Assembly: GCA_051652765.1 (NCBI GenBank)
Contig: JBOFUV010000034.1
Span: forward strand, 128,001 to 192,000
Length of the DNA stretch: 64,000 nucleotides
Reading direction: 5' to 3'
DNA from: Microcoleaceae cyanobacterium
GTDB lineage: Bacteria > Cyanobacteriota > Cyanobacteriia > Cyanobacteriales > Microcoleaceae
Part shown: positions 1-64,000 of the stretch, piece after piece
Position numbering within the stretch: the stretch's first letter is position 1
Layout: every line of letters starts with the position of its first letter
Translations under genes and position numbers: made by a program
The notes under the pieces: generated by a model
What the model was told of the DNA's origin: nothing
The model's database searches: none
What the model saw: the letters and a program-made list of their open reading frames with translations, nothing else

Positions 1-152
1 CCTTTGCGATTCGCAGCAACCCTGGCAGAAATTCCCTGGGGGCGCAAATAGCGATTGAGTAAATGACCAATGGCTCGAAAGTCACCTGTCCGGGCCAACT
101 CAAGTAATGATGAGATCGATGAAGGCTGAGCTAAGGTCTCCGCATACACCAT
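1..152 (-). CDS. 5' end of a gene running off the window (cyanobacterial N-terminal domain, product uncertain)
   Basis: ATG at 152-150; open frame MVYAETLAQPSSISSLLELARTGDFRAIGHLLNRYLRPQGISARV to the window edge. Confidence 0.6.
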   Translation of the reverse strand, partial: MVYAETLAQPSSISSLLELARTGDFRAIGHLLNRYLRPQGISARVAANRK

Positions 153-360
153 ACAACCACGTTCCTCTGTACCTTCTGAAATTATTGCAAGTCTTACTGC
201 TGTGTCAGTTTACTCCAGGGACAAGGCGGAAGTAAATACCAGATCCATTTCAGTAAACAATCAGATAGAATTAAGAGTATGTAAAATCTACACCGCACCC
301 CCTAACTTAACGGTTAGATCGCCTCTGGTAGTCAGTAAACCCCCTAGAGTGATGCTAAAT

Positions 361-672
361 ATGCTACATCGCAAGGTATATCAACTGTGTTGTGATGGTC
401 GTGAGGTTTGTATCTTCTTGCGAGACCAACAGCGCTGGATCGAGAAAGCTCGTATCTTGGACATAGAAGGGGATTTAGTGACGTTGCGCTACGAGACAGA
501 AGAAGACGATGAAGTCTCCTCCTGGGAAGAGATGGTGCGCTTAGAAAGTATCGGAGCAATTAGTCAAAAGTTAGCCTCAGTTCCTAGGGGATACTTTGAG
601 ATTCAGGTATCTGACGACTGCCCTGAGGCAGAACAGATTCACAATCCTTCTTCTGACAAAAATCAGGACTAA
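361..672 (+). CDS. conserved cyanobacterial protein (DUF6679-like)
   Basis: MLHRKVYQLCCDGREVCIFLRDQQRWIE...SWEEMVRLESIGA; ATG at 361 preferred over the upstream GTG. Confidence 0.75.
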   Translation: MLHRKVYQLCCDGREVCIFLRDQQRWIEKARILDIEGDLVTLRYETEEDDEVSSWEEMVRLESIGAISQKLASVPRGYFEIQVSDDCPEAEQIHNPSSDKNQD

Positions 673-691
673 CTTTGCTGGGCCTACTGTT

Positions 692-2308
692 TTACTCCAG
701 TTTCTCGGTTTCTCGATACTCAAACACAGGGCAGTAGCCGTCTAGGGTTACCCTGTAGGTATAGAGAGCCGAACCAGGGTTCCAACACCGAGAGCTGCGA
801 TAGTGATGACAGTTTCCACAGCATTCTAGCTCCGGTGCTGGAAGGCCATCTCCACTTTGACTAATCAGTTCCCGCTGAGAAATACCCCGCAAAACCAGTT
901 CCTCTCCTTGCCAACGGGCTTCGACTAAGCCTGTATCGGCAAGGCTTTGCCAGCGTGGATCAGTAATGATGGTGTTGGGAAGCAGGATATTAATCTCTGA
1001 AGTATGCTCCGTTAACTCTCCAGAATAGTAGGTTTCTGGGAGCGGAGGTTGCAGAAATATTTCTCCAAGGGGCAGTTCGACTAAGGTTCCAACCACTGGG
1101 GAATGAAGTTGATATCGATTGCGAAGTTCTTCAAGATTGGTCAAATCTGCAAGATAGAGCGGAGAACCGTGAACAAAAATTACATGCTGGGGTCGAATAT
1201 TGTGGATGAATTGGGTTGTACCCACCCCATCACAATGTTCAGAGAGGAAATAGGTTTCAGTCCGAACGGTTTCAGCTTGAACGGCTTCAGTCCAAGCATT
1301 CAAATCTAGCTTAAGCCCTGGATGTTCAGGCAACAGAGCGATCCAGTCTCCATTAAACCCTGGAATATACTGGCTTAAGTTCGCTGTTTTATCGGTCAGA
1401 ATAATACAAGGCGAGGAGTGGCTCTGTTGTGGCCCTGGGTAGCGACGTACCCTCGGACGAATGCGCTCATCCCAGAATAGCGGTTGATGTTGGGCAAAAT
1501 TCTGAACACTATCCGGAAAGTGGGGCAAGAGATCCAGATAGCGATCGCACCCCTGAGCCACAGTACCATCCACCCAGATATCCACATCCTGACCTGTAAA
1601 GTAGTGGTGACTCCGGAGCAACATTAGCAACTCCTGACCCAAGCCCAATGCCGGGGTTGGCAGCAGGATAGAGCAACCGGACGTAATCCCTTGACAAATT
1701 CGCTCTGCCAACTGATTTTCCAATTGCCGCCGATGGGGATGGCGTGCCGTTCCATAACTGCCTTCAACAATCAGAACATCGGGCTTGAGACCCCGTAAGC
1801 TTCCCAGGGGCAACCCTTCAACCAAGCGGGAATTGGAGAGAAAAAAATCTCCCGTGTAGAACAGAGTGTAGAACCGTTCTCCGGCAATGTATTTCAGTAA
1901 AAGGGCTGCGGCTCCCGGCAGATGACCTGCTGGAAACAGGGTAATACTGAGTCCCGGCTGAACTTCAACCTCGGACTGCCAAGGCAACGTTCGACAAAAT
2001 GCCAAGATCTGCTCTGGCGAAACTTCTGGCCAGTTTAGGGCCAACAGGTGAGCTGTGACTATACTCGTGTAAATCGGAATTTTGGGAAAGGTTTGGTGAA
2101 ATGAAAGTAATCCTCTCGCATGGTCAGCGTGAGCATGACTACAAAACACAAGGTCAGCAGGCTGCGATCGCATCAGATCAACGGTGAGTTCGGATAGATC
2201 CAGCAAGCCACAGTCCAGTAAGATCCGATAAGTGCCCATCCTCACTAACAAGCAGATGCCCTCGTTACCATGGCCAACCCCATAGGAGAAGCAGTCTAGA
2301 TTAGTCAC
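692..2308 (-). CDS. MBL-fold metallo-hydrolase, beta-CASP-type nuclease
   Basis: LLDCG, SHAHADH, AGHLPGA, YTGDF, VEGSYG, SEHCD and VHG motifs; C-terminal Cys cluster. Confidence 0.85.
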   Translation of the reverse strand: MTNLDCFSYGVGHGNEGICLLVRMGTYRILLDCGLLDLSELTVDLMRSQPADLVFCSHAHADHARGLLSFHQTFPKIPIYTSIVTAHLLALNWPEVSPEQILAFCRTLPWQSEVEVQPGLSITLFPAGHLPGAAALLLKYIAGERFYTLFYTGDFFLSNSRLVEGLPLGSLRGLKPDVLIVEGSYGTARHPHRRQLENQLAERICQGITSGCSILLPTPALGLGQELLMLLRSHHYFTGQDVDIWVDGTVAQGCDRYLDLLPHFPDSVQNFAQHQPLFWDERIRPRVRRYPGPQQSHSSPCIILTDKTANLSQYIPGFNGDWIALLPEHPGLKLDLNAWTEAVQAETVRTETYFLSEHCDGVGTTQFIHNIRPQHVIFVHGSPLYLADLTNLEELRNRYQLHSPVVGTLVELPLGEIFLQPPLPETYYSGELTEHTSEINILLPNTIITDPRWQSLADTGLVEARWQGEELVLRGISQRELISQSGDGLPAPELECCGNCHHYRSSRCWNPGSALYTYRVTLDGYCPVFEYRETEKLE

Positions 2309-2414
2309 AGGGATTTACTCTAGAGGGTAAGATTGTAGTTAAATTTTAGGTTCGGGTAAGAACTTTTCTTAGAAAATGTTGAGAATCGTATCATAAGTGA
2401 GAGGGCAAATTCAA

Positions 2415-2987
2415 ATGACCGCAATTCCTCAATTTCAAGCTTTTTTTGACCACTGTGTCGGACAATGGGCCACCGAACGCACTTACCACTATCTCATGGA
2501 ACAGGAGGTAGAGCGATCGCACACGGACTTTGTGATTCAAACGATTGATGTAGACCGCAAAGCGAAAGTTTTAGAAGACAATCAACGGTCTACTGATCTG
2601 GATTTAGAGAGTTTGCCGGGATATCAACTCGCTTTTCAGACAGTGTCTGAACATGGCGATCAGGTTTCTCAACAGTTGAACCTTCTGTTTGTCCCTAAAA
2701 TCGTTGAACTCTCTTGGCTTGAAGGAGACTATCTTCGGGACAAAGCCTATGAAGAAGCAAAGCCCATGGTGTCTCATTTTCATTACGATATCAACACTCG
2801 GGAATTGTTAATGACCACAACCTATACGCGAGTGATTGCCATTGATTCAATCACCTTAATTAACCCAACCCTACGAATTCGCAAAATTCTGAATTATCTA
2901 CGCCCTGAAGATAATCAGCCTTTAGAAACAGTTTTGCTCGCTGGATTTGGCGTAGAACAGAAGCAGCCAGCACCATCACTTTCCTAA
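2415..2987 (+). CDS. phycobiliprotein lyase, CpcS/CpeS family
   Basis: FFDHCVGQWATERTYHYL start and NPTLRIR...AGFGVEQK end, typical of S-type lyases. Confidence 0.8.
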   Translation: MTAIPQFQAFFDHCVGQWATERTYHYLMEQEVERSHTDFVIQTIDVDRKAKVLEDNQRSTDLDLESLPGYQLAFQTVSEHGDQVSQQLNLLFVPKIVELSWLEGDYLRDKAYEEAKPMVSHFHYDINTRELLMTTTYTRVIAIDSITLINPTLRIRKILNYLRPEDNQPLETVLLAGFGVEQKQPAPSLS

Positions 2988-3192
2988 TCAATTTCCTAAC
3001 GTTCTGCCTGTGTTGTCATTGGCTTTTGCGGCTTTTTCCCTGTTCACTGTTCACAAAGAGGGTGAGCAGGGATGGGCTCGACTTACAGCAGTTCTAAGCC
3101 ATCAAACTGAGGATTATGGCAACAGATTCATGAGGATTAAATTGCTTCTGAACGAGATTGGATATTCCTTAACTCAAGACCCAACTCAACCC

Positions 3193-3975
3193 TTAGCTTG
3201 AGGCACTGGTATAAAACCGAAGCGCAAATCTCCAAAGCTGTGACGAGAGCCAGAACAGCAAGATTGCCAACCCGGCGGCGGCTACAATCCAGGGAGCGGT
3301 GGCTCTCCCCAGAAATGTTTCAGCGGGAACGGTTGTTAGAAATGCCACAGGCACAATGAAAGTGAAGAAAAACCGATAGGCAACGGGATAGGCCGCCATT
3401 GGAAAACGACCTGCGTCTAATAACCCTCTCAAGACTTCAGTCACATTGTAAATTTTGACAAACCAAATACTCATCGCCCCCAGCATAAACCAAAGGCTAT
3501 AGAGAATTGTCATGCCAAATAGTATGGGGATTAAACTAGCAATATAACGAGTGATGTCTAACCCCAATTGATGCCCCGCATAGCCGAGAATAACACTTCC
3601 AAATATCAAGTCCGGCAGTCCCCAAGGAGAAATAGCCCGAGTTGAAAGCCAGAACTGACTACTAATCGGCTTTAATAAAATAAAATCCAAAGTTCCTTGT
3701 TGCACATGCTCCACAATTCGATTCAGATTTGGCGCTAAAAATGTTGCTGAAAATCCTTGTAAGATTGTAAAAATCCCCAGAATTGTCATGGCTTCCGGCC
3801 AACTCCACTGATCGAATTCATAGCCTGTACGATAGAACAGAAATAGCCCAAAAATACTGCCAATCAAGTTGCCTAAGCTGCTCAACAGGGCAAAAATGAA
3901 ATTGATTCGATATTCAAGTTCGGCGGCGATCGCCGTTCCCCAAAATAAACGGAGAATGCCAAAGTAGCGTTGCAT
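3193..3975 (-). CDS. ABC-2 family transporter permease (DUF990 type)
   Basis: ELEYRINF, GTLDFILLKPISSQF and GRFPMAAYP motifs; multiple TM helices. Confidence 0.85.
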   Translation of the reverse strand: MQRYFGILRLFWGTAIAAELEYRINFIFALLSSLGNLIGSIFGLFLFYRTGYEFDQWSWPEAMTILGIFTILQGFSATFLAPNLNRIVEHVQQGTLDFILLKPISSQFWLSTRAISPWGLPDLIFGSVILGYAGHQLGLDITRYIASLIPILFGMTILYSLWFMLGAMSIWFVKIYNVTEVLRGLLDAGRFPMAAYPVAYRFFFTFIVPVAFLTTVPAETFLGRATAPWIVAAAGLAILLFWLSSQLWRFALRFYTSASS

Positions 3976-3978
3976 AAC

Positions 3979-4491
3979 TTAGCCTGGAATTAGCGTGCCC
4001 ACAATCCTAACAACAACTGCAAAAACTGCAACACTCAGCACAGCGACTAAAAGAATCAGCAGAACCAATCCACTCACCAGCAAGAAAATAAATCCCCGAT
4101 CTGCCTTTTGACCTGCTTGAGGAGAATCGACATGGGCTTCTAACATCTCAACATTTCTAACATTGGCTTTCCAAGCTACATCAAACATATCTCCAAAGAC
4201 GGGAACTGTTCCAACCAGGGTTTCCGTTACGATATTGGAAGCCATGCGGACTAACGTTTCCTTGGGAACGTCAAGCTGAAAAGCCTTGAAGACGATATAA
4301 GTTGAGAGCGCACCCCCAATCATATCTCCTCCCCCCGGAATCAAGCCAATAATCGGGTCTATCCCAACGCCATGGGACGTTCCCGGTACTCGAATCAGGT
4401 TATCGAGTAAGTTACTAAGCTGTCGCAGTTGCTTAACGGTAGCAGCCCTAGCAGCAGGAGTAATTGAGGAGATGGATCTAGGAGAAGGCAT
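3979..4491 (-). CDS. DUF4112 membrane protein
   Basis: LLDNLIRVPG...GIDPIIGLIPGGGD...VPVFGDMFDVAWKANVRN. Confidence 0.85.
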   Translation of the reverse strand: MPSPRSISSITPAARAATVKQLRQLSNLLDNLIRVPGTSHGVGIDPIIGLIPGGGDMIGGALSTYIVFKAFQLDVPKETLVRMASNIVTETLVGTVPVFGDMFDVAWKANVRNVEMLEAHVDSPQAGQKADRGFIFLLVSGLVLLILLVAVLSVAVFAVVVRIVGTLIPG

Positions 4492-4811
4492 AGGAAAATA
4501 AGATTTCTGTCCAAACGTCAACCTTGAATTCCTTGTATTCTACAGTCCAAACCCATCAACCAAACTGACAATCCTGAGTGTTCACCTTAAAAGTTCACCT
4601 TAAAACTTGTTGTCGCCCCTGTCATTGTCTGTTTCAGTTGCACTTATTTAAATCAGTCAGGGAGATCTCAGTCACTCAAGTCCTCTTGTTCCAGGAGGAT
4701 TTTGGGCGATCGCTCGACATCACCGTTGAACAAAAACTACAGTAGGCAATTCTGCGATCGCCCTTGCCCAGTTGTAACGTTTTCTGAATTGCTAAAGTTC
4801 TGCTGGAAGTG

Positions 4812-4841
4812 TTGACAAAAGGATGTATCGTTAGCTAGAGT
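4812..4841 (+). promoter_or_regulatory. sigma70-type promoter of Yfr2
   Basis: TTGACA (4812-4817), 18-nt spacer, TAGAGT (4836-4841) just before the Yfr2 5' motif. Confidence 0.6.
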
Positions 4842-4846
4842 TATGA

Positions 4847-4912
4847 GTGTGTGAGGAGCGAACCAGAGAGGACACCGAGACGAAACACGGCCAGTCGTCG
4901 GTGTCCTTCCTG
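4847..4912 (+). ncRNA. yfr2: Yfr2-family small RNA
   Basis: 5' GTGTGAGGAG motif, then hairpin AGGACACCGA-GAC / GTC-G-TCGGTGTCCT with loop GAAACACGGCCA; both are Yfr2 hallmarks. Confidence 0.8.
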
Positions 4913-5078
4913 AAGAAAGAAAGTTTTCCCTCCCGAAGAATAGATTTCAAAGTAAATTTTGCGGTATGGTGTGAGTCTGCTGAACAACTGAGTTCATTAG
5001 GTGCTTTGACACCATAAAGCTCTACATTGATAAACTGTTCATTTGCTGTGTTAGAAAAATCACTCTCCGGTACGTAGG

Positions 5079-6203
5079 ATGGCCAGTTATTTTGCAACGG
5101 TGGCACGGGGGTTGGAGTTAGTTGCAGCAGCAGAGCTTGAACGGTTAGAAGCGGAGAATATTCAACCTGATTTTGCTGGGGTTCACTTTACAGGAAATCG
5201 AACCTTACTCTACCGGGTAAATCTTTGGGCAAGGACATTGTTTCGGGTACTGGTTCCCATTCATCAATTTTCCTGCTCTGATGCTCAACAGCTTTATCAG
5301 GCTGTTCAGGAGATTGAGTGGCAGGAGTATTTGACCCCAGACATGACGTTTGCAGTGGATTGCACTGGAAGCAATGCTGGATTGAATCACACTCACTTCA
5401 CAGCCCTGCAAGTTAAAAATGCCATCGTTGACCAACAACGCCAGAAATGGGGTGAGCGCTCAGATATCGACCCAAAAACCCCAGGGATTTTGATCAATCT
5501 TCACATTCATCACGATCAGGGAATCTTAAGCTTAGATAGTTCAGGGGCTAGTCTTCATCGTCGGGGATACCGACCTGCAGTGGGCCAAGCTCCCTTGAAG
5601 GAAACTTTGGCTGCTGCCCTCTTGGACTTGGCTGAGTGGAACCCTAACTTGCCCTTCTTAGACCCTATGTGTGGTTCAGGGACGTTGCCCCTCGAAGCCA
5701 GTTTGAAAGCGTTAAACATTGCGCCAGGTGTATTTCGTGAGCGTTTTGGGTTTATGACTTGGTTAGATTTTGACCCGGATCTTTGGCAGCAGTTGTACCA
5801 GCAGGCTGAGGCGGGGGAACAGTCAGAGCTTCCAACCCCCATTGTCGGCTGTGATCGCGATCCAGAGATGTTAGCCCAAGCTCGGTTTAATGCAGAACAG
5901 TGCGGCGTTTCTGATCAGCTAAAATTTTTCCAACAGGAGTTGACCACGTTAGAAGCACCAACCGATCAGGGCATCCTGATTTGCAATCCACCCTACGGAG
6001 AACGGCTAGGAGATGCGAAAGAATTGGGAAGTTTGTACAAACTCTTGGGCGATACGTTTAAACAACGATTTAAAGGGTGGACGGCTTTTGTTTTAACCGG
6101 AAATAAAACCTTAGCAAAACAAGTTGGACTCCGAACCGCCCAGCGGATTCCCGTCTACAATGGCGCATTACCCTGCACCCTGTTGAAGTATGAACTGTAT
6201 TAG
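5079..6203 (+). CDS. THUMP-domain RNA methyltransferase (RlmL-like)
   Basis: SLHRRGYR, APLKETLAAA, DPMCGSGT and NPPYGER motifs. Confidence 0.9.
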   Translation: MASYFATVARGLELVAAAELERLEAENIQPDFAGVHFTGNRTLLYRVNLWARTLFRVLVPIHQFSCSDAQQLYQAVQEIEWQEYLTPDMTFAVDCTGSNAGLNHTHFTALQVKNAIVDQQRQKWGERSDIDPKTPGILINLHIHHDQGILSLDSSGASLHRRGYRPAVGQAPLKETLAAALLDLAEWNPNLPFLDPMCGSGTLPLEASLKALNIAPGVFRERFGFMTWLDFDPDLWQQLYQQAEAGEQSELPTPIVGCDRDPEMLAQARFNAEQCGVSDQLKFFQQELTTLEAPTDQGILICNPPYGERLGDAKELGSLYKLLGDTFKQRFKGWTAFVLTGNKTLAKQVGLRTAQRIPVYNGALPCTLLKYELY

Positions 6204-6302
6204 AAGATCCTTTGCTCTGCTTAGCTTCAGTTGAATCCAAGTCTCATCAGCCTTAGTATTAAGAAACATTACTCAAACACACAACTCAACTCCTGAATTC
6301 CT

Positions 6303-6563
6303 ATGGCTACTCAAATTGAGATTTATACCTGGAGTACCTGTCCTTTCTGCATCCGAGCTAAGGCGCTTTTGAACCAGAAAGGGGTAAGCTTCACTGAATA
6401 TGTCATTGATGGAGATGAAAACGCCCGTGAGAAAATGGCCCAACGAGCCAATGGTCGTCGCTCTGTCCCCCAAGTCTTCATTGATGACCACCACATTGGC
6501 GGTTGTGACGATCTCTATGATTTAAACGCTCAAGGTAAGCTTGATCCACTGTTAGCGGCTTAA
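6303..6563 (+). CDS. grxC: glutaredoxin 3
   Basis: CPFC active site, SVPQVFI, IGGCDDL. Confidence 0.95.
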   Translation: MATQIEIYTWSTCPFCIRAKALLNQKGVSFTEYVIDGDENAREKMAQRANGRRSVPQVFIDDHHIGGCDDLYDLNAQGKLDPLLAA

Positions 6564-6785
6564 ATTCAGTCAATTAAGCTGTATGTTAAAAATTGTGAAT
6601 TAAATATTGTGAATTAAATTTGGACAGATCAAGTTCTGAAGGTCGGGTTTAAACGCAACAGGTAATATACAGGAATTGGAGAACTAGGGAATGACTCTTT
6701 GAGAAGTCCCTAGTTCTAGTGGAGAGCAAGTGTATAACTCCCAAATCCATTAAAAATTCACCAAAAATCAGTACCAAAAATCAGA

Positions 6786-7766
6786 ATGAAATTTGCCTTT
6801 ATTGTTGACCCCATTGAAACGTTAAATCCCAGCCATGACAGTAGTGTTGCCCTGATGGAAGCTGCCCATAAATTGGGTCATGATGTTTGGGTGACCCAAA
6901 TTTATCAACTCACGGTCATTCAAGGGAAAGCTTGGTCAACTTTAACTCCGATTGATCTGACTCCGATTGAACGAGAGGGCGATCGCTGGCGGGTGATTCA
7001 ACCCTGGTTTTCTCTGGGTGAACCGACCTTTCAAGCCTTAGAAACTATGGATGCAGTGTTCATGCGACCCGATCCTCCTGTTACCGTTCCTTATCTCTAC
7101 GCCACTTACTTGCTGGATTATGTCAACCCCGAGAAAACCTGGGTGATCAACTCTCCCCAGGGCATTCGGGCCGCCAATGAAAAAATGTATGCCCTACAAT
7201 TTACGGCTGTTATTCCAGAAACTATTGTCAGCCAAAATAAGCAAGTGATTCGAGACTTTGTTGAACAAAAAGGAGCCGCTGTCCTCAAACCATTGGGTGG
7301 TAAAGGGGGGGAGGGAATTTTATTTTTAGAACCCGGCGATCGCAACTTAAATTCATTAGTTGAAGTTAGTACTCGGCAAGGATCAGAACCTGTGATGATC
7401 CAAACCTATTTGCCGGAAGCCAAGGATGGCGATAAGCGGATTATTTTATTGAATGGGAAACCGATTGGGGCGGTAAATCGTATCCCCACAGGCAAAGAGT
7501 TTCGAGGGAATATGGCCGTTGGCGGACGAGTAGCTCAGACCCATATTACTGAACGGGAGCTGGAAATCTGTGCAACGGTGGCTCCGGCCCTGCAAAAAGA
7601 TGGCTTATATTTTGTGGGCATTGACGTGATTGGAGGCTATCTGACGGAGGTCAATGTCACCAGTCCCACGGGCATCCGCGAGATTGACTTGTTGGATCAA
7701 ACCGATTTGGGTCAGACGGTCATGCAGTGGATTGCAGGACTTCCAACCAATCCTGGCCAATCATGA
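6786..7766 (+). CDS. gshB: glutathione synthetase
   Basis: MRPDPP, ANEK, GDKRI, FRGNMAVGG, EVNVTSPTG; follows grxC. Confidence 0.95.
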   Translation: MKFAFIVDPIETLNPSHDSSVALMEAAHKLGHDVWVTQIYQLTVIQGKAWSTLTPIDLTPIEREGDRWRVIQPWFSLGEPTFQALETMDAVFMRPDPPVTVPYLYATYLLDYVNPEKTWVINSPQGIRAANEKMYALQFTAVIPETIVSQNKQVIRDFVEQKGAAVLKPLGGKGGEGILFLEPGDRNLNSLVEVSTRQGSEPVMIQTYLPEAKDGDKRIILLNGKPIGAVNRIPTGKEFRGNMAVGGRVAQTHITERELEICATVAPALQKDGLYFVGIDVIGGYLTEVNVTSPTGIREIDLLDQTDLGQTVMQWIAGLPTNPGQS

Positions 7767-8471
7767 CCGCCCAACAATTTTCAGGCCATCTTTGTAGTGG
7801 GCAATGGCGGTGATGATGGCGATCGCAAAGTAGAACAACCGAATTCCCCAAAAGCAAATGCCCATGAGGATCGTGACTAGGGCTGGAGGAATCCCACTAA
7901 CCTTAACAAACCTGGAATTCACCTGTTTTTGGAGTTTTTCCAAATCTTGCATTTGTTCGGCGCGGGTGGGAATCATTGGAAATTGCCCCGTATAGAGATA
8001 GAATCCAAACACTCCACCATGGCCCATTTGCTGCTCCAAAAATGAATCTGCCAGGTCAATGGCTTGAGGTTTTGGCAATCCATCATCTTCAACAATATCC
8101 CCAATCCAAAGGTCATATTTGACAATCTGGGACACGGCAATAATGAAGGGAATCGAAGCGATCAAGAATGCGGTGCTGATTTTTTGTCCCGCTTCACTGG
8201 GTAATAATCCCGTCGTTAATCCAAACCCCATCCCAACAATGGCAAAGACGAGTAAGTTGATTAAATCAATCAGCTCCAAGCCCCGGAGTAAATCTCCAAA
8301 GATAAAGATGGGATACAAGTAATGGTGAGCTAATACCAGGGCAGAGACCTTCATTGCTAGGGCGATCGCCACAATAATTGCCGCACAAGCAACAAAAGCA
8401 ATGGCACTAATGATGTAGAGACCAAATCGTCCTACCTTCTTGAAAACTGGCATTGAATTAGCATTCATCAT
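7761..8471 (-). CDS. hypothetical membrane protein
   Basis: 236-aa ORF with several hydrophobic helices, overlapping the tlyA stop. Confidence 0.6.
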   Translation of the reverse strand: MMNANSMPVFKKVGRFGLYIISAIAFVACAAIIVAIALAMKVSALVLAHHYLYPIFIFGDLLRGLELIDLINLLVFAIVGMGFGLTTGLLPSEAGQKISTAFLIASIPFIIAVSQIVKYDLWIGDIVEDDGLPKPQAIDLADSFLEQQMGHGGVFGFYLYTGQFPMIPTRAEQMQDLEKLQKQVNSRFVKVSGIPPALVTILMGICFWGIRLFYFAIAIITAIAHYKDGLKIVGRS

Positions 8472-9345
8472 GGTTAAGGGCCGTTTGGGTCAAGTCCTGC
8501 TGGGCGGCTTGGGTCACCGAGGTAATGGCTTCAAGGGCAGGGAAAGATTGACCTGTTATTCCCAGCCACAAAAGATATTCAATATTTCCTGCGGGGCCTA
8601 GGAGTGGCGACCAGGTTAATCCTTGATACTGCCACCCCAATGCTTCAGCCCCACAACCCACTTGAAAAATTGCCTGAGCGTGATCAGCCGGATTTCGAAC
8701 AACTCCCTTTTTCCCCACCCGTTCTCTTCCCACCTCAAACTGAGGTTTGACGAGCAAAATCAACTCACGCGGGGACTGGAGCAACGACCAAAGTGCCGCA
8801 AGAACTTTTGTTAGGGAAATGAAAGACACGTCAACAACCCCTAGGTTTGCATATCTGCACCCAGTATTATCTGCGGTTGAATTCTTGGCAAGGGGATCAA
8901 ATTCGCCATCCTCAAACTCACCATAGAGCTGTTCTGGGGTGAGGTAGCGTAAATTCGTGCGTTCCTTCAAAATCACCCGTTCATCGTTTCGCAATCCCCA
9001 ATCCACTTGGCCATACCCAACGTCAATGCCATATACCCGCTCTGCCCCTGCCTGTAGCAAACAATCCGTAAAGCCTCCAGTTGAAATACCGCCATCCAGA
9101 CAAACTCTACCGACCACAGAAATCTGGAATACCTTAAGGGCCTTTGCTAATTTCTCTCCCCCTCTGGACACATAGGGCGATCGCGCCTTGACTTCAATCT
9201 CGGCATTCGGGTCAATTAGAGTACCGGGTTTGTCCAGCCGCTGGTGATTCACTTTGACAACCCCCGCTTGAATCAACCGTTGTGCCTGTTGACGGGAATT
9301 ACATAAATTGCGCTCAACTAGAACCACATCTAATCGTTGTTTCAC
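8458..9345 (-). CDS. tlyA: TlyA-family rRNA methyltransferase
   Basis: S4 domain start KQRLDVVL, YVSRGGEKL, STGGFTD, DVSFISL, LVKPQFE, GNIEYL. Confidence 0.92.
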   Translation of the reverse strand: MKQRLDVVLVERNLCNSRQQAQRLIQAGVVKVNHQRLDKPGTLIDPNAEIEVKARSPYVSRGGEKLAKALKVFQISVVGRVCLDGGISTGGFTDCLLQAGAERVYGIDVGYGQVDWGLRNDERVILKERTNLRYLTPEQLYGEFEDGEFDPLAKNSTADNTGCRYANLGVVDVSFISLTKVLAALWSLLQSPRELILLVKPQFEVGRERVGKKGVVRNPADHAQAIFQVGCGAEALGWQYQGLTWSPLLGPAGNIEYLLWLGITGQSFPALEAITSVTQAAQQDLTQTALNHDEC

Positions 9346-9814
9346 ATTTCACAGAGTTGTTTCACGAAGGTTAAAACTGCTAAGAGTACCGTGAGTTCTG
9401 ATTCAGAAAAGGCAGGGGAAGGAATTAGTATTCTATGTTTAGTTTAGAAGAACTTGTTTGCAGCGTCGATAACTTTTGCCAGACCTTTGAACTGTAGCAG
9501 CGACAGCAACTCTTTAAAGCAGGGCTGCAAACTCGTGAGCGACTATAACAACTGAGTCTGAAGGAGACATAACGAGTCTGATGGCTTTCACTACGGACGC
9601 AGTCACTAACATGTGAGTACCAATTGGCGCTTTTCTACCGTTGCTGTGTTAATTTTGATGGGTAGGGGTGAGGTTGCCTCGCTCTTGTACAAAAGTCTAT
9701 TGCATCAAAAATCCCTTGAGGGTTCAGCCAAATCAACTTCTAGGCGCAACGGCTTGAATTAGAGAATGTTGGCCTGCATAATTTTAGTTAGAAGGTTTCA
9801 GCAATTTAACTGCG

Positions 9815-10564
9815 GTGGCTCAACAGACGAAACAACTGGAAAAATCTGCTCTACCCAGCTACATTGTCCATGTGAGTTTGAGAGCGAAGCATGTCCGTCT
9901 CAAGGTTTCTGTTGAGTATGGGGTAGAGGTTGTTGTCCCCCATGATTTTGATCATAGTCAAATTCCAGAAATTCTTCAGAAAAAACAGACTTGGTTGAAG
10001 GCGGCAAATGACAGAATTGCTCAGTATCGCCAGCTCTTTTTGACTGAATCATCGACTCAACTCCCGGAGTCAATTGCGTTACGAGCTTTAGATGAGGAGT
10101 GGACAGTTCGCTATCAAACAACCTCATCAGCTCGAATTTCAACGACGCAACAGTTCAGTTATCAGTTGACGGTGCAAGGGCTAGTTGAAGATGAGGCTGC
10201 CTGTCGATTGTCTCTCAGGCGATGGATGAGCCGAAAGGCCCAAGAACATTTGTTTCCTTGGTTACAGGAACTCAGTACTGCCCACAACTTATCATTCGAG
10301 AAAGCCTTGATTAGGGGCCAAAAAACGCGGTGGGCCAGTTGTTCTTGTTTAAAAACCATTAGCCTCAACTATAAACTGCTATTTTTACCCCCCCATTTGG
10401 TTCGTTATGTTCTGATTCATGAACTCAGCCATACCGTTCACCTCAATCACTCCAAACAGTTCTGGGCCTTTGTCGCAACCCTCGACCCCGATTACAAAGC
10501 ATCTGATCAAGAGCTAAAAGAGGCTTGGCGCTATGTACCCCTTTGGGTAGAACATTTGAAGTAG
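9815..10564 (+). CDS. M48/YgjP (DUF45) zinc metalloprotease-family protein
   Basis: QKTRWASCS, YVLIHELSH, NHSKQFW. Confidence 0.85.
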   Translation: MAQQTKQLEKSALPSYIVHVSLRAKHVRLKVSVEYGVEVVVPHDFDHSQIPEILQKKQTWLKAANDRIAQYRQLFLTESSTQLPESIALRALDEEWTVRYQTTSSARISTTQQFSYQLTVQGLVEDEAACRLSLRRWMSRKAQEHLFPWLQELSTAHNLSFEKALIRGQKTRWASCSCLKTISLNYKLLFLPPHLVRYVLIHELSHTVHLNHSKQFWAFVATLDPDYKASDQELKEAWRYVPLWVEHLK

Positions 10565-10678
10565 TGACTCAAAAACCCCCACGTCTAGATCAAGAATGAG
10601 GGCTTTTTGAATTGAAACAGTCAATTGAAACAGTCACTATAAACAATGCGTGCAGGAGGAGAATTATCTCTCTAGAGA

Positions 10679-11098
10679 TTACTGCCCTAAAACTTGATCT
10701 TTGTAAACTTGGAACTCTTTAGCGAGTTCCTGACGGTTAGAAGCCCGCAACAAGTAGCGATAGACAAACCAAGCAGCAAATCCTATTCCAATGAGTTCAA
10801 ACATTGGAGCAAGGAGAGGAATATCGTTCAATGCATCAACCATTGCGAACAAAAGCTTCAGAGCAACAAATAACGTTACGATCAAAATAACCGTAACGAT
10901 TGGCTTTTGATATTCTCCAAAGAAATTGGAAACGTAACCGGGTAACTCCGATAGCACGGCAACAACCTTTTGCTTGATCTCATCTACCTGGCTAGAGACC
11001 TGATCTGAAACTGAATCCTGAGTGAGATTCCCAACTGATTCAACATTCAAGTCCACTGGAGAGAGAGGGGTCGGGCTTGGGGTATTTGACTCTGACAT
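10679..11098 (-). CDS. curT: CAAD-domain thylakoid curvature protein
   Basis: DALNDIPLLAPMFELIGIGFAAWFVYRYLL...RQEL CAAD signature. Confidence 0.8.
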   Translation of the reverse strand: MSESNTPSPTPLSPVDLNVESVGNLTQDSVSDQVSSQVDEIKQKVVAVLSELPGYVSNFFGEYQKPIVTVILIVTLFVALKLLFAMVDALNDIPLLAPMFELIGIGFAAWFVYRYLLRASNRQELAKEFQVYKDQVLGQ

Positions 11099-11600
11099 TG
11101 TGGTCTCCTTTTCTCGAAATGCAATTGAAACTCAGGACAGCAAGCTAACGAAAACAATGCTTTGCTAGCAGTAAAAACCAGAGTAGCAGTCTTTCAGGTC
11201 TCATTACTACTGACTTTTGTTAAGTTGTGTAAACTTTGCCGATGCAAATCCGTTGACCTGTCCTAAAATCAACCAGGCTACTACCTTAATCTAAAACAGC
11301 CATGTTGAGTAATGGTGTTAAAGAAACGTTAAAGTAAACTGACAAATCTTTAATCAATTCATAGATTTGGGCAAAGATTTTCATAAAATCACCCAGTACT
11401 CTCTCTATTTTTAGCAATTCATTCTGTAGCTAAACCTATAGATTTCTGCTCCGAGGATCTCTAATTCTTGTTAACTAATTCTTGCTAAGTGACTAGGTAT
11501 AATTAGGGAGTCGAACCCTGTAATGCTACACTGCCCCCTAAACCAGGAAGGAGCGGTCTCCAGTCGCTTTTTTGTCGAGGGGATGAAGATCTTAACTACA

Positions 11601-11780
11601 TCATAAAACATCAGCGATTGCCTCCTGAGCAAACGTCTCCAATTTACCGTTTTCGATGTCTTGCTCGATCTGCTTGTCCCAGCGTTCGTAGTCTAAATCA
11701 AGAAACCACAGCCTCAATTTTTCAAACTCATTCGATGGCAAGGAAAGGATTGCCGCTTCAATTTGCTCAACGTTTGACAT
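11601..11780 (-). pseudogene. putative antitoxin, apparently C-terminally truncated; distal cassette remnant
   Basis: Not in the ORF track (59 aa): MSNVEQIEAAILSLPSNEFEKLRLWFLDLDYERWDKQIEQDIENGKLETFAQEAIADVL; resembles small antitoxins that precede RelE/ParE-like toxins; no toxin or attC follows. Confidence 0.55.
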
Positions 11781-11930
11781 AGCTGCTTCTACCTCTTTGC
11801 TCTTGAGAAAATTATAGCCTTCCCGAAAAGGCGGTGTACTTTTGTATCTGAAACTGCCGAGCTTTGCTCTCGAAAAACTCTTGAACCCTGCCAGTAAAGC
11901 GTGCGGTTACACCCCCACTCAGGATCTGCG

Positions 11931-12013
11931 GCATAACGTTCCTGGTCAGCGGCGGCTAATAACTTTGCATCCCCACTGAGATCTCAATACCGTCCGCACC
12001 AGGGTTGTTAGCC
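11931..12013 (-). other. attC site (83 bp)
   Basis: Minus strand GGCTAAC (contains the gene's TAA) ... GTTATGC; inner arms CCTGGT/ACCAGG and GCGGCGG/CCGTCCGC with extrahelical bases. Confidence 0.85.
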
Positions 12014-13253
12014 CGCCGCTTCAACACCTGCATTGAAACGATATTCAGCCAAAAGCCTCCGCAAATAGCGAAGTGCTAATAAGCACAGAGGAAAAACATA
12101 ATCATCAGGTGGCGTAAAGTTCCCATGCACAATTTTGTTTCTCCCGGTAATTATTTCACCACCACTAGACACATCAATAGGTATAATTTCTTGCTGCTCA
12201 AGCCACTGGAGTTTACGAGTCAGCCCATTAAAATCTCCTGGCTGCTTCTTTGCTCTAATTAACATCATGTTCACAATTGCTTCAATAGAAGGATACATAA
12301 CCCGTAGTGAATCTTGGCACTTGCCATCTTGGTAAAGCTTTATACTCGTTTCAATAGATTGTCGGTTTGCGTCATCAATTAACTCGTGTTTATTCACAAC
12401 CTCCAATACTTCGTCAAGCTCTGATGATGAACCTTTATAGGTATCACCGATTTCCTCTGATTCAATTAGTGATTTGGCAGCATCGCGCAGAGGATTATCT
12501 TCGGACAATATTCGTTCAACTACAACCTTACCTAGAGGCGTAAGCCTAATTTTCTCTGGATCATCTTCGTTCCGCTCTTTAAGAACACCTAGACGAAACA
12601 AAATGTCTTGCTGAGGCGGCATCAATTGTGGAATATTTTGACCACTAGGTTGTAGGTTAAACTCTTCTCTCAGTAAATCTAGATTTATGTGGCGGAAATC
12701 ATACCTGCTAGTGCTAAACAGAGAATCAACACCTAATAAAAAAGTAACAGCCTGTACAGGAGATAGCTCAAGAAACAGCCTTCCAAGTCCCGTAACATTC
12801 CAATGAGAATCTTGATAATCCCATGAAATTAACCAACGATCCTTAGCAAAGGTATATGCTTATTGTCTGTTCGTCACCGTTACGCTCCCATACCTCAACA
12901 AGTGCCGCTATTAAGTTTCCCTCAAAGTTGCGAGCCTGATAAATTGGTCTGTCTTCATCGGAGAGCCTAATATCAATACCTTCCGTGACAAGCTTGAAAA
13001 CAGTACTTTCATCTACTATTCCTATCTTTCTGAGATATACACCACATACTCGAACATACTCATCAAATAGCCCTTCATTGAACCATTCGAGCAAGGTGTA
13101 ATTATCACTATCAACTTCGCGTAACTTCTGAGCAGCATACTCTCGTAAGCGCTGAGTTAAAGCAGGTGCAACTGAACTATGCTCAATAATTGTGCCACCA
13201 CTCACTTGAATGTCAGCAATGATTTGCTTAATTGCGTCAATAAAACTCAGCAT
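12008..13253 (-). pseudogene. HEPN (DUF4145-like) domain protein split by one frameshift near 12860
   Basis: The frame of ORF 12008..12625 stays open upstream to 12859 and overlaps the end of ORF 12843..13253; span 1246 nt = 3n+1; C-terminal RNKIVH (Rx4H) motif. Confidence 0.7.
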
Positions 13254-13397
13254 TGATAAAAATTTTAGTCTTAAATTCAGAATCTACCTGCTATTCTAAT
13301 CGATCGCCCTGTTTACCATCTTATAAGTGACTTACGGCAACTTGGCATTGAGCACAAACAGATAACCTCGCGCTCATGTCCTCATCAACAATTTGAG

Positions 13398-13483
13398 GGC
13401 TAACGATTGAGTTGAGCCGCCGCAGATAACCTTTGGTTCCAACAGATAACCTCTCGGCGGTCGGCTCCAACGACTTGTTATAC
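13398..13483 (-). other. attC site (86 bp)
   Basis: Minus strand GTATAAC ... GTTAGCC; plus-strand arms GTTGAGCCGCCGC / CGGCGGTCGGCTCCAAC; 7 nt after the DUF5615 stop. Confidence 0.85.
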
Positions 13484-13490
13484 CGCCGTG

Positions 13491-13832
13491 TTAATCTCCA
13501 CTAATTTCCACTAACTTTTCACCAGAACGTAGTAGCTCTAGTGCTTCTGGTAAAACCGAATTCAAAATCTCTCGTAGCCGAGCATTTGACGTATTTCCGC
13601 AAGTCAACCAAATGATTTGCGGGGGTGCTCCCAATCGATCGACTAAATCCACGAAATCACTGTCTTTGGTCATGAAAATAACTCCTTGAGCTTGTGCAGC
13701 CTCAAAGATTTCCGGATCTTCGGCATCTCGCAACCCAAGATCACGTAAAGCTAGTGCTGTCACCCCAAATGTATCTGTAATCCAAGTTGCGATTGCGGGT
13801 GACAAGTGTGCATCAATCCAAATCGTTGTCAT
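13491..13832 (-). CDS. DUF5615 PIN-like toxin
   Basis: IWIDAHLSP, DAEDPEIF, MTKDSDF, IIWLTCGNTSN. Confidence 0.9.
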   Translation of the reverse strand: MTTIWIDAHLSPAIATWITDTFGVTALALRDLGLRDAEDPEIFEAAQAQGVIFMTKDSDFVDLVDRLGAPPQIIWLTCGNTSNARLREILNSVLPEALELLRSGEKLVEISGD

Positions 13833-14053
13833 GCAACTAAAACAGGATGATTGAGTTTACGTGAAGCGTAGACAAGTGCCGCTCTCAAATCATCCATTTC
13901 TAGATCGGGTAGTTCCTCTAAAATCTCTTCGGAACTTAGCCCTGCTGCGAACAAATCCAAAACATCAGACACTCGAATCCTCATACCACGAATACAGGGG
14001 CGACCACCACACTGTCTGGGATTTACTGTAATTCGTTCAAGTAGCTTTGACAT
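13829..14053 (-). CDS. DUF433 antitoxin
   Basis: RITVNPRQCGGRPCIRGMRIRVSDVL; GGAGG RBS; ATGA overlap with the toxin. Confidence 0.9.
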   Translation of the reverse strand: MSKLLERITVNPRQCGGRPCIRGMRIRVSDVLDLFAAGLSSEEILEELPDLEMDDLRAALVYASRKLNHPVLVA

Positions 14054-14080
14054 TTGAAGCAACCTCCATAAGATTAGCGT

Positions 14081-15133
14081 CTATCGAAAAGCACGTTCGT
14101 TCATCTCCTCGAAAAATAGCTCCTCGCTTTGAGTTGCCATTCGTAATGCTATGCGGTCTTGTAGAATTCTTGAATTAAAGTTTCTACGAACCTCTTCGTC
14201 AACACGATTGAGCAAAAATGGTATTTCGTGTCCAGCATGATTCATCTGACAGTCAGCCGTCATGATGCGAAGCATATTCTCTAGATGATCTTCATGTACT
14301 TCAAAACCAAACACTTTGTTTCTTGGCTTGAAAATACCCCTTAGAATGCGAGTAGCGTCGCCGTTCAGAAAGGAGGATAATGTTCCTCTAGAACTCTCGC
14401 CCTGATTTCTGTTAGGAACATTGCTATTTGACAGGTGATCGTGAAGCGTTTCTACGATGAAGAGTTCTCCTGTTCTCAAGGCACGGGCAAAGGTTGAAAA
14501 TACTACATTTGCCTTGATGTTTTTCATGACCCCAATGCATTGCTTACCACTGGAAAATAGGCTTTCATAAAGATCCACACCTTCCTGGGTAGCTACGAGC
14601 CACTCATACACCAGCGTCCCATCAAAAAATATGTAAGGTTCCTCAAGCTCTAAGCCGTGTCTGACCTCAAAGTATCTGAGATAAGCGGTTGAAGAAATAC
14701 CAAAGAGAGCCTGTTCTTGTCGAGCGATGAAATCATTGGTATCTCTAGAATCACCAAGATAGGCTCTACTAGACCAATAATGTAGTGAATCCTGTAGAGG
14801 GCGGCGGTGAGAGATACTCCCAATTCCTACGCACAAGGCTTGTCCTGATGAGTACATTTGCAAAGGAAGCGCAGGGGTGCCATCAACGGAAGCAACTTGC
14901 CCTTGCTCTAATTCCGGTGCATTACTAAACAACCCAAACTCAATCTGACGTAGCCTCGGTCTACCTCCCGACAGCGAACTTGATGACTCCATTGCTTCTC
15001 TTGCTTCGCGAGTGATTTGCCTTGCTTGCTCACTATCCAGCATTTCGACGACATCATCAGCTACGCCTCCAAAAGTTGTAGCAAATTCGTCGCGAGTGAT
15101 GCGTCTTGAGCGTCTGACTAACTCACTAAACAT
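14081..15133 (-). CDS. NurA-like nuclease (RNase H fold)
   Basis: VASVDGT, IFFDGTL, IGVMKN and C-terminal GHEIPFLLNRVDEEVR pattern of NurA-family proteins. Confidence 0.6.
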   Translation of the reverse strand: MFSELVRRSRRITRDEFATTFGGVADDVVEMLDSEQARQITREAREAMESSSSLSGGRPRLRQIEFGLFSNAPELEQGQVASVDGTPALPLQMYSSGQALCVGIGSISHRRPLQDSLHYWSSRAYLGDSRDTNDFIARQEQALFGISSTAYLRYFEVRHGLELEEPYIFFDGTLVYEWLVATQEGVDLYESLFSSGKQCIGVMKNIKANVVFSTFARALRTGELFIVETLHDHLSNSNVPNRNQGESSRGTLSSFLNGDATRILRGIFKPRNKVFGFEVHEDHLENMLRIMTADCQMNHAGHEIPFLLNRVDEEVRRNFNSRILQDRIALRMATQSEELFFEEMNERAFR

Positions 15134-15138
15134 AGTCT

Positions 15139-15644
15139 CTAGTTTCCCATTTTTTCAAATACATTAAGAACACAGGTATCCGATCTCATTCTACGATCGC
15201 GCTTTGCCATATTGTTTTTTGTCGCACTACCAGGCTCCTGTTGCCGACCGCGAGAAACATAGGTCGTGTCAAGCCAACTTAAGCCACAAGCGATCGCCAT
15301 CGAAGAAACATCTGACGGAACATCATGATTTGGGTTTTCGGGTCTAAGCCCACTCCACTTAGGTAAAAAGATGCATAGCCTCCCGCTAGGGTTCAAGGAT
15401 TCAGCTAATGCGGCTATTACTTCTTTCATTATAGAAAGATAGTTATCATAACTCTTAGCAGATGCTAGCTGATCATCAAATAAGTGACTAGACTGTCCGT
15501 AGTACGACGGATCGATAAAGATCCAATCAGCTTTAATTGGCAGAGGATTTCGCGCATCGTGCTTTTTAATAAAGCGACGACGGGGGTACAAATCAAACAA
15601 CTTGATTTTTAACTGAAAGTTAGAGTCTTTCTGCCAGCGATCGC
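15139..15644 (-). pseudogene. C-terminal part of an amino-DNA methyltransferase (N-terminus missing)
   Basis: HDARNP...DWIFIDPSYY (DPPY-like) and SLNPSGRLCIF; no ATG start and no SAM-binding motif I; the frame opens next to a HIP1 site at 15637-15644. Confidence 0.65.
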
Positions 15645-15728
15645 TCTCCTAAATGTTTCTGAGTCAAGTTTAGCATTCACTCCTAACCGATAACCTCGCT
15701 GGCACTGTCCTAGCCCAAAAACGAAGCT

Positions 15729-15815
15729 AGCTAACGATTGAGTTCACCCACTACTGATAGCTTTGGGACTAATCCAGTAATGCTATTGCAGGTCGGGTGC
15801 AGTGATTGGTTAGCT
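15729..15815 (-). other. attC site (87 bp)
   Basis: AGCTAAC ... GTTAGCT ends; inner arms CACCC/GGGTG; left arm GCTAACGATTGAGTT is shared with attC 13398. Confidence 0.75.
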
Positions 15816-15940
15816 CGACTTGGGCGAGCTGACTGTCTCTTGACTCAGCAAAACGACCAGCGCAGATGATGCAAACCCTCTCTCAACATAGTCAGTCGCC
15901 CTTCGGTTTAACTCCACAGGGAAGCTGTGGTTCGCTGGCA

Positions 15941-16046
15941 AGATAACGACCAAGATAAGCAGATTTTGAGAGCGGCGATTGCTTTTGGGAGGAAACTAAA
16001 ACTTGCAAATCCGCTCTCAAAATTCCGCTGCAACGACTTGTTATAC
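15941..16046 (-). other. attC site (106 bp)
   Basis: Minus strand GTATAAC ... GTTATCT with perfect 13-bp stem ATTTTGAGAGCGG/CCGCTCTCAAAAT; 4 nt after the ATPase stop. Confidence 0.85.
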
Positions 16047-16050
16047 GGCT

Positions 16051-17910
16051 TTACAGAGGAATTAGCTTACTCTCATCATTAAACTCAGCAAATATGTATT
16101 CATGAGCGCTTTCTGGAACGGTGTTATCAGACACAATAATTTGCAAACGATTCTGATACTCCTGACCAACTCGGATTATATAACTATAAATAGCTTCAAT
16201 ACGTTCACGATCCAATCCCTCATAGCCGATATTGCCAGATAGACCATCAATTAACAAGATATTGGGAAGTTGTAAGTCAAAATGAATGCAGGTTAGTTGG
16301 TGTGCTAAGGCATGGGCAGTATTAACCATCACCTTGAGACCTTGAGACTCCAATTCATCAAAACGTCTTCCCTCAAAGCGTGGTAAGTACGTTTTGCGAT
16401 CAATAATTGATGGTCCCGGATCTGAAAAAGATGGTACTCGAATTTCCCGTAAAATCGCTTGATAAGTGTTGTCCAGAAAAATCAGATAGCTCTCAAAATC
16501 TGAAACTCGGCTATTAGCTAGATCAATAGCCACATCTAACTCTTCAAGACGAGATTCAAGTTGTTCAATAGTGCTGATAGCCTGATCTTGCCGATTATAC
16601 AGTCCGAGATATTCTTCTAGACGCTGCTTCTGCTCCTGTAATTGGGTACGATGTTGTTCCACCTGTGCTATCTGCTCTGCTTGTTCGGAGACGTAGCGGT
16701 GAGTCCGGTGGTTTATCTCGGAGGATAAAGCTTGGCGTTGTGCATCCAATCGAGCGATTTCCTGTTCGATGCCAGTAGTTGCAGTTCGATGTGCATCAAC
16801 TAGTTCAAAAGTTTCAGTGATTTGTTGTTCTAAGCGATCTTGTTCCTTGATCAAATCATCTTGGGTTATTTGCGGTTCTGGTTGTTGCAAGCACAGATAA
16901 CATATTTCTGATTCAGTTCGGGATGGTTGAATAGAAGAGCCACAGCGTGGGCAAGAAAGGAAATCGAAATCAAGCAAATAGTTTCCTGCCACAATCGACT
17001 TGGTAAGTCTGGCACTTTGAGTCTGTAGTTGGGCAATGAGACTCTGTTTCTGTTCAAGGCTATATTGCTCATACTGAAGATTCTGATGAAATTCATCTAA
17101 TTGTCGCTGCACTACTAAGAGGCTGCTTCGTAACTCGTCCGTATTTGTATAACTTCTAATTTCCTGTCCTAGATTTTCCGAATCTGAATGTGCAGTTTCT
17201 AGTTCTCTAGTCACATTATTAAGATTATGGACAATAGCTGCTCGATTCTCAAAAGGTGTTCCAGTAAGAAATTCTTCAATTGTTTTAGTGTAATTCTGCA
17301 AACGCCGAATTTCACTGACTGTTTCACGGCGTTTCATCTGTAGCTGAGCTATTTCAACATCATATTTGCCATAAATAACTTCAAAGACGTACTTACGCTT
17401 GTTGTTTTTGTGAGGATTGGTATGTTCAAAAACGCTACTATCAATTTCATCTTGACGGAGATGGCAATACATCATGTAATCATTGATAGATAAAGGTGAT
17501 GTATCACTGTCATCTTGAGTTGGCGCTGTAGGAACTCTCAAAGTTGGCAGGTTGAGTTTTTCCAGCAACCACGTTCCGTAGGTCTCTTCATCGGACTTAC
17601 CACGCAAAGCTGGTAAACGTTTCGCCTCATTCTCACCAGCAATAGAAACCATTGCATCACTTGTCGTAACGAAAGGTCTGATAATCTCATATGCATTGTC
17701 GCCAATGAGAATCTCTCCAGCAAGATTGGTGATGTTCTCACGAGCTTCTCTTGAAAAATCTTTGAGCACTGAACCCAGCAACCCACGAAAGCACTTAATT
17801 AGGGTTGTCTTTCCAGTTGTGATCGAGCCAGTAATAACGTTTAATCCAGGTGCTAGAGAAAATTCACGCTCAATGCCCAACAAGTCGATTTTATTAATGT
17901 GGATTCTCAT
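16051..17910 (-). CDS. SMC/Rad50-like ABC ATPase (Lamassu LmuB / ABC-3C ATPase)
   Basis: Walker A GSITTGKTT, coiled coils, zinc-hook CPRCG...CYLC, signature-like ESQG, Walker B ILLIDG; ATG 17910 overlaps the upstream TGA. Confidence 0.8.
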   Translation of the reverse strand: MRIHINKIDLLGIEREFSLAPGLNVITGSITTGKTTLIKCFRGLLGSVLKDFSREARENITNLAGEILIGDNAYEIIRPFVTTSDAMVSIAGENEAKRLPALRGKSDEETYGTWLLEKLNLPTLRVPTAPTQDDSDTSPLSINDYMMYCHLRQDEIDSSVFEHTNPHKNNKRKYVFEVIYGKYDVEIAQLQMKRRETVSEIRRLQNYTKTIEEFLTGTPFENRAAIVHNLNNVTRELETAHSDSENLGQEIRSYTNTDELRSSLLVVQRQLDEFHQNLQYEQYSLEQKQSLIAQLQTQSARLTKSIVAGNYLLDFDFLSCPRCGSSIQPSRTESEICYLCLQQPEPQITQDDLIKEQDRLEQQITETFELVDAHRTATTGIEQEIARLDAQRQALSSEINHRTHRYVSEQAEQIAQVEQHRTQLQEQKQRLEEYLGLYNRQDQAISTIEQLESRLEELDVAIDLANSRVSDFESYLIFLDNTYQAILREIRVPSFSDPGPSIIDRKTYLPRFEGRRFDELESQGLKVMVNTAHALAHQLTCIHFDLQLPNILLIDGLSGNIGYEGLDRERIEAIYSYIIRVGQEYQNRLQIIVSDNTVPESAHEYIFAEFNDESKLIPL

Positions 17911-18425
17911 AACTTTTGGCCCCAAGAAGCACTAGTAACCTCAGGAAAATGCTGGTAAATGAAGTCCTTAAGCTTACTACCAGTAAGATTAAAATTCTGT
18001 TTCAATAGTTTGATACGCACGTTGGTTTCTGACCAGCTTTGTTCTTTCGACAGGGCTTTGGCAATCTGACTACCACGCTCTGTAGTGCGATAGCTCAGAC
18101 CTCTTTGATTCGGAACCGTTTCGACTAAACCTTTACCAATAAGTCTGCCAAGTATAGCGTAGTATGCGGGATCCCAAGGACCGTATCGATAACGAATCAT
18201 ACGCCCTTCAATATTTTGTTGCTCCTCAGCAGCTACTTCCATAACTTGATTCGATGAGCGAATGGCTAGAGCACGTTGCATAAAGCTAGGATAACGTAGC
18301 AGAAAATCAAGTTTGGCTAACTTAGTTCTGCCTTCTAGAGATTTAGTCGATGTAGTAAACGCATTAATAAGCAGCAGGATGCGTGCTTCGCTTTCGATGG
18401 AAGGTTGAAATAGTTCCTTACGCAA
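17907..18425 (-). CDS. ABC-three-component middle component (LmuC-like)
   Basis: KLAKLDFLLRYP, MIRYRYGPWD and winged-helix-like LIGKGLV; translationally coupled on both sides. Confidence 0.75.
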   Translation of the reverse strand: MRKELFQPSIESEARILLLINAFTTSTKSLEGRTKLAKLDFLLRYPSFMQRALAIRSSNQVMEVAAEEQQNIEGRMIRYRYGPWDPAYYAILGRLIGKGLVETVPNQRGLSYRTTERGSQIAKALSKEQSWSETNVRIKLLKQNFNLTGSKLKDFIYQHFPEVTSASWGQKL

Positions 18426-19569
18426 TTTTCACCCCCCAATCGATGCGACATTCATCAGAAATCCCGCAGACTGCACCAAGTAGCAGATAGGGATCTTGCT
18501 TATATACTCGATGAGGATCGACCGATTCTTTTTTTTGGGTTAGTTCATTAATTACAGCTCGCCAGATAATCTTGGCCGGTTTCTCTGACTCATCATGCTC
18601 TTCCACAATTGAATTTGTGAGTGTTTGAATTCGGATCTGCACATCTACAAATTTTTCTTCTTCCATGAAGAAGCCTGATGATAAAATTTCGGCTTCACGG
18701 ATAGAAGCATTTGCTCGTAGCTCTTTGGCATTTTTAATAATGCGTTCAGTAGCTCCGCCTGCTATGAGTTTCTTTTCTAGCTTAGTTGGGGTAGGTGCAT
18801 TGAGGTCAGTAATTCGCAACAGCAAGGGATAATCACCACTTATAAGGGAGCCAATGATATCAGTGATATTGTTGGCAGTAAGGCGTTTTGCATCTATCCT
18901 GGCTTTGGTTTCATCTTCAAGCTCTTCTACTTTTGCAATATAGTAGTATAAAAGATTATCCAAGCGATCGCAGGACATTGCTCGAAGAATTTCATCAGTA
19001 AGCTTTTCTTCGAGAGACTTAATTTCACGAATTGATGTGCTTGCTGAGACTTCCCCCATTAGGTGAATATTATGTGATGTAACGTGCGCTCTGGGAGGCT
19101 GGTTAGGATGAACAGTAACAGCTTCAAGAAAAGTGTTGCACTCAGAGTCTTCAATCTCAAGTTTTTTAGATATCTTCTGTACAAGCTCGTCTGACATACC
19201 GCGCTTAGAGTGAGTTAAGGCATTGAGATCATCCTTGGCAGATATTGCACCTTCGATAAAGAGGCTGTATTTAGCTACTAAAGAGGATGTTTCAGTAAAA
19301 GCCCGGTATAAACTTTTCAACCCGTCCATAGCAGCAGTCAATGTCCATTGACCCAGATCTGCATTCCGGGTTTTGACTTGAATAAAGTGCCAGTAATCAT
19401 CATATTCAACAACAATATCTTCAAAGTGCTCCATGATGACAGAGCGTACTTTTTCTTTGCGCGCACATGCTAGGCAGAAAGGCAAAGCAAGTTGTGCCTG
19501 ATAGCGAAACCGCTTCAGTGTATCGGTACCTGTATCATCGGGCGGTGTTTGATTGAGAGGATTTTTCAT
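18418..19569 (-). CDS. Cap4-like dsDNA endonuclease effector with ABC-3C C-terminal domain (LmuA-like)
   Basis: DTGTDTLKRFRYQ, EHFEDIVV, FIQVKT (PD-QxK); C-terminal GAVCGISDECRIDWG. Confidence 0.75.
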   Translation of the reverse strand: MKNPLNQTPPDDTGTDTLKRFRYQAQLALPFCLACARKEKVRSVIMEHFEDIVVEYDDYWHFIQVKTRNADLGQWTLTAAMDGLKSLYRAFTETSSLVAKYSLFIEGAISAKDDLNALTHSKRGMSDELVQKISKKLEIEDSECNTFLEAVTVHPNQPPRAHVTSHNIHLMGEVSASTSIREIKSLEEKLTDEILRAMSCDRLDNLLYYYIAKVEELEDETKARIDAKRLTANNITDIIGSLISGDYPLLLRITDLNAPTPTKLEKKLIAGGATERIIKNAKELRANASIREAEILSSGFFMEEEKFVDVQIRIQTLTNSIVEEHDESEKPAKIIWRAVINELTQKKESVDPHRVYKQDPYLLLGAVCGISDECRIDWGVKIA

Positions 19570-19736
19570 TGTGTGCTGCTATGGAAGCTTCGGACAAAGC
19601 TATATACTTCATTGATGGAATATCTATACCCATAATGTCAAGGAACAAATATCTGTACCACCATTAGCTTTCAATTTTTGCCTTTAAGCAGCGGAAATAG
19701 AAGCCTTACAGTAACTCCTTTATCAATGGGTGAGCC

Positions 19737-19794
19737 GTATAACTAGTTATTAGGTTGAAACCTTTAGTCTAATCACCCTATTTGAGTACGTTAG
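19737..19794 (-). other. attI site
   Basis: Minus strand CCTAA-TAACTA-GTTATAC, same CCTAA-N6-GTT geometry as class 1 attI1; lies between the first cassette and the divergent intI remnant. Confidence 0.8.
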
Positions 19795-19933
19795 GCTGAA
19801 ATTCGCAGTCTAATCCACCCAAAATAGTAGATTAGATAGAAACTTTCCGTATATTTCCGCAGGCCATCCAGATTTTTTCGGCTTAGCATCGATTTATGAA
19901 GCATTTAGACGGAAACTTTCCGTTTATCCCGCA

Positions 19934-20017
19934 ATGGAACAACGCCCCAAAAAGCCGTTGGAGCAGGTGCGCGATGTGATTCGGCTCAAACACTATGATG
20001 GAAGAAGCTATTTCTAG
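19934..20017 (+). pseudogene. intI: integron integrase 5' fragment
   Basis: MEQRPKKPLEQVRDVIRLKHY matches the IntI N-terminal pattern (LLDQVRxxIRxKHYS); similarity ends near 19996, stop at 20015-20017. Confidence 0.8.
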
Positions 20018-20062
20018 ATCAATAGTTGAATAAATCTGTGGCGGGTTACGCTTGAGTTCAGA

Positions 20063-20310
20063 TTGATTGCTCATCGAACCTACATTGATCTCACACTTAG
20101 ATAAAGTTGATCGTAGAGCATTTGCCCGTTGATCTCATACCAAACCCGCATTGATCTCAGACTAAACCCGCATTGATCTCAGACTAAACCCGCGTTGATC
20201 TCAGACTAAACCCGCATTGATCTCAGACTAAACCCGCGTTGATCTCAGACTAAACCCGCATTGATCTCACACCAAACCCGCGTTGATCTCGCACCAAACC
20301 CACGTTGATC
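20063..20310. repeat. 22-bp tandem repeat, about 11 units (TTGATCTCAGACTAAACCCGCR)
   Basis: TTGAT recurs at exact 22-nt steps from 20063 to 20305; near-perfect 20129-20304, degenerate on the left. Confidence 0.95.
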
Positions 20311-20365
20311 TTGCATTGTAAAGCTTTCTCTAAAATGAAGTTATTGAGCCTTCTAGTTTCCTGAT

Positions 20366-20450
20366 AAAGCCCCCAAACCCCTAAAATTGGGGGCTTTGAG
20401 CACTTTCCAATCCTTCCAGTCCCTCCAGAATTGGGGGGCAAAGGGGGAAG
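20366..20450. repeat. cyanobacterial CCCCC..AATTGGGGG-type palindromic dispersed repeat
   Basis: AAAGCCCCCAA / TTGGGGGCTTT 11-bp inverted repeat, followed by CCCTCCAGAATTGGGGGG. Confidence 0.55.
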
Positions 20451-20481
20451 ATTATACCGCTATTCAGCAACGCCAAGGAAC

Positions 20482-20880
20482 CTACTCTTTGGGGGGTTCA
20501 TCCTTGTCCCGAGGCTCAGTCAGAACGTGCCAAGCCGCTCGGGCTGCATCTGCAATGCGATCGCTAAAGTCCGCTAAATCTTCAACGAGGCTGTGCCAAT
20601 TTTGTTCGGCCTTGCTCTCTAAGTTTTGAAAGGAGGCTTCGATTTCAGTTTGATCAATGAGTCGGATTTTTTCAATCGTCTCCTTCGCCTGATTCACCGC
20701 TTTAATGTAAGTTTCACGGGTAAATTCCCCAGCAGATCGCATCTCAGCCTGAACCAATTTTTTGATCGCTTCAATCAGTTCATCGGTGCTCTGTTTTGGA
20801 TCGCTTGCGGTTGGATTGACGGGACTTACAGGCTCAATGGTAGACTCTTCGGGTAAATTTCTAGGCTCATTCTCATTCAT
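20482..20880 (-). CDS. hypothetical protein
   Basis: 132-aa helical ORF with GGAG RBS; EFTRETYIKAV...RIADAARAAW. Confidence 0.7.
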   Translation of the reverse strand: MNENEPRNLPEESTIEPVSPVNPTASDPKQSTDELIEAIKKLVQAEMRSAGEFTRETYIKAVNQAKETIEKIRLIDQTEIEASFQNLESKAEQNWHSLVEDLADFSDRIADAARAAWHVLTEPRDKDEPPKE

Positions 20881-20956
20881 CGCTGGGTCTCCTAATATAA
20901 AAAGTTACTGATTCAGATGCTTTGTGTTTCCCTGAAATTTTAAAGGTTTTTTGGGA

Positions 20957-21808
20957 TCACGTCGTGGAAAATGGCGGGTTCCCTGCTGCTTGTTCTAGGG
21001 CAAGTAATGCCTGAACTCTAGCGTTTGTCGCTGGGTGAGTCGAGAATAAACCAGCCAACGCCTGACCCGAAAACCCATGCATAATTAACAACGGTGCAAA
21101 TGCAGGATTTCCCTGCATTGGTATTTGTCTGGCATTGCTCTCCAACCGTTCTAAAGCTCTCGCCAAGGCACGAGGATTTCCAGTGAGTTTGGCGGCCCCA
21201 GCATCAGCAGAGAATTCACGGGTGCGAGAAATTGCCATCTGGATTACCGTTGCCGCCAGGGGGGCCAAAATCACAGTTAACAAGAGACTAATTGGATTTT
21301 GTCGATTCCGGGAGCCTCCAAACCAGAGGGCAAACTGAGCTAGGGAAGAAATTGCCCCGGCAACTGTTGCGGCCACAGCCTGAGTCAGGGTATCCCGATT
21401 TCTGATGTGACTCAGTTCGTGGGCAATCACCCCTTCAAGCTCGTCTTCCGGCAGGATACTCATAATGCCTTGGGTAACCGCCACCGCCGCATGTTCAGGA
21501 TCGCGACCTGTTGCAAACGCATTGGCGGACTGAGTCGGAATGATATAAACACCGGGCATCGGCAGGTTGGCGCGATCGCATAGTCGCCTTACCATGTCGT
21601 GGAGTTCTGGAGCTTGCTGCGCCGTGACAGGTTGAGCCTGATAAGCTTTTAAGGCAATCTGGTCGGAGAAAAACCAGGAACTAAAGTTGGTGACGGCAGC
21701 CAGGATCAGCCCAATAAATGCCCCGACGTTACCGCCTAACAAATAACCAATTCCAATGAGCAAACCTGTCAACACACCCAAAAGGGCAATGGTCTTGATT
21801 TGATTCAT
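20957..21808 (-). CDS. htpX: HtpX zinc metalloprotease
   Basis: ANAFATGRDP, HELSH, ISRTREFSAD, LFSTHP; ATG 21808 with AGGAG RBS. Confidence 0.92.
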   Translation of the reverse strand: MNQIKTIALLGVLTGLLIGIGYLLGGNVGAFIGLILAAVTNFSSWFFSDQIALKAYQAQPVTAQQAPELHDMVRRLCDRANLPMPGVYIIPTQSANAFATGRDPEHAAVAVTQGIMSILPEDELEGVIAHELSHIRNRDTLTQAVAATVAGAISSLAQFALWFGGSRNRQNPISLLLTVILAPLAATVIQMAISRTREFSADAGAAKLTGNPRALARALERLESNARQIPMQGNPAFAPLLIMHGFSGQALAGLFSTHPATNARVQALLALEQAAGNPPFSTT

Positions 21809-21971
21809 AAATCTCCTGAGTTTTTCGTTAGAGGATGAAAAAAGTCCAGCCCTGTTCTTGTGAGGACAATAAATCAAAAGTTCTCTTCATTGTAGAATGC
21901 TTCCAACTACCGAACGATCGAAGAAAACTTTTTTAAGAGAAAACCAAAATTTAAGAGAAGATTAAAATAGG

Positions 21972-22889
21972 CTAAAGAATACAGAGAGCATCTGGATTCT
22001 GAGGACAAACTTGACTTTCAACTGGATTTTGGAAAAGATAAACCTCATTCAGATTTGGCAATTTTCTCAAAGGATTGACATTAGAAACATTATTTCCGTT
22101 CAGATTTAGTTCGGTTAAATTGTTCATTGAAGTCAAAGGATTGACATCAGAGATTTGATTAAAACTTAAGTTCAATTCAGTCATATTGGTCAGACTGGAC
22201 AAAGGATTCAGGTTTTTGATTTGATTCCGAGCCAGAGATAATTCTGTCAAGTTTATTAACGATGAAAGCGGATCTAAATTAGTAATTTGATTTTGTCCCA
22301 GGTTTAGATGTTGTAGTTTTCGAAGGGAACTCAATGGGCTAATATCTGAAATCTTATTATCAAATAAGATAAGTTGTTCCAATTGAGTCAGTCCAGCCAG
22401 AGGGGCTAGATCAGCAATTTGATTGCCTGCGATTTGCAAAATAGTTAACCGGTCTAAAGCTGCTAAGGGGCTCAAGTCGGAAATTTGATTTTTATGCAGG
22501 GTCAATCGTGTGAGATTTTTCAATGTTCCGAGGGGCTTGAGGTCAGAAACTTGACTCGCTGTTAGGCTCAATCCACTGGCAAAAGAGAGTACTTGATTAG
22601 CTTGTTTGCAATCCGTTGTGTTTGCCTTCTGTAATAAGACTTCGACCGTTTTTTTTGTCTCTGGTGGCAGTTGATCTTTAGCAGCACACCACTCTGCAAA
22701 ACTGTTAAAAGCTCGGCTAGAACCTTGGCTAATTTCCAGAGATTCTACAGGAGTTGCTAAATTGAACGTTAAATTTACAGTGAACCCTAGAACCAGAGCG
22801 ATCGCCTTGATTGGGATCTTTCTAGAAAATTCAAGATTAGAATGCAAAGGATTAGAATTAAAACTAGATTGTGACTCTCTGACTAACAT
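21972..22889 (-). CDS. internalin-like leucine-rich repeat protein
   Basis: About eight 22-aa LxxLxLxxNQIxDLxPL repeats after an SFAEWC cap; N-terminal hydrophobic segment. Confidence 0.9.
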   Translation of the reverse strand: MLVRESQSSFNSNPLHSNLEFSRKIPIKAIALVLGFTVNLTFNLATPVESLEISQGSSRAFNSFAEWCAAKDQLPPETKKTVEVLLQKANTTDCKQANQVLSFASGLSLTASQVSDLKPLGTLKNLTRLTLHKNQISDLSPLAALDRLTILQIAGNQIADLAPLAGLTQLEQLILFDNKISDISPLSSLRKLQHLNLGQNQITNLDPLSSLINLTELSLARNQIKNLNPLSSLTNMTELNLSFNQISDVNPLTSMNNLTELNLNGNNVSNVNPLRKLPNLNEVYLFQNPVESQVCPQNPDALCIL

Positions 22890-23229
22890 TACAAACCTCT
22901 AATCTAATGTTCAATTTGTTGTCAACTGATTCTCAACTGATAAAAGGTTACATTTCAAGAAACCTGATGCTACACCTATTCTTGGCTGTTCAGTGTTGCA
23001 GCTTCAGCATTTTACCCGACATTGGCACAGACTTCTTGACTCGACTTCCGACCGGAACCCCAGCTTCCTCCTGACAACAATTCTGGGGGCCAGGGTCTTC
23101 CTGCACCACAAATATACCCCCAAATTCTCGAGATACAAGGTTTGGGTTAATTCTAAGAAACTCAACAAGCCTTTGAGAGTATGGCTTAAGAGTATTGGGT
23201 CTTGTAAGTTTGACACCAGTCTATGCAAG

Positions 23230-24276
23230 TTAGGCTGGCCAAAGGGTCAAATCAATTGCATCTGCAAGCGGTAGAACCATTGGGGTGACGTGATATTGGG
23301 CTAGACGTTCCGCCATCGTTTGCCATCGTTCAGGTAGAATCTGGCCGATATGGTGTAGATCTTGATCGGGAGCCACATAGTTTGAAACTAGTTGTAAGGA
23401 TTGAATCTGATACGCTAAATTATTATATTTTCCTTCAGGACTAACGTAATTTTCTACAATAATCTTGGCAGCGTTTGGAATGTCAGAGAGGGCAATTTTC
23501 CAGCCTTCAAAGGTGGCCTGGAGAAACTTCTTCACCTGTTCAGGATTGTTTTCTAACAGCCGATGATGCACAAAAAAAGTTTGAACGTAAGCGTCATAGC
23601 CATAATCACTCAAGTTCAATAGGTTTGGGGAAATCCCAGTTCTATCTGCAAAACCAATGGGCTCATCCACAACATAACATTGGATGGCATCAACTTCCCT
23701 TGACAGTAATTTATCAAACTTTTCTCGATAAGAAATACTGACAACTTCCACATCATTGGGTGACAGTTGACTAAAGCCCATGACTAAATCCATCACCTTT
23801 TGGCTATCAGAATGAATGCCTACTTTTTTTCCCACTAAATCATAGAGAGAGTTGACGTTACAATCAGGCAGTGACATGAGTCCCAGGGGCGAGTGCTGAA
23901 ACATGGTTGCGATCGCTTTGATGGGTTTTCCTGCGTTTTGAGCCGTTAAAATCACATCCTGTTCTGAACAACCAATTATCAAAGGATTTTCAGCGACTAA
24001 ATCCGTCACTGACATCCCAAAATCCCAAGGTTTAATCTCTATAACCAAACCCTTTTGGGTGTAGAGATTGTAGTAATCTGCCAACAGAATTCCAGCAAAC
24101 TGAACATTAAATTTCCAGTCTAGTTGTAGAGTAAACTGAAAGTTTTTTTCAGGCAGTAAAACCTCAGGTGTTAACGTTGAAGCTAATGCTAAACTTTGAT
24201 TTAATCTCCAGCTTCCTAACGTCAAATAACACCCGAAGCAACCCGATGTCTGAAAAAAGTTTCGCCGATTGATCAT
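23230..24276 (-). CDS. NMT1/THI5-family ABC substrate-binding protein with Tat signal
   Basis: NRRNFF Tat motif, LQLDWKFNVQFAG, DLVGKKVG. Confidence 0.85.
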   Translation of the reverse strand: MINRRNFFQTSGCFGCYLTLGSWRLNQSLALASTLTPEVLLPEKNFQFTLQLDWKFNVQFAGILLADYYNLYTQKGLVIEIKPWDFGMSVTDLVAENPLIIGCSEQDVILTAQNAGKPIKAIATMFQHSPLGLMSLPDCNVNSLYDLVGKKVGIHSDSQKVMDLVMGFSQLSPNDVEVVSISYREKFDKLLSREVDAIQCYVVDEPIGFADRTGISPNLLNLSDYGYDAYVQTFFVHHRLLENNPEQVKKFLQATFEGWKIALSDIPNAAKIIVENYVSPEGKYNNLAYQIQSLQLVSNYVAPDQDLHHIGQILPERWQTMAERLAQYHVTPMVLPLADAIDLTLWPA

Positions 24277-24400
24277 AATACAGTCAAACCCATCCCTTTA
24301 TTCTCACAGAATACTGACATAGCAATCGAATTGGAAGAACAAAAGTCCCCAAACAAAACACAATCACCCAAAAATTACAGAAACAAACTACAGAAACAAA

Positions 24401-25774
24401 TTACTGAGCAATCTCTGGAGAACGCCCCATCAAGCCAGTCATGATTCGTAGGGCGAGATAGCGGAGAACCTTCACATTTCTCAACCACCACAAACCCCAA
24501 CGCCGTATCGTAACCTGTGGTTGCCAGTCTCCAGAAAACATCCGATCTAAAATGTCTGTGAACGCTAAGATCACTAGATTTTCGGTGCTCCGCCAGCGTT
24601 CATAGCGGCGTAAAACCTTCAGACTCCCCAGATCCTCACCCCGTTGATGGGCTTCTCGGAGGACTTGAGCGATCGCGCCCGCATCTCGAATTCCCATATT
24701 TAATCCTTGGCCTCCGACTGGATGGCAGCAGTGGGCCGCATCTCCAACGAGCGCTAACCGGGGTTTGACATAACGATTACTCTGCATCAACTGCACCGGG
24801 AAAAGATAGCGATCGCCCAACAGTTCTAGCTTGCCAAATACACCTCCCGTGCGATATTCTAAAAGGCTCAAGAATTCCTGTTCCTCCATCTGCTGCAAGG
24901 CTTGGGCTTGGGCGTGGGGAGCCGTCAACACCACCTGGCAACGATTTCCAGTCAAAGGCAATACTCCCATGGGGCCACTCGGCCAGAATCTTTCAAATGC
25001 GACCTTGTTGTGAGGCTTCTCGGCTTGAATCGTAACAGCAATACAAGACTGCCAATAGTTCCAGCCCCGAGTTTGAATACCAACCGCTTGACGCAACTGG
25101 GATTTGGCCCCGTCTGCGGCAATGACTAACCCGGTTCGTAAAGTGCTCAGTTCTCCGCTTTGATCAAATTTCACCTCAGCACAGTTTGCCCAGTAATTAA
25201 CTTGAACAACTTGGGCTGGACAAAGCCAATGGACATGATCACAATCTTCCAAAAACCGATGTATCGCAGTCAGTATCACTTGATGCTCGCCGACGTAGCC
25301 TAGTTCTTCTGTTCCCAAGTCCTGAGGTTGAAACTCTACAACTCCTGGATGGTCACCATCACTTAAGCTAATTTGATAAAATGTGTTGATTCGGGGCAAA
25401 ATACCATCCCAAACCCCAATTTTGCTCAGAATTCGGCCCGTTTGTAAGGTTAGGGCGTAGGCTTGACGACGACTAGCAGCAATTGCCTTCAGTTGAGGCT
25501 CGACAATCAACACCTTCAGGCCAGTATTTTTCAAGCCGCAAGCCAATGTACCTCCTACAATCCCACCTCCCACAATCACTACATCGTAGTCCAGATCAGT
25601 CCGTGGATCAGGCTGGGAATTGGTTTGGAGTGAGGATTGGGTCAGTGTGTCTTTTATAAGTGGATCTTTTATAAGTAGATCTTTTATAAACATATCTTTC
25701 ATAAACATATCTTTTATAAACATATCTTTTAACAGACTCACGATGGCAGACTGGGCCTTCAAAAGCATGATCAA
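24401..25774 (-). CDS. UbiH/COQ6-family FAD-dependent hydroxylase (start uncertain)
   Basis: DVVIVGGGIVG, AADGAKS, GDAAHCCHPVGGQGLNMGIRD. Confidence 0.9.
   Translation of the reverse strand: MIMLLKAQSAIVSLLKDMFIKDMFMKDMFIKDLLIKDPLIKDTLTQSSLQTNSQPDPRTDLDYDVVIVGGGIVGGTLACGLKNTGLKVLIVEPQLKAIAASRRQAYALTLQTGRILSKIGVWDGILPRINTFYQISLSDGDHPGVVEFQPQDLGTEELGYVGEHQVILTAIHRFLEDCDHVHWLCPAQVVQVNYWANCAEVKFDQSGELSTLRTGLVIAADGAKSQLRQAVGIQTRGWNYWQSCIAVTIQAEKPHNKVAFERFWPSGPMGVLPLTGNRCQVVLTAPHAQAQALQQMEEQEFLSLLEYRTGGVFGKLELLGDRYLFPVQLMQSNRYVKPRLALVGDAAHCCHPVGGQGLNMGIRDAGAIAQVLREAHQRGEDLGSLKVLRRYERWRSTENLVILAFTDILDRMFSGDWQPQVTIRRWGLWWLRNVKVLRYLALRIMTGLMGRSPEIAQ
25650..25731. repeat. 15-bp tandem repeat, 5 units plus a partial
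   Basis: TCTTTTATAAACATA-type units at 25650, 25665, 25680, 25695 and 25710; read as KDMFI/KDLLI on the minus strand. Confidence 0.9.
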
Positions 25775-26059
25775 GAACCTTTAAGTTAACCGTTAGAACT
25801 TGCACTTTTTTTATTGTGACGGAAAATCATAAATAATGGGAAGGCCAGACACGAAGTTGCAGGGACTTTCAGATGACACCTCTCAGACAAGCTGGGGCTC
25901 CATAAAAAACTGTTGCTGAATATTAAAGATTGCAACGTGCCGATGAGTCTTAGAGGGTTTCATGATATCTCTTAAGACACAGATTTTTGAGTTCAATCTT
26001 GTCAGCCTCTGATTGTTAAGTTTCTGATTGTAAATTTCTGGAAAATTAAGGAGAAATTA

Positions 26060-26317
26060 ATGATTTCAACACTGATTTTGGCAACTGCTACAACGGTATC
26101 TTGGAGTCCTAAAGTTGCCATAGTGATGATCATTTGTAATATTGTGGCGATTGCAATTGGCAAGTTCACTATCAAGTATCCTAGTGTTGGCCCCGCACTG
26201 CCCTCCTCTAACCTGTTTGGCGGAATGGGCCTAGGCGCTCTACTGGGTACAACCAGCTTGGGGCATATCCTCGGCGTTGGTGTGATTTTGGGCCTGTCTA
26301 ACGTCGGTGCCATTTAA
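26060..26317 (+). CDS. psaK: photosystem I subunit PsaK
   Basis: WSPKVAIVMIICN, LLGTTSLGHILGVGVILGL; AAGGAG RBS. Confidence 0.95.
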   Translation: MISTLILATATTVSWSPKVAIVMIICNIVAIAIGKFTIKYPSVGPALPSSNLFGGMGLGALLGTTSLGHILGVGVILGLSNVGAI

Positions 26318-26369
26318 GCCTTCGCCTGAAGCGTTTAGTCCTTGAATGGTATTCTATCGAAGCCTGGGA

Positions 26370-26399
26370 AACCTGACTCGTACAAAAGTCGGGTTTTTT
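26370..26399 (+). terminator. rho-independent terminator after psaK
   Basis: AACCTGACT-CGTACAAA-AGTCGGGTT followed by a T run. Confidence 0.6.
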
Positions 26400-26427
26400 G
26401 TTGTGTTCATGTTTATTCCGGGTCGCT

Positions 26428-27150
26428 TCACAGATTGATTTCTTCGCAGATGCGTTCCCACGCCAAAACTGGATGGTCTGAGGCGGTAATCGGTCGGCCA
26501 ATCACGAGATAATCAGCCCCAGCTTTGAGGGCTGCAGATGGGGTAAGCGATCGCTGTTGATCCTCAGATTCTGCCCAGGTAGGTCTCACACCGGGACAAA
26601 CCAACAAGAAGTCCGCGCCACAAACTCCTCTCAATTGAGCCACCTCTTGCGGCGAACAGACGGCTCCATCGAGGCCACAGTCTTTTGCCAATAGCGCCAT
26701 CTGTAGGGCATATTCAGGTAACTCCAAGGGAATTTTGAGGTCAAAAGCGAGTTCCCTTGGGTTAAGGCTGGTGAGTAAGGTAATGGCAATTAACTTCGGA
26801 GCAGGTTGGTTGAGATCCGCAGATCGGGCTTGAATGGCAGACTGAGCCGCTTTTAGGGCAACTTTTCCGGCAGTGGCATGAATTGTGATCAGTTCTACCC
26901 CGTCAAACACCGCAGATCGACACGCTCCAGCAACGGTATTAGGAATGTCATGGAACTTCAGGTCAAGGAAAATTCGCTTTTGGCGTTGGTGGAGCAGATT
27001 TAAAATTTCAGGGCCAGCACCGACAAACAGCTCTAGACCCACTTTCCAGAAATTAACCTGGGGGAGCTGATCAACTAAGGCGATCGCCTGTTCCAAGTCA
27101 GGAACATCCAGGGGAACAATAATGCGACGAGAAGCCCGATCAGAGTTCAT
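26428..27150 (-). CDS. pyrF: orotidine-5'-phosphate decarboxylase
   Basis: [26 protein letters not shown]. Confidence 0.95.
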
Positions 27151-27380
27151 AAGTTGTGGGAAATCAAGGGATTTTGAGCTGCTCCAGCAACCCTAAACCA
27201 GAGCTTGCCGCTCCTAAAATCATAATAAGTTATAAATCTTCTCCAAGCCCCCAGTAGAAGGTTTTTTGTATATTGAAGGATCTAACCGTGATATTCTGAA
27301 TCTTGCAGCACAACTGTGTGTGAGTTGTTCTGAATTTTATTCTTATCGATTCAGCGTTTGCTTGAACGCAGTAAATTTTT

Positions 27381-27968
27381 ATGACCTATTCATCTTCATC
27401 TGCCAATGGCAGTAGTCAGTCACCAGAGGTCATCTTAACCCTTACGGATGAGCAGGGGCGATCGCTTGAGTGTCTAGTTCAATCTTCAATTCAGATTGAC
27501 GATCAAGATTATGCATTGCTTGTCCCGGCTGATATTCCAGTAGAGATCCTGACCTGGCCAGATGAAAATGCGGCTGATGAGGCTGCTATTTTTGTAGAAT
27601 CTGAGTCAGAAGTGGATGTCATTTTCCCGATTGCCAAAGTTGTGCTGGAAGAGCAGAACTTGATGCTAAAACGCACAGCAATTACTTTAACGGTTGAGGG
27701 AGAGCTGCCAGAAACTTCCGAAGAAGAGTCCGAAGACTTAGACGCAGAGGGGGATTCTGAGGAGTCGGAAACTGAAGAAATGTTATGGTTAGCCAGTTTC
27801 TACCATGAAGAACGGGAGTATGGAATTTATGTTCCGCTTGACCCATTTTTTATTTTGGTCAGAATTGATGAGGCAGGCAAACCACACCTGCTCTCCAGTG
27901 AGGAACTTGAGAGGTTAGAGCCCTATCTTTCTAAGATAGAGGATCAACTCTTTGACGATATCACTTGA
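27381..27968 (+). CDS. DUF3727-domain protein
   Basis: LTDEQGRSLEC, YALLVPAD, EYGIYVPLDP; upstream of mltG. Confidence 0.8.
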   Translation: MTYSSSSANGSSQSPEVILTLTDEQGRSLECLVQSSIQIDDQDYALLVPADIPVEILTWPDENAADEAAIFVESESEVDVIFPIAKVVLEEQNLMLKRTAITLTVEGELPETSEEESEDLDAEGDSEESETEEMLWLASFYHEEREYGIYVPLDPFFILVRIDEAGKPHLLSSEELERLEPYLSKIEDQLFDDIT

Positions 27969-28091
27969 TTCTTTGAAAGGATCACTCTGACAGGTACTTA
28001 GACAGTACCGCTGAAGGGTGTAGGCATTGCCTTGAGACTGAACCCATGAAGGAAAGCGGTTTGTTCAATACTCGATAGGCATCTAGTACAT

Positions 28092-29189
28092 ATGGGACAA
28101 CTGACAAAGCGACTGTTTTATCTCGCCATTTTGCCTGTGATCTGGGCCATTGCAGGTTGGCAGGGTTGGTCATGGTGGAGTTGGGTGAGTTCTGCCCCAG
28201 TCGCCTCCAGCGCATCGTTGAATCCATCATCTCGTCCATCCGCAAACGCTCCAGCCAAAGATGACGCTGTTCAGATTACGATTCCTTCCGGAACCTCAAG
28301 CCAACAAATTGGCCAAGATCTAGAGGCAGCAGGACTCATCCGCTCTGCAAATGCTTGGCGATTGTGGTCACGATGGTTAATGTTTCAAGACCCGGAAGGG
28401 GAGTTTAAAGCTGGAACCTACCAGATGGTACCAACGCAGCCCCTAAGTGCGATCGCTGAGAAAGTCTGGAAGGGAGAAGTGATGCAATCGAGCTTTACGA
28501 TTCCAGAGGGTTGGTCAATTCAACAAATGGCTGAGTACTTTGAGCAACAAGGATTTTTCACGGCAGAAGAGTTTGTTGCCGCAGCGTCACGGGTTCCGGC
28601 TGATCAATTTCCCTGGCTCCCTCAAAAATTACCCCAGTTGGAAGGATTTCTTTACCCTGATACTTACCAGGTTGAATCTGAACAGATTACACCAGAGGGA
28701 GTAGTTAATCAGATGCTGAAGCGGTTTGAGGAAGTTGCTCTGCCTGTTTATCAACAAGCTCAAGACAAGCACAATCTAGATCTGAAAGAATGGGTGACTC
28801 TAGCCAGCATTGTTGAGAAAGAGTCCGTGGTTGATGAAGAACGCGGGGTGATCTCAGGGGTGTTCCATAACCGCCTCAAACAAGGGATTAATTTAGCGGC
28901 TGATCCAACGGTGGAGTATGGTCTGGGAATTCGTCAAACCGTTGAGCAGCCTTTGACGTTCAAACAAGTCAAGACCCCCTCTCCTTATAACACCTACCTC
29001 AACCCTGGTTTGCCTCCCACTGCGATTGCCAGTCCAGGGGTTGCAAGCCTAGAAGCGACTCTCAATCCAAAGGACACTGAGTTTCTCTATTTCATGGCCC
29101 GATACGATGGAACTCACATCTTTAGCAAAACTGAGGCTGAACATCAAGCCGCGATCGCCGAAGTCGAACGTCAACTCTCTACTCAATAA
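28092..29189 (+). CDS. mltG: endolytic transglycosylase MltG
   Basis: TIPEG, LEGFLYPDTY, LASIVEKE, SPYNTY..PGLPP. Confidence 0.93.
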   Translation: MGQLTKRLFYLAILPVIWAIAGWQGWSWWSWVSSAPVASSASLNPSSRPSANAPAKDDAVQITIPSGTSSQQIGQDLEAAGLIRSANAWRLWSRWLMFQDPEGEFKAGTYQMVPTQPLSAIAEKVWKGEVMQSSFTIPEGWSIQQMAEYFEQQGFFTAEEFVAAASRVPADQFPWLPQKLPQLEGFLYPDTYQVESEQITPEGVVNQMLKRFEEVALPVYQQAQDKHNLDLKEWVTLASIVEKESVVDEERGVISGVFHNRLKQGINLAADPTVEYGLGIRQTVEQPLTFKQVKTPSPYNTYLNPGLPPTAIASPGVASLEATLNPKDTEFLYFMARYDGTHIFSKTEAEHQAAIAEVERQLSTQ

Positions 29190-29280
29190 CTCTACTCAAT
29201 CACTCTTTAACTTGAGTCCTATTTCCCTAGACTGACCCAATTTCAGCTAAAATCAGATGACTGAACACATGGGTCTTGCT

Positions 29281-29802
29281 ATGTCTTGGGGGAAGCTTTT
29301 ACAGCCGGATTTGATTTTAGGGAGTTCAGTTCTGGATTTAACGCCTGACCTGCTCCAGACTCACCATCTCAAAGGGCTGGTGTTAGATGTGGATGAAACC
29401 CTTGTCCCTATTACTCAGAGTGGTGTATCTGATCTGCTCCAACATTGGGTAGAAACGATTAAGCCCGTTGCCACCCTGTGGTTGGTGAGTAACAATATTA
29501 GCCAACCGCGAATCAGTGGAATTGCTCAGGCCCTTGAATTGCCCTACATTAGTAGTGCGGGCAAGCCCTCACGGCGGAAACTGCGGCGGGCGGTTGAAGC
29601 GATCAATCTTCCGGTGGAGCAAGTGGGCATGGTGGGCGATCGCCTGTTTACGGATGTTCTGGCAGGAAATCGTCTGGGGATGTTTACGATTCTGGTCGAA
29701 CCCATGACTGATCCAGTTCTAGGAGATCAGCTCTTCCTGCATACGCGCACATTTGAAGTGTGGCTATCTAGGCTTTTAGGGGCCTCCCTCAAGTTCGATT
29801 GA
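29281..29802 (+). CDS. YqeG-family HAD IIIA phosphatase
   Basis: DVDETL, VSNN, GKP, VGDRLFTDVLAGNR. Confidence 0.9.
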   Translation: MSWGKLLQPDLILGSSVLDLTPDLLQTHHLKGLVLDVDETLVPITQSGVSDLLQHWVETIKPVATLWLVSNNISQPRISGIAQALELPYISSAGKPSRRKLRRAVEAINLPVEQVGMVGDRLFTDVLAGNRLGMFTILVEPMTDPVLGDQLFLHTRTFEVWLSRLLGASLKFD

Positions 29803-29817
29803 GAGTGTTCATTTCCG

Positions 29818-30936
29818 ATGCCCTTGACTATTGTTGTTAAAATTGGTACGTCTAGCCTGACTCAGGCTGCAACAGGGGATTTGGCCCTGTCTACCCTGGC
29901 CGCATTGGTTGAGACCCTCACCCATCTCCGTCGCCAGGAACACCGAGTCGTCCTGGTGTCTTCTGGGGCTGTGGGGGTTGGCAGCGCTCGGTTGGGCTTG
30001 AGTGAACGGCCTCGAACCATCGCATTAAAACAGGCCGTTGCTGCCGTGGGCCAAGGTCGTCTTATGCGAGTCTATGATGATCTATTTACCTCTCTTAACC
30101 AGCCCATTGCCCAAGTGTTGCTCACCCGAGGGGATCTCATTCAACGGGGTGGTTATGTCAACGCCTACAATACGTTTCAGCAACTCCTGCGCTTAAACGT
30201 AATTCCAATCGTGAATGAAAACGACACTGTGGCAGTGGATGAACTCAAATTTGGCGATAACGACACCCTTTCTGCCCTAGTCGCCAGTCTAGTTGAAGCG
30301 GATTGGCTATTTATCTTAACGGATGTTGATAAACTTTACTCTGCCGATCCTCGTCATAACCCTAACGCCCAACCTATTGACCTAGTAACCCACATAAAAC
30401 AACTGGAGGAATTGCAGGTCAATATGGGCAATTCCCAGAGTGGCTGGGGGACTGGAGGAATGATTACCAAAATTGAAGCGGCGCGGATTGCCACAGGTTC
30501 AGGGGTGCGAACTGTGATTACAGATGGCAAACAACCACATAATATCGAAAAAATTATTCAAGGAGAACCTTTAGGAACTCAGTTTGAACCCAGTTCACGA
30601 CCTGTCAATGCTCGCAAACATTGGATTGCCAATATTTTAATTCCGACAGGAAAGCTTGGCTTGGATGCAGGGGCAGTGAAGGCGATTTGTCAGAATGGAA
30701 AATCCCTCCTAGCTGCAGGGATTACCCAGGTGGAAGGCAGGTTTCAGGTACAGGACGCGGTTCAACTGTGTGATCCCAATGGGAGCGAAATTGCGAGGGG
30801 ACTGGTGAACTATAGCAGTCTTGAACTCGAACAAATTAAAGGCTGTCACTCCGAAACCATTCCTGAAGTCCTCGGATATGGGGGTGCAGAGACAGTGATT
30901 CATCGAGATAACTTGGTTATTCCCCAAGACCCATAG
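29818..30936 (+). CDS. proB: glutamate 5-kinase
   Basis: [36 protein letters not shown] domain. Confidence 0.95.
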
Positions 30937-31024
30937 TCCCTAACACAGGTTTGAATGTTATGTTTTGAGCGTCACTTGCGGTAATGTAAAGGCAAATTAA
31001 ATGAGTTAAAAATTGAGTTAAATT

Positions 31025-31516
31025 ATGATGCGATCGCCCTTTCTCCTCAACACCGCTTTCACGAAAGCCATCCCCACTCAAGCGACTATTACTAGTGCTA
31101 CCCTGACTTGCGCTTTAATCAGTCTGATTAGCATTTTAACCTGGTTCTGGGCTCCTCCTGCTTGGGCCTTGATTCCGATTGAACTCTATGATTTGAATGT
31201 TCAGGACTGTCCACCCGAGCTAGCCGATGGCATGGTTGCTAGCTTTTCGTCCCAGGAAGCCAACTGCTTTATGGTGATGGGAAAAGCGAAGAACTCCTCC
31301 GGCAAGCTTGTTGTTGATGCAGATATCTTTGGTCGAATTTATGATGCCAACGATAACCCGGTGATGCAAAATCGAACTCGCTTGGGAAGTATTAGTGAAG
31401 TTCCTCCTGGAGCCAGTGATTTTGAACTAAGAATTTCTGTTCCAACTAATCTAAAAACGCCACTCAAACTGAAACAATTCAAAGCTTCTGGTTTTACAGG
31501 TCGGATTGGACGATAA
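31025..31516 (+). CDS. conserved exported cyanobacterial protein
   Basis: Signal peptide ending PPAWA; ADIFGRIYDANDNPVMQNRTRLG. Confidence 0.7.
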   Translation: MMRSPFLLNTAFTKAIPTQATITSATLTCALISLISILTWFWAPPAWALIPIELYDLNVQDCPPELADGMVASFSSQEANCFMVMGKAKNSSGKLVVDADIFGRIYDANDNPVMQNRTRLGSISEVPPGASDFELRISVPTNLKTPLKLKQFKASGFTGRIGR

Positions 31517-31621
31517 CTATCTCAAAGAAAAGGAGACATCACTAAAAAGCCGAGATCTTTTTTGCCAACCTCGGCTCAATGTATTCAGTAGAGAAATAGA
31601 AAAAGCCTTGTCATTCAGGGA

Positions 31622-31924
31622 CTAGACAGACATAGAAGAGGCTGCATAGGCCAGACTAAATAAGAGCTGAGGAACTAACCCAGCCACAATCTGCAGCAAG
31701 AAAATTGCAATCATGGGCGAGAAATCTATTCCTCCCAAGGGTGGAATAAACTGTCGAAAAACGTTTAAGTAAGGATCGGTGAGCTGGCTCAGAATGGAAA
31801 AAGGAGGATCATACCAGTTAATGTTGGGAAACCAACTGAGTAAAATTCTGATAAAAATTAAGACTGTATAGATTTGAAAGAATGTGCTAACTGTCATTGC
31901 TAACAACTGTAGTACATTGCCCAT
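31622..31924 (-). CDS. YggT (YlmG) family membrane protein
   Basis: RILLSWFP, LTDPYLNVFR, IPPLGGIDFSP. Confidence 0.92.
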   Translation of the reverse strand: MGNVLQLLAMTVSTFFQIYTVLIFIRILLSWFPNINWYDPPFSILSQLTDPYLNVFRQFIPPLGGIDFSPMIAIFLLQIVAGLVPQLLFSLAYAASSMSV

Positions 31925-32004
31925 AATTAATTCCTAATTCTTCAATTTATGTTTGAAACTATCTTACTGAGTAGTTTATCACACTTCCCCAAGGTCGTTT
32001 GGTT

Positions 32005-32319
32005 CTAGGATTCCTCTGTCAGCGATCGCTCCGAGTAATGTTCTGTTGTCATTGAGCCATTTTCACTGCCAAGCTGTTGTCTCACATCATCAATTGCTTG
32101 GTTGAGTTGAGCAATTTTCTCCTCCAAGCTTAAATGTGCCAGATCAAGATTGCCCACTTCCAATCGCTTGGCTTTTCGTTTGCCATCGGTCAGACTCGCT
32201 GGGGTTGAATTTTCTCCAGAGAGGCGGGAAGCCAGAACCACGCCTACAATCCCCCCAACCACACCACCGACTACTGCACCCAGGGCAAATCCACCCGTAA
32301 ATCCATCTCGATTACTCAT
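32005..32319 (-). CDS. conserved hypothetical protein (Gly-rich TM plus coiled coil)
   Basis: GFALGAVVGGVVGG...LEEKIAQLNQAIDDVRQQL; between upp and yggT. Confidence 0.8.
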   Translation of the reverse strand: MSNRDGFTGGFALGAVVGGVVGGIVGVVLASRLSGENSTPASLTDGKRKAKRLEVGNLDLAHLSLEEKIAQLNQAIDDVRQQLGSENGSMTTEHYSERSLTEES

Positions 32320-32469
32320 AGCGCCTTCCTCGTAACGTTTCCTGCCTACTCATCATAATTCTGATTGATAGTTCTGATTGATAGTTCTGATTGATGTGGA
32401 ATCAAACGTTCCAAACGTCTAGCTCAACTTCACTTCTACATATCTAGACACCAAATCTAGGTACCAAAT

Positions 32470-33120
32470 CTAGGTACCAAAAGTACGATCGCCTGCATCT
32501 CCCAAGCCAGGAACAATGAATCCTTTGCTATTGAGACCGTCATCGATAATCGCTGTGTACACCTGCAAATTTGGATAGGCTTCACTCAGTCGTCTCAATG
32601 CAGGGGGAGCAGTCACCACTGAAATAATCCGCGTCAGACTTGGATCAATGCCTCGTGCCGTTAGCTCTGCCATCGTTGTCATAATCGTTCCCCCGGTTGC
32701 CAGCATCGGTTCACTAACAATTACCCGCGTCTGGGGAGCAAACTGGCTTGGGAGTTTATTGAGATAGCAACTGGTTTCCAGGGTCTCTTCATTCCGCACC
32801 ATCCCCAAATGATAGACCGCCGTCAGAGGAACAACACTTTGAATGCCTTCTAGTAACGCCAACCCCGCCCGTAGAATTGGGACAACGACCATCGGGACTT
32901 CTGCATTGACATAGGTTCCTGGACACTCTGCCAAAGGGGTTTTGATAATGGTTTCAACGGTAGGTAACCAATCCCGTGCCGCTTCGTAGGTCAACCATCG
33001 ACCAAGTTCAGTCATGGCCGTCCGAAAGAGAACAGAGGGCGTTTCAGCATCCCGAGCGATCGCCAACCAGTGCTTGATCAAGGGATGGGGAGGAACGTAG
33101 ACACGCAATTGCAGAGCCAT
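32470..33120 (-). CDS. upp: uracil phosphoribosyltransferase
   Basis: HPLIKHWL, VPILRAG, PMLATGGT, IVPGLGDAGDRTFGT. Confidence 0.95.
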   Translation of the reverse strand: MALQLRVYVPPHPLIKHWLAIARDAETPSVLFRTAMTELGRWLTYEAARDWLPTVETIIKTPLAECPGTYVNAEVPMVVVPILRAGLALLEGIQSVVPLTAVYHLGMVRNEETLETSCYLNKLPSQFAPQTRVIVSEPMLATGGTIMTTMAELTARGIDPSLTRIISVVTAPPALRRLSEAYPNLQVYTAIIDDGLNSKGFIVPGLGDAGDRTFGT

Positions 33121-33234
33121 GGGCAGAACCAGGATGATGTAGCAAGTAATTCTCAACTATCATACTCTGGTTTTTACGGTTCAACAGGCACAAGTTAGCC
33201 ATTCTCTGTTCCAAAAATAAATTTTATCCAATCT

Positions 33235-33264
33235 ATTGACAATCTTTTTCAAGAAGCATACAGT
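33235..33264 (+). promoter_or_regulatory. isaR1 promoter with Fur-box-like inverted repeat
   Basis: TTGACA 33236-33241, 17-nt spacer, TACAGT 33259-33264; TTGACAATCTTTTTCAA dyad overlaps the -35. Confidence 0.6.
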
Positions 33265-33269
33265 AGTTC

Positions 33270-33337
33270 TAGTGTTCTCCTCTCAAAAGGCTCAACAGAC
33301 GGGGCGGTAAGGCTACTGAATGCTGCCCCGTTATTTA
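33270..33337 (+). ncRNA. isaR1: IsaR1 iron-stress sRNA
   Basis: 5' AGTGTTCTCCTCTC seed, terminator ACGGGGCGGTA...TGCTGCCCCGT plus T-rich tail, position between upp and crtH. Confidence 0.8.
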
Positions 33338-33677
33338 TTACCTTCTGAGAGACTTTGCTCAATCGAGTTACAGGGGGCACACTAGATAATCCAGGTATTT
33401 GCTGTCCTCTGTATGCCCTGAAGGATGTACACCAGGAGCACAGAAAGACTACGCACAGCCTTTCTGTGAGCAATTTAACAGCCTGGGCTTGACCTATCAG
33501 CTTTGTGTTAACAGTCCATAAACTTGATGTTAACCGGCGCAAATCTTTTCCCAAAAATCTCCAAAAAATTCCCGAACCTTTCTGAGAGGGGTTTTATGCC
33601 TTTTGGTTCTCCACTGAAGGAGCTAGAGACGCTAAACTGTGAGAGTCACAAAATCCCAAGTGAGAGTTGACCCAACG

Positions 33678-35228
33678 ATGCCTGTTCCTAGCTCGCCTGA
33701 GTTTGCTGCTACAACGTCCATAGATTCCTCGCCAGCTTTTTTTGATGTGATCGTGATTGGTTCTGGAATTGGGGGGCTAGTGACAGCAACTCAACTTGCA
33801 GCCAAAGGTGTTTCCGTCCTAGTTTTGGAAAGTTATGTGATTCCCGGTGGCAGTTCTGGCTACTTTGAACGGGAAGGATACCGGTTTGATGTTGGGGCAT
33901 CGATGATTTTCGGATTTGGAGCGCAAGGAACCACGAACTTGCTGACCCGTGCTTTAGATGCTGTCAATGTTAGCCTTGAGACCATCTCTGATCCAATTCA
34001 AGTGCATTATCATTTGCCAGGGAAATTGGAAATTAAGGTTCATCAGGATTATGAGAAGTTTTTGCAAGAACTAACTGACAAGTTTCCGATTGAACGTCAG
34101 GGAATTCGTAACTTTTACAATGAATGCTGGCAGGTCTTTAACTGCTTAAATTCGATGGAATTGCTATCCCTGGAAGAACCCCGCTATTTAGTGCGGGTCT
34201 TTTTTCAGCAGCCCAGTGCTTGTTTGGGACTCCTACGGTATCTCCCTCAAAATGTTGGAGATGTGGCCCGTTGGCATATTCATGATCCGCAATTGCTAAA
34301 GTTCATTGACCTAGAATGCTATATCTGGTCAGTTGTACCCGCAGCCTTAACGCCGATGATTAATGCGGGGATGGTGTTCTCTGATCGTCACTATGGCGGG
34401 ATCAACTATCCAAAAGGTGGCGTGGGCCAAATCGCCTTAAAGTTGGTGGAGGGTCTGGAAAACGCAGGGGGGCAAATTTGCTACAAGTCCAGAGTCAAGC
34501 AGGTTCTGATTGAACAGGGTCGGGCAGTTGGCGTTGAACTCGCTGATGGTAGAGTCTATCGGGCCAAACGAATTGTTTCTAATGCTACGCGCTGGGATAC
34601 TTTTGGTAAGCTCGTCCCCAATGATAAAACCCCAAATTCAGAGCGAAAATGGCAACAGCGATATCAAAAGTCTCCGAGTTTTCTCAGTATTCATGCAGGG
34701 GTTGAGGCATCGGTCTTTCCCTCTGGCACAGAATGTCATCATGTTTTGCTGGAAAATTGGGAATCCATGCAAGAGCCAGAAGGCACAATTTTTGTTTCGA
34801 TTCCCACGTTACTCGATTCCAGTCTTGCTCCCAAGGGCTATCACATCCTACACACCTTTACTCCAAGCTGGATTCAGGACTGGGAAGGGTTGTCAGAAGC
34901 TGAATATGAAGCCAAGAAAGAAGCCGCTGCTTGGCGCATCATTGATCGATTGGAGCAGATTTTCCCTGGATTGGATGCAGGGTTGGATTACCTAGAAGTG
35001 GGAACTGGGCGATCGCACCGTCGATTTCTCAATCGTCAAGATGGAACCTATGGCCCAATGCCGCGTCAAGCGCTGCGAGGGTTATTGGGGATGCCTTTCA
35101 ATCGCACAGCCATTCCGGGACTGTACTGTGTTGGGGATAGTACGTTTCCGGGTCAAGGACTCAATGCGGTTGCTTTCTCTGGGTTTGCCTGTGCCCATCG
35201 AGTTGCAGCGGATTTAGGCTTGGCTTAG
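33678..35228 (+). CDS. crtH: carotene isomerase
   Basis: [56 protein letters not shown]. Confidence 0.93.
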
Positions 35229-35270
35229 GTTTGGCTTAGATTAGGATCTATCAACCTAAATCGGGCTGTG

Positions 35271-35302
35271 TTGGTTGGTGTTACCAGCGCAACACCAACC
35301 AA
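35271..35302. terminator. hairpin between convergent crtH and treS
   Basis: Perfect 12-bp stem TTGGTTGGTGTT / AACACCAACCAA with 8-nt loop. Confidence 0.6.
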
Positions 35303-35336
35303 TATAATTAACTACCCTAGACAAACCACTGAGGCA

Positions 35337-38300
35337 TTATTCCTCTGAATCTGATGGAATGATGGCAGAGTGGGTTCTGGCAGCAATCCGGTTTAGGACA
35401 GCTTCCATGTCTGAGGTTGGTACAGTTGCAGGTCGTGCAGACAAGTCCAAGAGCAATTGTAATGGAATCATCAAGGGTTCATCGCCTTGATTTAAAGAAT
35501 TTCCCAGATCTTGAACGGCATTCTCCAATAGATAGCAGTCCAATAACACCTGGAGTTCCTCCTGATCGTTGGGAATGAAACTGTAAGATTGGGCAACATC
35601 CAGGTAGCTCTTGAGGAAGGTTGCCCCGACCCAGGTCTGCCAAAACTTGGCCCATTGCTGCATTAAGGGTAGATTTTCAGGGCGGATCATGCCATTTTCG
35701 ACCTCGTTTTGCAGGGCTGTACGCGCCGCATGATCAAAAGAGAGTAGCATACTCGCAACATCTCGCAGGGGCGATCGCTTCATGCGCCGCTCGTTTAAAG
35801 TTCGATAGGTTTCGCCTTCAAAGTCAAGAATGACAAAATCTTTCCCGGTGTACAGGACTTCCTCCAAACAATAGTTCCCGTGACATCGGGTTCGAGTTGC
35901 GGTGATTTTGAAGGCCAACACCTGTTTGAGTTGCCCTAAGATAAATTCTTTGGCACTAATCACCTGACGGGCTAGGGTCTGAACTTCAGGAGTTAGGGTT
36001 TTGAGTCGCTTTTTCAAGCGCAGCACCGTTTGTCCCGTTAAATTGCGGGAATATTGATAAATCGAGCGTTGATAGAAAGAGGAAAACGCAACTGGACAAA
36101 AGTCAGGATGTTCTGGATCAGAAGAAAGGGCAATATGCATTTCCGCTGTCCGCTGACCGAGAAGCTGGGCGTTTGTCAAGTAGGAACCAATGGTTAGAGT
36201 TGCGAGTTCGGGAATGTCTTGCGCGCACAGAGCCGTGATCGGTGCAGTTTCAACCGGCACTTCTGTAACATTGGATTGGGTCACTGTCACCCGATCAAAA
36301 TAATCTCGTAAGACATCTAGGGCAGAATTCCAGGCATTACTTGCATTGGGAATATAGGGCTGTAACACCCCAATTGTCATGGCCTCACCTGTCTTCCGGC
36401 GATACTCCAAACTTCCCATTGCAGGTGCAATATGAGCCAGTTCTGCCTTTTCCCGGAGGAAATTTCGCACTTCCAGCTCAGGATTAATCCCTTCTTCAAC
36501 CCGGCGGAAAAGCTTGAATACAAACCGATTGCCATAAATAATCAGGGTATTGCTACGGTTACTCTTCTCTAGGGCCATCTCAAAGTTGCCCTGGAGGGTG
36601 TCCCGATCCGGTTCAAGGGCATCGGTGGTAATTGCCGTTAAGCGTCCGAGGGTACCAGAGTAGGTTTGCCGAGACACAATCGCCTGCTTCAGCATCCCCA
36701 TAAAATTCTGGTCAGTAATGGCATCAAACAAGAGTCCCTGTTCTTGACCCACGGTTAGGGTGGCCATAATCGCTTGAGGATCATTCTGACGTACCTGTTC
36801 TGCCGCTTCCCCGGTAGCATAGGCTAAGGGCAACACATAGGTTTCAGGGAACCCCTCAGTATATTCAAGCTGGAACAGAACAATGGCAGCTTCCTGGTCA
36901 AGGTAAGGCACTGAAATCACATCGGCAATCCGGATTGCCTGTACCACCTGAAACTTCCCGGTGAACCAGCGACAGGTTTTGAGGTATCCAGCCAGGATAG
37001 ATTCTAATTCCGGCTTCAGTGCTGCTTCGGTCAGAACCTGTTGCCAACTCTCCTCTACCTCTAGGGCTGGGAGCTGCTTCTGAGGGCGCAGGGATAGGTT
37101 GGCACTGGGGTCGAGTTGCAGTAGGAACCAATAAAATCCATAGGGACTGATGCTAATGAAATAGGCAGATTTATCAATCTTGGGAAACTCGGTACGCCCA
37201 AAAATTTCGACGGGAATCATGCCCACAAACCCGGACAGATCCAGTTCTACAGTCTGCACAAACCGAGAAAGATTGGCAACCACCAAAATATGTTCGCCGT
37301 TATAGGTTCGGACAAAGGTCAACACCTTCCGGTTTTCTGGGTGCAACAGTTCAAAGGTTCCCCGACCAAAGGCTTGGAACCGCTTCCGCATCGCAATCAG
37401 CCGCTTTGTCCAAGACAACAAGGAGTTGGGGTTCCCGACTTGAGCCTCAACGTTAACGGTTTCATAGTGGTATTCTGCATCCAAAACCACAGGCTGGTAA
37501 AGCTTCTGGGGATTAGCCCGACTGAATCCTGCATTGCGATCGGGGCTCCACTGCATGGGAGTTCGTACCCCATGGCGATCGCCAATGTAGATGTTGTCCC
37601 CCATGCCAATCTCATCCCCGTAGTAAAGCACCGGAGTTCCCGGCAGGGAGAGCAATAAAGTATTCATCAGTTCAATCTGCCGTCGATCATTGCTCAATAG
37701 GGGTGCTAAACGGCGACGAATCCCCAGATTAATTCGGGCTTGAGTGTCTTGGGCATAGACCTTGTACATGTAGTCTCGGTCTTCGTCTGTCACCATTTCC
37801 AGGGTCAGTTCATCGTGATTTCGCAAGAATAGAGCCCACTGACAATTATCAGGAATCGCTGGCGTTTGATTCAGAATGTCGATAATCGGGAAGCTATCCT
37901 CCATCCGCAGAGACATAAATAAACGCGGCATCAGCGGAAAATGAAAATTCATGTGGCACTCATCCCCAGTGCCGTAATAGGTTGCCGCATCCTCTGGCCA
38001 TTGGTTGGCTTCTGCCAGCAACATCCGGTTGGAATACTTGAGGTCAAGATAGGCCCGCAGTTGTTTCAAGAATTCATGGGTTCCGGGTAAGTTCTCGCAG
38101 TTGGTGCCCTCTTGAACACACAGGTAAGGAACTGCGTCTAACCGCATTCCATCTACCCCCATATCCATCCAAAAATCGACGACCTTCAGTAAAGCCTTTT
38201 GCAGTTCAGGGTTCTCGTAGTTTAAATCGGGCTGGTGAGAATAGAACCGATGCCAATAATAAGCTTTTGCCACGGGGTCCCAGGCCCAGTTCGAGGTTTC

Positions 38301-38759
38301 AAAGTCCTGAAAAATAATCCGCACCTCTGGAAACTTGTCTGGAGTATCGCTCCAAACATAGAAATCCCGCTCTTTGCTGCCTTTAGGGGCGTGGCGGGCT
38401 CGCTGGAACCAAGGGTGTTGGTCAGAAGTATGGTTGACAACTAACTCGATAATGACCCGAATCCCCCGTTTATGGGCCTCAGCCAGTAGGGTTTTGAACT
38501 CTTCTAGGGTGCCATAGATCGAATTAACGCTCATGTAGTCGGCAATATCATAGCCATCATCCCGCAGTGGCGAGGGGAAAAAGGGGAGCACCCAAATTGC
38601 TGTAATCCCCAGATCTTGCAAATAATCTAATTTTGAGGTCAAGCCTGGAAAATCACCAATCCCGTCACCATTGCTATCAGCATAGGCCCGGATAGGGACT
38701 TCATAAATAACCGCATCTTTGAACCAGAGAGGATCGTTAGTCAGCTTGGGATGTTGCAT
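35337..38759 (-). CDS. treS: trehalose synthase fused to a maltokinase-like domain
   Basis: GH13 motifs RLDAVPY, AEANQW, FLRNHDELTLE; C-terminal Mak-like domain with KLFRR and DFEGE. Confidence 0.93.
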   Translation of the reverse strand: MQHPKLTNDPLWFKDAVIYEVPIRAYADSNGDGIGDFPGLTSKLDYLQDLGITAIWVLPFFPSPLRDDGYDIADYMSVNSIYGTLEEFKTLLAEAHKRGIRVIIELVVNHTSDQHPWFQRARHAPKGSKERDFYVWSDTPDKFPEVRIIFQDFETSNWAWDPVAKAYYWHRFYSHQPDLNYENPELQKALLKVVDFWMDMGVDGMRLDAVPYLCVQEGTNCENLPGTHEFLKQLRAYLDLKYSNRMLLAEANQWPEDAATYYGTGDECHMNFHFPLMPRLFMSLRMEDSFPIIDILNQTPAIPDNCQWALFLRNHDELTLEMVTDEDRDYMYKVYAQDTQARINLGIRRRLAPLLSNDRRQIELMNTLLLSLPGTPVLYYGDEIGMGDNIYIGDRHGVRTPMQWSPDRNAGFSRANPQKLYQPVVLDAEYHYETVNVEAQVGNPNSLLSWTKRLIAMRKRFQAFGRGTFELLHPENRKVLTFVRTYNGEHILVVANLSRFVQTVELDLSGFVGMIPVEIFGRTEFPKIDKSAYFISISPYGFYWFLLQLDPSANLSLRPQKQLPALEVEESWQQVLTEAALKPELESILAGYLKTCRWFTGKFQVVQAIRIADVISVPYLDQEAAIVLFQLEYTEGFPETYVLPLAYATGEAAEQVRQNDPQAIMATLTVGQEQGLLFDAITDQNFMGMLKQAIVSRQTYSGTLGRLTAITTDALEPDRDTLQGNFEMALEKSNRSNTLIIYGNRFVFKLFRRVEEGINPELEVRNFLREKAELAHIAPAMGSLEYRRKTGEAMTIGVLQPYIPNASNAWNSALDVLRDYFDRVTVTQSNVTEVPVETAPITALCAQDIPELATLTIGSYLTNAQLLGQRTAEMHIALSSDPEHPDFCPVAFSSFYQRSIYQYSRNLTGQTVLRLKKRLKTLTPEVQTLARQVISAKEFILGQLKQVLAFKITATRTRCHGNYCLEEVLYTGKDFVILDFEGETYRTLNERRMKRSPLRDVASMLLSFDHAARTALQNEVENGMIRPENLPLMQQWAKFWQTWVGATFLKSYLDVAQSYSFIPNDQEELQVLLDCYLLENAVQDLGNSLNQGDEPLMIPLQLLLDLSARPATVPTSDMEAVLNRIAARTHSAIIPSDSEE

Positions 38760-39149
38760 AGTGGTGATGGAGTACGTTAAGGGCTGGTCAACATGTTTTC
38801 TAGCAGTCTAGGAGAATTTCCAAGTCATATTAGGACTCCCTCTTGAGGCAGTCTGCTCTCTCTGAACGCTACCAATCGTTAGTCAAACACCCATGATGGA
38901 CAACTCAAAACCGTTAAAATGCTATGACTTCAAAGCTCTACTTCTTCAAAAAAAGTGAGTTCAGCCAAGTTGCCATTTCGTGTAGATATTTAGCATTCCG
39001 CTTTTCTTGGCAAGACCCTGAGGTAACAACCCTGTCAGCAATACCGAGCCATAAAACTGCCCAGAAATGCAATGTGAATTTGGGCTAGGGTGAAAGGATC
39101 AAGATTAAACAGAAGATGAACATTCTTAAATCCCTCTAATAATTATGTT

Positions 39150-40721
39150 ATGACGGAATTGATAGAGTTGGAAACCTCTTCCGTCAAAAATTTATCCGGA
39201 ACTCCTGAACGTATGACCTTTAAACGTGCCAGCGGAATTTTGCTCCACCCCACTAGCTTCCCCAGTCAATTTGGAATTGGGGATTTGGGAAAGGCTGCTT
39301 ACGAGTTTATTGATTTTCTAGAACAGAGTGGTCAAACCCTATGGCAAATTTTGCCCCTTGGCCCAACCGGATATGAACACTCTCCGTACATTATGAATTT
39401 CAGCACTTTTGCTGGAAATCCCCTGTTAATTAGCTTGGAACAGTTAGTTGACGAAGGCTTACTAGATGCAGGCATCTTAACGCCCTTGCCTCAAACTGAA
39501 GATATCATGGCTAACCGAGTCAACTTTGATCGGGTGATTCCCCACAAAACTCAGTTTTTAGAGCAAGCCTTTCAACAGTTTCAGGTCTCTTTACCCAATC
39601 CTGAGTTTGACACCTTCTGTCGGGACACCCGCTGGCTGAAAGATTATGCCCTGTTTATGGCGTTGCTAGAAGCCAATGATGGCCAGTCCTGGAACTATTG
39701 GGAACCTGCCGTTGCCCGCCGCGAGCCCGATGCCTTGAGAGCCAAGACCGAGGAACTCAAAGATCGAGTGCTCTACCACAAGTTCACTCAATTTAAGTTT
39801 TTCCAACAGTGGTCAACCCTGCGGAAGTACGCCAACAACAGAGGCATTCAAATTATTGGAGACATTTCCATCTACGTCTGCCACAACAGTTCCGATGTCT
39901 GGGCCCAACCGAACATTTTTCAACTTGACCCTGAAACTTTAGAATCCGCCTACATTGCTGGAGTTCCCCCAGACTATTTCAGTGCCACAGGGCAACTCTG
40001 GGGCAATCCTGTTTACAACTGGGATAAACTCCAGCAGACAAACTATGCCTGGTGGATTGAACGGTTCCGAGCAACCCTGGCCTATGCTGACCTAGTTCGG
40101 ATTGACCATTTCCGAGGGTTTGAAGCCTATTGGCGGGTTCCGGCTGGGGAGAAAACTGCCATTAACGGGGAGTGGATTCTGGCTCCTGGAGCAGAATTTT
40201 TTGAAACCCTGTGTCAAGAGTTGGGGAGTTCCCCAGTCCTGGCTGAGGATTTAGGAATTATCACTCCGGAAGTCGAGGAACTGCGCGATCGCTTTGGATT
40301 TCCTGGAATGCGAATTCTCCTATTTGCCTTTGGGGGAGCTGCAGACAACAGCTACTTACCCCATAACTTTGTCCAGAATTGCGTAGTTTACACGGGAACC
40401 CATGATAACGACACCACTTTGGGATGGTGGCAGGAAAAAGCAACTCCAGCAGAAAAGCAGCACGTAGCTCAATACTTGGGCTATGACTCCCCAGAAGAAG
40501 TTTCTGAAATCAACTGGCAGTTAATCAGGCTGGCCCTGAGTTCAACAGCCAACCAAGCCATTATTCCGCTGCAAGATATCTTGAGCTTAGATAATACCGC
40601 TCGGATGAACGACCCCAGCATTAACGCAGGGAACTGGCGTTGGCGTTATGAACAGTCTGAACTCTTGACCCAGGAACTCGGCAATCGGTTATTCAGCCTG
40701 ACTCGACTCCATAACCGATAA
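39150..40721 (+). CDS. malQ: 4-alpha-glucanotransferase
   Basis: RASGILLHPTS, GVPPDYFSATGQLWGNP, RIDHFRG, YTGTHDNDT. Confidence 0.95.
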   Translation: MTELIELETSSVKNLSGTPERMTFKRASGILLHPTSFPSQFGIGDLGKAAYEFIDFLEQSGQTLWQILPLGPTGYEHSPYIMNFSTFAGNPLLISLEQLVDEGLLDAGILTPLPQTEDIMANRVNFDRVIPHKTQFLEQAFQQFQVSLPNPEFDTFCRDTRWLKDYALFMALLEANDGQSWNYWEPAVARREPDALRAKTEELKDRVLYHKFTQFKFFQQWSTLRKYANNRGIQIIGDISIYVCHNSSDVWAQPNIFQLDPETLESAYIAGVPPDYFSATGQLWGNPVYNWDKLQQTNYAWWIERFRATLAYADLVRIDHFRGFEAYWRVPAGEKTAINGEWILAPGAEFFETLCQELGSSPVLAEDLGIITPEVEELRDRFGFPGMRILLFAFGGAADNSYLPHNFVQNCVVYTGTHDNDTTLGWWQEKATPAEKQHVAQYLGYDSPEEVSEINWQLIRLALSSTANQAIIPLQDILSLDNTARMNDPSINAGNWRWRYEQSELLTQELGNRLFSLTRLHNR

Positions 40722-41049
40722 TGAGTCAAACTGATAGTGAGTCAATCATGATCTGCAGGATTGTGGTGTGGGCCGCCTATCTGCAAGCGAGAAACTTGCA
40801 CCCTTTGACCGCGTTACCTAATCGAACAAAGCTGGGTTGAACATTAGATTCACCAATGTCGAGCTGGTTTGACTCACTGTGGCTGGAGCATGGGTTCGCT
40901 TGGGCGGTTGGCAGAGGAGAGATATCAGACTCTTTCCTCTGCTCAACTAATCTCCCTAACCTACAGAAAGCCTAATTTTAAGACTCAACTTAGGCTGACA
41001 CCGAAGTCCAAGCCGCACTCAAGGATTATCCTAGAGTGCTTGTCCCCAA

Positions 41050-41250
41050 TCATCCCAACAATTCTTTGCTGGTATCAATGCTCTCCGTATTACCATCCTC
41101 ATCAGTTCCGGTGTATTCGGCTATGATTCTCTCCGTTGGGCTAATTTGAACGGAAGAGAACCCTAGAAAATCTGCACTCGGATAAAAGGTAGGCAAAAGC
41201 GCAAAGCCTGATGAAAAAAACAGCCCAAGGATTAAAGATACCTGTTTCAT
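41050..41250 (-). CDS. small putative exported protein
   Basis: 66 aa, ATG start, signal-like hydrophobic N-terminus and acidic tail, in a long intergenic region. Confidence 0.35.
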   Translation of the reverse strand: MKQVSLILGLFFSSGFALLPTFYPSADFLGFSSVQISPTERIIAEYTGTDEDGNTESIDTSKELLG

Positions 41251-41600
41251 TTTAGTAAACCCTGTTTGATGAACCCTGATCTTGAGAACTAATGATGCTT
41301 CGAAGGATCTCTAAAAGTGGATACTTAACAGTTACCCACTTGAACTTTTAAAAAACACTTGGTAGAATGCTGAGGGTCTCGCTTGAACTATAAATCAATC
41401 GAAGCAAAATCTAGATTTGTAGTCTAATTCTTGATCAAATGTGGCAATCTTGTGAAGCAGGTGTTAACCCATCAGGTATCAAACCCCTCATCAATATTGC
41501 CTCCTGTGATGACAGTAAACTATCATGCCCTTCCTAGAGGGCAGGAAGGAAGTCTGACAGTTCAGGAATTGGCATAGTTTTGGTATGGATCACTAGCAAA

Positions 41601-42269
41601 ATGGCTATTTATTACGAAGTTCATCCTCATAACCCACAGGATCGCCTGATCAAACAAATCGTGGACTCTCTTCGGGATGGGGCGGTAATGCTCTATCCTA
41701 CTGATACGGTGTATGCCATCGGATGCGACTTGAATGTCAAGCCAGCCCTAGAACGGGTGCGGCAAATCAAACAACTGGCGAATGATAAGCCCTTAACTTT
41801 TTTGTGTTCATCCCTGTCCAATATTGCCCACTATGCAGTGGTGAGCGATTCTGCCTATCGCATCATCAAACGCTTAGTTCCTGGTAGCTATACTTTCTTG
41901 CTGCCTGCCACTAAGCTGGTTCCCCGACTAGTCATGGCTCCAAAGCGCAAAACGACGGGAATTCGAGTTCCCAATCATCAGGTTTGTCTCTCTTTAATTG
42001 AAGCGTTGGGCAATCCAGTGATTTCCACCTCGGCTCATGTTGCCAATGAACAAGAGGAACAAGCTCTTACTAGTGCGCCTATTTCCGGAGATATCGGCAA
42101 GGCAGAACTGTTTGATTCCCTTGGAAAACTAGTGGATATCATTATTGACGATACCTCTGACCTGGGATATCAAGTTTCTACCATTATTGATCTAACCGAG
42201 CCTAATCCTGTCTTAGTTCGTCAAGGGAAAGGCTGGGAAGCTGTTGCTGACTGGCTGACAGAGTCCTAG
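41601..42269 (+). CDS. Sua5/YciO/YrdC-family protein
   Basis: YPTDTVYAIGC, PGSYTF, GIRVP, STSA, STIIDL. Confidence 0.9.
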   Translation: MAIYYEVHPHNPQDRLIKQIVDSLRDGAVMLYPTDTVYAIGCDLNVKPALERVRQIKQLANDKPLTFLCSSLSNIAHYAVVSDSAYRIIKRLVPGSYTFLLPATKLVPRLVMAPKRKTTGIRVPNHQVCLSLIEALGNPVISTSAHVANEQEEQALTSAPISGDIGKAELFDSLGKLVDIIIDDTSDLGYQVSTIIDLTEPNPVLVRQGKGWEAVADWLTES

Positions 42270-42365
42270 AAATTAGACTTATTCGTTTCAACAGATTTGT
42301 TTCAACCGAGAATAAATCAGGGGGGTTGGGCTGACAGCAGTAGCAAATTCAACCGAGTTTTGAGG

Positions 42366-43094
42366 CTACTGGGTCAGCCCATTTTCTAAGGCGTAGCGAA
42401 CAAGTTCGGTTCGACTGTTCGTCCCGGTTTTTGTAAACAAGCGACTGACGTACTTTTCCACATTCCGAACACTGGTCTCTAGGCGACTGGCAATCTCTTT
42501 ATTCATCAGTCCCTGAGCGACTAGATCTAAGACACTTTGCTCTCGGGGAGTCAGATCAATCTGAATCGGAGACCGATTCTGCTGAATCCCAACCCGCCCT
42601 TGCAGCATATTTTCAATCCGGGCAATTTGCTTTTCTAGGGTTGCTAAATCCGATGTGCCTGAGTTTTCCTGGGAAACGGTTCGACGCTCCAAGAGATTCC
42701 TCACAACTACTACCAGTTCTTCGGGGTCAAAAGGCTTGGGAATATAGGCATCACACCCTGCTCGATACCCCTGAATTCGATCAGTCGTCATCCCTTTGGC
42801 AGTCAGAAATACCACAGGCAGAGCTTTAAATCGAGGATCTTCCCGCACTTGCTTGAGAAATTGATAGCCATCAACCCCCGGCATCATCACGTCTGTAATC
42901 ACTAAATCTGGCAAAGTTTGTTGCAGCACTTCCCATCCTTCCTGGGCATTGCTGGCAACATCAACGATAAAACTGCTTTCTTCCAAGTAGGCTTGAACCG
43001 CTTCTCGAAGTCCAGGTTCATCATCGACCAATAAAAGCCGTGCTGGAGGAACTGAAATATCTTGCAATTCAATGCCTTGAGTCGGATTAGGCAT
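42366..43094 (-). CDS. ycf29: NarL/LuxR-type response regulator (Ycf29/Rre1-like)
   Basis: LLVDDEPGLR, DVMMP, LTPREQSVL...TSVRNVEKYVSRL...TNSRTELVR. Confidence 0.85.
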   Translation of the reverse strand: MPNPTQGIELQDISVPPARLLLVDDEPGLREAVQAYLEESSFIVDVASNAQEGWEVLQQTLPDLVITDVMMPGVDGYQFLKQVREDPRFKALPVVFLTAKGMTTDRIQGYRAGCDAYIPKPFDPEELVVVVRNLLERRTVSQENSGTSDLATLEKQIARIENMLQGRVGIQQNRSPIQIDLTPREQSVLDLVAQGLMNKEIASRLETSVRNVEKYVSRLFTKTGTNSRTELVRYALENGLTQ

Positions 43095-43234
43095 AGGCTT
43101 TCCCTCGATGAGTCATTGATCTCAGTCTAACGAGATCAGTGACTAAAATGTATCCCTAAAAATAGGCGGTTTTCAGAAACAGCCCTACACTTGACAATTT
43201 CAGCTAAAAATCCTCAGCCAGGTTCACTGACCCA

Positions 43235-43576
43235 TTAAGACTCTGATGAGGAAGAGTTACGGTCAATCAAAGCTTGAATTAACAGTTTAATCCCCAACAA
43301 AACTAAACCCAAGGCAATGAATCCAAACACGGCTGTGCCCATCATGCACAATCCTACAACTACAGTCTTGACGGCAACAGACATCCGAATTGCGACAGCG
43401 TTGTCAGAATAAACCGGTTTATGAGCATAAACTTCTATGACTGATCGGGTGAGAAAATAAAGAGCCGTGGCGATCGCCCCTAAAACGACCCCATTACTAA
43501 AACAGTTAAACGGGGTCAGGGTTGAGTTAGGAACTTTCCCTTGAGAAACATCGGATTTAGAATTTGAAGGAGTCAT
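43235..43576 (-). CDS. DUF3082 membrane protein
   Basis: TPFNCFS...AIRMSVAVKTVVVGLC; downstream of ispE. Confidence 0.75.
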   Translation of the reverse strand: MTPSNSKSDVSQGKVPNSTLTPFNCFSNGVVLGAIATALYFLTRSVIEVYAHKPVYSDNAVAIRMSVAVKTVVVGLCMMGTAVFGFIALGLVLLGIKLLIQALIDRNSSSSES

Positions 43577-43701
43577 CAGATTTTAACCTCAAGCGATCCG
43601 TTTTACGATTCAATTCAGGATTGAACTTTGCAGGCGAGCTTTGACAACGCCTTGTTACTAACCCATCCAGTTTTTGCTCAGCTTGCCCTTGCCAAGCCTG
43701 T

Positions 43702-44646
43702 CTAAATCAGACTGACTCCATTGGGCACAAACTGAGCCATCCAGAAGTCTAACTGGGGATCAGGCATTTGACTCTGAACGGCTTTCATGACCTGCGCTGC
43801 TCGTTCCTGAGAGTCGATCAAGGCAAACACCGTTGGCCCAGAACCCGACATCATGGCCCCTAATACCCCCGGTTGATCGGCAAAGGCTTGTCGGAGCTGC
43901 TGAATCTGTGGATATTCAGGCAGGGCCACCTTTTCCAGATCATTGTGCAATCGTTGCCCAATTTGTTCGTTGTCCCGATGCATAATCGCGGCAACCATTG
44001 GCCCAGAATGGACTCGTTCCTGACGATGTTGCAAATCCTGGGTTGCAGAAACGTAGGTATGACTGAACTGTTGTCGATAGGTTTTGTACGCCCAAGGGGT
44101 AGAAATCGCCAGATCGCGATATTTGGCCAGGATCACGTAGAGATGATCTAGGTTGAGCAAGGGAGACAGCATCTCTCCTCGACCCGTGGACAAGACTGTG
44201 CCGCCTTCCAAGCAAAAGGGCACATCAGACCCAATTTGAGCGCCGAGTTCCTGCAATTCACCCTGGGTAAGACCCAACTGCCAGAGCAAATCAAGGCCCA
44301 CAAGTACGGCTGCCGCATCAGTAGAACCGCCCGCCAATCCAGCCGCAATCGGAATATTTTTCTGAATTTTGATTTCAACGCCACCATATTGGGCGATCGC
44401 GCTGGGAAATTCCTCTGCGATCAAAGCCGCTGCTCGATAGGCCAAATTACTGCGATCATTGGGAACTTCAGGATGATTACACTTCACACTAATCGCATCA
44501 ATTTCAATGCCATGAATCTCAATCTTGTCCGCCAAACTAATACTTTGCAATACCATGGCAAGTTCATGATAACCATCGGGGCGATCGCCAATAATTTCTA
44601 AATATAAATTAATTTTAGCTGGAGCGATTAAAGAGTAAGAGCGCAT
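43702..44646 (-). CDS. ispE: 4-diphosphocytidyl-2-C-methyl-D-erythritol kinase
   Basis: APAKINL, KNIPIAAGLAGGS, GSDVPF, MSGSGPTVF. Confidence 0.95.
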   Translation of the reverse strand: MRSYSLIAPAKINLYLEIIGDRPDGYHELAMVLQSISLADKIEIHGIEIDAISVKCNHPEVPNDRSNLAYRAAALIAEEFPSAIAQYGGVEIKIQKNIPIAAGLAGGSTDAAAVLVGLDLLWQLGLTQGELQELGAQIGSDVPFCLEGGTVLSTGRGEMLSPLLNLDHLYVILAKYRDLAISTPWAYKTYRQQFSHTYVSATQDLQHRQERVHSGPMVAAIMHRDNEQIGQRLHNDLEKVALPEYPQIQQLRQAFADQPGVLGAMMSGSGPTVFALIDSQERAAQVMKAVQSQMPDPQLDFWMAQFVPNGVSLI

Positions 44647-44656
44647 ATTTCTAGGA

Positions 44657-44760
44657 GTTACTGTTTAAGAGGTACTGTCTAAGAATTACTGTTTAAGAGG
44701 TACTGTCTAAGAGCGAGTTTCTCCAAGAGTTACCTTCTCTAAGAGTTACTTTCTCTAAGA
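44657..44760. repeat. intergenic tandem repeat: four 14-bp then three 16-bp units ending in AAGA
   Basis: GTTACTGTTTAAGA/GGTACTGTCTAAGA alternate, then GTTACTTTCTCTAAGA-type units. Confidence 0.85.
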
Positions 44761-45588
44761 GTGAGTTCTGGATGTTTGGGCTAACCGATCACTGAGCCCA
44801 ACCCATTGTTCAACCCCTAAATCTTCAGCCCGAGCTTGAGGATTAACAGTTAATTGTTCCAGAATTTGGGTCAAATCTTCCGGTTCTATTATACTTTTTA
44901 AATTATTTCGCAACATTTTACGCTTACTGGCAAAGCCTAACTTTACTAATGTTTCCAAGTGTTGGGGAGACTGAACCGCCGGATCAAAAGCCCGAGGTCG
45001 CAAGCGAATCACAGCGGAGTCAACTTTTGGAGGCGGATAAAAATACTGTGCTGGCACTTCGCAGATCAGTTCGCATTCTGCCAAATACTGAACTCGCACA
45101 GACAAGGCTCCAAAGGCTCTAGAACCGGGATGAGCAGCCAACCGCTGGGCAACTTCTTTTTGCACTAAAAGCACAATCAACTCGAAAGGAGTCTTCAGCG
45201 GATCAGCGATTGTGCCCAACAGCTTTTCTAAGATTGGGCCAGTAATATTGTAGGGAATATTTGCAACTACCTTATTCAAGGTTTGAAACCGAGGAAAGTT
45301 AACCAATTGAGCCTCGACATCCAAGGTCAAAATGTCTCCTTGAAGCAGCAAAAAATTCTCGACTTTACCCAAGGTTTTCGTTAATCCTTGACATAAATCT
45401 CGATCAATTTCAACAGCGACGACAGATTGAACTGCAGGCAACAAACGAGTGGTTAACACCCCTGTTCCAGGCCCAATTTCTAACACGCGATCGCCCAAAT
45501 TCAGCTGAGCCGCAGTGATAATTTGGTTCAAAGCAGTCGGATTACGGAGCCAATGCTGAGCAAATTGTTTCCGAGGATAGGGAGGCAT
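44755..45588 (-). CDS. rsmA: 16S rRNA dimethyladenosine transferase
   Basis: FAQHWL, EIGPGTG, VANIPYNIT, PPPKVDSAV. Confidence 0.95.
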   Translation of the reverse strand: MPPYPRKQFAQHWLRNPTALNQIITAAQLNLGDRVLEIGPGTGVLTTRLLPAVQSVVAVEIDRDLCQGLTKTLGKVENFLLLQGDILTLDVEAQLVNFPRFQTLNKVVANIPYNITGPILEKLLGTIADPLKTPFELIVLLVQKEVAQRLAAHPGSRAFGALSVRVQYLAECELICEVPAQYFYPPPKVDSAVIRLRPRAFDPAVQSPQHLETLVKLGFASKRKMLRNNLKSIIEPEDLTQILEQLTVNPQARAEDLGVEQWVGLSDRLAQTSRTHS

Positions 45589-45625
45589 TCTAAATCTATA
45601 AGTCTACAAATCTCTAACGTTAATT

Positions 45626-48142
45626 CTAACGATCCAGACAATACTCTAAACTTACGAGCGCATAGGGAAAGGCATAAGAAAACCAGCGAGTCCACACATA
45701 TTCTGCCTCATCACTATTAATAAATGCATCCACCATTCTGCGCCATCCTGGATCACCTGCAGGTAAAATTAGCCCATAAAAATCACAGGTCAATGGATCT
45801 TCTGGGACTAAAGTATAGTTCTCAATCGGCAACTTCTGCCTAAACAGCTCACCGATGGTTAAAACACCATCATTTGCAAAAGTATCAATTTCATTATTAA
45901 CGACAGCATCTACCCCCGCAGTAATTGCATTTCCGCCTCGAAAATAAACCTTTGTAGTTTCCGGATATTTTTGGCGCAGAAATTCCTCCGTTGGTGTATT
46001 TCTAATCACTCCAGTGGTCACCCCTGATAAATCTCCATTGGGATTGATCCGAGTTTCATTAATAATTTTAGTGAGAAATTGTGCTCCAGTAATGAAAAAT
46101 GGTTGTGAAAAAGCAACACCTGAAATATTTCGCTGAATCGGGTTGGGGCCACACTCGAGTTGAACGGTTCTACTTCTGACGAGTGGATAGCGAGTATCAA
46201 CTGTTGAGGGGAAAATCACCAATTCAATTTCAACTGGAACATTAAGTTTCTGGGTTAAATAATCTCGAAAAGAATCAATTAATTCCGTGCAGTAGCCTTG
46301 AAGCTGTTGTTCCTGATCCAAATACCCAAATGGTACAGCATCTCGCCGAATTGCAACTTTTAAAACCCCTGTTTTCTGAATCTCATCTAGTACACTTTGT
46401 TGAGGAACTTGAGGAATAGTGACAACAGAGCTTGGGAGTGTAATGGGAAGAGGAGAAGGTTTTCCGTAGGCGGCTTCCAATTGTTCAAGGGTTAAAGAAC
46501 GGATCAAACTGACTTCTAGACCGGGCTGGCTGAGAGATTGATTGTAAGAAGCAGAGAGATAGGGCAAATAATTTTTATCTCCCCGAAGATAGGCGTTAAA
46601 AAAGGCCACGCTCAACCCAAAGAAATAGGGACGACCTAAATCGTAATTATCCCCAATAATCACTTTGGGTACTGACTCAATCCCTTCGGTATCTGACTGA
46701 ATGCTTGCAGTAAAGTGAGTGCCGGGATGTAACAGTGAAAAATACTTTTCGGGGACTTTCAATTCAATAAATGCATTGACTTGTTCTTGAATCATTGGAG
46801 TGACAATATCTTGACTCCCTGCAACAATCAGAGTAGGAATTTGAACCTGACTCATTCCTTCTGCACCAAAGATAGCACTGGTTAAAGGATGGGCAGCGAT
46901 CGCCACTTTAATTCGAGGATCGCGTAAATCGTAATCGATTTGGGGCAAGTAGACAGCTCGACATTGCAAAAGCAGGGAAACATTTAACGTAAAATTATCA
47001 GGGCGGCAGATTTGAGCGAGCTGTTCTGGAATGATTTTTGCTCCTGCTAATGTTAGTGCTGTGGTCGCGCCAAAAGAGTTTCCGACTACACCAATTTGGT
47101 CTAAATTGATGCGATTCATTAATTCTGGATCAGTCTTAGCCAATTGTTCTAGCCGATCAATAAATCGGGAAATATCTAAAGGACGGCTCACATATTCAAT
47201 CGGGCTTAATAATGAGTCTACGTTTCCCCGCAAGAAAGATTGACGATAGCCTAAATTGCTACCAATATGTTCTGGAATGGCAACTGCAAATCCATGGGAT
47301 GCCAAATGTTGAGCTTGATTGTTATTTCCGCGATAGGCTCCAAACCCATGACTAGAAATTACTAATGGGGAAGGTTTGTCCAAGCCTTCGGGTAGAAAAA
47401 TATCGACATCAAGCTGATAGGAACCTGTTAATCCTGTACCTGCCTGACGCAGATCTGAAATTGTAAAACTGATCGTTTGTTTAGTGAATTGATAGGGGCC
47501 TCTTTCTTGCAAACTAGGCAGTTGAGAAGAACTTATTTTAGGTTCTGTTGCCGCCTGTCGTTTAGCCTCTGCTTGGATTTCTGCTATGACGACAGTTCTA
47601 TAGTCAAGTAAGGCTGGAATTTCTTGAGCGGCTTGAGCCAGTAAACGCCCATCAATCCGAATCGTTTGAGCTGGAAATTGCCGAATCACATTAATCAAGC
47701 TAAATCCTTCGGCATCAGCAGCGGCAGCCACTAAAGCAGCTCGAATTGCCTCGGAACCATTGACATCCACATCAGTTTGGATGAGCTGACCAATCCGACG
47801 CATGACCACCTTACCGATTGGCATATTAACGACGCGGCTGACGATTTCTGGAGGAAAGTCAAAGCGTTTCTGAAAGGCTTGACGTAACTGAGCTAGGGTC
47901 TGTTGATCCACAAACTGAGAGTATGCCCCAAATTCACGGGTAATCTTGCCTTGCTCAACAAAGGTTTCTAGGGCATCAACGGACATATAAATTTCAGCAG
48001 GGGGGTAGGATAAAACAATTTTTTCTGCTCCAAAAACGGGCCTTTTATCCGATACAATACACAGAGAAATTAGACTAACGAATAAGCTCATTGAGACTAA
48101 TTTGATTTGTCTGCTTAACCCAAGCTGAGATAAGAAATTCAT
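45626..48142 (-). CDS. DUF1400 alpha/beta hydrolase fused to a family-3 substrate-binding domain
   Basis: DUF1400 start AEKIVLSY, SHGFG, GNSFG nucleophile elbow, GTHF; C-terminal GVLKVAIRRDAVPFGY...LECGP...FSQPFFITG. Confidence 0.8.
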   Translation of the reverse strand: MNFLSQLGLSRQIKLVSMSLFVSLISLCIVSDKRPVFGAEKIVLSYPPAEIYMSVDALETFVEQGKITREFGAYSQFVDQQTLAQLRQAFQKRFDFPPEIVSRVVNMPIGKVVMRRIGQLIQTDVDVNGSEAIRAALVAAAADAEGFSLINVIRQFPAQTIRIDGRLLAQAAQEIPALLDYRTVVIAEIQAEAKRQAATEPKISSSQLPSLQERGPYQFTKQTISFTISDLRQAGTGLTGSYQLDVDIFLPEGLDKPSPLVISSHGFGAYRGNNNQAQHLASHGFAVAIPEHIGSNLGYRQSFLRGNVDSLLSPIEYVSRPLDISRFIDRLEQLAKTDPELMNRINLDQIGVVGNSFGATTALTLAGAKIIPEQLAQICRPDNFTLNVSLLLQCRAVYLPQIDYDLRDPRIKVAIAAHPLTSAIFGAEGMSQVQIPTLIVAGSQDIVTPMIQEQVNAFIELKVPEKYFSLLHPGTHFTASIQSDTEGIESVPKVIIGDNYDLGRPYFFGLSVAFFNAYLRGDKNYLPYLSASYNQSLSQPGLEVSLIRSLTLEQLEAAYGKPSPLPITLPSSVVTIPQVPQQSVLDEIQKTGVLKVAIRRDAVPFGYLDQEQQLQGYCTELIDSFRDYLTQKLNVPVEIELVIFPSTVDTRYPLVRSRTVQLECGPNPIQRNISGVAFSQPFFITGAQFLTKIINETRINPNGDLSGVTTGVIRNTPTEEFLRQKYPETTKVYFRGGNAITAGVDAVVNNEIDTFANDGVLTIGELFRQKLPIENYTLVPEDPLTCDFYGLILPAGDPGWRRMVDAFINSDEAEYVWTRWFSYAFPYALVSLEYCLDR

Positions 48143-48382
48143 AACAGGATGCCCCAGACTTAATTCTCGATTATTTGATTGCCTGTTGAAAGATCTTCAT
48201 GCCTTTCTGCATGAACTTTAACATGAAAGTTCTACTTTTCTTGACATGACTTAAAAGTCTTCTCACTGGGTCAGGATTGGATTTGTCAAGGTTTAACAAT
48301 GTGTCAGACAGAGTTAAACCTTGGCAATTTAGCTTAAAAATTGATCTATGATTAGAACGACTCTGTAAGAATTCCTGTTCTT

Positions 48383-48910
48383 TTGAAACATAAGCAACCT
48401 CAATCTTTAGAAACGATTATTGGCTGGCGCGAGTGGGTTGCCTTGCCGGAGTTGGGAATCACGGCTATTAAAGCCAAAATTGACACTGGGGCAAGGTCAT
48501 CTGCCATTCATGCGTTTCATGTAGAGCCATTTTCTAGAAATAATCAGCATTGGGTGCGGTTTATGATGCACCCCATTCAACGAGATGCCCATCATACCGT
48601 AGCAGCAGAAGCGAAGGTTGTGGATGAAAGATACGTTCGGAACTCTGGCGGACATTCTGAGTTGAGAATTGTGATTTTGACAACAGCAGAACTCCTAGGA
48701 CATCGATGGCCAATTGAATTAACGTTAACAAACCGCGATGTGATGGGCTTTCGTATGTTACTGGGGCGAGCAGCGGTGCGAAGACGGTTTTTGGTTGATT
48801 CTAGCAAGTCTTACTTGCTCAGTCATAAGCCAAATCGTCAAGGTTTAGAATCCAATGTCTTAGAATCCAATGTTGCCGAAGAATCAATTAGGATGATGAA
48901 TATGAATTGA
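48383..48910 (+). CDS. RimK-associated putative protease (ATP-dependent zinc protease family)
   Basis: IGWREWV, AKIDTGARSS, LTNRDVMGFRMLLGR. Confidence 0.88.
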   Translation: MKHKQPQSLETIIGWREWVALPELGITAIKAKIDTGARSSAIHAFHVEPFSRNNQHWVRFMMHPIQRDAHHTVAAEAKVVDERYVRNSGGHSELRIVILTTAELLGHRWPIELTLTNRDVMGFRMLLGRAAVRRRFLVDSSKSYLLSHKPNRQGLESNVLESNVAEESIRMMNMN

Positions 48911-49029
48911 CCTCAGTTCGGGTTGGGCCGATTGAGGAAAAGCAAAATCCAGATTGAGCGCGGATCTCGTTCCGAACTTAGATCATTATTTAGTTATGAT
49001 TGAACTGATTACTGCCCTGAAGGGTCGAT

Positions 49030-51072
49030 TTGTGTATGCTACGCCACCTTGTTTCCCGGGTCTTTGATGTTACGGTCTTCGGCGTTACGGTCTTTGCCCT
49101 TACTAGTTCGACCCCTGCAATCGCAGCACCAACCCCCGACCGAGAAGAAGCCTGTGACATCTTGGTACTGGGGGGTGGATTAGCTGGAGCCGCAACAGCC
49201 TATGAAGGACTAGTGGAAGGACGAACGGTCTGCATGACCGAAATTACAGATTGGGTGGGAGGTCAGATTTCCTCCCAGGGAACCTCCGCCCTAGACGAAC
49301 GCCCGACCCAGCGAGAACTTTTATTTTTTCCAAAAGGTTACTTAGAACTGCGGCAACGGCTTGAAACCTACCACGGGCGGCTGAATCCAGGGGGATGTTG
49401 GGTGAGCGCGACTTGTTTTATGCCCTACGACGGTCATCGCATTCTCTTCCAAATGTTGCAGGATGCGGAACGGCAAGGCGGTGGTACCCTAAAATGGTTC
49501 CCTGCAACTGTTGCAAAGGACGTTGAACTGGCCAATCGCCAAATTACCAGTGTTACCGCCATTCAACATAGCCCTGCCCCGGGAGCGCCTCCCCTCAATA
49601 CTGAACCCTTGTCTCAGGTGATTGAAGAGGCTTATCGCTACGAAGACTCGCCCCAATTTCAGAAAACAGTTATCCGGTTCGTGCCAGCGACAAAGTTAGC
49701 CGCAAACCCCTCAGCCACCAACCCTTCGGCCCCAAGCTGGTATATTGTTGAGGCCACAGAAACCGGAGAAATCCTAGCCTTAACGGATGTTCCCTATCGG
49801 CTGGGAATCGATGCCCGAACCTCGGATGATCCGACCGCTTCCAGTGTAAACGGTGCGCCCTACTGCACCCAAGGGTTCACCTACACCTTTGCAATGGAGG
49901 CAACAGCAAACCCTCAAACTCATACCCTGCCACCGTTTTACAAAATCTATGAGCCCTACTACAGCTACGAGTTGGAACGGCTCGCGAGTTTTCCCTTGGT
50001 GTTTACCTATCGGCAGATTTACAGTACCCGCCCCGATGAGCAACGTCCTGGTAACGTCCGAGATTGGCCGATCTACCCCGGTGACATCTCGATGCAGAAC
50101 TGGACATGGGGCAATGATTACCGTCCCGGCACCCTAGAGGATAATTTGATTTTGACCCACGACCAATTGCAAGTCATGGGATACCTGGAACCTGGGAACT
50201 GGCAAGGAGGCTTGCGAGCCGATACATTGCGACGGGGAGAAGAAAATGCTATCGGTTACTTCTACTGGTTGGTCGTAGGTACAACCGATTCTCAACTGGG
50301 AGCAAACATCAAGAAACCCTATCCCAACCATCGTTACCTCACGGGACTGGATTCGCCCATGGGCACCGTTCATGGCTTGTCTAAGTTTCCCTATATGCGA
50401 GAGGCACGGCGGGTAATTGGTCGCCCCAGTTGGGGCTATCCTGAGGGGTTCACGATTAATGAAATTGACATGTCCCGCAACGATTTCTCCCAAGATTTGT
50501 ACCGCAAGACTCTTCCTCCCGATGAATACGAAGCGATGCGACTGAGATTGGCAGGACTCGAGCTTCCAGCCTTAGTGACGGGACTGCAAACCCTGGCCCA
50601 AACTAGCCTGCGATCGCGAGCCAAGCTTTACCCAGACACCGTCGGGATTGGGCACTATGCCATCGACTTTCATCCCTGTATGACCAAGAGTCCAGCAGAA
50701 GCTCCTGGCAATACGGAGCGAGCGGGAGAACGTTTGGGTCAAGGAGGAGCCTATCCCTTCCAAATTCCCTTGAGGTCAATGATCCCCCAAAAAATTGACA
50801 ATATGCTGGTGACGGGAAAGAGTATTGCCACCAGTCATATTGCTTCTGCGGCCTATCGTGTCCATTCCTTTGAGTGGTCATCTGGGGTAGCGGCTGGAGC
50901 GACAGCAACGTTCGCTTTGGAACAGGGCATTGCCCCCTATGAATTGGTAGATGACTTACCCTCTCGAGAACTCCAGTTGGAAACCTTACAACAACAGTTG
51001 CAGGAAAGCGGCAACCCGATTGCCTTTCCCGGTAGCTCAATTTTCAATCGTTCTTGGCAAAACTGGAAGTAA
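49030..51072 (+). CDS. exported FAD-dependent oxidoreductase
   Basis: ILVLGGGLAG, WVGGQISSQG, PYMREARR, FQIPLRSMIP. Confidence 0.85.
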   Translation: MCMLRHLVSRVFDVTVFGVTVFALTSSTPAIAAPTPDREEACDILVLGGGLAGAATAYEGLVEGRTVCMTEITDWVGGQISSQGTSALDERPTQRELLFFPKGYLELRQRLETYHGRLNPGGCWVSATCFMPYDGHRILFQMLQDAERQGGGTLKWFPATVAKDVELANRQITSVTAIQHSPAPGAPPLNTEPLSQVIEEAYRYEDSPQFQKTVIRFVPATKLAANPSATNPSAPSWYIVEATETGEILALTDVPYRLGIDARTSDDPTASSVNGAPYCTQGFTYTFAMEATANPQTHTLPPFYKIYEPYYSYELERLASFPLVFTYRQIYSTRPDEQRPGNVRDWPIYPGDISMQNWTWGNDYRPGTLEDNLILTHDQLQVMGYLEPGNWQGGLRADTLRRGEENAIGYFYWLVVGTTDSQLGANIKKPYPNHRYLTGLDSPMGTVHGLSKFPYMREARRVIGRPSWGYPEGFTINEIDMSRNDFSQDLYRKTLPPDEYEAMRLRLAGLELPALVTGLQTLAQTSLRSRAKLYPDTVGIGHYAIDFHPCMTKSPAEAPGNTERAGERLGQGGAYPFQIPLRSMIPQKIDNMLVTGKSIATSHIASAAYRVHSFEWSSGVAAGATATFALEQGIAPYELVDDLPSRELQLETLQQQLQESGNPIAFPGSSIFNRSWQNWK

Positions 51073-51141
51073 GTGTACTTAATCAGTGCACTTAAAATGA
51101 TTGCCCTGCAAGTGCAAGACAGAAATTACTCAGGGAAGTTG

Positions 51142-51537
51142 TTATTCGTCGTCTTCCCGAGAAGACGTTTGATCCTTCCGAATGACCCACTCAAACATTG
51201 TTGCTGGGCGAGTTTGCTTGGGCGGATCAGCCTTGGATGGGGAAAGCTTAACTTCATGATCCACTCGAATAATTTGATCTCGAATAGACGCAACCCCAGA
51301 GGAACTGGGTGGGGCCAGAGGTTGATCGATGCTCCACCAGATTGCCAGGTAATATCCAGAAATACTTGCAATTAGACCCAATATAATGCTCAGTCCCAAA
51401 GGATACTGAACTAAAAAGAATCCGACTGTAAACAGAATACCAAGCAGTAGAGCAGCAGCAATCCCATCTGAACTGTTAGAATTGCTGGCTGAGGCACTCG
51501 AGGAAGGAGCTGATTTTTCATCAGAAGAGTCAGTCAT
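51142..51537 (-). CDS. hypothetical membrane protein
   Basis: 131 aa, ATG start, two TM segments. Confidence 0.6.
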   Translation of the reverse strand: MTDSSDEKSAPSSSASASNSNSSDGIAAALLLGILFTVGFFLVQYPLGLSIILGLIASISGYYLAIWWSIDQPLAPPSSSGVASIRDQIIRVDHEVKLSPSKADPPKQTRPATMFEWVIRKDQTSSREDDE

Positions 51538-51721
51538 GGGTCGTTACGTTAAGGCAATGTACTTTAGCAACACATTAGATTTAGGGCAAACAACGTGAAA
51601 GTCACTTGACCTGCTTGTCTTGTTGGCACGGACAGAAAGTTGATCCCAACCTGTATTGTTTCATTTTTAGATTGGCATCATCCCTGTTTTCAGTGTAACC
51701 TTTCCATGACGCTTCCAAGCG

Positions 51722-51779
51722 CTAATCCGCTTTAGAGTGCATGTTAGACTGAAAATTTAAACCTAATAACTAGTTATGC
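51722..51779 (+). other. second attI site with no adjacent integrase
   Basis: 51744-51777 is 30/34 identical to the reverse complement of 19739-19772; core GTTATGC at 51773-51779; extra CTAA conserved 18 nt further upstream in both. Confidence 0.8.
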
Positions 51780-51895
51780 CGCCTTAAGGTATTGTGGGGC
51801 GTGGTTGAAAGCTTGCCTGTGGGTTGCGGGAAGCTCTTGCTTAGAACACATCTGAAAGTTATCTATAAGCTGCGTAGTTGCAGAGATGCTCAAGT

Positions 51896-52282
51896 TTAAT
51901 GGTCGATGTGCAGTTTTGTTGGCTCTGCATCATACAGTCCTGGAATAACCAGCCATAACCACATCCGACATTTGAATAAACGTAAAGACAAGAGTTCTTC
52001 TGGGAAATTTTGCTGACCGTGCCCTTGCCAATGTCCAAGATTAGCGAGTTGCTGTTTGCTACAAGGCGGACACAGATCCCCAGGATTGCCTTTGTCAGGG
52101 CTGTAGTTGGGGTCGCTTTCGTTGAGAGGGATAGGCTCAGGCAACCGCCCATGGTTCGAGTAGGGACAGGGGTTGCCGTTCAATTCTGCCGAGATCATCC
52201 CGGAGCAGATCAGAGTATCGGGGTAGATTTTGCCATCAGGTGAGAGAAAAAGGGCTTTTGGGGAAGTATTAACACCGCTCAT
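51896..52282 (-). CDS. Cys-rich hypothetical protein
   Basis: 128 aa from ATG 52282; LICSG, PCPYS, LCPPC and FKC motifs. Confidence 0.7.
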   Translation of the reverse strand: MSGVNTSPKALFLSPDGKIYPDTLICSGMISAELNGNPCPYSNHGRLPEPIPLNESDPNYSPDKGNPGDLCPPCSKQQLANLGHWQGHGQQNFPEELLSLRLFKCRMWLWLVIPGLYDAEPTKLHIDH

Positions 52283-52336
52283 TGAGAATACCGATAAGAG
52301 ATTTTGCGTCAGGAGTACGCCTGATCGCATATTAGT

Positions 52337-52365
52337 ATTTTGAACGCTTAGCGGACATTAGTCAA
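52337..52365 (-). promoter_or_regulatory. putative promoter with dyad operator in the spacer
   Basis: Minus strand TTGACT-17 nt-CAAAAT; imperfect dyad TGTCCGCT-A-AGCGTTCA at 52341-52357. Confidence 0.45.
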
Positions 52366-52372
52366 TAAAGGA

Positions 52373-52867
52373 TTATCGCTTTTCTGAAGGTGGCACTTGG
52401 AAGTCAGATTGTTTAGCGATGAGTTCTAGGAATTTTGTGGTGGAGCGATCGGGGTCATAAGCGCCGTTTTCCCATTCGCTGACAGTTTGCCGACGAACCC
52501 CTAATTCCTGGGCAAATTGAGCTTGGGTTAAACCCATATGTTTGCGAAGGGCTTGGATCGCGTCCTGTTTCCAGATGATTGCGCCGTCTTTTTGCTGGAT
52601 GTTGTACTGTGTCTGAAATTTCTGAAAGGTAACGGTCTGCTGGGTTAGATCAACGGACTCGACGTGATAGCCTGCGCCAATCCAAGCTCCGGCTTGTAGG
52701 GCGCTGGAACTATCTCGATTGCTCCACCAGTTTTTCTTGTTCAATGCTGAGGTGGGCAGCGAGCAACCCATCAATGCTTCAATTTCGGCAAAGGTCAGCA
52801 TAACTGCCTCCTGATTGCAGCGTTGCAAGTGCTCAAAAATTGGGTAATACTTGCTTCCAGGTTTCAT
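52373..52867 (-). CDS. XRE-family HTH regulator with additional N-terminal domain
   Basis: SKYYPIFEHL...LTFAEIE...WWSN N-terminal domain; LRKHMGLTQAQFAQELGVRRQTVSEWENG HTH. Confidence 0.85.
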   Translation of the reverse strand: MKPGSKYYPIFEHLQRCNQEAVMLTFAEIEALMGCSLPTSALNKKNWWSNRDSSSALQAGAWIGAGYHVESVDLTQQTVTFQKFQTQYNIQQKDGAIIWKQDAIQALRKHMGLTQAQFAQELGVRRQTVSEWENGAYDPDRSTTKFLELIAKQSDFQVPPSEKR

Positions 52868-53355
52868 GCTGTCTCGCCAACTGCCTGCAAGACCTCTGCA
52901 TAAAGCCGCGCATCAATCCAGAAACCAACTTGCTCAATTAAGACATCAAGTAGCGGTTTTACCTCTTGAATCAGGTTGTTTCGTTTGGCGGCAATCAGGA
53001 TACCTAAGACACCTGTGACTTGTAGCCCTACTCGCATTGCAGCCGCTCTACCCAGTCGTTCGTCCATGAGGAGGCGATCGGCGTTTAACTCGATAGCCAG
53101 GGCGATCGCCTCAGCTTCTCCGGGATCGAGTTCGGCTCTTAACGTGTTGACAAATGCTCGATCGGTCGCGGATTGCGTTTTCACCCAGCTTAAGGTTGGT
53201 ACAACCCTGGCACTGGCATCGGTATTGCCAACATTAGTGATTTCGTTGAAAACCTTTGTTGGAATCACAATTTCGTCGTAAAGTTGGCGGAGCAAATCGA
53301 GCTGACCAATGGTGGACAGGTAAAAGATAGGCGACGTATTACTGACCACAATCAT
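52864..53355 (-). CDS. DUF3368 PIN-domain toxin
   Basis: VVSNTSP, LDPGEAEAIALA, LMDERLGR, TGVLGIL. Confidence 0.9.
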   Translation of the reverse strand: MIVVSNTSPIFYLSTIGQLDLLRQLYDEIVIPTKVFNEITNVGNTDASARVVPTLSWVKTQSATDRAFVNTLRAELDPGEAEAIALAIELNADRLLMDERLGRAAAMRVGLQVTGVLGILIAAKRNNLIQEVKPLLDVLIEQVGFWIDARLYAEVLQAVGETA

Positions 53356-53597
53356 CGCCAATCGTTTGCCTCCAGGGTTCTTAGGTCTTGCCGGAAGTCT
53401 TCAACGCCATAATGGATGGGGATTTTACGACTACCTAAAATGCGCTGAAACTCCAGCTGATTCATCCCTGCAAACTGGCTAGCAGTGCCCAGAGTAATCT
53501 TTTCCTGCTGAAATAGCAGAATGGCAATTTCGAGCTTGAGATCGGCTTCAGTGATATGTGCCGTTTGCAGAAACTCATCGGGAATGATTAGACTCAT
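53352..53597 (-). CDS. UPF0175-family antitoxin
   Basis: LEIAILLFQQEKITLGTASQFAGM...EF; ATGA overlap with the toxin. Confidence 0.9.
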   Translation of the reverse strand: MSLIIPDEFLQTAHITEADLKLEIAILLFQQEKITLGTASQFAGMNQLEFQRILGSRKIPIHYGVEDFRQDLRTLEANDWR

Positions 53598-53612
53598 GGT
53601 TCAAAATCTCCT

Positions 53613-53975
53613 TTAAGTTTGTGGTTCATCAGGCAAGGGGGGAAGTATTGACTCTAGCTGAACCAGAAGAGGATCTAACTCTGAGTGGATAATTGTCCAC
53701 AGAATATCTTGCCTGACTTCATCGTAGCGATGGGCAACAATGTTGCGTAACCCGACAATGCGTTGCCAGTCGATATCTGGATGGGCCTGTCGAAATGCAT
53801 CGGTGATCCGGCGGGCAGCTTCGCCCAGAATTTCAAATTGTCGCTCAACGGCACTGATGGTGCGAATATCGTTGAGATATTCGTCAAAGTTTAGATCACT
53901 GGTAAACGCTTGAATCCGTTGAATAGACTGCACCATATCCCATACTGAGGCAACATCACGGTTGTTTGATTGCAT
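53613..53975 (-). CDS. DUF86/HepT-like HEPN ribonuclease toxin
   Basis: AVERQFEILGEAA, GLRNIVAHRY (Rx4HxY). Confidence 0.92.
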   Translation of the reverse strand: MQSNNRDVASVWDMVQSIQRIQAFTSDLNFDEYLNDIRTISAVERQFEILGEAARRITDAFRQAHPDIDWQRIVGLRNIVAHRYDEVRQDILWTIIHSELDPLLVQLESILPPLPDEPQT

Positions 53976-54288
53976 AGATAACCTGACAAGTATTCAAGAT
54001 TTCATATCGTCTGTAGGGGTTTTTTAGATATTCCTTACTCACTAGGTCAACTTTACGGTTAAATAATGCCTCAATCGCTGCTTGCATGTTTGTCCAATCA
54101 TCCCAGGTTAAACGGTGATCAGGCGAAAAAGTGACGAGAATATCAATATCGCTATCGAGGCGAAAGTCGTCGCGCAGGACGGAGCCGAATAGGGCAAATT
54201 CAATGATGTGCCAGCGTTGGCAAAACTCTGCAATCTGAGCGGGAGAGGCTTTAATTCTGTCACCCACCAAACTGGTTAACTCAACCAT
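53956..54288 (-). CDS. minimal nucleotidyltransferase antitoxin (MntA-like)
   Basis: LFGSVLRDDFRLDSDIDILV, RKVDLV; AGGAGG RBS before ATG 54288. Confidence 0.92.
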   Translation of the reverse strand: MVELTSLVGDRIKASPAQIAEFCQRWHIIEFALFGSVLRDDFRLDSDIDILVTFSPDHRLTWDDWTNMQAAIEALFNRKVDLVSKEYLKNPYRRYEILNTCQVIYAIKQP

Positions 54289-55720
54289 CACCAACCTCCT
54301 CACCTAAAATCATCCGCTCTACTCGCGCTTTTGCGGTGGCAACGACGGCTTCGGCTTGCGATCGCAACTGCTTCGCCTCAGAGCGTCGCTGCTGTACCTT
54401 CAACGCAATTTCATCCTGTATTGCCTTCGGTGGAGTAGCTATTTTCAGAGCAGAGATATCATCTGGATAAATTTCAGTTTGCCCTGTAGCTCCACGATAA
54501 CGTTGCCAGAATTGAGCCTGCCCAAGTGAAGAATTGAGAAACTCGGCAAGAAAATGTGGATTATGTTCGGGTTTAAGGCGAACTATGGAGACGTGACCAT
54601 CAACAACACAATCAAATTCTTCTTCAAAGACACTCGCACGTCCCCAAGAACCATCACCTGTTGAAGTAATAAGAATGTCACCTTTATATACTTTCGATTT
54701 TTTCCCAGATGTTGTTTCAAGAAAACTGGGATCAACTCTGAGAGCACTCCCAAAATTAATGTAACCTGATCCGACATTAACAGTCTTTAGGACAGGTATA
54801 GCTCCATCTGAATTATATTTGGGTTGACTTCCCCGCTTAGGTTTTTCTCGGCATAGACTACCTAAATTTAATACAGGATATTTACCTTCTTTAGTAGCAT
54901 TGATAACTGTAACGTAGCGTCTGTCATAGATCTTAAAATCCCATCTGTCCTCTAAATCTGAAACTTTCATTACAAATCTAGGCTCATCTTGAATTTTCCC
55001 AACTATCACTTCTAAGATTTTTTTTATTTCATCATCAATACCTTTGACTAAACCTTTAGCTTCCTCTAATTTTTTCTGCCGATCGCCATAAGCCTCCTGC
55101 ATCACCTGGGCAATCTGGTCTTGGAGCGATCGGGGAGGAACTGATATTAGAATATGACCAACTTCCTTTAAGTTCATTTCAGGTCGTGTTGTTCGATGCG
55201 ACAACCGAATAACCTGAAATTCACCAAATTGAGAGTTGAGAAATGCTGCAACATAATGAGGATTAACATCCTCTGGCAACTCAATTCCTGCAATATGTCC
55301 TGTAATGCTACCTTCTTCTAAAAAATCTGGAAAGACAGCAGCAGTTCCTACTCGTCCAGCAATGGTGATCAAAACATTGCCGGGAACTACTCGGCTTCGA
55401 TGCAGTTCTTGGTGCTTCTCTTCAGAAATATATTTAATGTCACTTGAATCAATACCTGTAGGCAAGACATCTTTAACCCGAATATAGGGAATCCCGCTAT
55501 CCTGATACATGTCAACTTTGCGATTGCTCCCAAAGGGTCCGTCGAATAAACGAGAAGCAACCTTCTTTAGGGGTTTCAAAGGATATGGAGCATTATGCAA
55601 AGCATCAAGTCGTTCTTGATATTCTGGCAGATAAAATTCAACAAAAATCTTTGACGTAGTTAGCTGACTACGTTTGACTAGAAAATGGGTGCGATCGCTT
55701 TGACTTGTATTTACAGCCAT
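54281..55720 (-). CDS. restriction-modification specificity (S) subunit with two TRDs
   Basis: GPFGS, IPYIRVKD, GNVLITIAG, PPRSLQDQIA; second TRD GDILITSTG, PPKAIQDEIA. Confidence 0.85.
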   Translation of the reverse strand: MAVNTSQSDRTHFLVKRSQLTTSKIFVEFYLPEYQERLDALHNAPYPLKPLKKVASRLFDGPFGSNRKVDMYQDSGIPYIRVKDVLPTGIDSSDIKYISEEKHQELHRSRVVPGNVLITIAGRVGTAAVFPDFLEEGSITGHIAGIELPEDVNPHYVAAFLNSQFGEFQVIRLSHRTTRPEMNLKEVGHILISVPPRSLQDQIAQVMQEAYGDRQKKLEEAKGLVKGIDDEIKKILEVIVGKIQDEPRFVMKVSDLEDRWDFKIYDRRYVTVINATKEGKYPVLNLGSLCREKPKRGSQPKYNSDGAIPVLKTVNVGSGYINFGSALRVDPSFLETTSGKKSKVYKGDILITSTGDGSWGRASVFEEEFDCVVDGHVSIVRLKPEHNPHFLAEFLNSSLGQAQFWQRYRGATGQTEIYPDDISALKIATPPKAIQDEIALKVQQRRSEAKQLRSQAEAVVATAKARVERMILGEEVGDG

Positions 55721-57747
55721 CCCAGTAACTCGTTAAATTTCATAATTGTCCAAGAAATATCAGGAGGGCAGTGTGATTCGTCTTCCGAAACATTTAATCG
55801 CCCGGTTGCGTCATACCCAATGCTGTCTATTCTTGCCATATAAACGTCATAGTCCTCGTCCTCAACAGCATCCTGACCAATTTCAAGCTGTTCTGGCGAT
55901 AACCGAATTTCTCGCTTTTGTAACACAAGGATGCTGGTTTTCACACCTGCTCCGTACGGTGCGAATGTCTCTTGAGGCAAACTAAGAACAGCTTTCAGTT
56001 TTGCCCAGCGAAAGATCCAATCTCGAACATCCTGAGTTTGGCTATTAGCTAAAACTCCATCCGGTAAAACAATAGCGAGCTTGCCACCAGGTTTTAAGAA
56101 TTCAAGGCAACGGTTCATAAAAACAATTTCTTGAGGCATTGTTTTGGCTGTCTTGCCATTCTTCCTTGTCACCCCATCTCTGCCTGCAAGATCTTTTAAG
56201 ATGCCTTCGCTCGTTACCTTTGAGCCAAACGGCGGATTCGTCAAAATCATCGTCAACCCACCCGGATAAAATCCTGGTCGATCCGGCAACCCCTCCATAA
56301 TGCCGCCCGTGATACTGCCCAACGGTTGCAGTGCATCGATCACCTTCAAGTCGGCATACTGCGCCCCATTCATCAGGCAATTTACCCGCGCCACATGCAT
56401 CACATTGCGGGAAATCTCCGCCCCAAACAGCCGATTTTCGCGGAACTCTAAAAACTCCTGTGTCGGTTCATCCGGGTTTGTCACCTCTACCCCTGCCGCT
56501 TCTGCCTGCTCCAGTTCTTGCTTTCGCACATAGTCCAGCACATGGGTCAACATCCGTGCCGAACCACACGCCGGATCACCAACAAAATCATGCACCGTCG
56601 GCTGCAAAATCCCCACCATCAGATTAATCACCGGAGTTGGCGTGAAATATTGCCCCAGGTCATCCCGAAAGGTTTTGCCCAGGAAATCCTCAAACACGCC
56701 CCCCTTCACATCCGCCGTAGACTTCCGCAAACTCCAGGGCTGCAAGCGTCTGACAATTTCAACGGTCGTATGGGGCTTAAACTCCAATGCATCCGATTCT
56801 GTAAACGCCAGCCGAATACCCAGATGATCGCCAAACTTTTCGCTGAGGGTGTCCCGCTCCCACTGTTTCGCCTTTTCAAACGTATCCCGCACCTGCACCA
56901 TCAAACGCTCTGGGTCAGTTTCCCCTTGCTTATAGCTGAACACATAGGATCGCATCTCCCCCGTAGCCTTCACCAAGTCGATCGTTGCCTGCTCGTCATA
57001 CCACTTGGCAAACAAAAACTTGACCATGGCATCCACCGCTTCCTGGGGTTGCAATCCCTCATTATCCCGCAGGAGCGAGTGACAGCCCGATCGCGTATCC
57101 CCCAACACTTCCCGAAACTTGTCACGGGTCAAGGGTTGCAATCCCGTCTGAATGCCATCCGGCTCACTGGGATTGAGGATCACCTTAAACGGGCTATGCT
57201 CCGCCGCCGATCGCGCACTCTCGTACTTCGGCAAATCCCCAATTTCCTGAAGCGCACGGGGATATTCCAAATCACGGCGATAAATTTTGGTATGCGTGCC
57301 ACTGGTCAGGATGGCATACCGAGCCGAGGGTGACGCACTCATGTAAGCATTGAGTCGATTCAAGTGTTCAATCCAGCCTTCCGGCTCCGTTCCCTCAAAC
57401 TTCTTTCCTGGCTCCATTGCCTCCACCATAATGAAGGCAACATCCAACCCACCCCCTGCCCCGATATAGCGGTCATCATAAACAATGACATCTACAAACC
57501 CTAAATACCGTCTTCCCCCCTGATGCGTCCCTTCAGAAAAATCGGCATCGTGCTCCAATCTCATAGCATCCAGTGGGACACCGTATTCTTTGTGCAGGAG
57601 GGCGATCGCCCAAATGGTTACTGGATCTTCTACTGGACGAACGTATGTATCATCTTTGAATAACTTGGACAGATTTGAGTGCTTCCGATAGTCCTCTGAA
57701 ACAGTGGTTGGGTTTTGGTAGGGGTTGGTGAAGTTGGTAAACGACAT
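55711..57747 (-). CDS. N6-adenine DNA methylase with N-terminal HsdR_N-like domain (type IIB/IIG-like R-M fusion)
   Basis: GQYFTP, DPACGS, NPPF, LKPGGKLAIVLPDG, GVKTSIL; N-terminal VDVIVY...IMVEAM. Confidence 0.85.
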   Translation of the reverse strand: MSFTNFTNPYQNPTTVSEDYRKHSNLSKLFKDDTYVRPVEDPVTIWAIALLHKEYGVPLDAMRLEHDADFSEGTHQGGRRYLGFVDVIVYDDRYIGAGGGLDVAFIMVEAMEPGKKFEGTEPEGWIEHLNRLNAYMSASPSARYAILTSGTHTKIYRRDLEYPRALQEIGDLPKYESARSAAEHSPFKVILNPSEPDGIQTGLQPLTRDKFREVLGDTRSGCHSLLRDNEGLQPQEAVDAMVKFLFAKWYDEQATIDLVKATGEMRSYVFSYKQGETDPERLMVQVRDTFEKAKQWERDTLSEKFGDHLGIRLAFTESDALEFKPHTTVEIVRRLQPWSLRKSTADVKGGVFEDFLGKTFRDDLGQYFTPTPVINLMVGILQPTVHDFVGDPACGSARMLTHVLDYVRKQELEQAEAAGVEVTNPDEPTQEFLEFRENRLFGAEISRNVMHVARVNCLMNGAQYADLKVIDALQPLGSITGGIMEGLPDRPGFYPGGLTMILTNPPFGSKVTSEGILKDLAGRDGVTRKNGKTAKTMPQEIVFMNRCLEFLKPGGKLAIVLPDGVLANSQTQDVRDWIFRWAKLKAVLSLPQETFAPYGAGVKTSILVLQKREIRLSPEQLEIGQDAVEDEDYDVYMARIDSIGYDATGRLNVSEDESHCPPDISWTIMKFNELLGWL

Positions 57748-57877
57748 TCAGTTGGCAAAAGTTAGAGATCAGTACACTTTACTCTCTATGATGCCTGAAG
57801 GTAGTTGAGTTGTCTTGCTTTAGAATTATTCATAGGTGTTGGGTCAGATCCAACTTGTTGGTCAGCCAAGCACGGCG

Positions 57878-57982
57878 GCATAACAAGTCGTTGCAACGGG
57901 ATTTTGAGAGCGGATTGGCAAATTCTGGTTGAGTCTCAAAGTTGTTGCCGCTCTCAAAATCCGCTGAACTTGGTCGTTATTG
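57878..57982 (+). other. attC site (105 bp)
   Basis: GCATAAC ... GTTATTG with 13-bp stem ATTTTGAGAGCGG/CCGCTCTCAAAAT; arms nearly identical to attC 15941-16046 in the opposite orientation. Confidence 0.85.
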
Positions 57983-58120
57983 GTCAGCAAGGGGAAACGA
58001 ACATTCGGGCGCTCAGCTCGATGTTGCATTCTACTGCTCTCTTCAGGGATTGAACAGTAATTAGTCATAATGAGAATTGCTGTGAATGCTCAGACATACT
58101 TCACCCTAACACTGACTAGA

Positions 58121-58678
58121 ATGCCCTCCCCTATAGGACATACCCTGGCTGGCCTGTGTGGCTTCATTTTGGTGCAGCCCACTATGTCTAGATCACAAAG
58201 AGTTCCCTTGTTGATCCTGACTACGGTCATTGCCAATCTTCCAGATATTGATATTCTTCTTGGATTAATTCTGGCTGGAGATCCATTTATCTATCATCGC
58301 CAGGGAACCCACAGTTTGATTGCAGCTCTATTGGTGGGGGGTCTAGTCGCTGGTCTCACCCAGGTTTTCAACCTCAAGTGGCCTAGGGTTGGAGTCTGGG
58401 TAACGGGGCTCTACCTGAGTCATTTGTTTCTGGATATGTTAGTCAGTGACCAATACCCACCCGCTGGTGTGCAAGGGTTTTGGCCTTTGTCTCAGTCCTA
58501 TTTGATTTTTCCAATCACCCTGTTTGGGGGACTACAATTCAGCGAGGGCGGAAGGGGATTACTGGGAGCGCTGTTTAACCCCAATAATCTACTCACCCTG
58601 ATGCGGGAAATTGTAATCCTGCTACCCGTCGTTTGGCTAACTTGGCAAGGCGTTCAGCGCAGTCAACAGAGACCTTAA
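58121..58678 (+). CDS. YdjM-like membrane metal-dependent hydrolase
   Basis: MPSPIGH, ANLPDID, HRQGTHS, SHLFLD. Confidence 0.85.
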   Translation: MPSPIGHTLAGLCGFILVQPTMSRSQRVPLLILTTVIANLPDIDILLGLILAGDPFIYHRQGTHSLIAALLVGGLVAGLTQVFNLKWPRVGVWVTGLYLSHLFLDMLVSDQYPPAGVQGFWPLSQSYLIFPITLFGGLQFSEGGRGLLGALFNPNNLLTLMREIVILLPVVWLTWQGVQRSQQRP

Positions 58679-58692
58679 CTTGATGGCTTAAC

Positions 58693-59631
58693 TTAAGGTG
58701 ACTTAACATGCTTGATCAAGAGTTGGGCGATCGCCTGTAACTGTCTCTTGTCAAAGGTTTTGATCAAGACTTTGACCGCTTCCTTCGGATCGGCTGGGAT
58801 CGTCATCCCTGAAGGAACAGCGGCTTGACCTGCCGCCAGTTGTAATAACCGCTCACTGGGGGCAATCTCGCTGGCTCTCCCTGTTTCTAGGAGTTCACTG
58901 CCCTGCTTGAGTTCTTTGATGACTGTGTTGGCTAAATCGCTCAAGGCATTCCGAGAATTACTGATGGCCTTGTGAGCTGTTTTCACTAAATTCTGCCAGG
59001 GCTCTACACTAGGGCCAACCTTTGTTAAGCGAGCACATAACCCCGCGAGCTGTTTGCGAAGAGCTGGAGAGTCAGCAGTTTTAAACCCTTGCAACATGGG
59101 CTTCAGGACAGTCATCACTTGAGCTGCTGCTTTGGGAACCCCTGAACTGGCTGCTCTCGCTGAAGCCGTTGCTGGAGCCTGACCACTGACCAAGGTCTGA
59201 AAATGTCTTTCCAGCTTGTCAAATAGCGGTAAAGACGCAGTGACAATCTTGTCCCCCATGGCCTGAGAAAGACCTGCTGGGCTTTGACAGCGGTCAATTA
59301 AATTCTTGAGCACCTCATAGGCTTTTGTTGAGAGGGTTTGGGCGGTTGCGTCAACTTTAAACGCTGTATCCTTCACGGGCTTGAAACTATCTTCCAAACG
59401 CTTCGCGACCTTGTTTATGCTTTCCAGGCTTGGAACTTGACTCATCAACATCGCAGATCCTCCTTTGATGGAGTGAGCTGCTCGGTACATTGCGATCGCC
59501 TCTTCTCGATCTGGATTTACCATGATTGCCGGTAAATTCTTCAACCCATTCTCAAAAATCGCCAAGTGTTCCCCTGCCTCTTCCATAAAAATGGCAAAGA
59601 TTTTCCGGTACTGATCTTGCTCTACAGGCAC
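58693..59631 (-). CDS. Hpt-domain protein
   Basis: IFMEEAGEHL, YRAAHSIKGGSAML phospho-His motif; no kinase domain. Confidence 0.85.
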   Translation of the reverse strand: MPVEQDQYRKIFAIFMEEAGEHLAIFENGLKNLPAIMVNPDREEAIAMYRAAHSIKGGSAMLMSQVPSLESINKVAKRLEDSFKPVKDTAFKVDATAQTLSTKAYEVLKNLIDRCQSPAGLSQAMGDKIVTASLPLFDKLERHFQTLVSGQAPATASARAASSGVPKAAAQVMTVLKPMLQGFKTADSPALRKQLAGLCARLTKVGPSVEPWQNLVKTAHKAISNSRNALSDLANTVIKELKQGSELLETGRASEIAPSERLLQLAAGQAAVPSGMTIPADPKEAVKVLIKTFDKRQLQAIAQLLIKHVKSP

Positions 59632-59793
59632 GGCGACCCTCCTATTCCGTCAAAATTCCAGCCGAGCAGTTTTTCTGAGTGACAGATCCCCTGAATCTGA
59701 GATTGCCAGACCTTAGCAAAACAGCAGTATAAATCCAGGATCAGGCCACTCATGATTAAAAACTTTAGCTTACTAAGGGTAGTTTTCCCAAGG

Positions 59794-61404
59794 TTAGGTC
59801 GATTCTTTCCAAATCCTTGAAGAAATTTTTATTGTATTAAGGTGAGAGTAATCTTGGCCTGATCCATACTGCCAAGCCTCTAACCAACGATGCCAATAAT
59901 ATTGTTGGGCTGGGGAAAGCTTTTTGGCCAGCGGTTCCAAGGGTTTGGCTAAGGGATAGAGCACACTGTAGGCGGCAAGATTAAAATAGTGAGTTGTCCA
60001 AGTGACCAGGTTACCCAAGCCAACCTGAGGAATAATCTTTAGGATCAAAGCCGGATGAGAAATTCCGGTCTTAAACAGCGTCTTTGCCAAGGGCAGAAAT
60101 TGTATCACATCCTGTAAAAATGGCTTGAGTACAGGTTCTCCCAACTGTTTCATCTCTTGAAAAACCGCTGCCAAGACTTGATTGATTTGATCGGGATCAA
60201 CGGTTTGATGACTCCCTACACTCATCGATCGTTGAAATAGCCAAGTGACCGATAAACTGGGTTGATAGGGCTGCAACAGGGAGAGAGCCTTAGAATCCAG
60301 GCATTCTGCGTTCAGGGCTTCTTCAACGCCAAGAGTTAATCGTTGCAAATGCCGGATCATTGACCCAAAGCCCCCAAAGCTCAGAGGAGACTGACTGGCG
60401 CTACTATCCCCAACGGGCAAAATCCGATCCCAAGGGGTGTTTAAAGGACTGTTGCGGTAACAGGGAAAGCAACCAAACAAGGCCCGTTTGAAGGTTAATT
60501 GGTTCAGTTCAACGGTTTGATACTGGGGCAGGAGTCGGAGATACTCCTCAAACAAAAACTCCAAGCTGAACCGTTCAGGCTGAGCGTCCAGGTACGTAAA
60601 TAAATAAGTCGTTCGTCCATCTCGCGCGGGAAACGCTTCCCAAAAGTATTGGCACTGAGTCTGAATCGGGGTGAAAGCGGCAAAAATATCTCCCGTTTGA
60701 TTCTCCGAATATCCGGTTCCACAGGTGCCTACGACCAAACAGATTGCGTCTGGTTTTTGTCCTTGTCGGGCTTGTTGAACGATGGGAGAGAAGTGGCCCA
60801 TGGCATCTAGTAACAGGCGGGTTGTAAACGTTTGATTCTGGGCTTGATGATTCTGGGCTTGAACGGCAACTCCGTTGGGATGAATCGTGGCCCGTTCATA
60901 GGCCATATTTTCAAATAGTTGGCCCCCAGCGTCCAGAAAGCGAGTTTTTAGCGTTTCCAACAAATCAACTGGATCAACCCCAATATTCAAGACCTCTTCT
61001 ACCCAGATTTCTGTCATGTTGGGAAAGCTCAAACGGGCCGGATTGTATTCTGTGGCGATCGCCCGTTCCAATTCTGCCGATGACAGTAGATTTAAGTCCA
61101 GGAAAACCTCCAGTTCCCGACGAGACACATTCCACTCCTGATCTCGCCCCCGCAGCACTCCCCGTTCAATCAGCCCCACCCTCCAACCCCGTAGGGCTAA
61201 AGATGCACCGATCAGAATTCCCAGGGTGCCTCCACACACTAAAATGTCATAGTTAATCTCAGCCAATGGTTGCGAATCCTGCTGAACGGTTGTAGGAATC
61301 GGCAGGGTATTCTCCCGCAAAGCTTTCCACAGAATATCTGCCTTGCGTAATCCCGCTAAAGGATGACCCGGAATTTGAGCCAGAATTTCTTCAGTCAGAG
61401 ACAT
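59794..61404 (-). CDS. cruP: CruA/CruP-family lycopene cyclase-like FAD oxidoreductase
   Basis: GGTLG, GRDQEWNVSR, QYFWEAFP, GDSSASQSPLSFGGFG. Confidence 0.8.
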   Translation of the reverse strand: MSLTEEILAQIPGHPLAGLRKADILWKALRENTLPIPTTVQQDSQPLAEINYDILVCGGTLGILIGASLALRGWRVGLIERGVLRGRDQEWNVSRRELEVFLDLNLLSSAELERAIATEYNPARLSFPNMTEIWVEEVLNIGVDPVDLLETLKTRFLDAGGQLFENMAYERATIHPNGVAVQAQNHQAQNQTFTTRLLLDAMGHFSPIVQQARQGQKPDAICLVVGTCGTGYSENQTGDIFAAFTPIQTQCQYFWEAFPARDGRTTYLFTYLDAQPERFSLEFLFEEYLRLLPQYQTVELNQLTFKRALFGCFPCYRNSPLNTPWDRILPVGDSSASQSPLSFGGFGSMIRHLQRLTLGVEEALNAECLDSKALSLLQPYQPSLSVTWLFQRSMSVGSHQTVDPDQINQVLAAVFQEMKQLGEPVLKPFLQDVIQFLPLAKTLFKTGISHPALILKIIPQVGLGNLVTWTTHYFNLAAYSVLYPLAKPLEPLAKKLSPAQQYYWHRWLEAWQYGSGQDYSHLNTIKISSRIWKEST

Positions 61405-61518
61405 TGGGCGTTCAGGAGAAGTTTACCTTTGATAGCAATCCTCAATTAATTGTAAGAGATCTTTAGAAAGGGGTTTGGGGACGAAGCCCTCAAGAAAGAG
61501 GCTAGGATAGAACAATTA

Positions 61519-62730
61519 TCAATGTTCGGTATTGAGCTGTTGTTCTAGACGGCGAGCGGCCATGGACATCGAATAACAGAACAGCCAATAGAGGGTTCCT
61601 ACGAATAAATAAACCTCGGAATACCGCCCCAGAAATTTCGGGTTCGCTAAAATTGAACCGCTGATCCCTAGCAATTCCACTAGGCCCACAATCGCAAGCA
61701 AGGTCGTGTCCTGGAACAAACTAATAAATTGGCCCACAATCGAGGGAATCGAAATTTTTAGGGCCTGGGGCAGCACCACTAATCCCAGAGCTAGGGGAGT
61801 TTTTAATCCCAAGGCTTTGGCTGCTTCCGTTTGTCCCCTGGGAATCGCTTGCAACCCTGCCCGCACATTTTCAGCCAGATAGGCAGAACTAAACATTGTT
61901 AGCCCAATAATAGCCCGCAACACTCGATCGGGTCGCATTCCCTCCGGCAGGAACAGCGGCAAGAGCACCTGGCCCATAAACAGAATCGTAATCAGCGGCA
62001 AGCCGCGCACCACTTCAATGTAAGCAATTGACAACCCACGAATCACAGGCAAACTACTCTGTCGTCCCAAGGCCAAAACCACTCCCAACGGCAAAGATAG
62101 CAAAATGCTGATCACCGACATCAACAACGTCAGCATCAAGCCCCCCCAGAGACTCGTTTCAACCGGCTTCAGCCCCAAGCCGCCACTGATCAGCCAGACA
62201 GCCAGAATCAGGGATGTAAACCAGGCAAAGGGCAGCCAACTGACAAACTGAGGCCGCAAGTTACCCAACCACCGCCCGACCCAGACCATAATCACTAATC
62301 CAGTTAACAGTCCTAGCAACACCCCTCGATACAAAACAGGAGTCGGAATCAGCGCCACCAGAATTGCCAATAAACTCAGGCCAAGAACTACAGTTGGGCT
62401 ATACAACCTGGAAACATTTCGCGCTAACATCCCCCAGGTTAATCCGGCCAACAGAAAGATCATCCCTACAATCACCCAGAGTCGCCAGTATTGATCCGCT
62501 GGAAACCGTCCCGCAAAAAATAGAGGTAAGTTCGCTGGAATCACCCTCCACTGAGCCTCAAATCCAGCCCAAACGATGAAACCTGTTCCGATCCAGCCCA
62601 ACGCTCCCCCAATAACCAGGGTCAACAGACTGTTATACCAGGTGTTGAATAGATGATTTTGGAGCCAGTTCACAGCCCCGGAAGCACCGATTGGGGGCGC
62701 AAAATTTGGAGATTGGGGAGTTGTGGCCAT
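61519..62730 (-). CDS. polar amino acid ABC transporter permease (NatH/AapM-like)
   Basis: LFNTWYN, WGGLMLTL, RGLPLIT, AYLAENVRAGLQAIPRGQ. Confidence 0.9.
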   Translation of the reverse strand: MATTPQSPNFAPPIGASGAVNWLQNHLFNTWYNSLLTLVIGGALGWIGTGFIVWAGFEAQWRVIPANLPLFFAGRFPADQYWRLWVIVGMIFLLAGLTWGMLARNVSRLYSPTVVLGLSLLAILVALIPTPVLYRGVLLGLLTGLVIMVWVGRWLGNLRPQFVSWLPFAWFTSLILAVWLISGGLGLKPVETSLWGGLMLTLLMSVISILLSLPLGVVLALGRQSSLPVIRGLSIAYIEVVRGLPLITILFMGQVLLPLFLPEGMRPDRVLRAIIGLTMFSSAYLAENVRAGLQAIPRGQTEAAKALGLKTPLALGLVVLPQALKISIPSIVGQFISLFQDTTLLAIVGLVELLGISGSILANPKFLGRYSEVYLFVGTLYWLFCYSMSMAARRLEQQLNTEH

Positions 62731-62799
62731 GGGAATTAGGAGTTGGGATTAGAGGTTAGAATTGGGAGTTTAGAATTGGGAGTTTGGAATTTGGAATTA
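62731..62799. repeat. STRR-like heptamer repeats
   Basis: Degenerate GGGAATT/GGGAGTT/TAGAATT units between the two permease genes. Confidence 0.6.
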
Positions 62800-62812
62800 A
62801 GTATCCCGAGCT

Positions 62813-63973
62813 TTATCTTTCCCTGATCTGAACACTCTGATTTAGCAAGTTCATTCCCAGGGAAATCAGCAGGTTAATGGTCAAATAGGTTGCCATGATG
62901 ATCAACATCACTTCAACAACGTGACCCGTTTGATTAAAAGTCGTTGTAGAAACAGTGTACATATCAGGGTAGGCCACAGCGATCGCCAAGCTTGAATTCT
63001 TCGCCAGGTTCATATATTGGCTGCTCAGTGGCGGAATGATCACCCGCAGCGCTTGGGGAAAAACCACCAACTGCATCACCAAGCCAGCCTTGAGTCCCAG
63101 GGAACGAGCTGCCTCCCATTGCCCCTTGGGAACCGATTGAATGCCTGCCCGCACAATTTCAGCAATGAAGGCTCCTGTATAGACAACCAGGCCAATCAGG
63201 AGAGCAGTAAACTCAATGGTTAACTTTATGCCTCCCGTGACTCCCTTTTCAGTTGTTTGAGGCGTTTCCCAACTGAAGCCCAACAGAATAATCAGTAAAG
63301 CAGCCAACCCTAGAGCCGCCAAGATCATCTGTTGAAGCTGACCTGATTGTCCCTGCTCAACCATAATCCGCAGCCGCCAACGCCAGATCAAAAAGGCCGC
63401 AATCAGCCCAACTAGCAGCAGCCCCAACCAAACCCAAATTAGGGGGCTAGTCGGCCAGGGAAGATAAATTCCACGCTTACTCAGAAAAATTGAGTTCAGC
63501 AGCCCAATTTTCTGGTCTAGAAGTGGCAATTGCAGAAAAATCCCGTACCAGAACAATAACTGGAGGAGTAAGGGGGTGTTTCGGACGATTTCCACATAAA
63601 CAACGCTGATTTTGTGAATCAGCCAGTTATTAGAAAAATAAGTAATTCCAGCCGTAATTCCCAAGAGCGTAGTCAGAATAATGCCTAGAACCATCACTCT
63701 CAAAGAATTGATCAACCCTGCCCACAAAGCTCTGGCGTAGGGATCAGTAGGTTGATAGGGAATTAAACTCTCGCCGATGCCAAACCCAGCAGTGCTATCT
63801 AGAAAGCCAAAATCAAAGAGGGTTCCTCCGGTCTGCCTGAGGTTGAGGGTCAGGTTATTCGCCAAGAGACTAAACAATGCGATGACTCCAAGCAACACCA
63901 CTCCCTGCAGCGTAATTTTCCAAAACCGTTCATCGCGCCAAAGGGGGGTTTTTTGTTGGGGATTTGTTGTCAT
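62813..63973 (-). CDS. polar amino acid ABC transporter permease (NatG/AapQ-like)
   Basis: LWRDERFW, RNTPLLLQL, AFIAEIVRAGIQSVPKGQ, NLAKNSSLA. Confidence 0.9.
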   Translation of the reverse strand: MTTNPQQKTPLWRDERFWKITLQGVVLLGVIALFSLLANNLTLNLRQTGGTLFDFGFLDSTAGFGIGESLIPYQPTDPYARALWAGLINSLRVMVLGIILTTLLGITAGITYFSNNWLIHKISVVYVEIVRNTPLLLQLLFWYGIFLQLPLLDQKIGLLNSIFLSKRGIYLPWPTSPLIWVWLGLLLVGLIAAFLIWRWRLRIMVEQGQSGQLQQMILAALGLAALLIILLGFSWETPQTTEKGVTGGIKLTIEFTALLIGLVVYTGAFIAEIVRAGIQSVPKGQWEAARSLGLKAGLVMQLVVFPQALRVIIPPLSSQYMNLAKNSSLAIAVAYPDMYTVSTTTFNQTGHVVEVMLIIMATYLTINLLISLGMNLLNQSVQIRER

Positions 63974-64000
63974 CGAATTGTTATGTCCTTGTGTACTCTG

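What the first reader, a model, noticed from the sequence alone, without database searches (positions are those of the whole stretch)
51722..57982. Integrase-less second attI carrying one 6.2-kb, eight-gene defence cassette: candidate dispersed integron
Seen: 51744-51777 (TTAGACTGAAAATTTAAACCTAATAACTAGTTAT) is 30/34 identical to the attI next to the intI remnant 32 kb away, in inverted orientation. The sequence after the crossover reads G|TTATGCCGCC, and the attC 6.1 kb later begins GGCGGCATAAC, its exact 11-bp reverse complement. I found no attC in between and no intI remnant upstream. Established: a cassette's first bases and its own R'' box are complementary because they re-form attC in the excised circle, and most cassettes hold one ORF of about 1 kb or less. 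Inference: the whole methylase-S-MNT-HEPN-UPF0175-DUF3368-XRE-unknown block was integrated as one cassette at a stand-alone attI by an integrase acting in trans. The chromosome would then use several scattered attI landing pads for operon-sized defence cassettes.
Basis: partly seen in the sequence, partly recalled or inferred. Interest (0 to 1): 0.9.

Follow-up and report, generated by a model that had tools for sequence, protein, structure and literature searches.

The report
Giant integron cassette at eroded attI
A 6.2-kb block of eight likely defence genes is a single integron gene cassette, far larger than usual and found with the same ends in other cyanobacteria; it sits at a worn-down docking site, one of about 22 scattered through a genome in which no working integrase was found.

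Summary
Confirmed. Window 51774-57976 is one 6,203-bp cassette between an attI crossover (G at 51773) and an attC (57878-57982, 50.5 bits with a model built without it). No internal attC was found. The decisive evidence comes from other cyanobacteria: three carry the orthologous cassette (5.5-5.7 kb) between two attC sites, homology starts at the crossover in 6 of 6 aligned left ends, and one shows a co-varying start/R'' change. The core operon also occurs widely without attC; cassette forms make one clade, suggesting a whole operon was captured with its promoter. The attI is not a unique pad: it is the most eroded (54 bp) of 22 dispersed platforms, 17 with intI stubs, and no intact intI was found. 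Past action in trans is supported genome-wide (12 platforms share one intI breakpoint but differ in first cassette), not shown at this site. The attI motif occurs in 72 of 301 genomes of the order. This scan had already noted integrase-less multi-attI cyanobacteria on other DNA.

The parts
51722..51773 (+). Truncated attI platform: right arm of one 41-bp-period palindromic repeat, one complete 25-bp repeat (51743-51767, ending in the L box), 5-bp spacer, crossover G at 51773. No intI stub.
51774..57976 (+). The 6,203-bp gene cassette (first TT after attI to the G of the attC R' box)
51774..51830 (+). Cassette 5' leader, conserved in orthologous cassettes that follow attC sites or plain chromosomal sequence elsewhere
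   Evidence: alignment A4
51896..52330 (-). Cys-rich protein of no known family (129-144 aa by start choice), last gene of the conserved core operon
52373..52867 (-). DUF7662 + XRE helix-turn-helix protein, core operon; probable regulator (inference)
52864..53355 (-). DUF3368 (PIN-like) protein, PADLOC candidate PDC-S70; variable passenger
53352..53597 (-). UPF0175 protein, partner of DUF3368; variable passenger
53613..53975 (-). HepT-like HEPN RNase with an R-x4-H motif; variable passenger
53956..54303 (-). MntA-like minimal nucleotidyltransferase (GS-x10-DxD), PADLOC candidate PDC-S09; variable passenger
54281..55720 (-). Type I-like specificity (S) subunit with two target-recognition domains, which vary strongly among orthologs (about 23-59% identity)
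55711..57747 (-). 678-aa N6-adenine methyltransferase (NPPF) with an N-terminal restriction-endonuclease-like fold (E40, D86, E109 invariant; no lysine two residues after E109)
57788..57816 (-). Putative promoter of the operon (two hexamers 17 bp apart), same spacing in 7 of 10 close homologs; inferred, not tested
57874..57982 (+). attC (R'' to 57884, R' G at 57976); 105-bp subtype shared with the 3,796-bp and 4,746-bp cassettes of this genome
19739..19996 (-). Sister platform 32 kb away: attI (minus strand), repeats, and a 21-codon intI stub starting at 19934 on the plus strand
11931..19741 (-). Array of the sister platform: four attC sites; first cassette 3,796 bp with LmuA/LmuC/LmuB (Lamassu-like) genes
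51142..51537 (-). Left chromosomal flank gene; adjacent to the right flank gene in congener G002
58070..58678 (+). Right chromosomal flank gene (YdjM family)

Best explanation
The block is a true integron cassette of 6,203 bp that an integron integrase joined to an attI by attI x attC recombination (borders shown by comparison; reaction inferred). The cassette lineage most likely arose once, when an existing four-gene operon (nuclease-like/methyltransferase fusion, S subunit, XRE, Cys-rich protein) with its own promoter gained an attC. It is transcribed back towards attI, so it needs no Pc (inferred). Toxin-antitoxin pairs come and go in a slot between S and XRE; this copy holds two. The attI is the most eroded member of a family of about 22 integron platforms inserted at unrelated intergenic sites of this genome. 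Most keep only an intI stub and no intact intI was found, so the cassette is now frozen unless an integrase comes in from outside. An integrase acting in trans probably served these platforms in the past.
For: Orthologous cassettes between two attC sites: L101 5,504 bp, L115 5,479 bp, L183 5,669 bp. In L115 the cassette start and its R'' carry the same base change. Homology starts at the crossover in 6 of 6 aligned left ends, behind attI, attC or plain chromosome, and sequences diverge after R'. No internal attC. attC model hits in 5 of 57 methyltransferase loci, all next to the methyltransferase start. The 7 rows with cassette ends, plus 2 without, form one clade (SH-aLRT 100) among 47 rows. 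The motif is attI: it lies directly upstream of a divergent full-length intI in G002, G064 and G070. 22 sites here, 17 with intI stubs. 12 share one intI breakpoint yet no two of them share a first cassette. 0 of 8 G002 platforms share a flank with a G000 platform. The focal locus is empty in G002.
Against: No recombination was tested. The 11-bp complement alone has a chance of about 2 in 100 here. The tree is the quick version with a midpoint root and no clade test, so 'operon to cassette' rests on nesting, and the attC model, trained on this genome, may miss sites in other phyla. Island junctions cannot be aligned to the empty locus (scores 22-28 against shuffle maxima 27-34). Left ends of platforms do not fall at GWT, so how platforms disperse is unexplained. 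The assembly has 158 contigs, so an intact intI could have been missed, although no central IntI segment was found. The restriction motif lacks its lysine in 21 of 21 aligned proteins, so defence by cleavage is uncertain.
Confidence: 0.8

Rival explanations
1. One reading: the attI was already stand-alone and the cassette was integrated here by an integrase acting in trans; the genome works, or recently worked, as one dispersed integron.
For: 12 platforms with the same intI breakpoint have different first cassettes. One cassette is first at an attI on C146 and internal on C132 at 98.7%. G070 has one stop-free intI and 6 attI-like sites; G064 likewise with 5. 19 of 31 distinct sites checked in other genomes lack an intI N-terminus within 700 bp. 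The retained 54 bp holds the core and one repeat; attI1 is about 65 bp (PMC4792948, passages).
Against: No intact intI in G000, and the G002 copy has a stop. Nothing dates the integration relative to intI loss at this site. Only one cassette is present.
Confidence: 0.35
2. attI, cassette and attC arrived as one block from another platform or strain (natural transformation, illegitimate recombination, or attC x chromosomal GWT recombination), so this site never served as a landing pad.
For: G002 has neither attI nor cassette at the locus. The sequence after R' is unique and not a known cassette start. The same cassette follows non-att chromosomal sequence in L081 and L184, as in attG insertion (10.1101/2022.09.11.507474).
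Against: The left end is not at a GWT of the platform. G002 is only about 75% identical, so the attI could have come first.
Confidence: 0.3
3. A complete integron with its own intI once stood here, captured the cassette in cis, and then lost intI and most repeats by deletion: an ordinary decayed integron.
For: Platforms show a graded series of truncations: long stubs, 21-codon stubs, then 165, 143 and 54 bp without stub. Integrase decay is common in Xanthomonas (10.1101/2025.06.18.660453, passages).
Against: It needs many independent full integrons per genome, and does not explain 12 copies of one truncation with different arrays.
Confidence: 0.3
4. The block is not one cassette but an ordinary defence island, or several cassettes with lost attC sites, lying by chance between two att sites.
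For: It is the longest of 63 intervals (median 1,058 bp). The operon is common without attC (52 of 57 loci without a model hit). Long cassettes recombine poorly (PMC5371416; 10.64898/2026.03.17.712381).
Against: Same two ends in three independent arrays, with a co-varying base; no internal attC there or here.
Confidence: 0.04

Closest known systems
Sedentary chromosomal integrons and their defence cassettes (10.1101/2024.07.02.601686, passages and section 5 read; PMC5371416, passages)
   Same: attI core with L box, 5-bp spacer and GTT; attC hairpin; cassette start complementary to its R''; toxin-antitoxin and restriction genes as cargo.
   Different: There, defence systems in cassettes 'never exceed 2 components' and median cassette CDS are 362-575 bp. 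Here the cassette is 6.2 kb with eight genes, and a three-gene Lamassu-like cassette lies nearby. About 22 platforms instead of one; no intact intI found.
CALIN and SALIN (PMC4889954, passages; 10.1101/2022.09.11.507474, first part and passages)
   Same: attC without a neighbouring intI. A tool that does not know this attI would call the locus a SALIN. attG-like insertions of the same cassette occur in L081 and L184.
   Different: Here the left border is a recognisable attI, not a chromosomal GWT. Those studies could not search for attI outside classes 1-3 and used a 4-kb clustering limit, below this cassette's size.
Xanthomonas integrons with inactivated intI (10.1101/2025.06.18.660453, passages)
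   Same: Frequent integrase decay; arrays with restriction and other defence genes; mobilisation in trans proposed.
   Different: Xanthomonas has one ancestral locus. Here 0 of 8 platform positions are shared between two congeners.
Type IIB/IIG restriction-modification enzymes (BsaXI, BpuSI, DrdV)
   Same: Nuclease-like domain fused to an N6 methyltransferase with a separate S subunit. Best PDB sequence hit RM.BsaXI, E 6e-22; fold matches HsdR, BpuSI and DrdV at Z 7.1-7.7.
   Different: No lysine in the catalytic ExK position; conserved XRE and Cys-rich partners; below MADS cut-offs. Z values under 8 are middling.

Membership tests
Integron gene cassette | 3' attC with R''/L''/L'/R' boxes folding as a hairpin | tested here: met
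   50.5 bits with a model built without it; z -4.1; model pairs covary
Integron gene cassette | Starts at a G|TT crossover and complements its own R'' | tested here: met
   11-bp complement; background 15 of 3,906 pairs reach 11 bp; co-variation in L115
Integron gene cassette | Same unit found in other arrays with the same borders | tested here: met
   L101, L115, L183
Integron gene cassette | No internal attC | tested here: met
   filters off; the model is trained on this genome's sites
Integron gene cassette | IntI-mediated excision as a circle and integration | not testable with these tools
   no reads of this strain available
attI site | Motif lies upstream of a divergent intI in intact platforms and conservation stops at GTT | tested here: met
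   G002, G064, G070
attI site | Recombined by its cognate IntI | not testable with these tools
   needs an assay
Complete integron | intI next to attI | tested here: not met
   no stub at this site and no intact intI in the assembly
CALIN | Two or more attC sites without intI | tested here: not met
   one attC at this locus
SALIN | Single attC, no intI nearby | tested here: met
SALIN | No other att site nearby (inserted at a chromosomal attG) | tested here: not met
   left border is an attI-family site
Type IIB/IIG-like restriction-modification system | Nuclease-methyltransferase fusion plus S subunit | tested here: met
Type IIB/IIG-like restriction-modification system | Intact PD-(D/E)xK catalytic motif | tested here: inconclusive
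   E40, D86, E109 invariant; Met or Leu in place of Lys in 21 of 21; a nearly invariant K115 might substitute
MADS | MAD2 and MAD5 above curated cut-offs | tested here: not met
   269.7 vs 720 bits and 119.5 vs 400 bits
Type VII toxin-antitoxin (MntA/HepT) | Adjacent MNT with GS-x10-DxD and HEPN with R-x4-H | tested here: inconclusive
   Pfam families and motifs present; NCBIfam scores 43 and 47.4 are under the cut-off of 60

The most novel reading that the evidence does not exclude
These cyanobacteria run a dispersed integron: a short attI module spreads to many intergenic sites independently of intI, one integrase (resident or transient) loads them in trans, and whole self-promoted operons of 4-6 kb are turned into cassettes by a DNA-level capture. 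The paired cassette and non-cassette forms of this operon would then be a natural before-and-after record of cassette genesis.
Probability: 0.35. Interest if true: 0.85.

Novelty: new variant of a known kind. Interest (0 to 1): 0.66.

Why it matters
How cassettes are made is an open question (PMC4889954, PMC5371416, passages), and cassettes are thought to be small, with defence systems of at most two components (10.1101/2024.07.02.601686, section 5). A verified 5.5-6.2-kb cassette family, whose operon also exists without attC and which keeps its promoter in reverse orientation, fits DNA-level capture better than an mRNA route (inference). It gives ancestor/derivative pairs to study. The attI consensus found in 72 of 301 genomes makes integrase-less platforms searchable and suggests that many cyanobacterial 'single attC' calls are eroded or dispersed integrons.

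Tried and rejected
Internal attC: none over 11 bits. A first loose attC heuristic was too noisy and served only to seed the model. Intact intI in G000: not found by TIGR02249 or tblastn. A 20-residue pairwise test of the window stub was in the wrong frame and found nothing; the stub is shown. Exact island junctions against G002: not alignable; a reciprocal locus gave only a weak right junction. Platform dispersal by excision at GWT: left ends are not at GWT. A shared transposase or mobile element upstream of platforms: none seen in 2.6 kb for 25 sites. Conspecific strains: both metagenome scans were empty. Sequencing runs: 3 holders at 5% of words, one study, no RNA holder listed; their contigs are from relatives and give no junction evidence. 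Function of the Cys-rich protein: no family, Atlas hits at or under 0.80, model pLDDT 45.7, not searched further; its tree did not run. Foldseek gave no match at E <= 0.001 for the N-terminal domain. Rfam: no match. The generic promoter scan found fewer sites than shuffles (6 vs 8.6). GC content does not delimit the island. Literature: no paper on dispersed attI platforms or such large cassettes in cyanobacteria turned up. The library is open-access only and no supplements were read; IntegronFinder tables could list these loci.
Full report
Observation. The coordinates hold. The 34-mer at 51744-51777 has 4 mismatches to the inverted site at window 19739-19772 and 1 mismatch to sites on two other contigs. 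The crossover G is at 51773, the complementary 11-mer at 57874, the R' G at 57976, and the unit is 6,203 bp. I built a covariance model from 23 attC sites of this genome, leaving the focal one out. Its pairs covary (68 cells changed on both sides, 0 of 500 shuffles as high). It scores the focal attC at 50.5 bits and nothing inside the block above 11 bits with filters off. Eight genes lie on the minus strand: methyltransferase, S, MNT, HEPN, UPF0175, DUF3368, XRE and one without a family.

The 11-bp complement is weaker than it looks. The genome has at least 82 attC hits (150 of 1,103 candidates scored). Of 63 att-to-attC intervals, 12 have a start/R'' match of 10 bp or more, against 46 of 3,906 mismatched pairs. 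The focal R'' matches 3 of 104 starts over 11 bp and 9 over 10 bp (one attI was off by one base there). The focal interval is the longest (median 1,058; next 4,746, 4,306, 3,796); missed attC sites may inflate some intervals.

It is one cassette. Among 57 loci with methyltransferase homologs, the attC model hits 5, each just upstream of the methyltransferase start in the focal orientation (one hit is weak, E 0.087). In L101 (JBDNCP010000196.1) and L115 (JAAUTN010000331.1), and in L183 from genome G553, the block lies between two attC sites: 5,504, 5,479 and 5,669 bp. In L115 the cassette start and the R'' carry the same base change. In an alignment of 6 left ends, homology begins at the crossover whether attI (focal), attC (3) or plain chromosome (L081, L184) precedes it. 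Right ends agree up to the attC, whose interior differs between copies, and diverge after R'. L117, L083, L120 and L184 have damaged attC sites; L082, L084 and L181 have lost recognisable ends. Three of the hits duplicate loci already held and are not counted twice.

Origin of the cassette. The core methyltransferase-S-XRE-Cys-rich operon is common in Nostocales and Chloroflexota records with no attC hit; in L030 it lies beside a tRNA-like sequence. In a 47-row methyltransferase tree, the 7 rows with cassette ends plus L082 and L084 form one clade with SH-aLRT 100. This is the quick tree, midpoint-rooted, with no clade test; homologs aligned over less than 280 aa, L137 among them, were left out. 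The simplest reading is one capture of an existing operon (inference). A promoter-like pair of hexamers 17 bp apart lies at 57788-57816 on the minus strand, with the same spacing in 7 of 10 close homologs, so expression would not depend on Pc. The slot between S and XRE varies: UPF0175-DUF3368 in L101, L115, L183; MNT-HEPN in L181, L184, L186; both here. Contigs of relatives in 3 runs of one study skip the MNT-HEPN pair.

Cargo. The methyltransferase's best solved relative is RM.BsaXI (E 6e-22, methyltransferase part only). The predicted N-terminal domain (pLDDT 78) matches HsdR, BpuSI and DrdV nuclease domains at Z 7.1-7.7 (middling values). E40, D86 and E109 are invariant, but the usual lysine is Met or Leu in 21 of 21 sequences. 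This is a type IIB/IIG-like layout with uncertain cleavage. PADLOC gives methyltransferase, specificity, PDC-S09 and PDC-S70 hits. 'Defence' is a prediction.

The attI. The motif sits directly upstream of a divergent full-length intI in G002 (one stop), G064 and G070, so it is this group's attI. G000 has 22 such sites (profile built from 16 of them). 17 carry an intI 5' stub, 4 do not, and 1 is at a contig start. Full platforms hold 25-bp palindromes at 41-bp spacing; the focal site keeps one and a half, 54 bp. Each platform lies beside different housekeeping genes, with no shared transposase. No intact intI was found. Congener G002 has the two flank genes adjacent, without attI or attC, and 0 of its 8 platforms share a flank with G000's. 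Congener G001 has no attI or attC hit.

In trans or not. Twelve platforms share one intI breakpoint at about codon 21, yet no two share a first cassette. One cassette is first at one attI and internal in another array at 98.7%. This needs an integrase acting on stub platforms after the truncation, unless gene conversion spread the truncation. For this site the order of events is open: junctions cannot be aligned to G002 and no conspecific sequence was found. Platform left ends are not at GWT, so the route of dispersal is unexplained. In G016, intI-attI units repeat inside one array, each after an attC; that could be a platform circle recombining with attC sites, which is a lead only.

Generality. 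An attI consensus pattern hits 72 of 301 genomes of the order, 31 of them twice or more (my count from the table), against 2 hits for the reversed control; G000's 20 is the maximum. Of 31 distinct sites checked, 19 lack an intI N-terminus within 700 bp (one duplicate row dropped). 11 of 20 fetched loci have a same-strand attC downstream. Earlier notes of this scan report integrase-less and multi-attI cyanobacteria on other DNA; they are unchecked and add no independent support.

Literature seen. PMC4889954 (passages): CALINs, 4-kb limit, attI not searchable outside classes 1-3, cassette creation unknown. 10.1101/2022.09.11.507474 (first part and passages): SALIN, attG, GWT. 10.1101/2024.07.02.601686 (passages and section 5): defence systems in cassettes never exceed two components. 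PMC5371416 (passages): short cassettes, lower excision from 1.5 kb. 10.64898/2026.03.17.712381 (passages): a 4-kb cassette was not recovered. PMC4792948 (passages): attI1 about 65 bp. 10.1101/2025.06.18.660453, PMC8618304, PMC8352920, PMC8876359 (passages): integrase decay in Xanthomonas; cyanobacterial integrons and an attC model are known. Nine searches found no description of this arrangement; no supplements were read. That the host is a cyanobacterium is inferred from its relatives' genes.

Verdict. A real, unusually large cassette at an eroded attI in a multi-platform genome without a detected integrase: a new variant of a known kind, interest 0.66.

Noticed in passing
window 16051-19569 (minus strand): The first cassette of the sister array (3,796 bp, 11-bp start/R'' match) holds a three-gene Lamassu-like system (LmuA, LmuC, LmuB hits).
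   Followed up: partly
L034 3714-8462 (G000:C22:47713-52462): A 4,746-bp cassette with a type ISP restriction-modification gene in two pieces around a DUF2281-PIN pair, plus Uma2; same 105-bp attC subtype as the focal cassette.
   Followed up: partly
window 15733-15947 and more than 10 other places in G000: A gene-less cassette of about 210 bp recurs in many arrays at 77-95% identity, twice as first cassette; possibly a promoter cassette.
   Followed up: no
window 20140-20290 and about 25 places in G000: A 22-bp tandem repeat block abuts the intI stub at the same breakpoint in 12 platforms and also occurs without attI.
   Followed up: partly
L071-L073 (G016:C1:4445000-4510000): Tandem intI-attI-cassette units inside one array, two with stop-free intI, each unit preceded by an attC, a shared leader and sometimes a fragment resembling the 3' end of a release factor gene (label recalled, not from a call).
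   Followed up: partly
window 57858-57866 and 57980-57988: A 9-bp direct repeat flanks the focal attC; unexplained, possibly chance.
   Followed up: no
alignment A5: Orthologous cassettes share everything up to R'' but have different attC interiors, suggesting attC replacement.
   Followed up: no
attI consensus: In many genomes the L-box region reads as a perfect TATAAT-type hexamer; the focal site has a degenerate version. The cassette promoter may overlap the attI core.
   Followed up: no
L033 5500-6800 (G002:C127) vs G000:C124:1380-1800: Reciprocal case: G002 has an intI-less attI with one short cassette where G000 has an empty intergenic region.
   Followed up: partly
L030 9474-10355: A Swt1-like HEPN gene lies between methyltransferase and S in a non-cassette form of the operon.
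   Followed up: no
G000:C50:1611-5917: A 4,306-bp interval holds a single 1,331-aa ORF, another very large cassette candidate.
   Followed up: no
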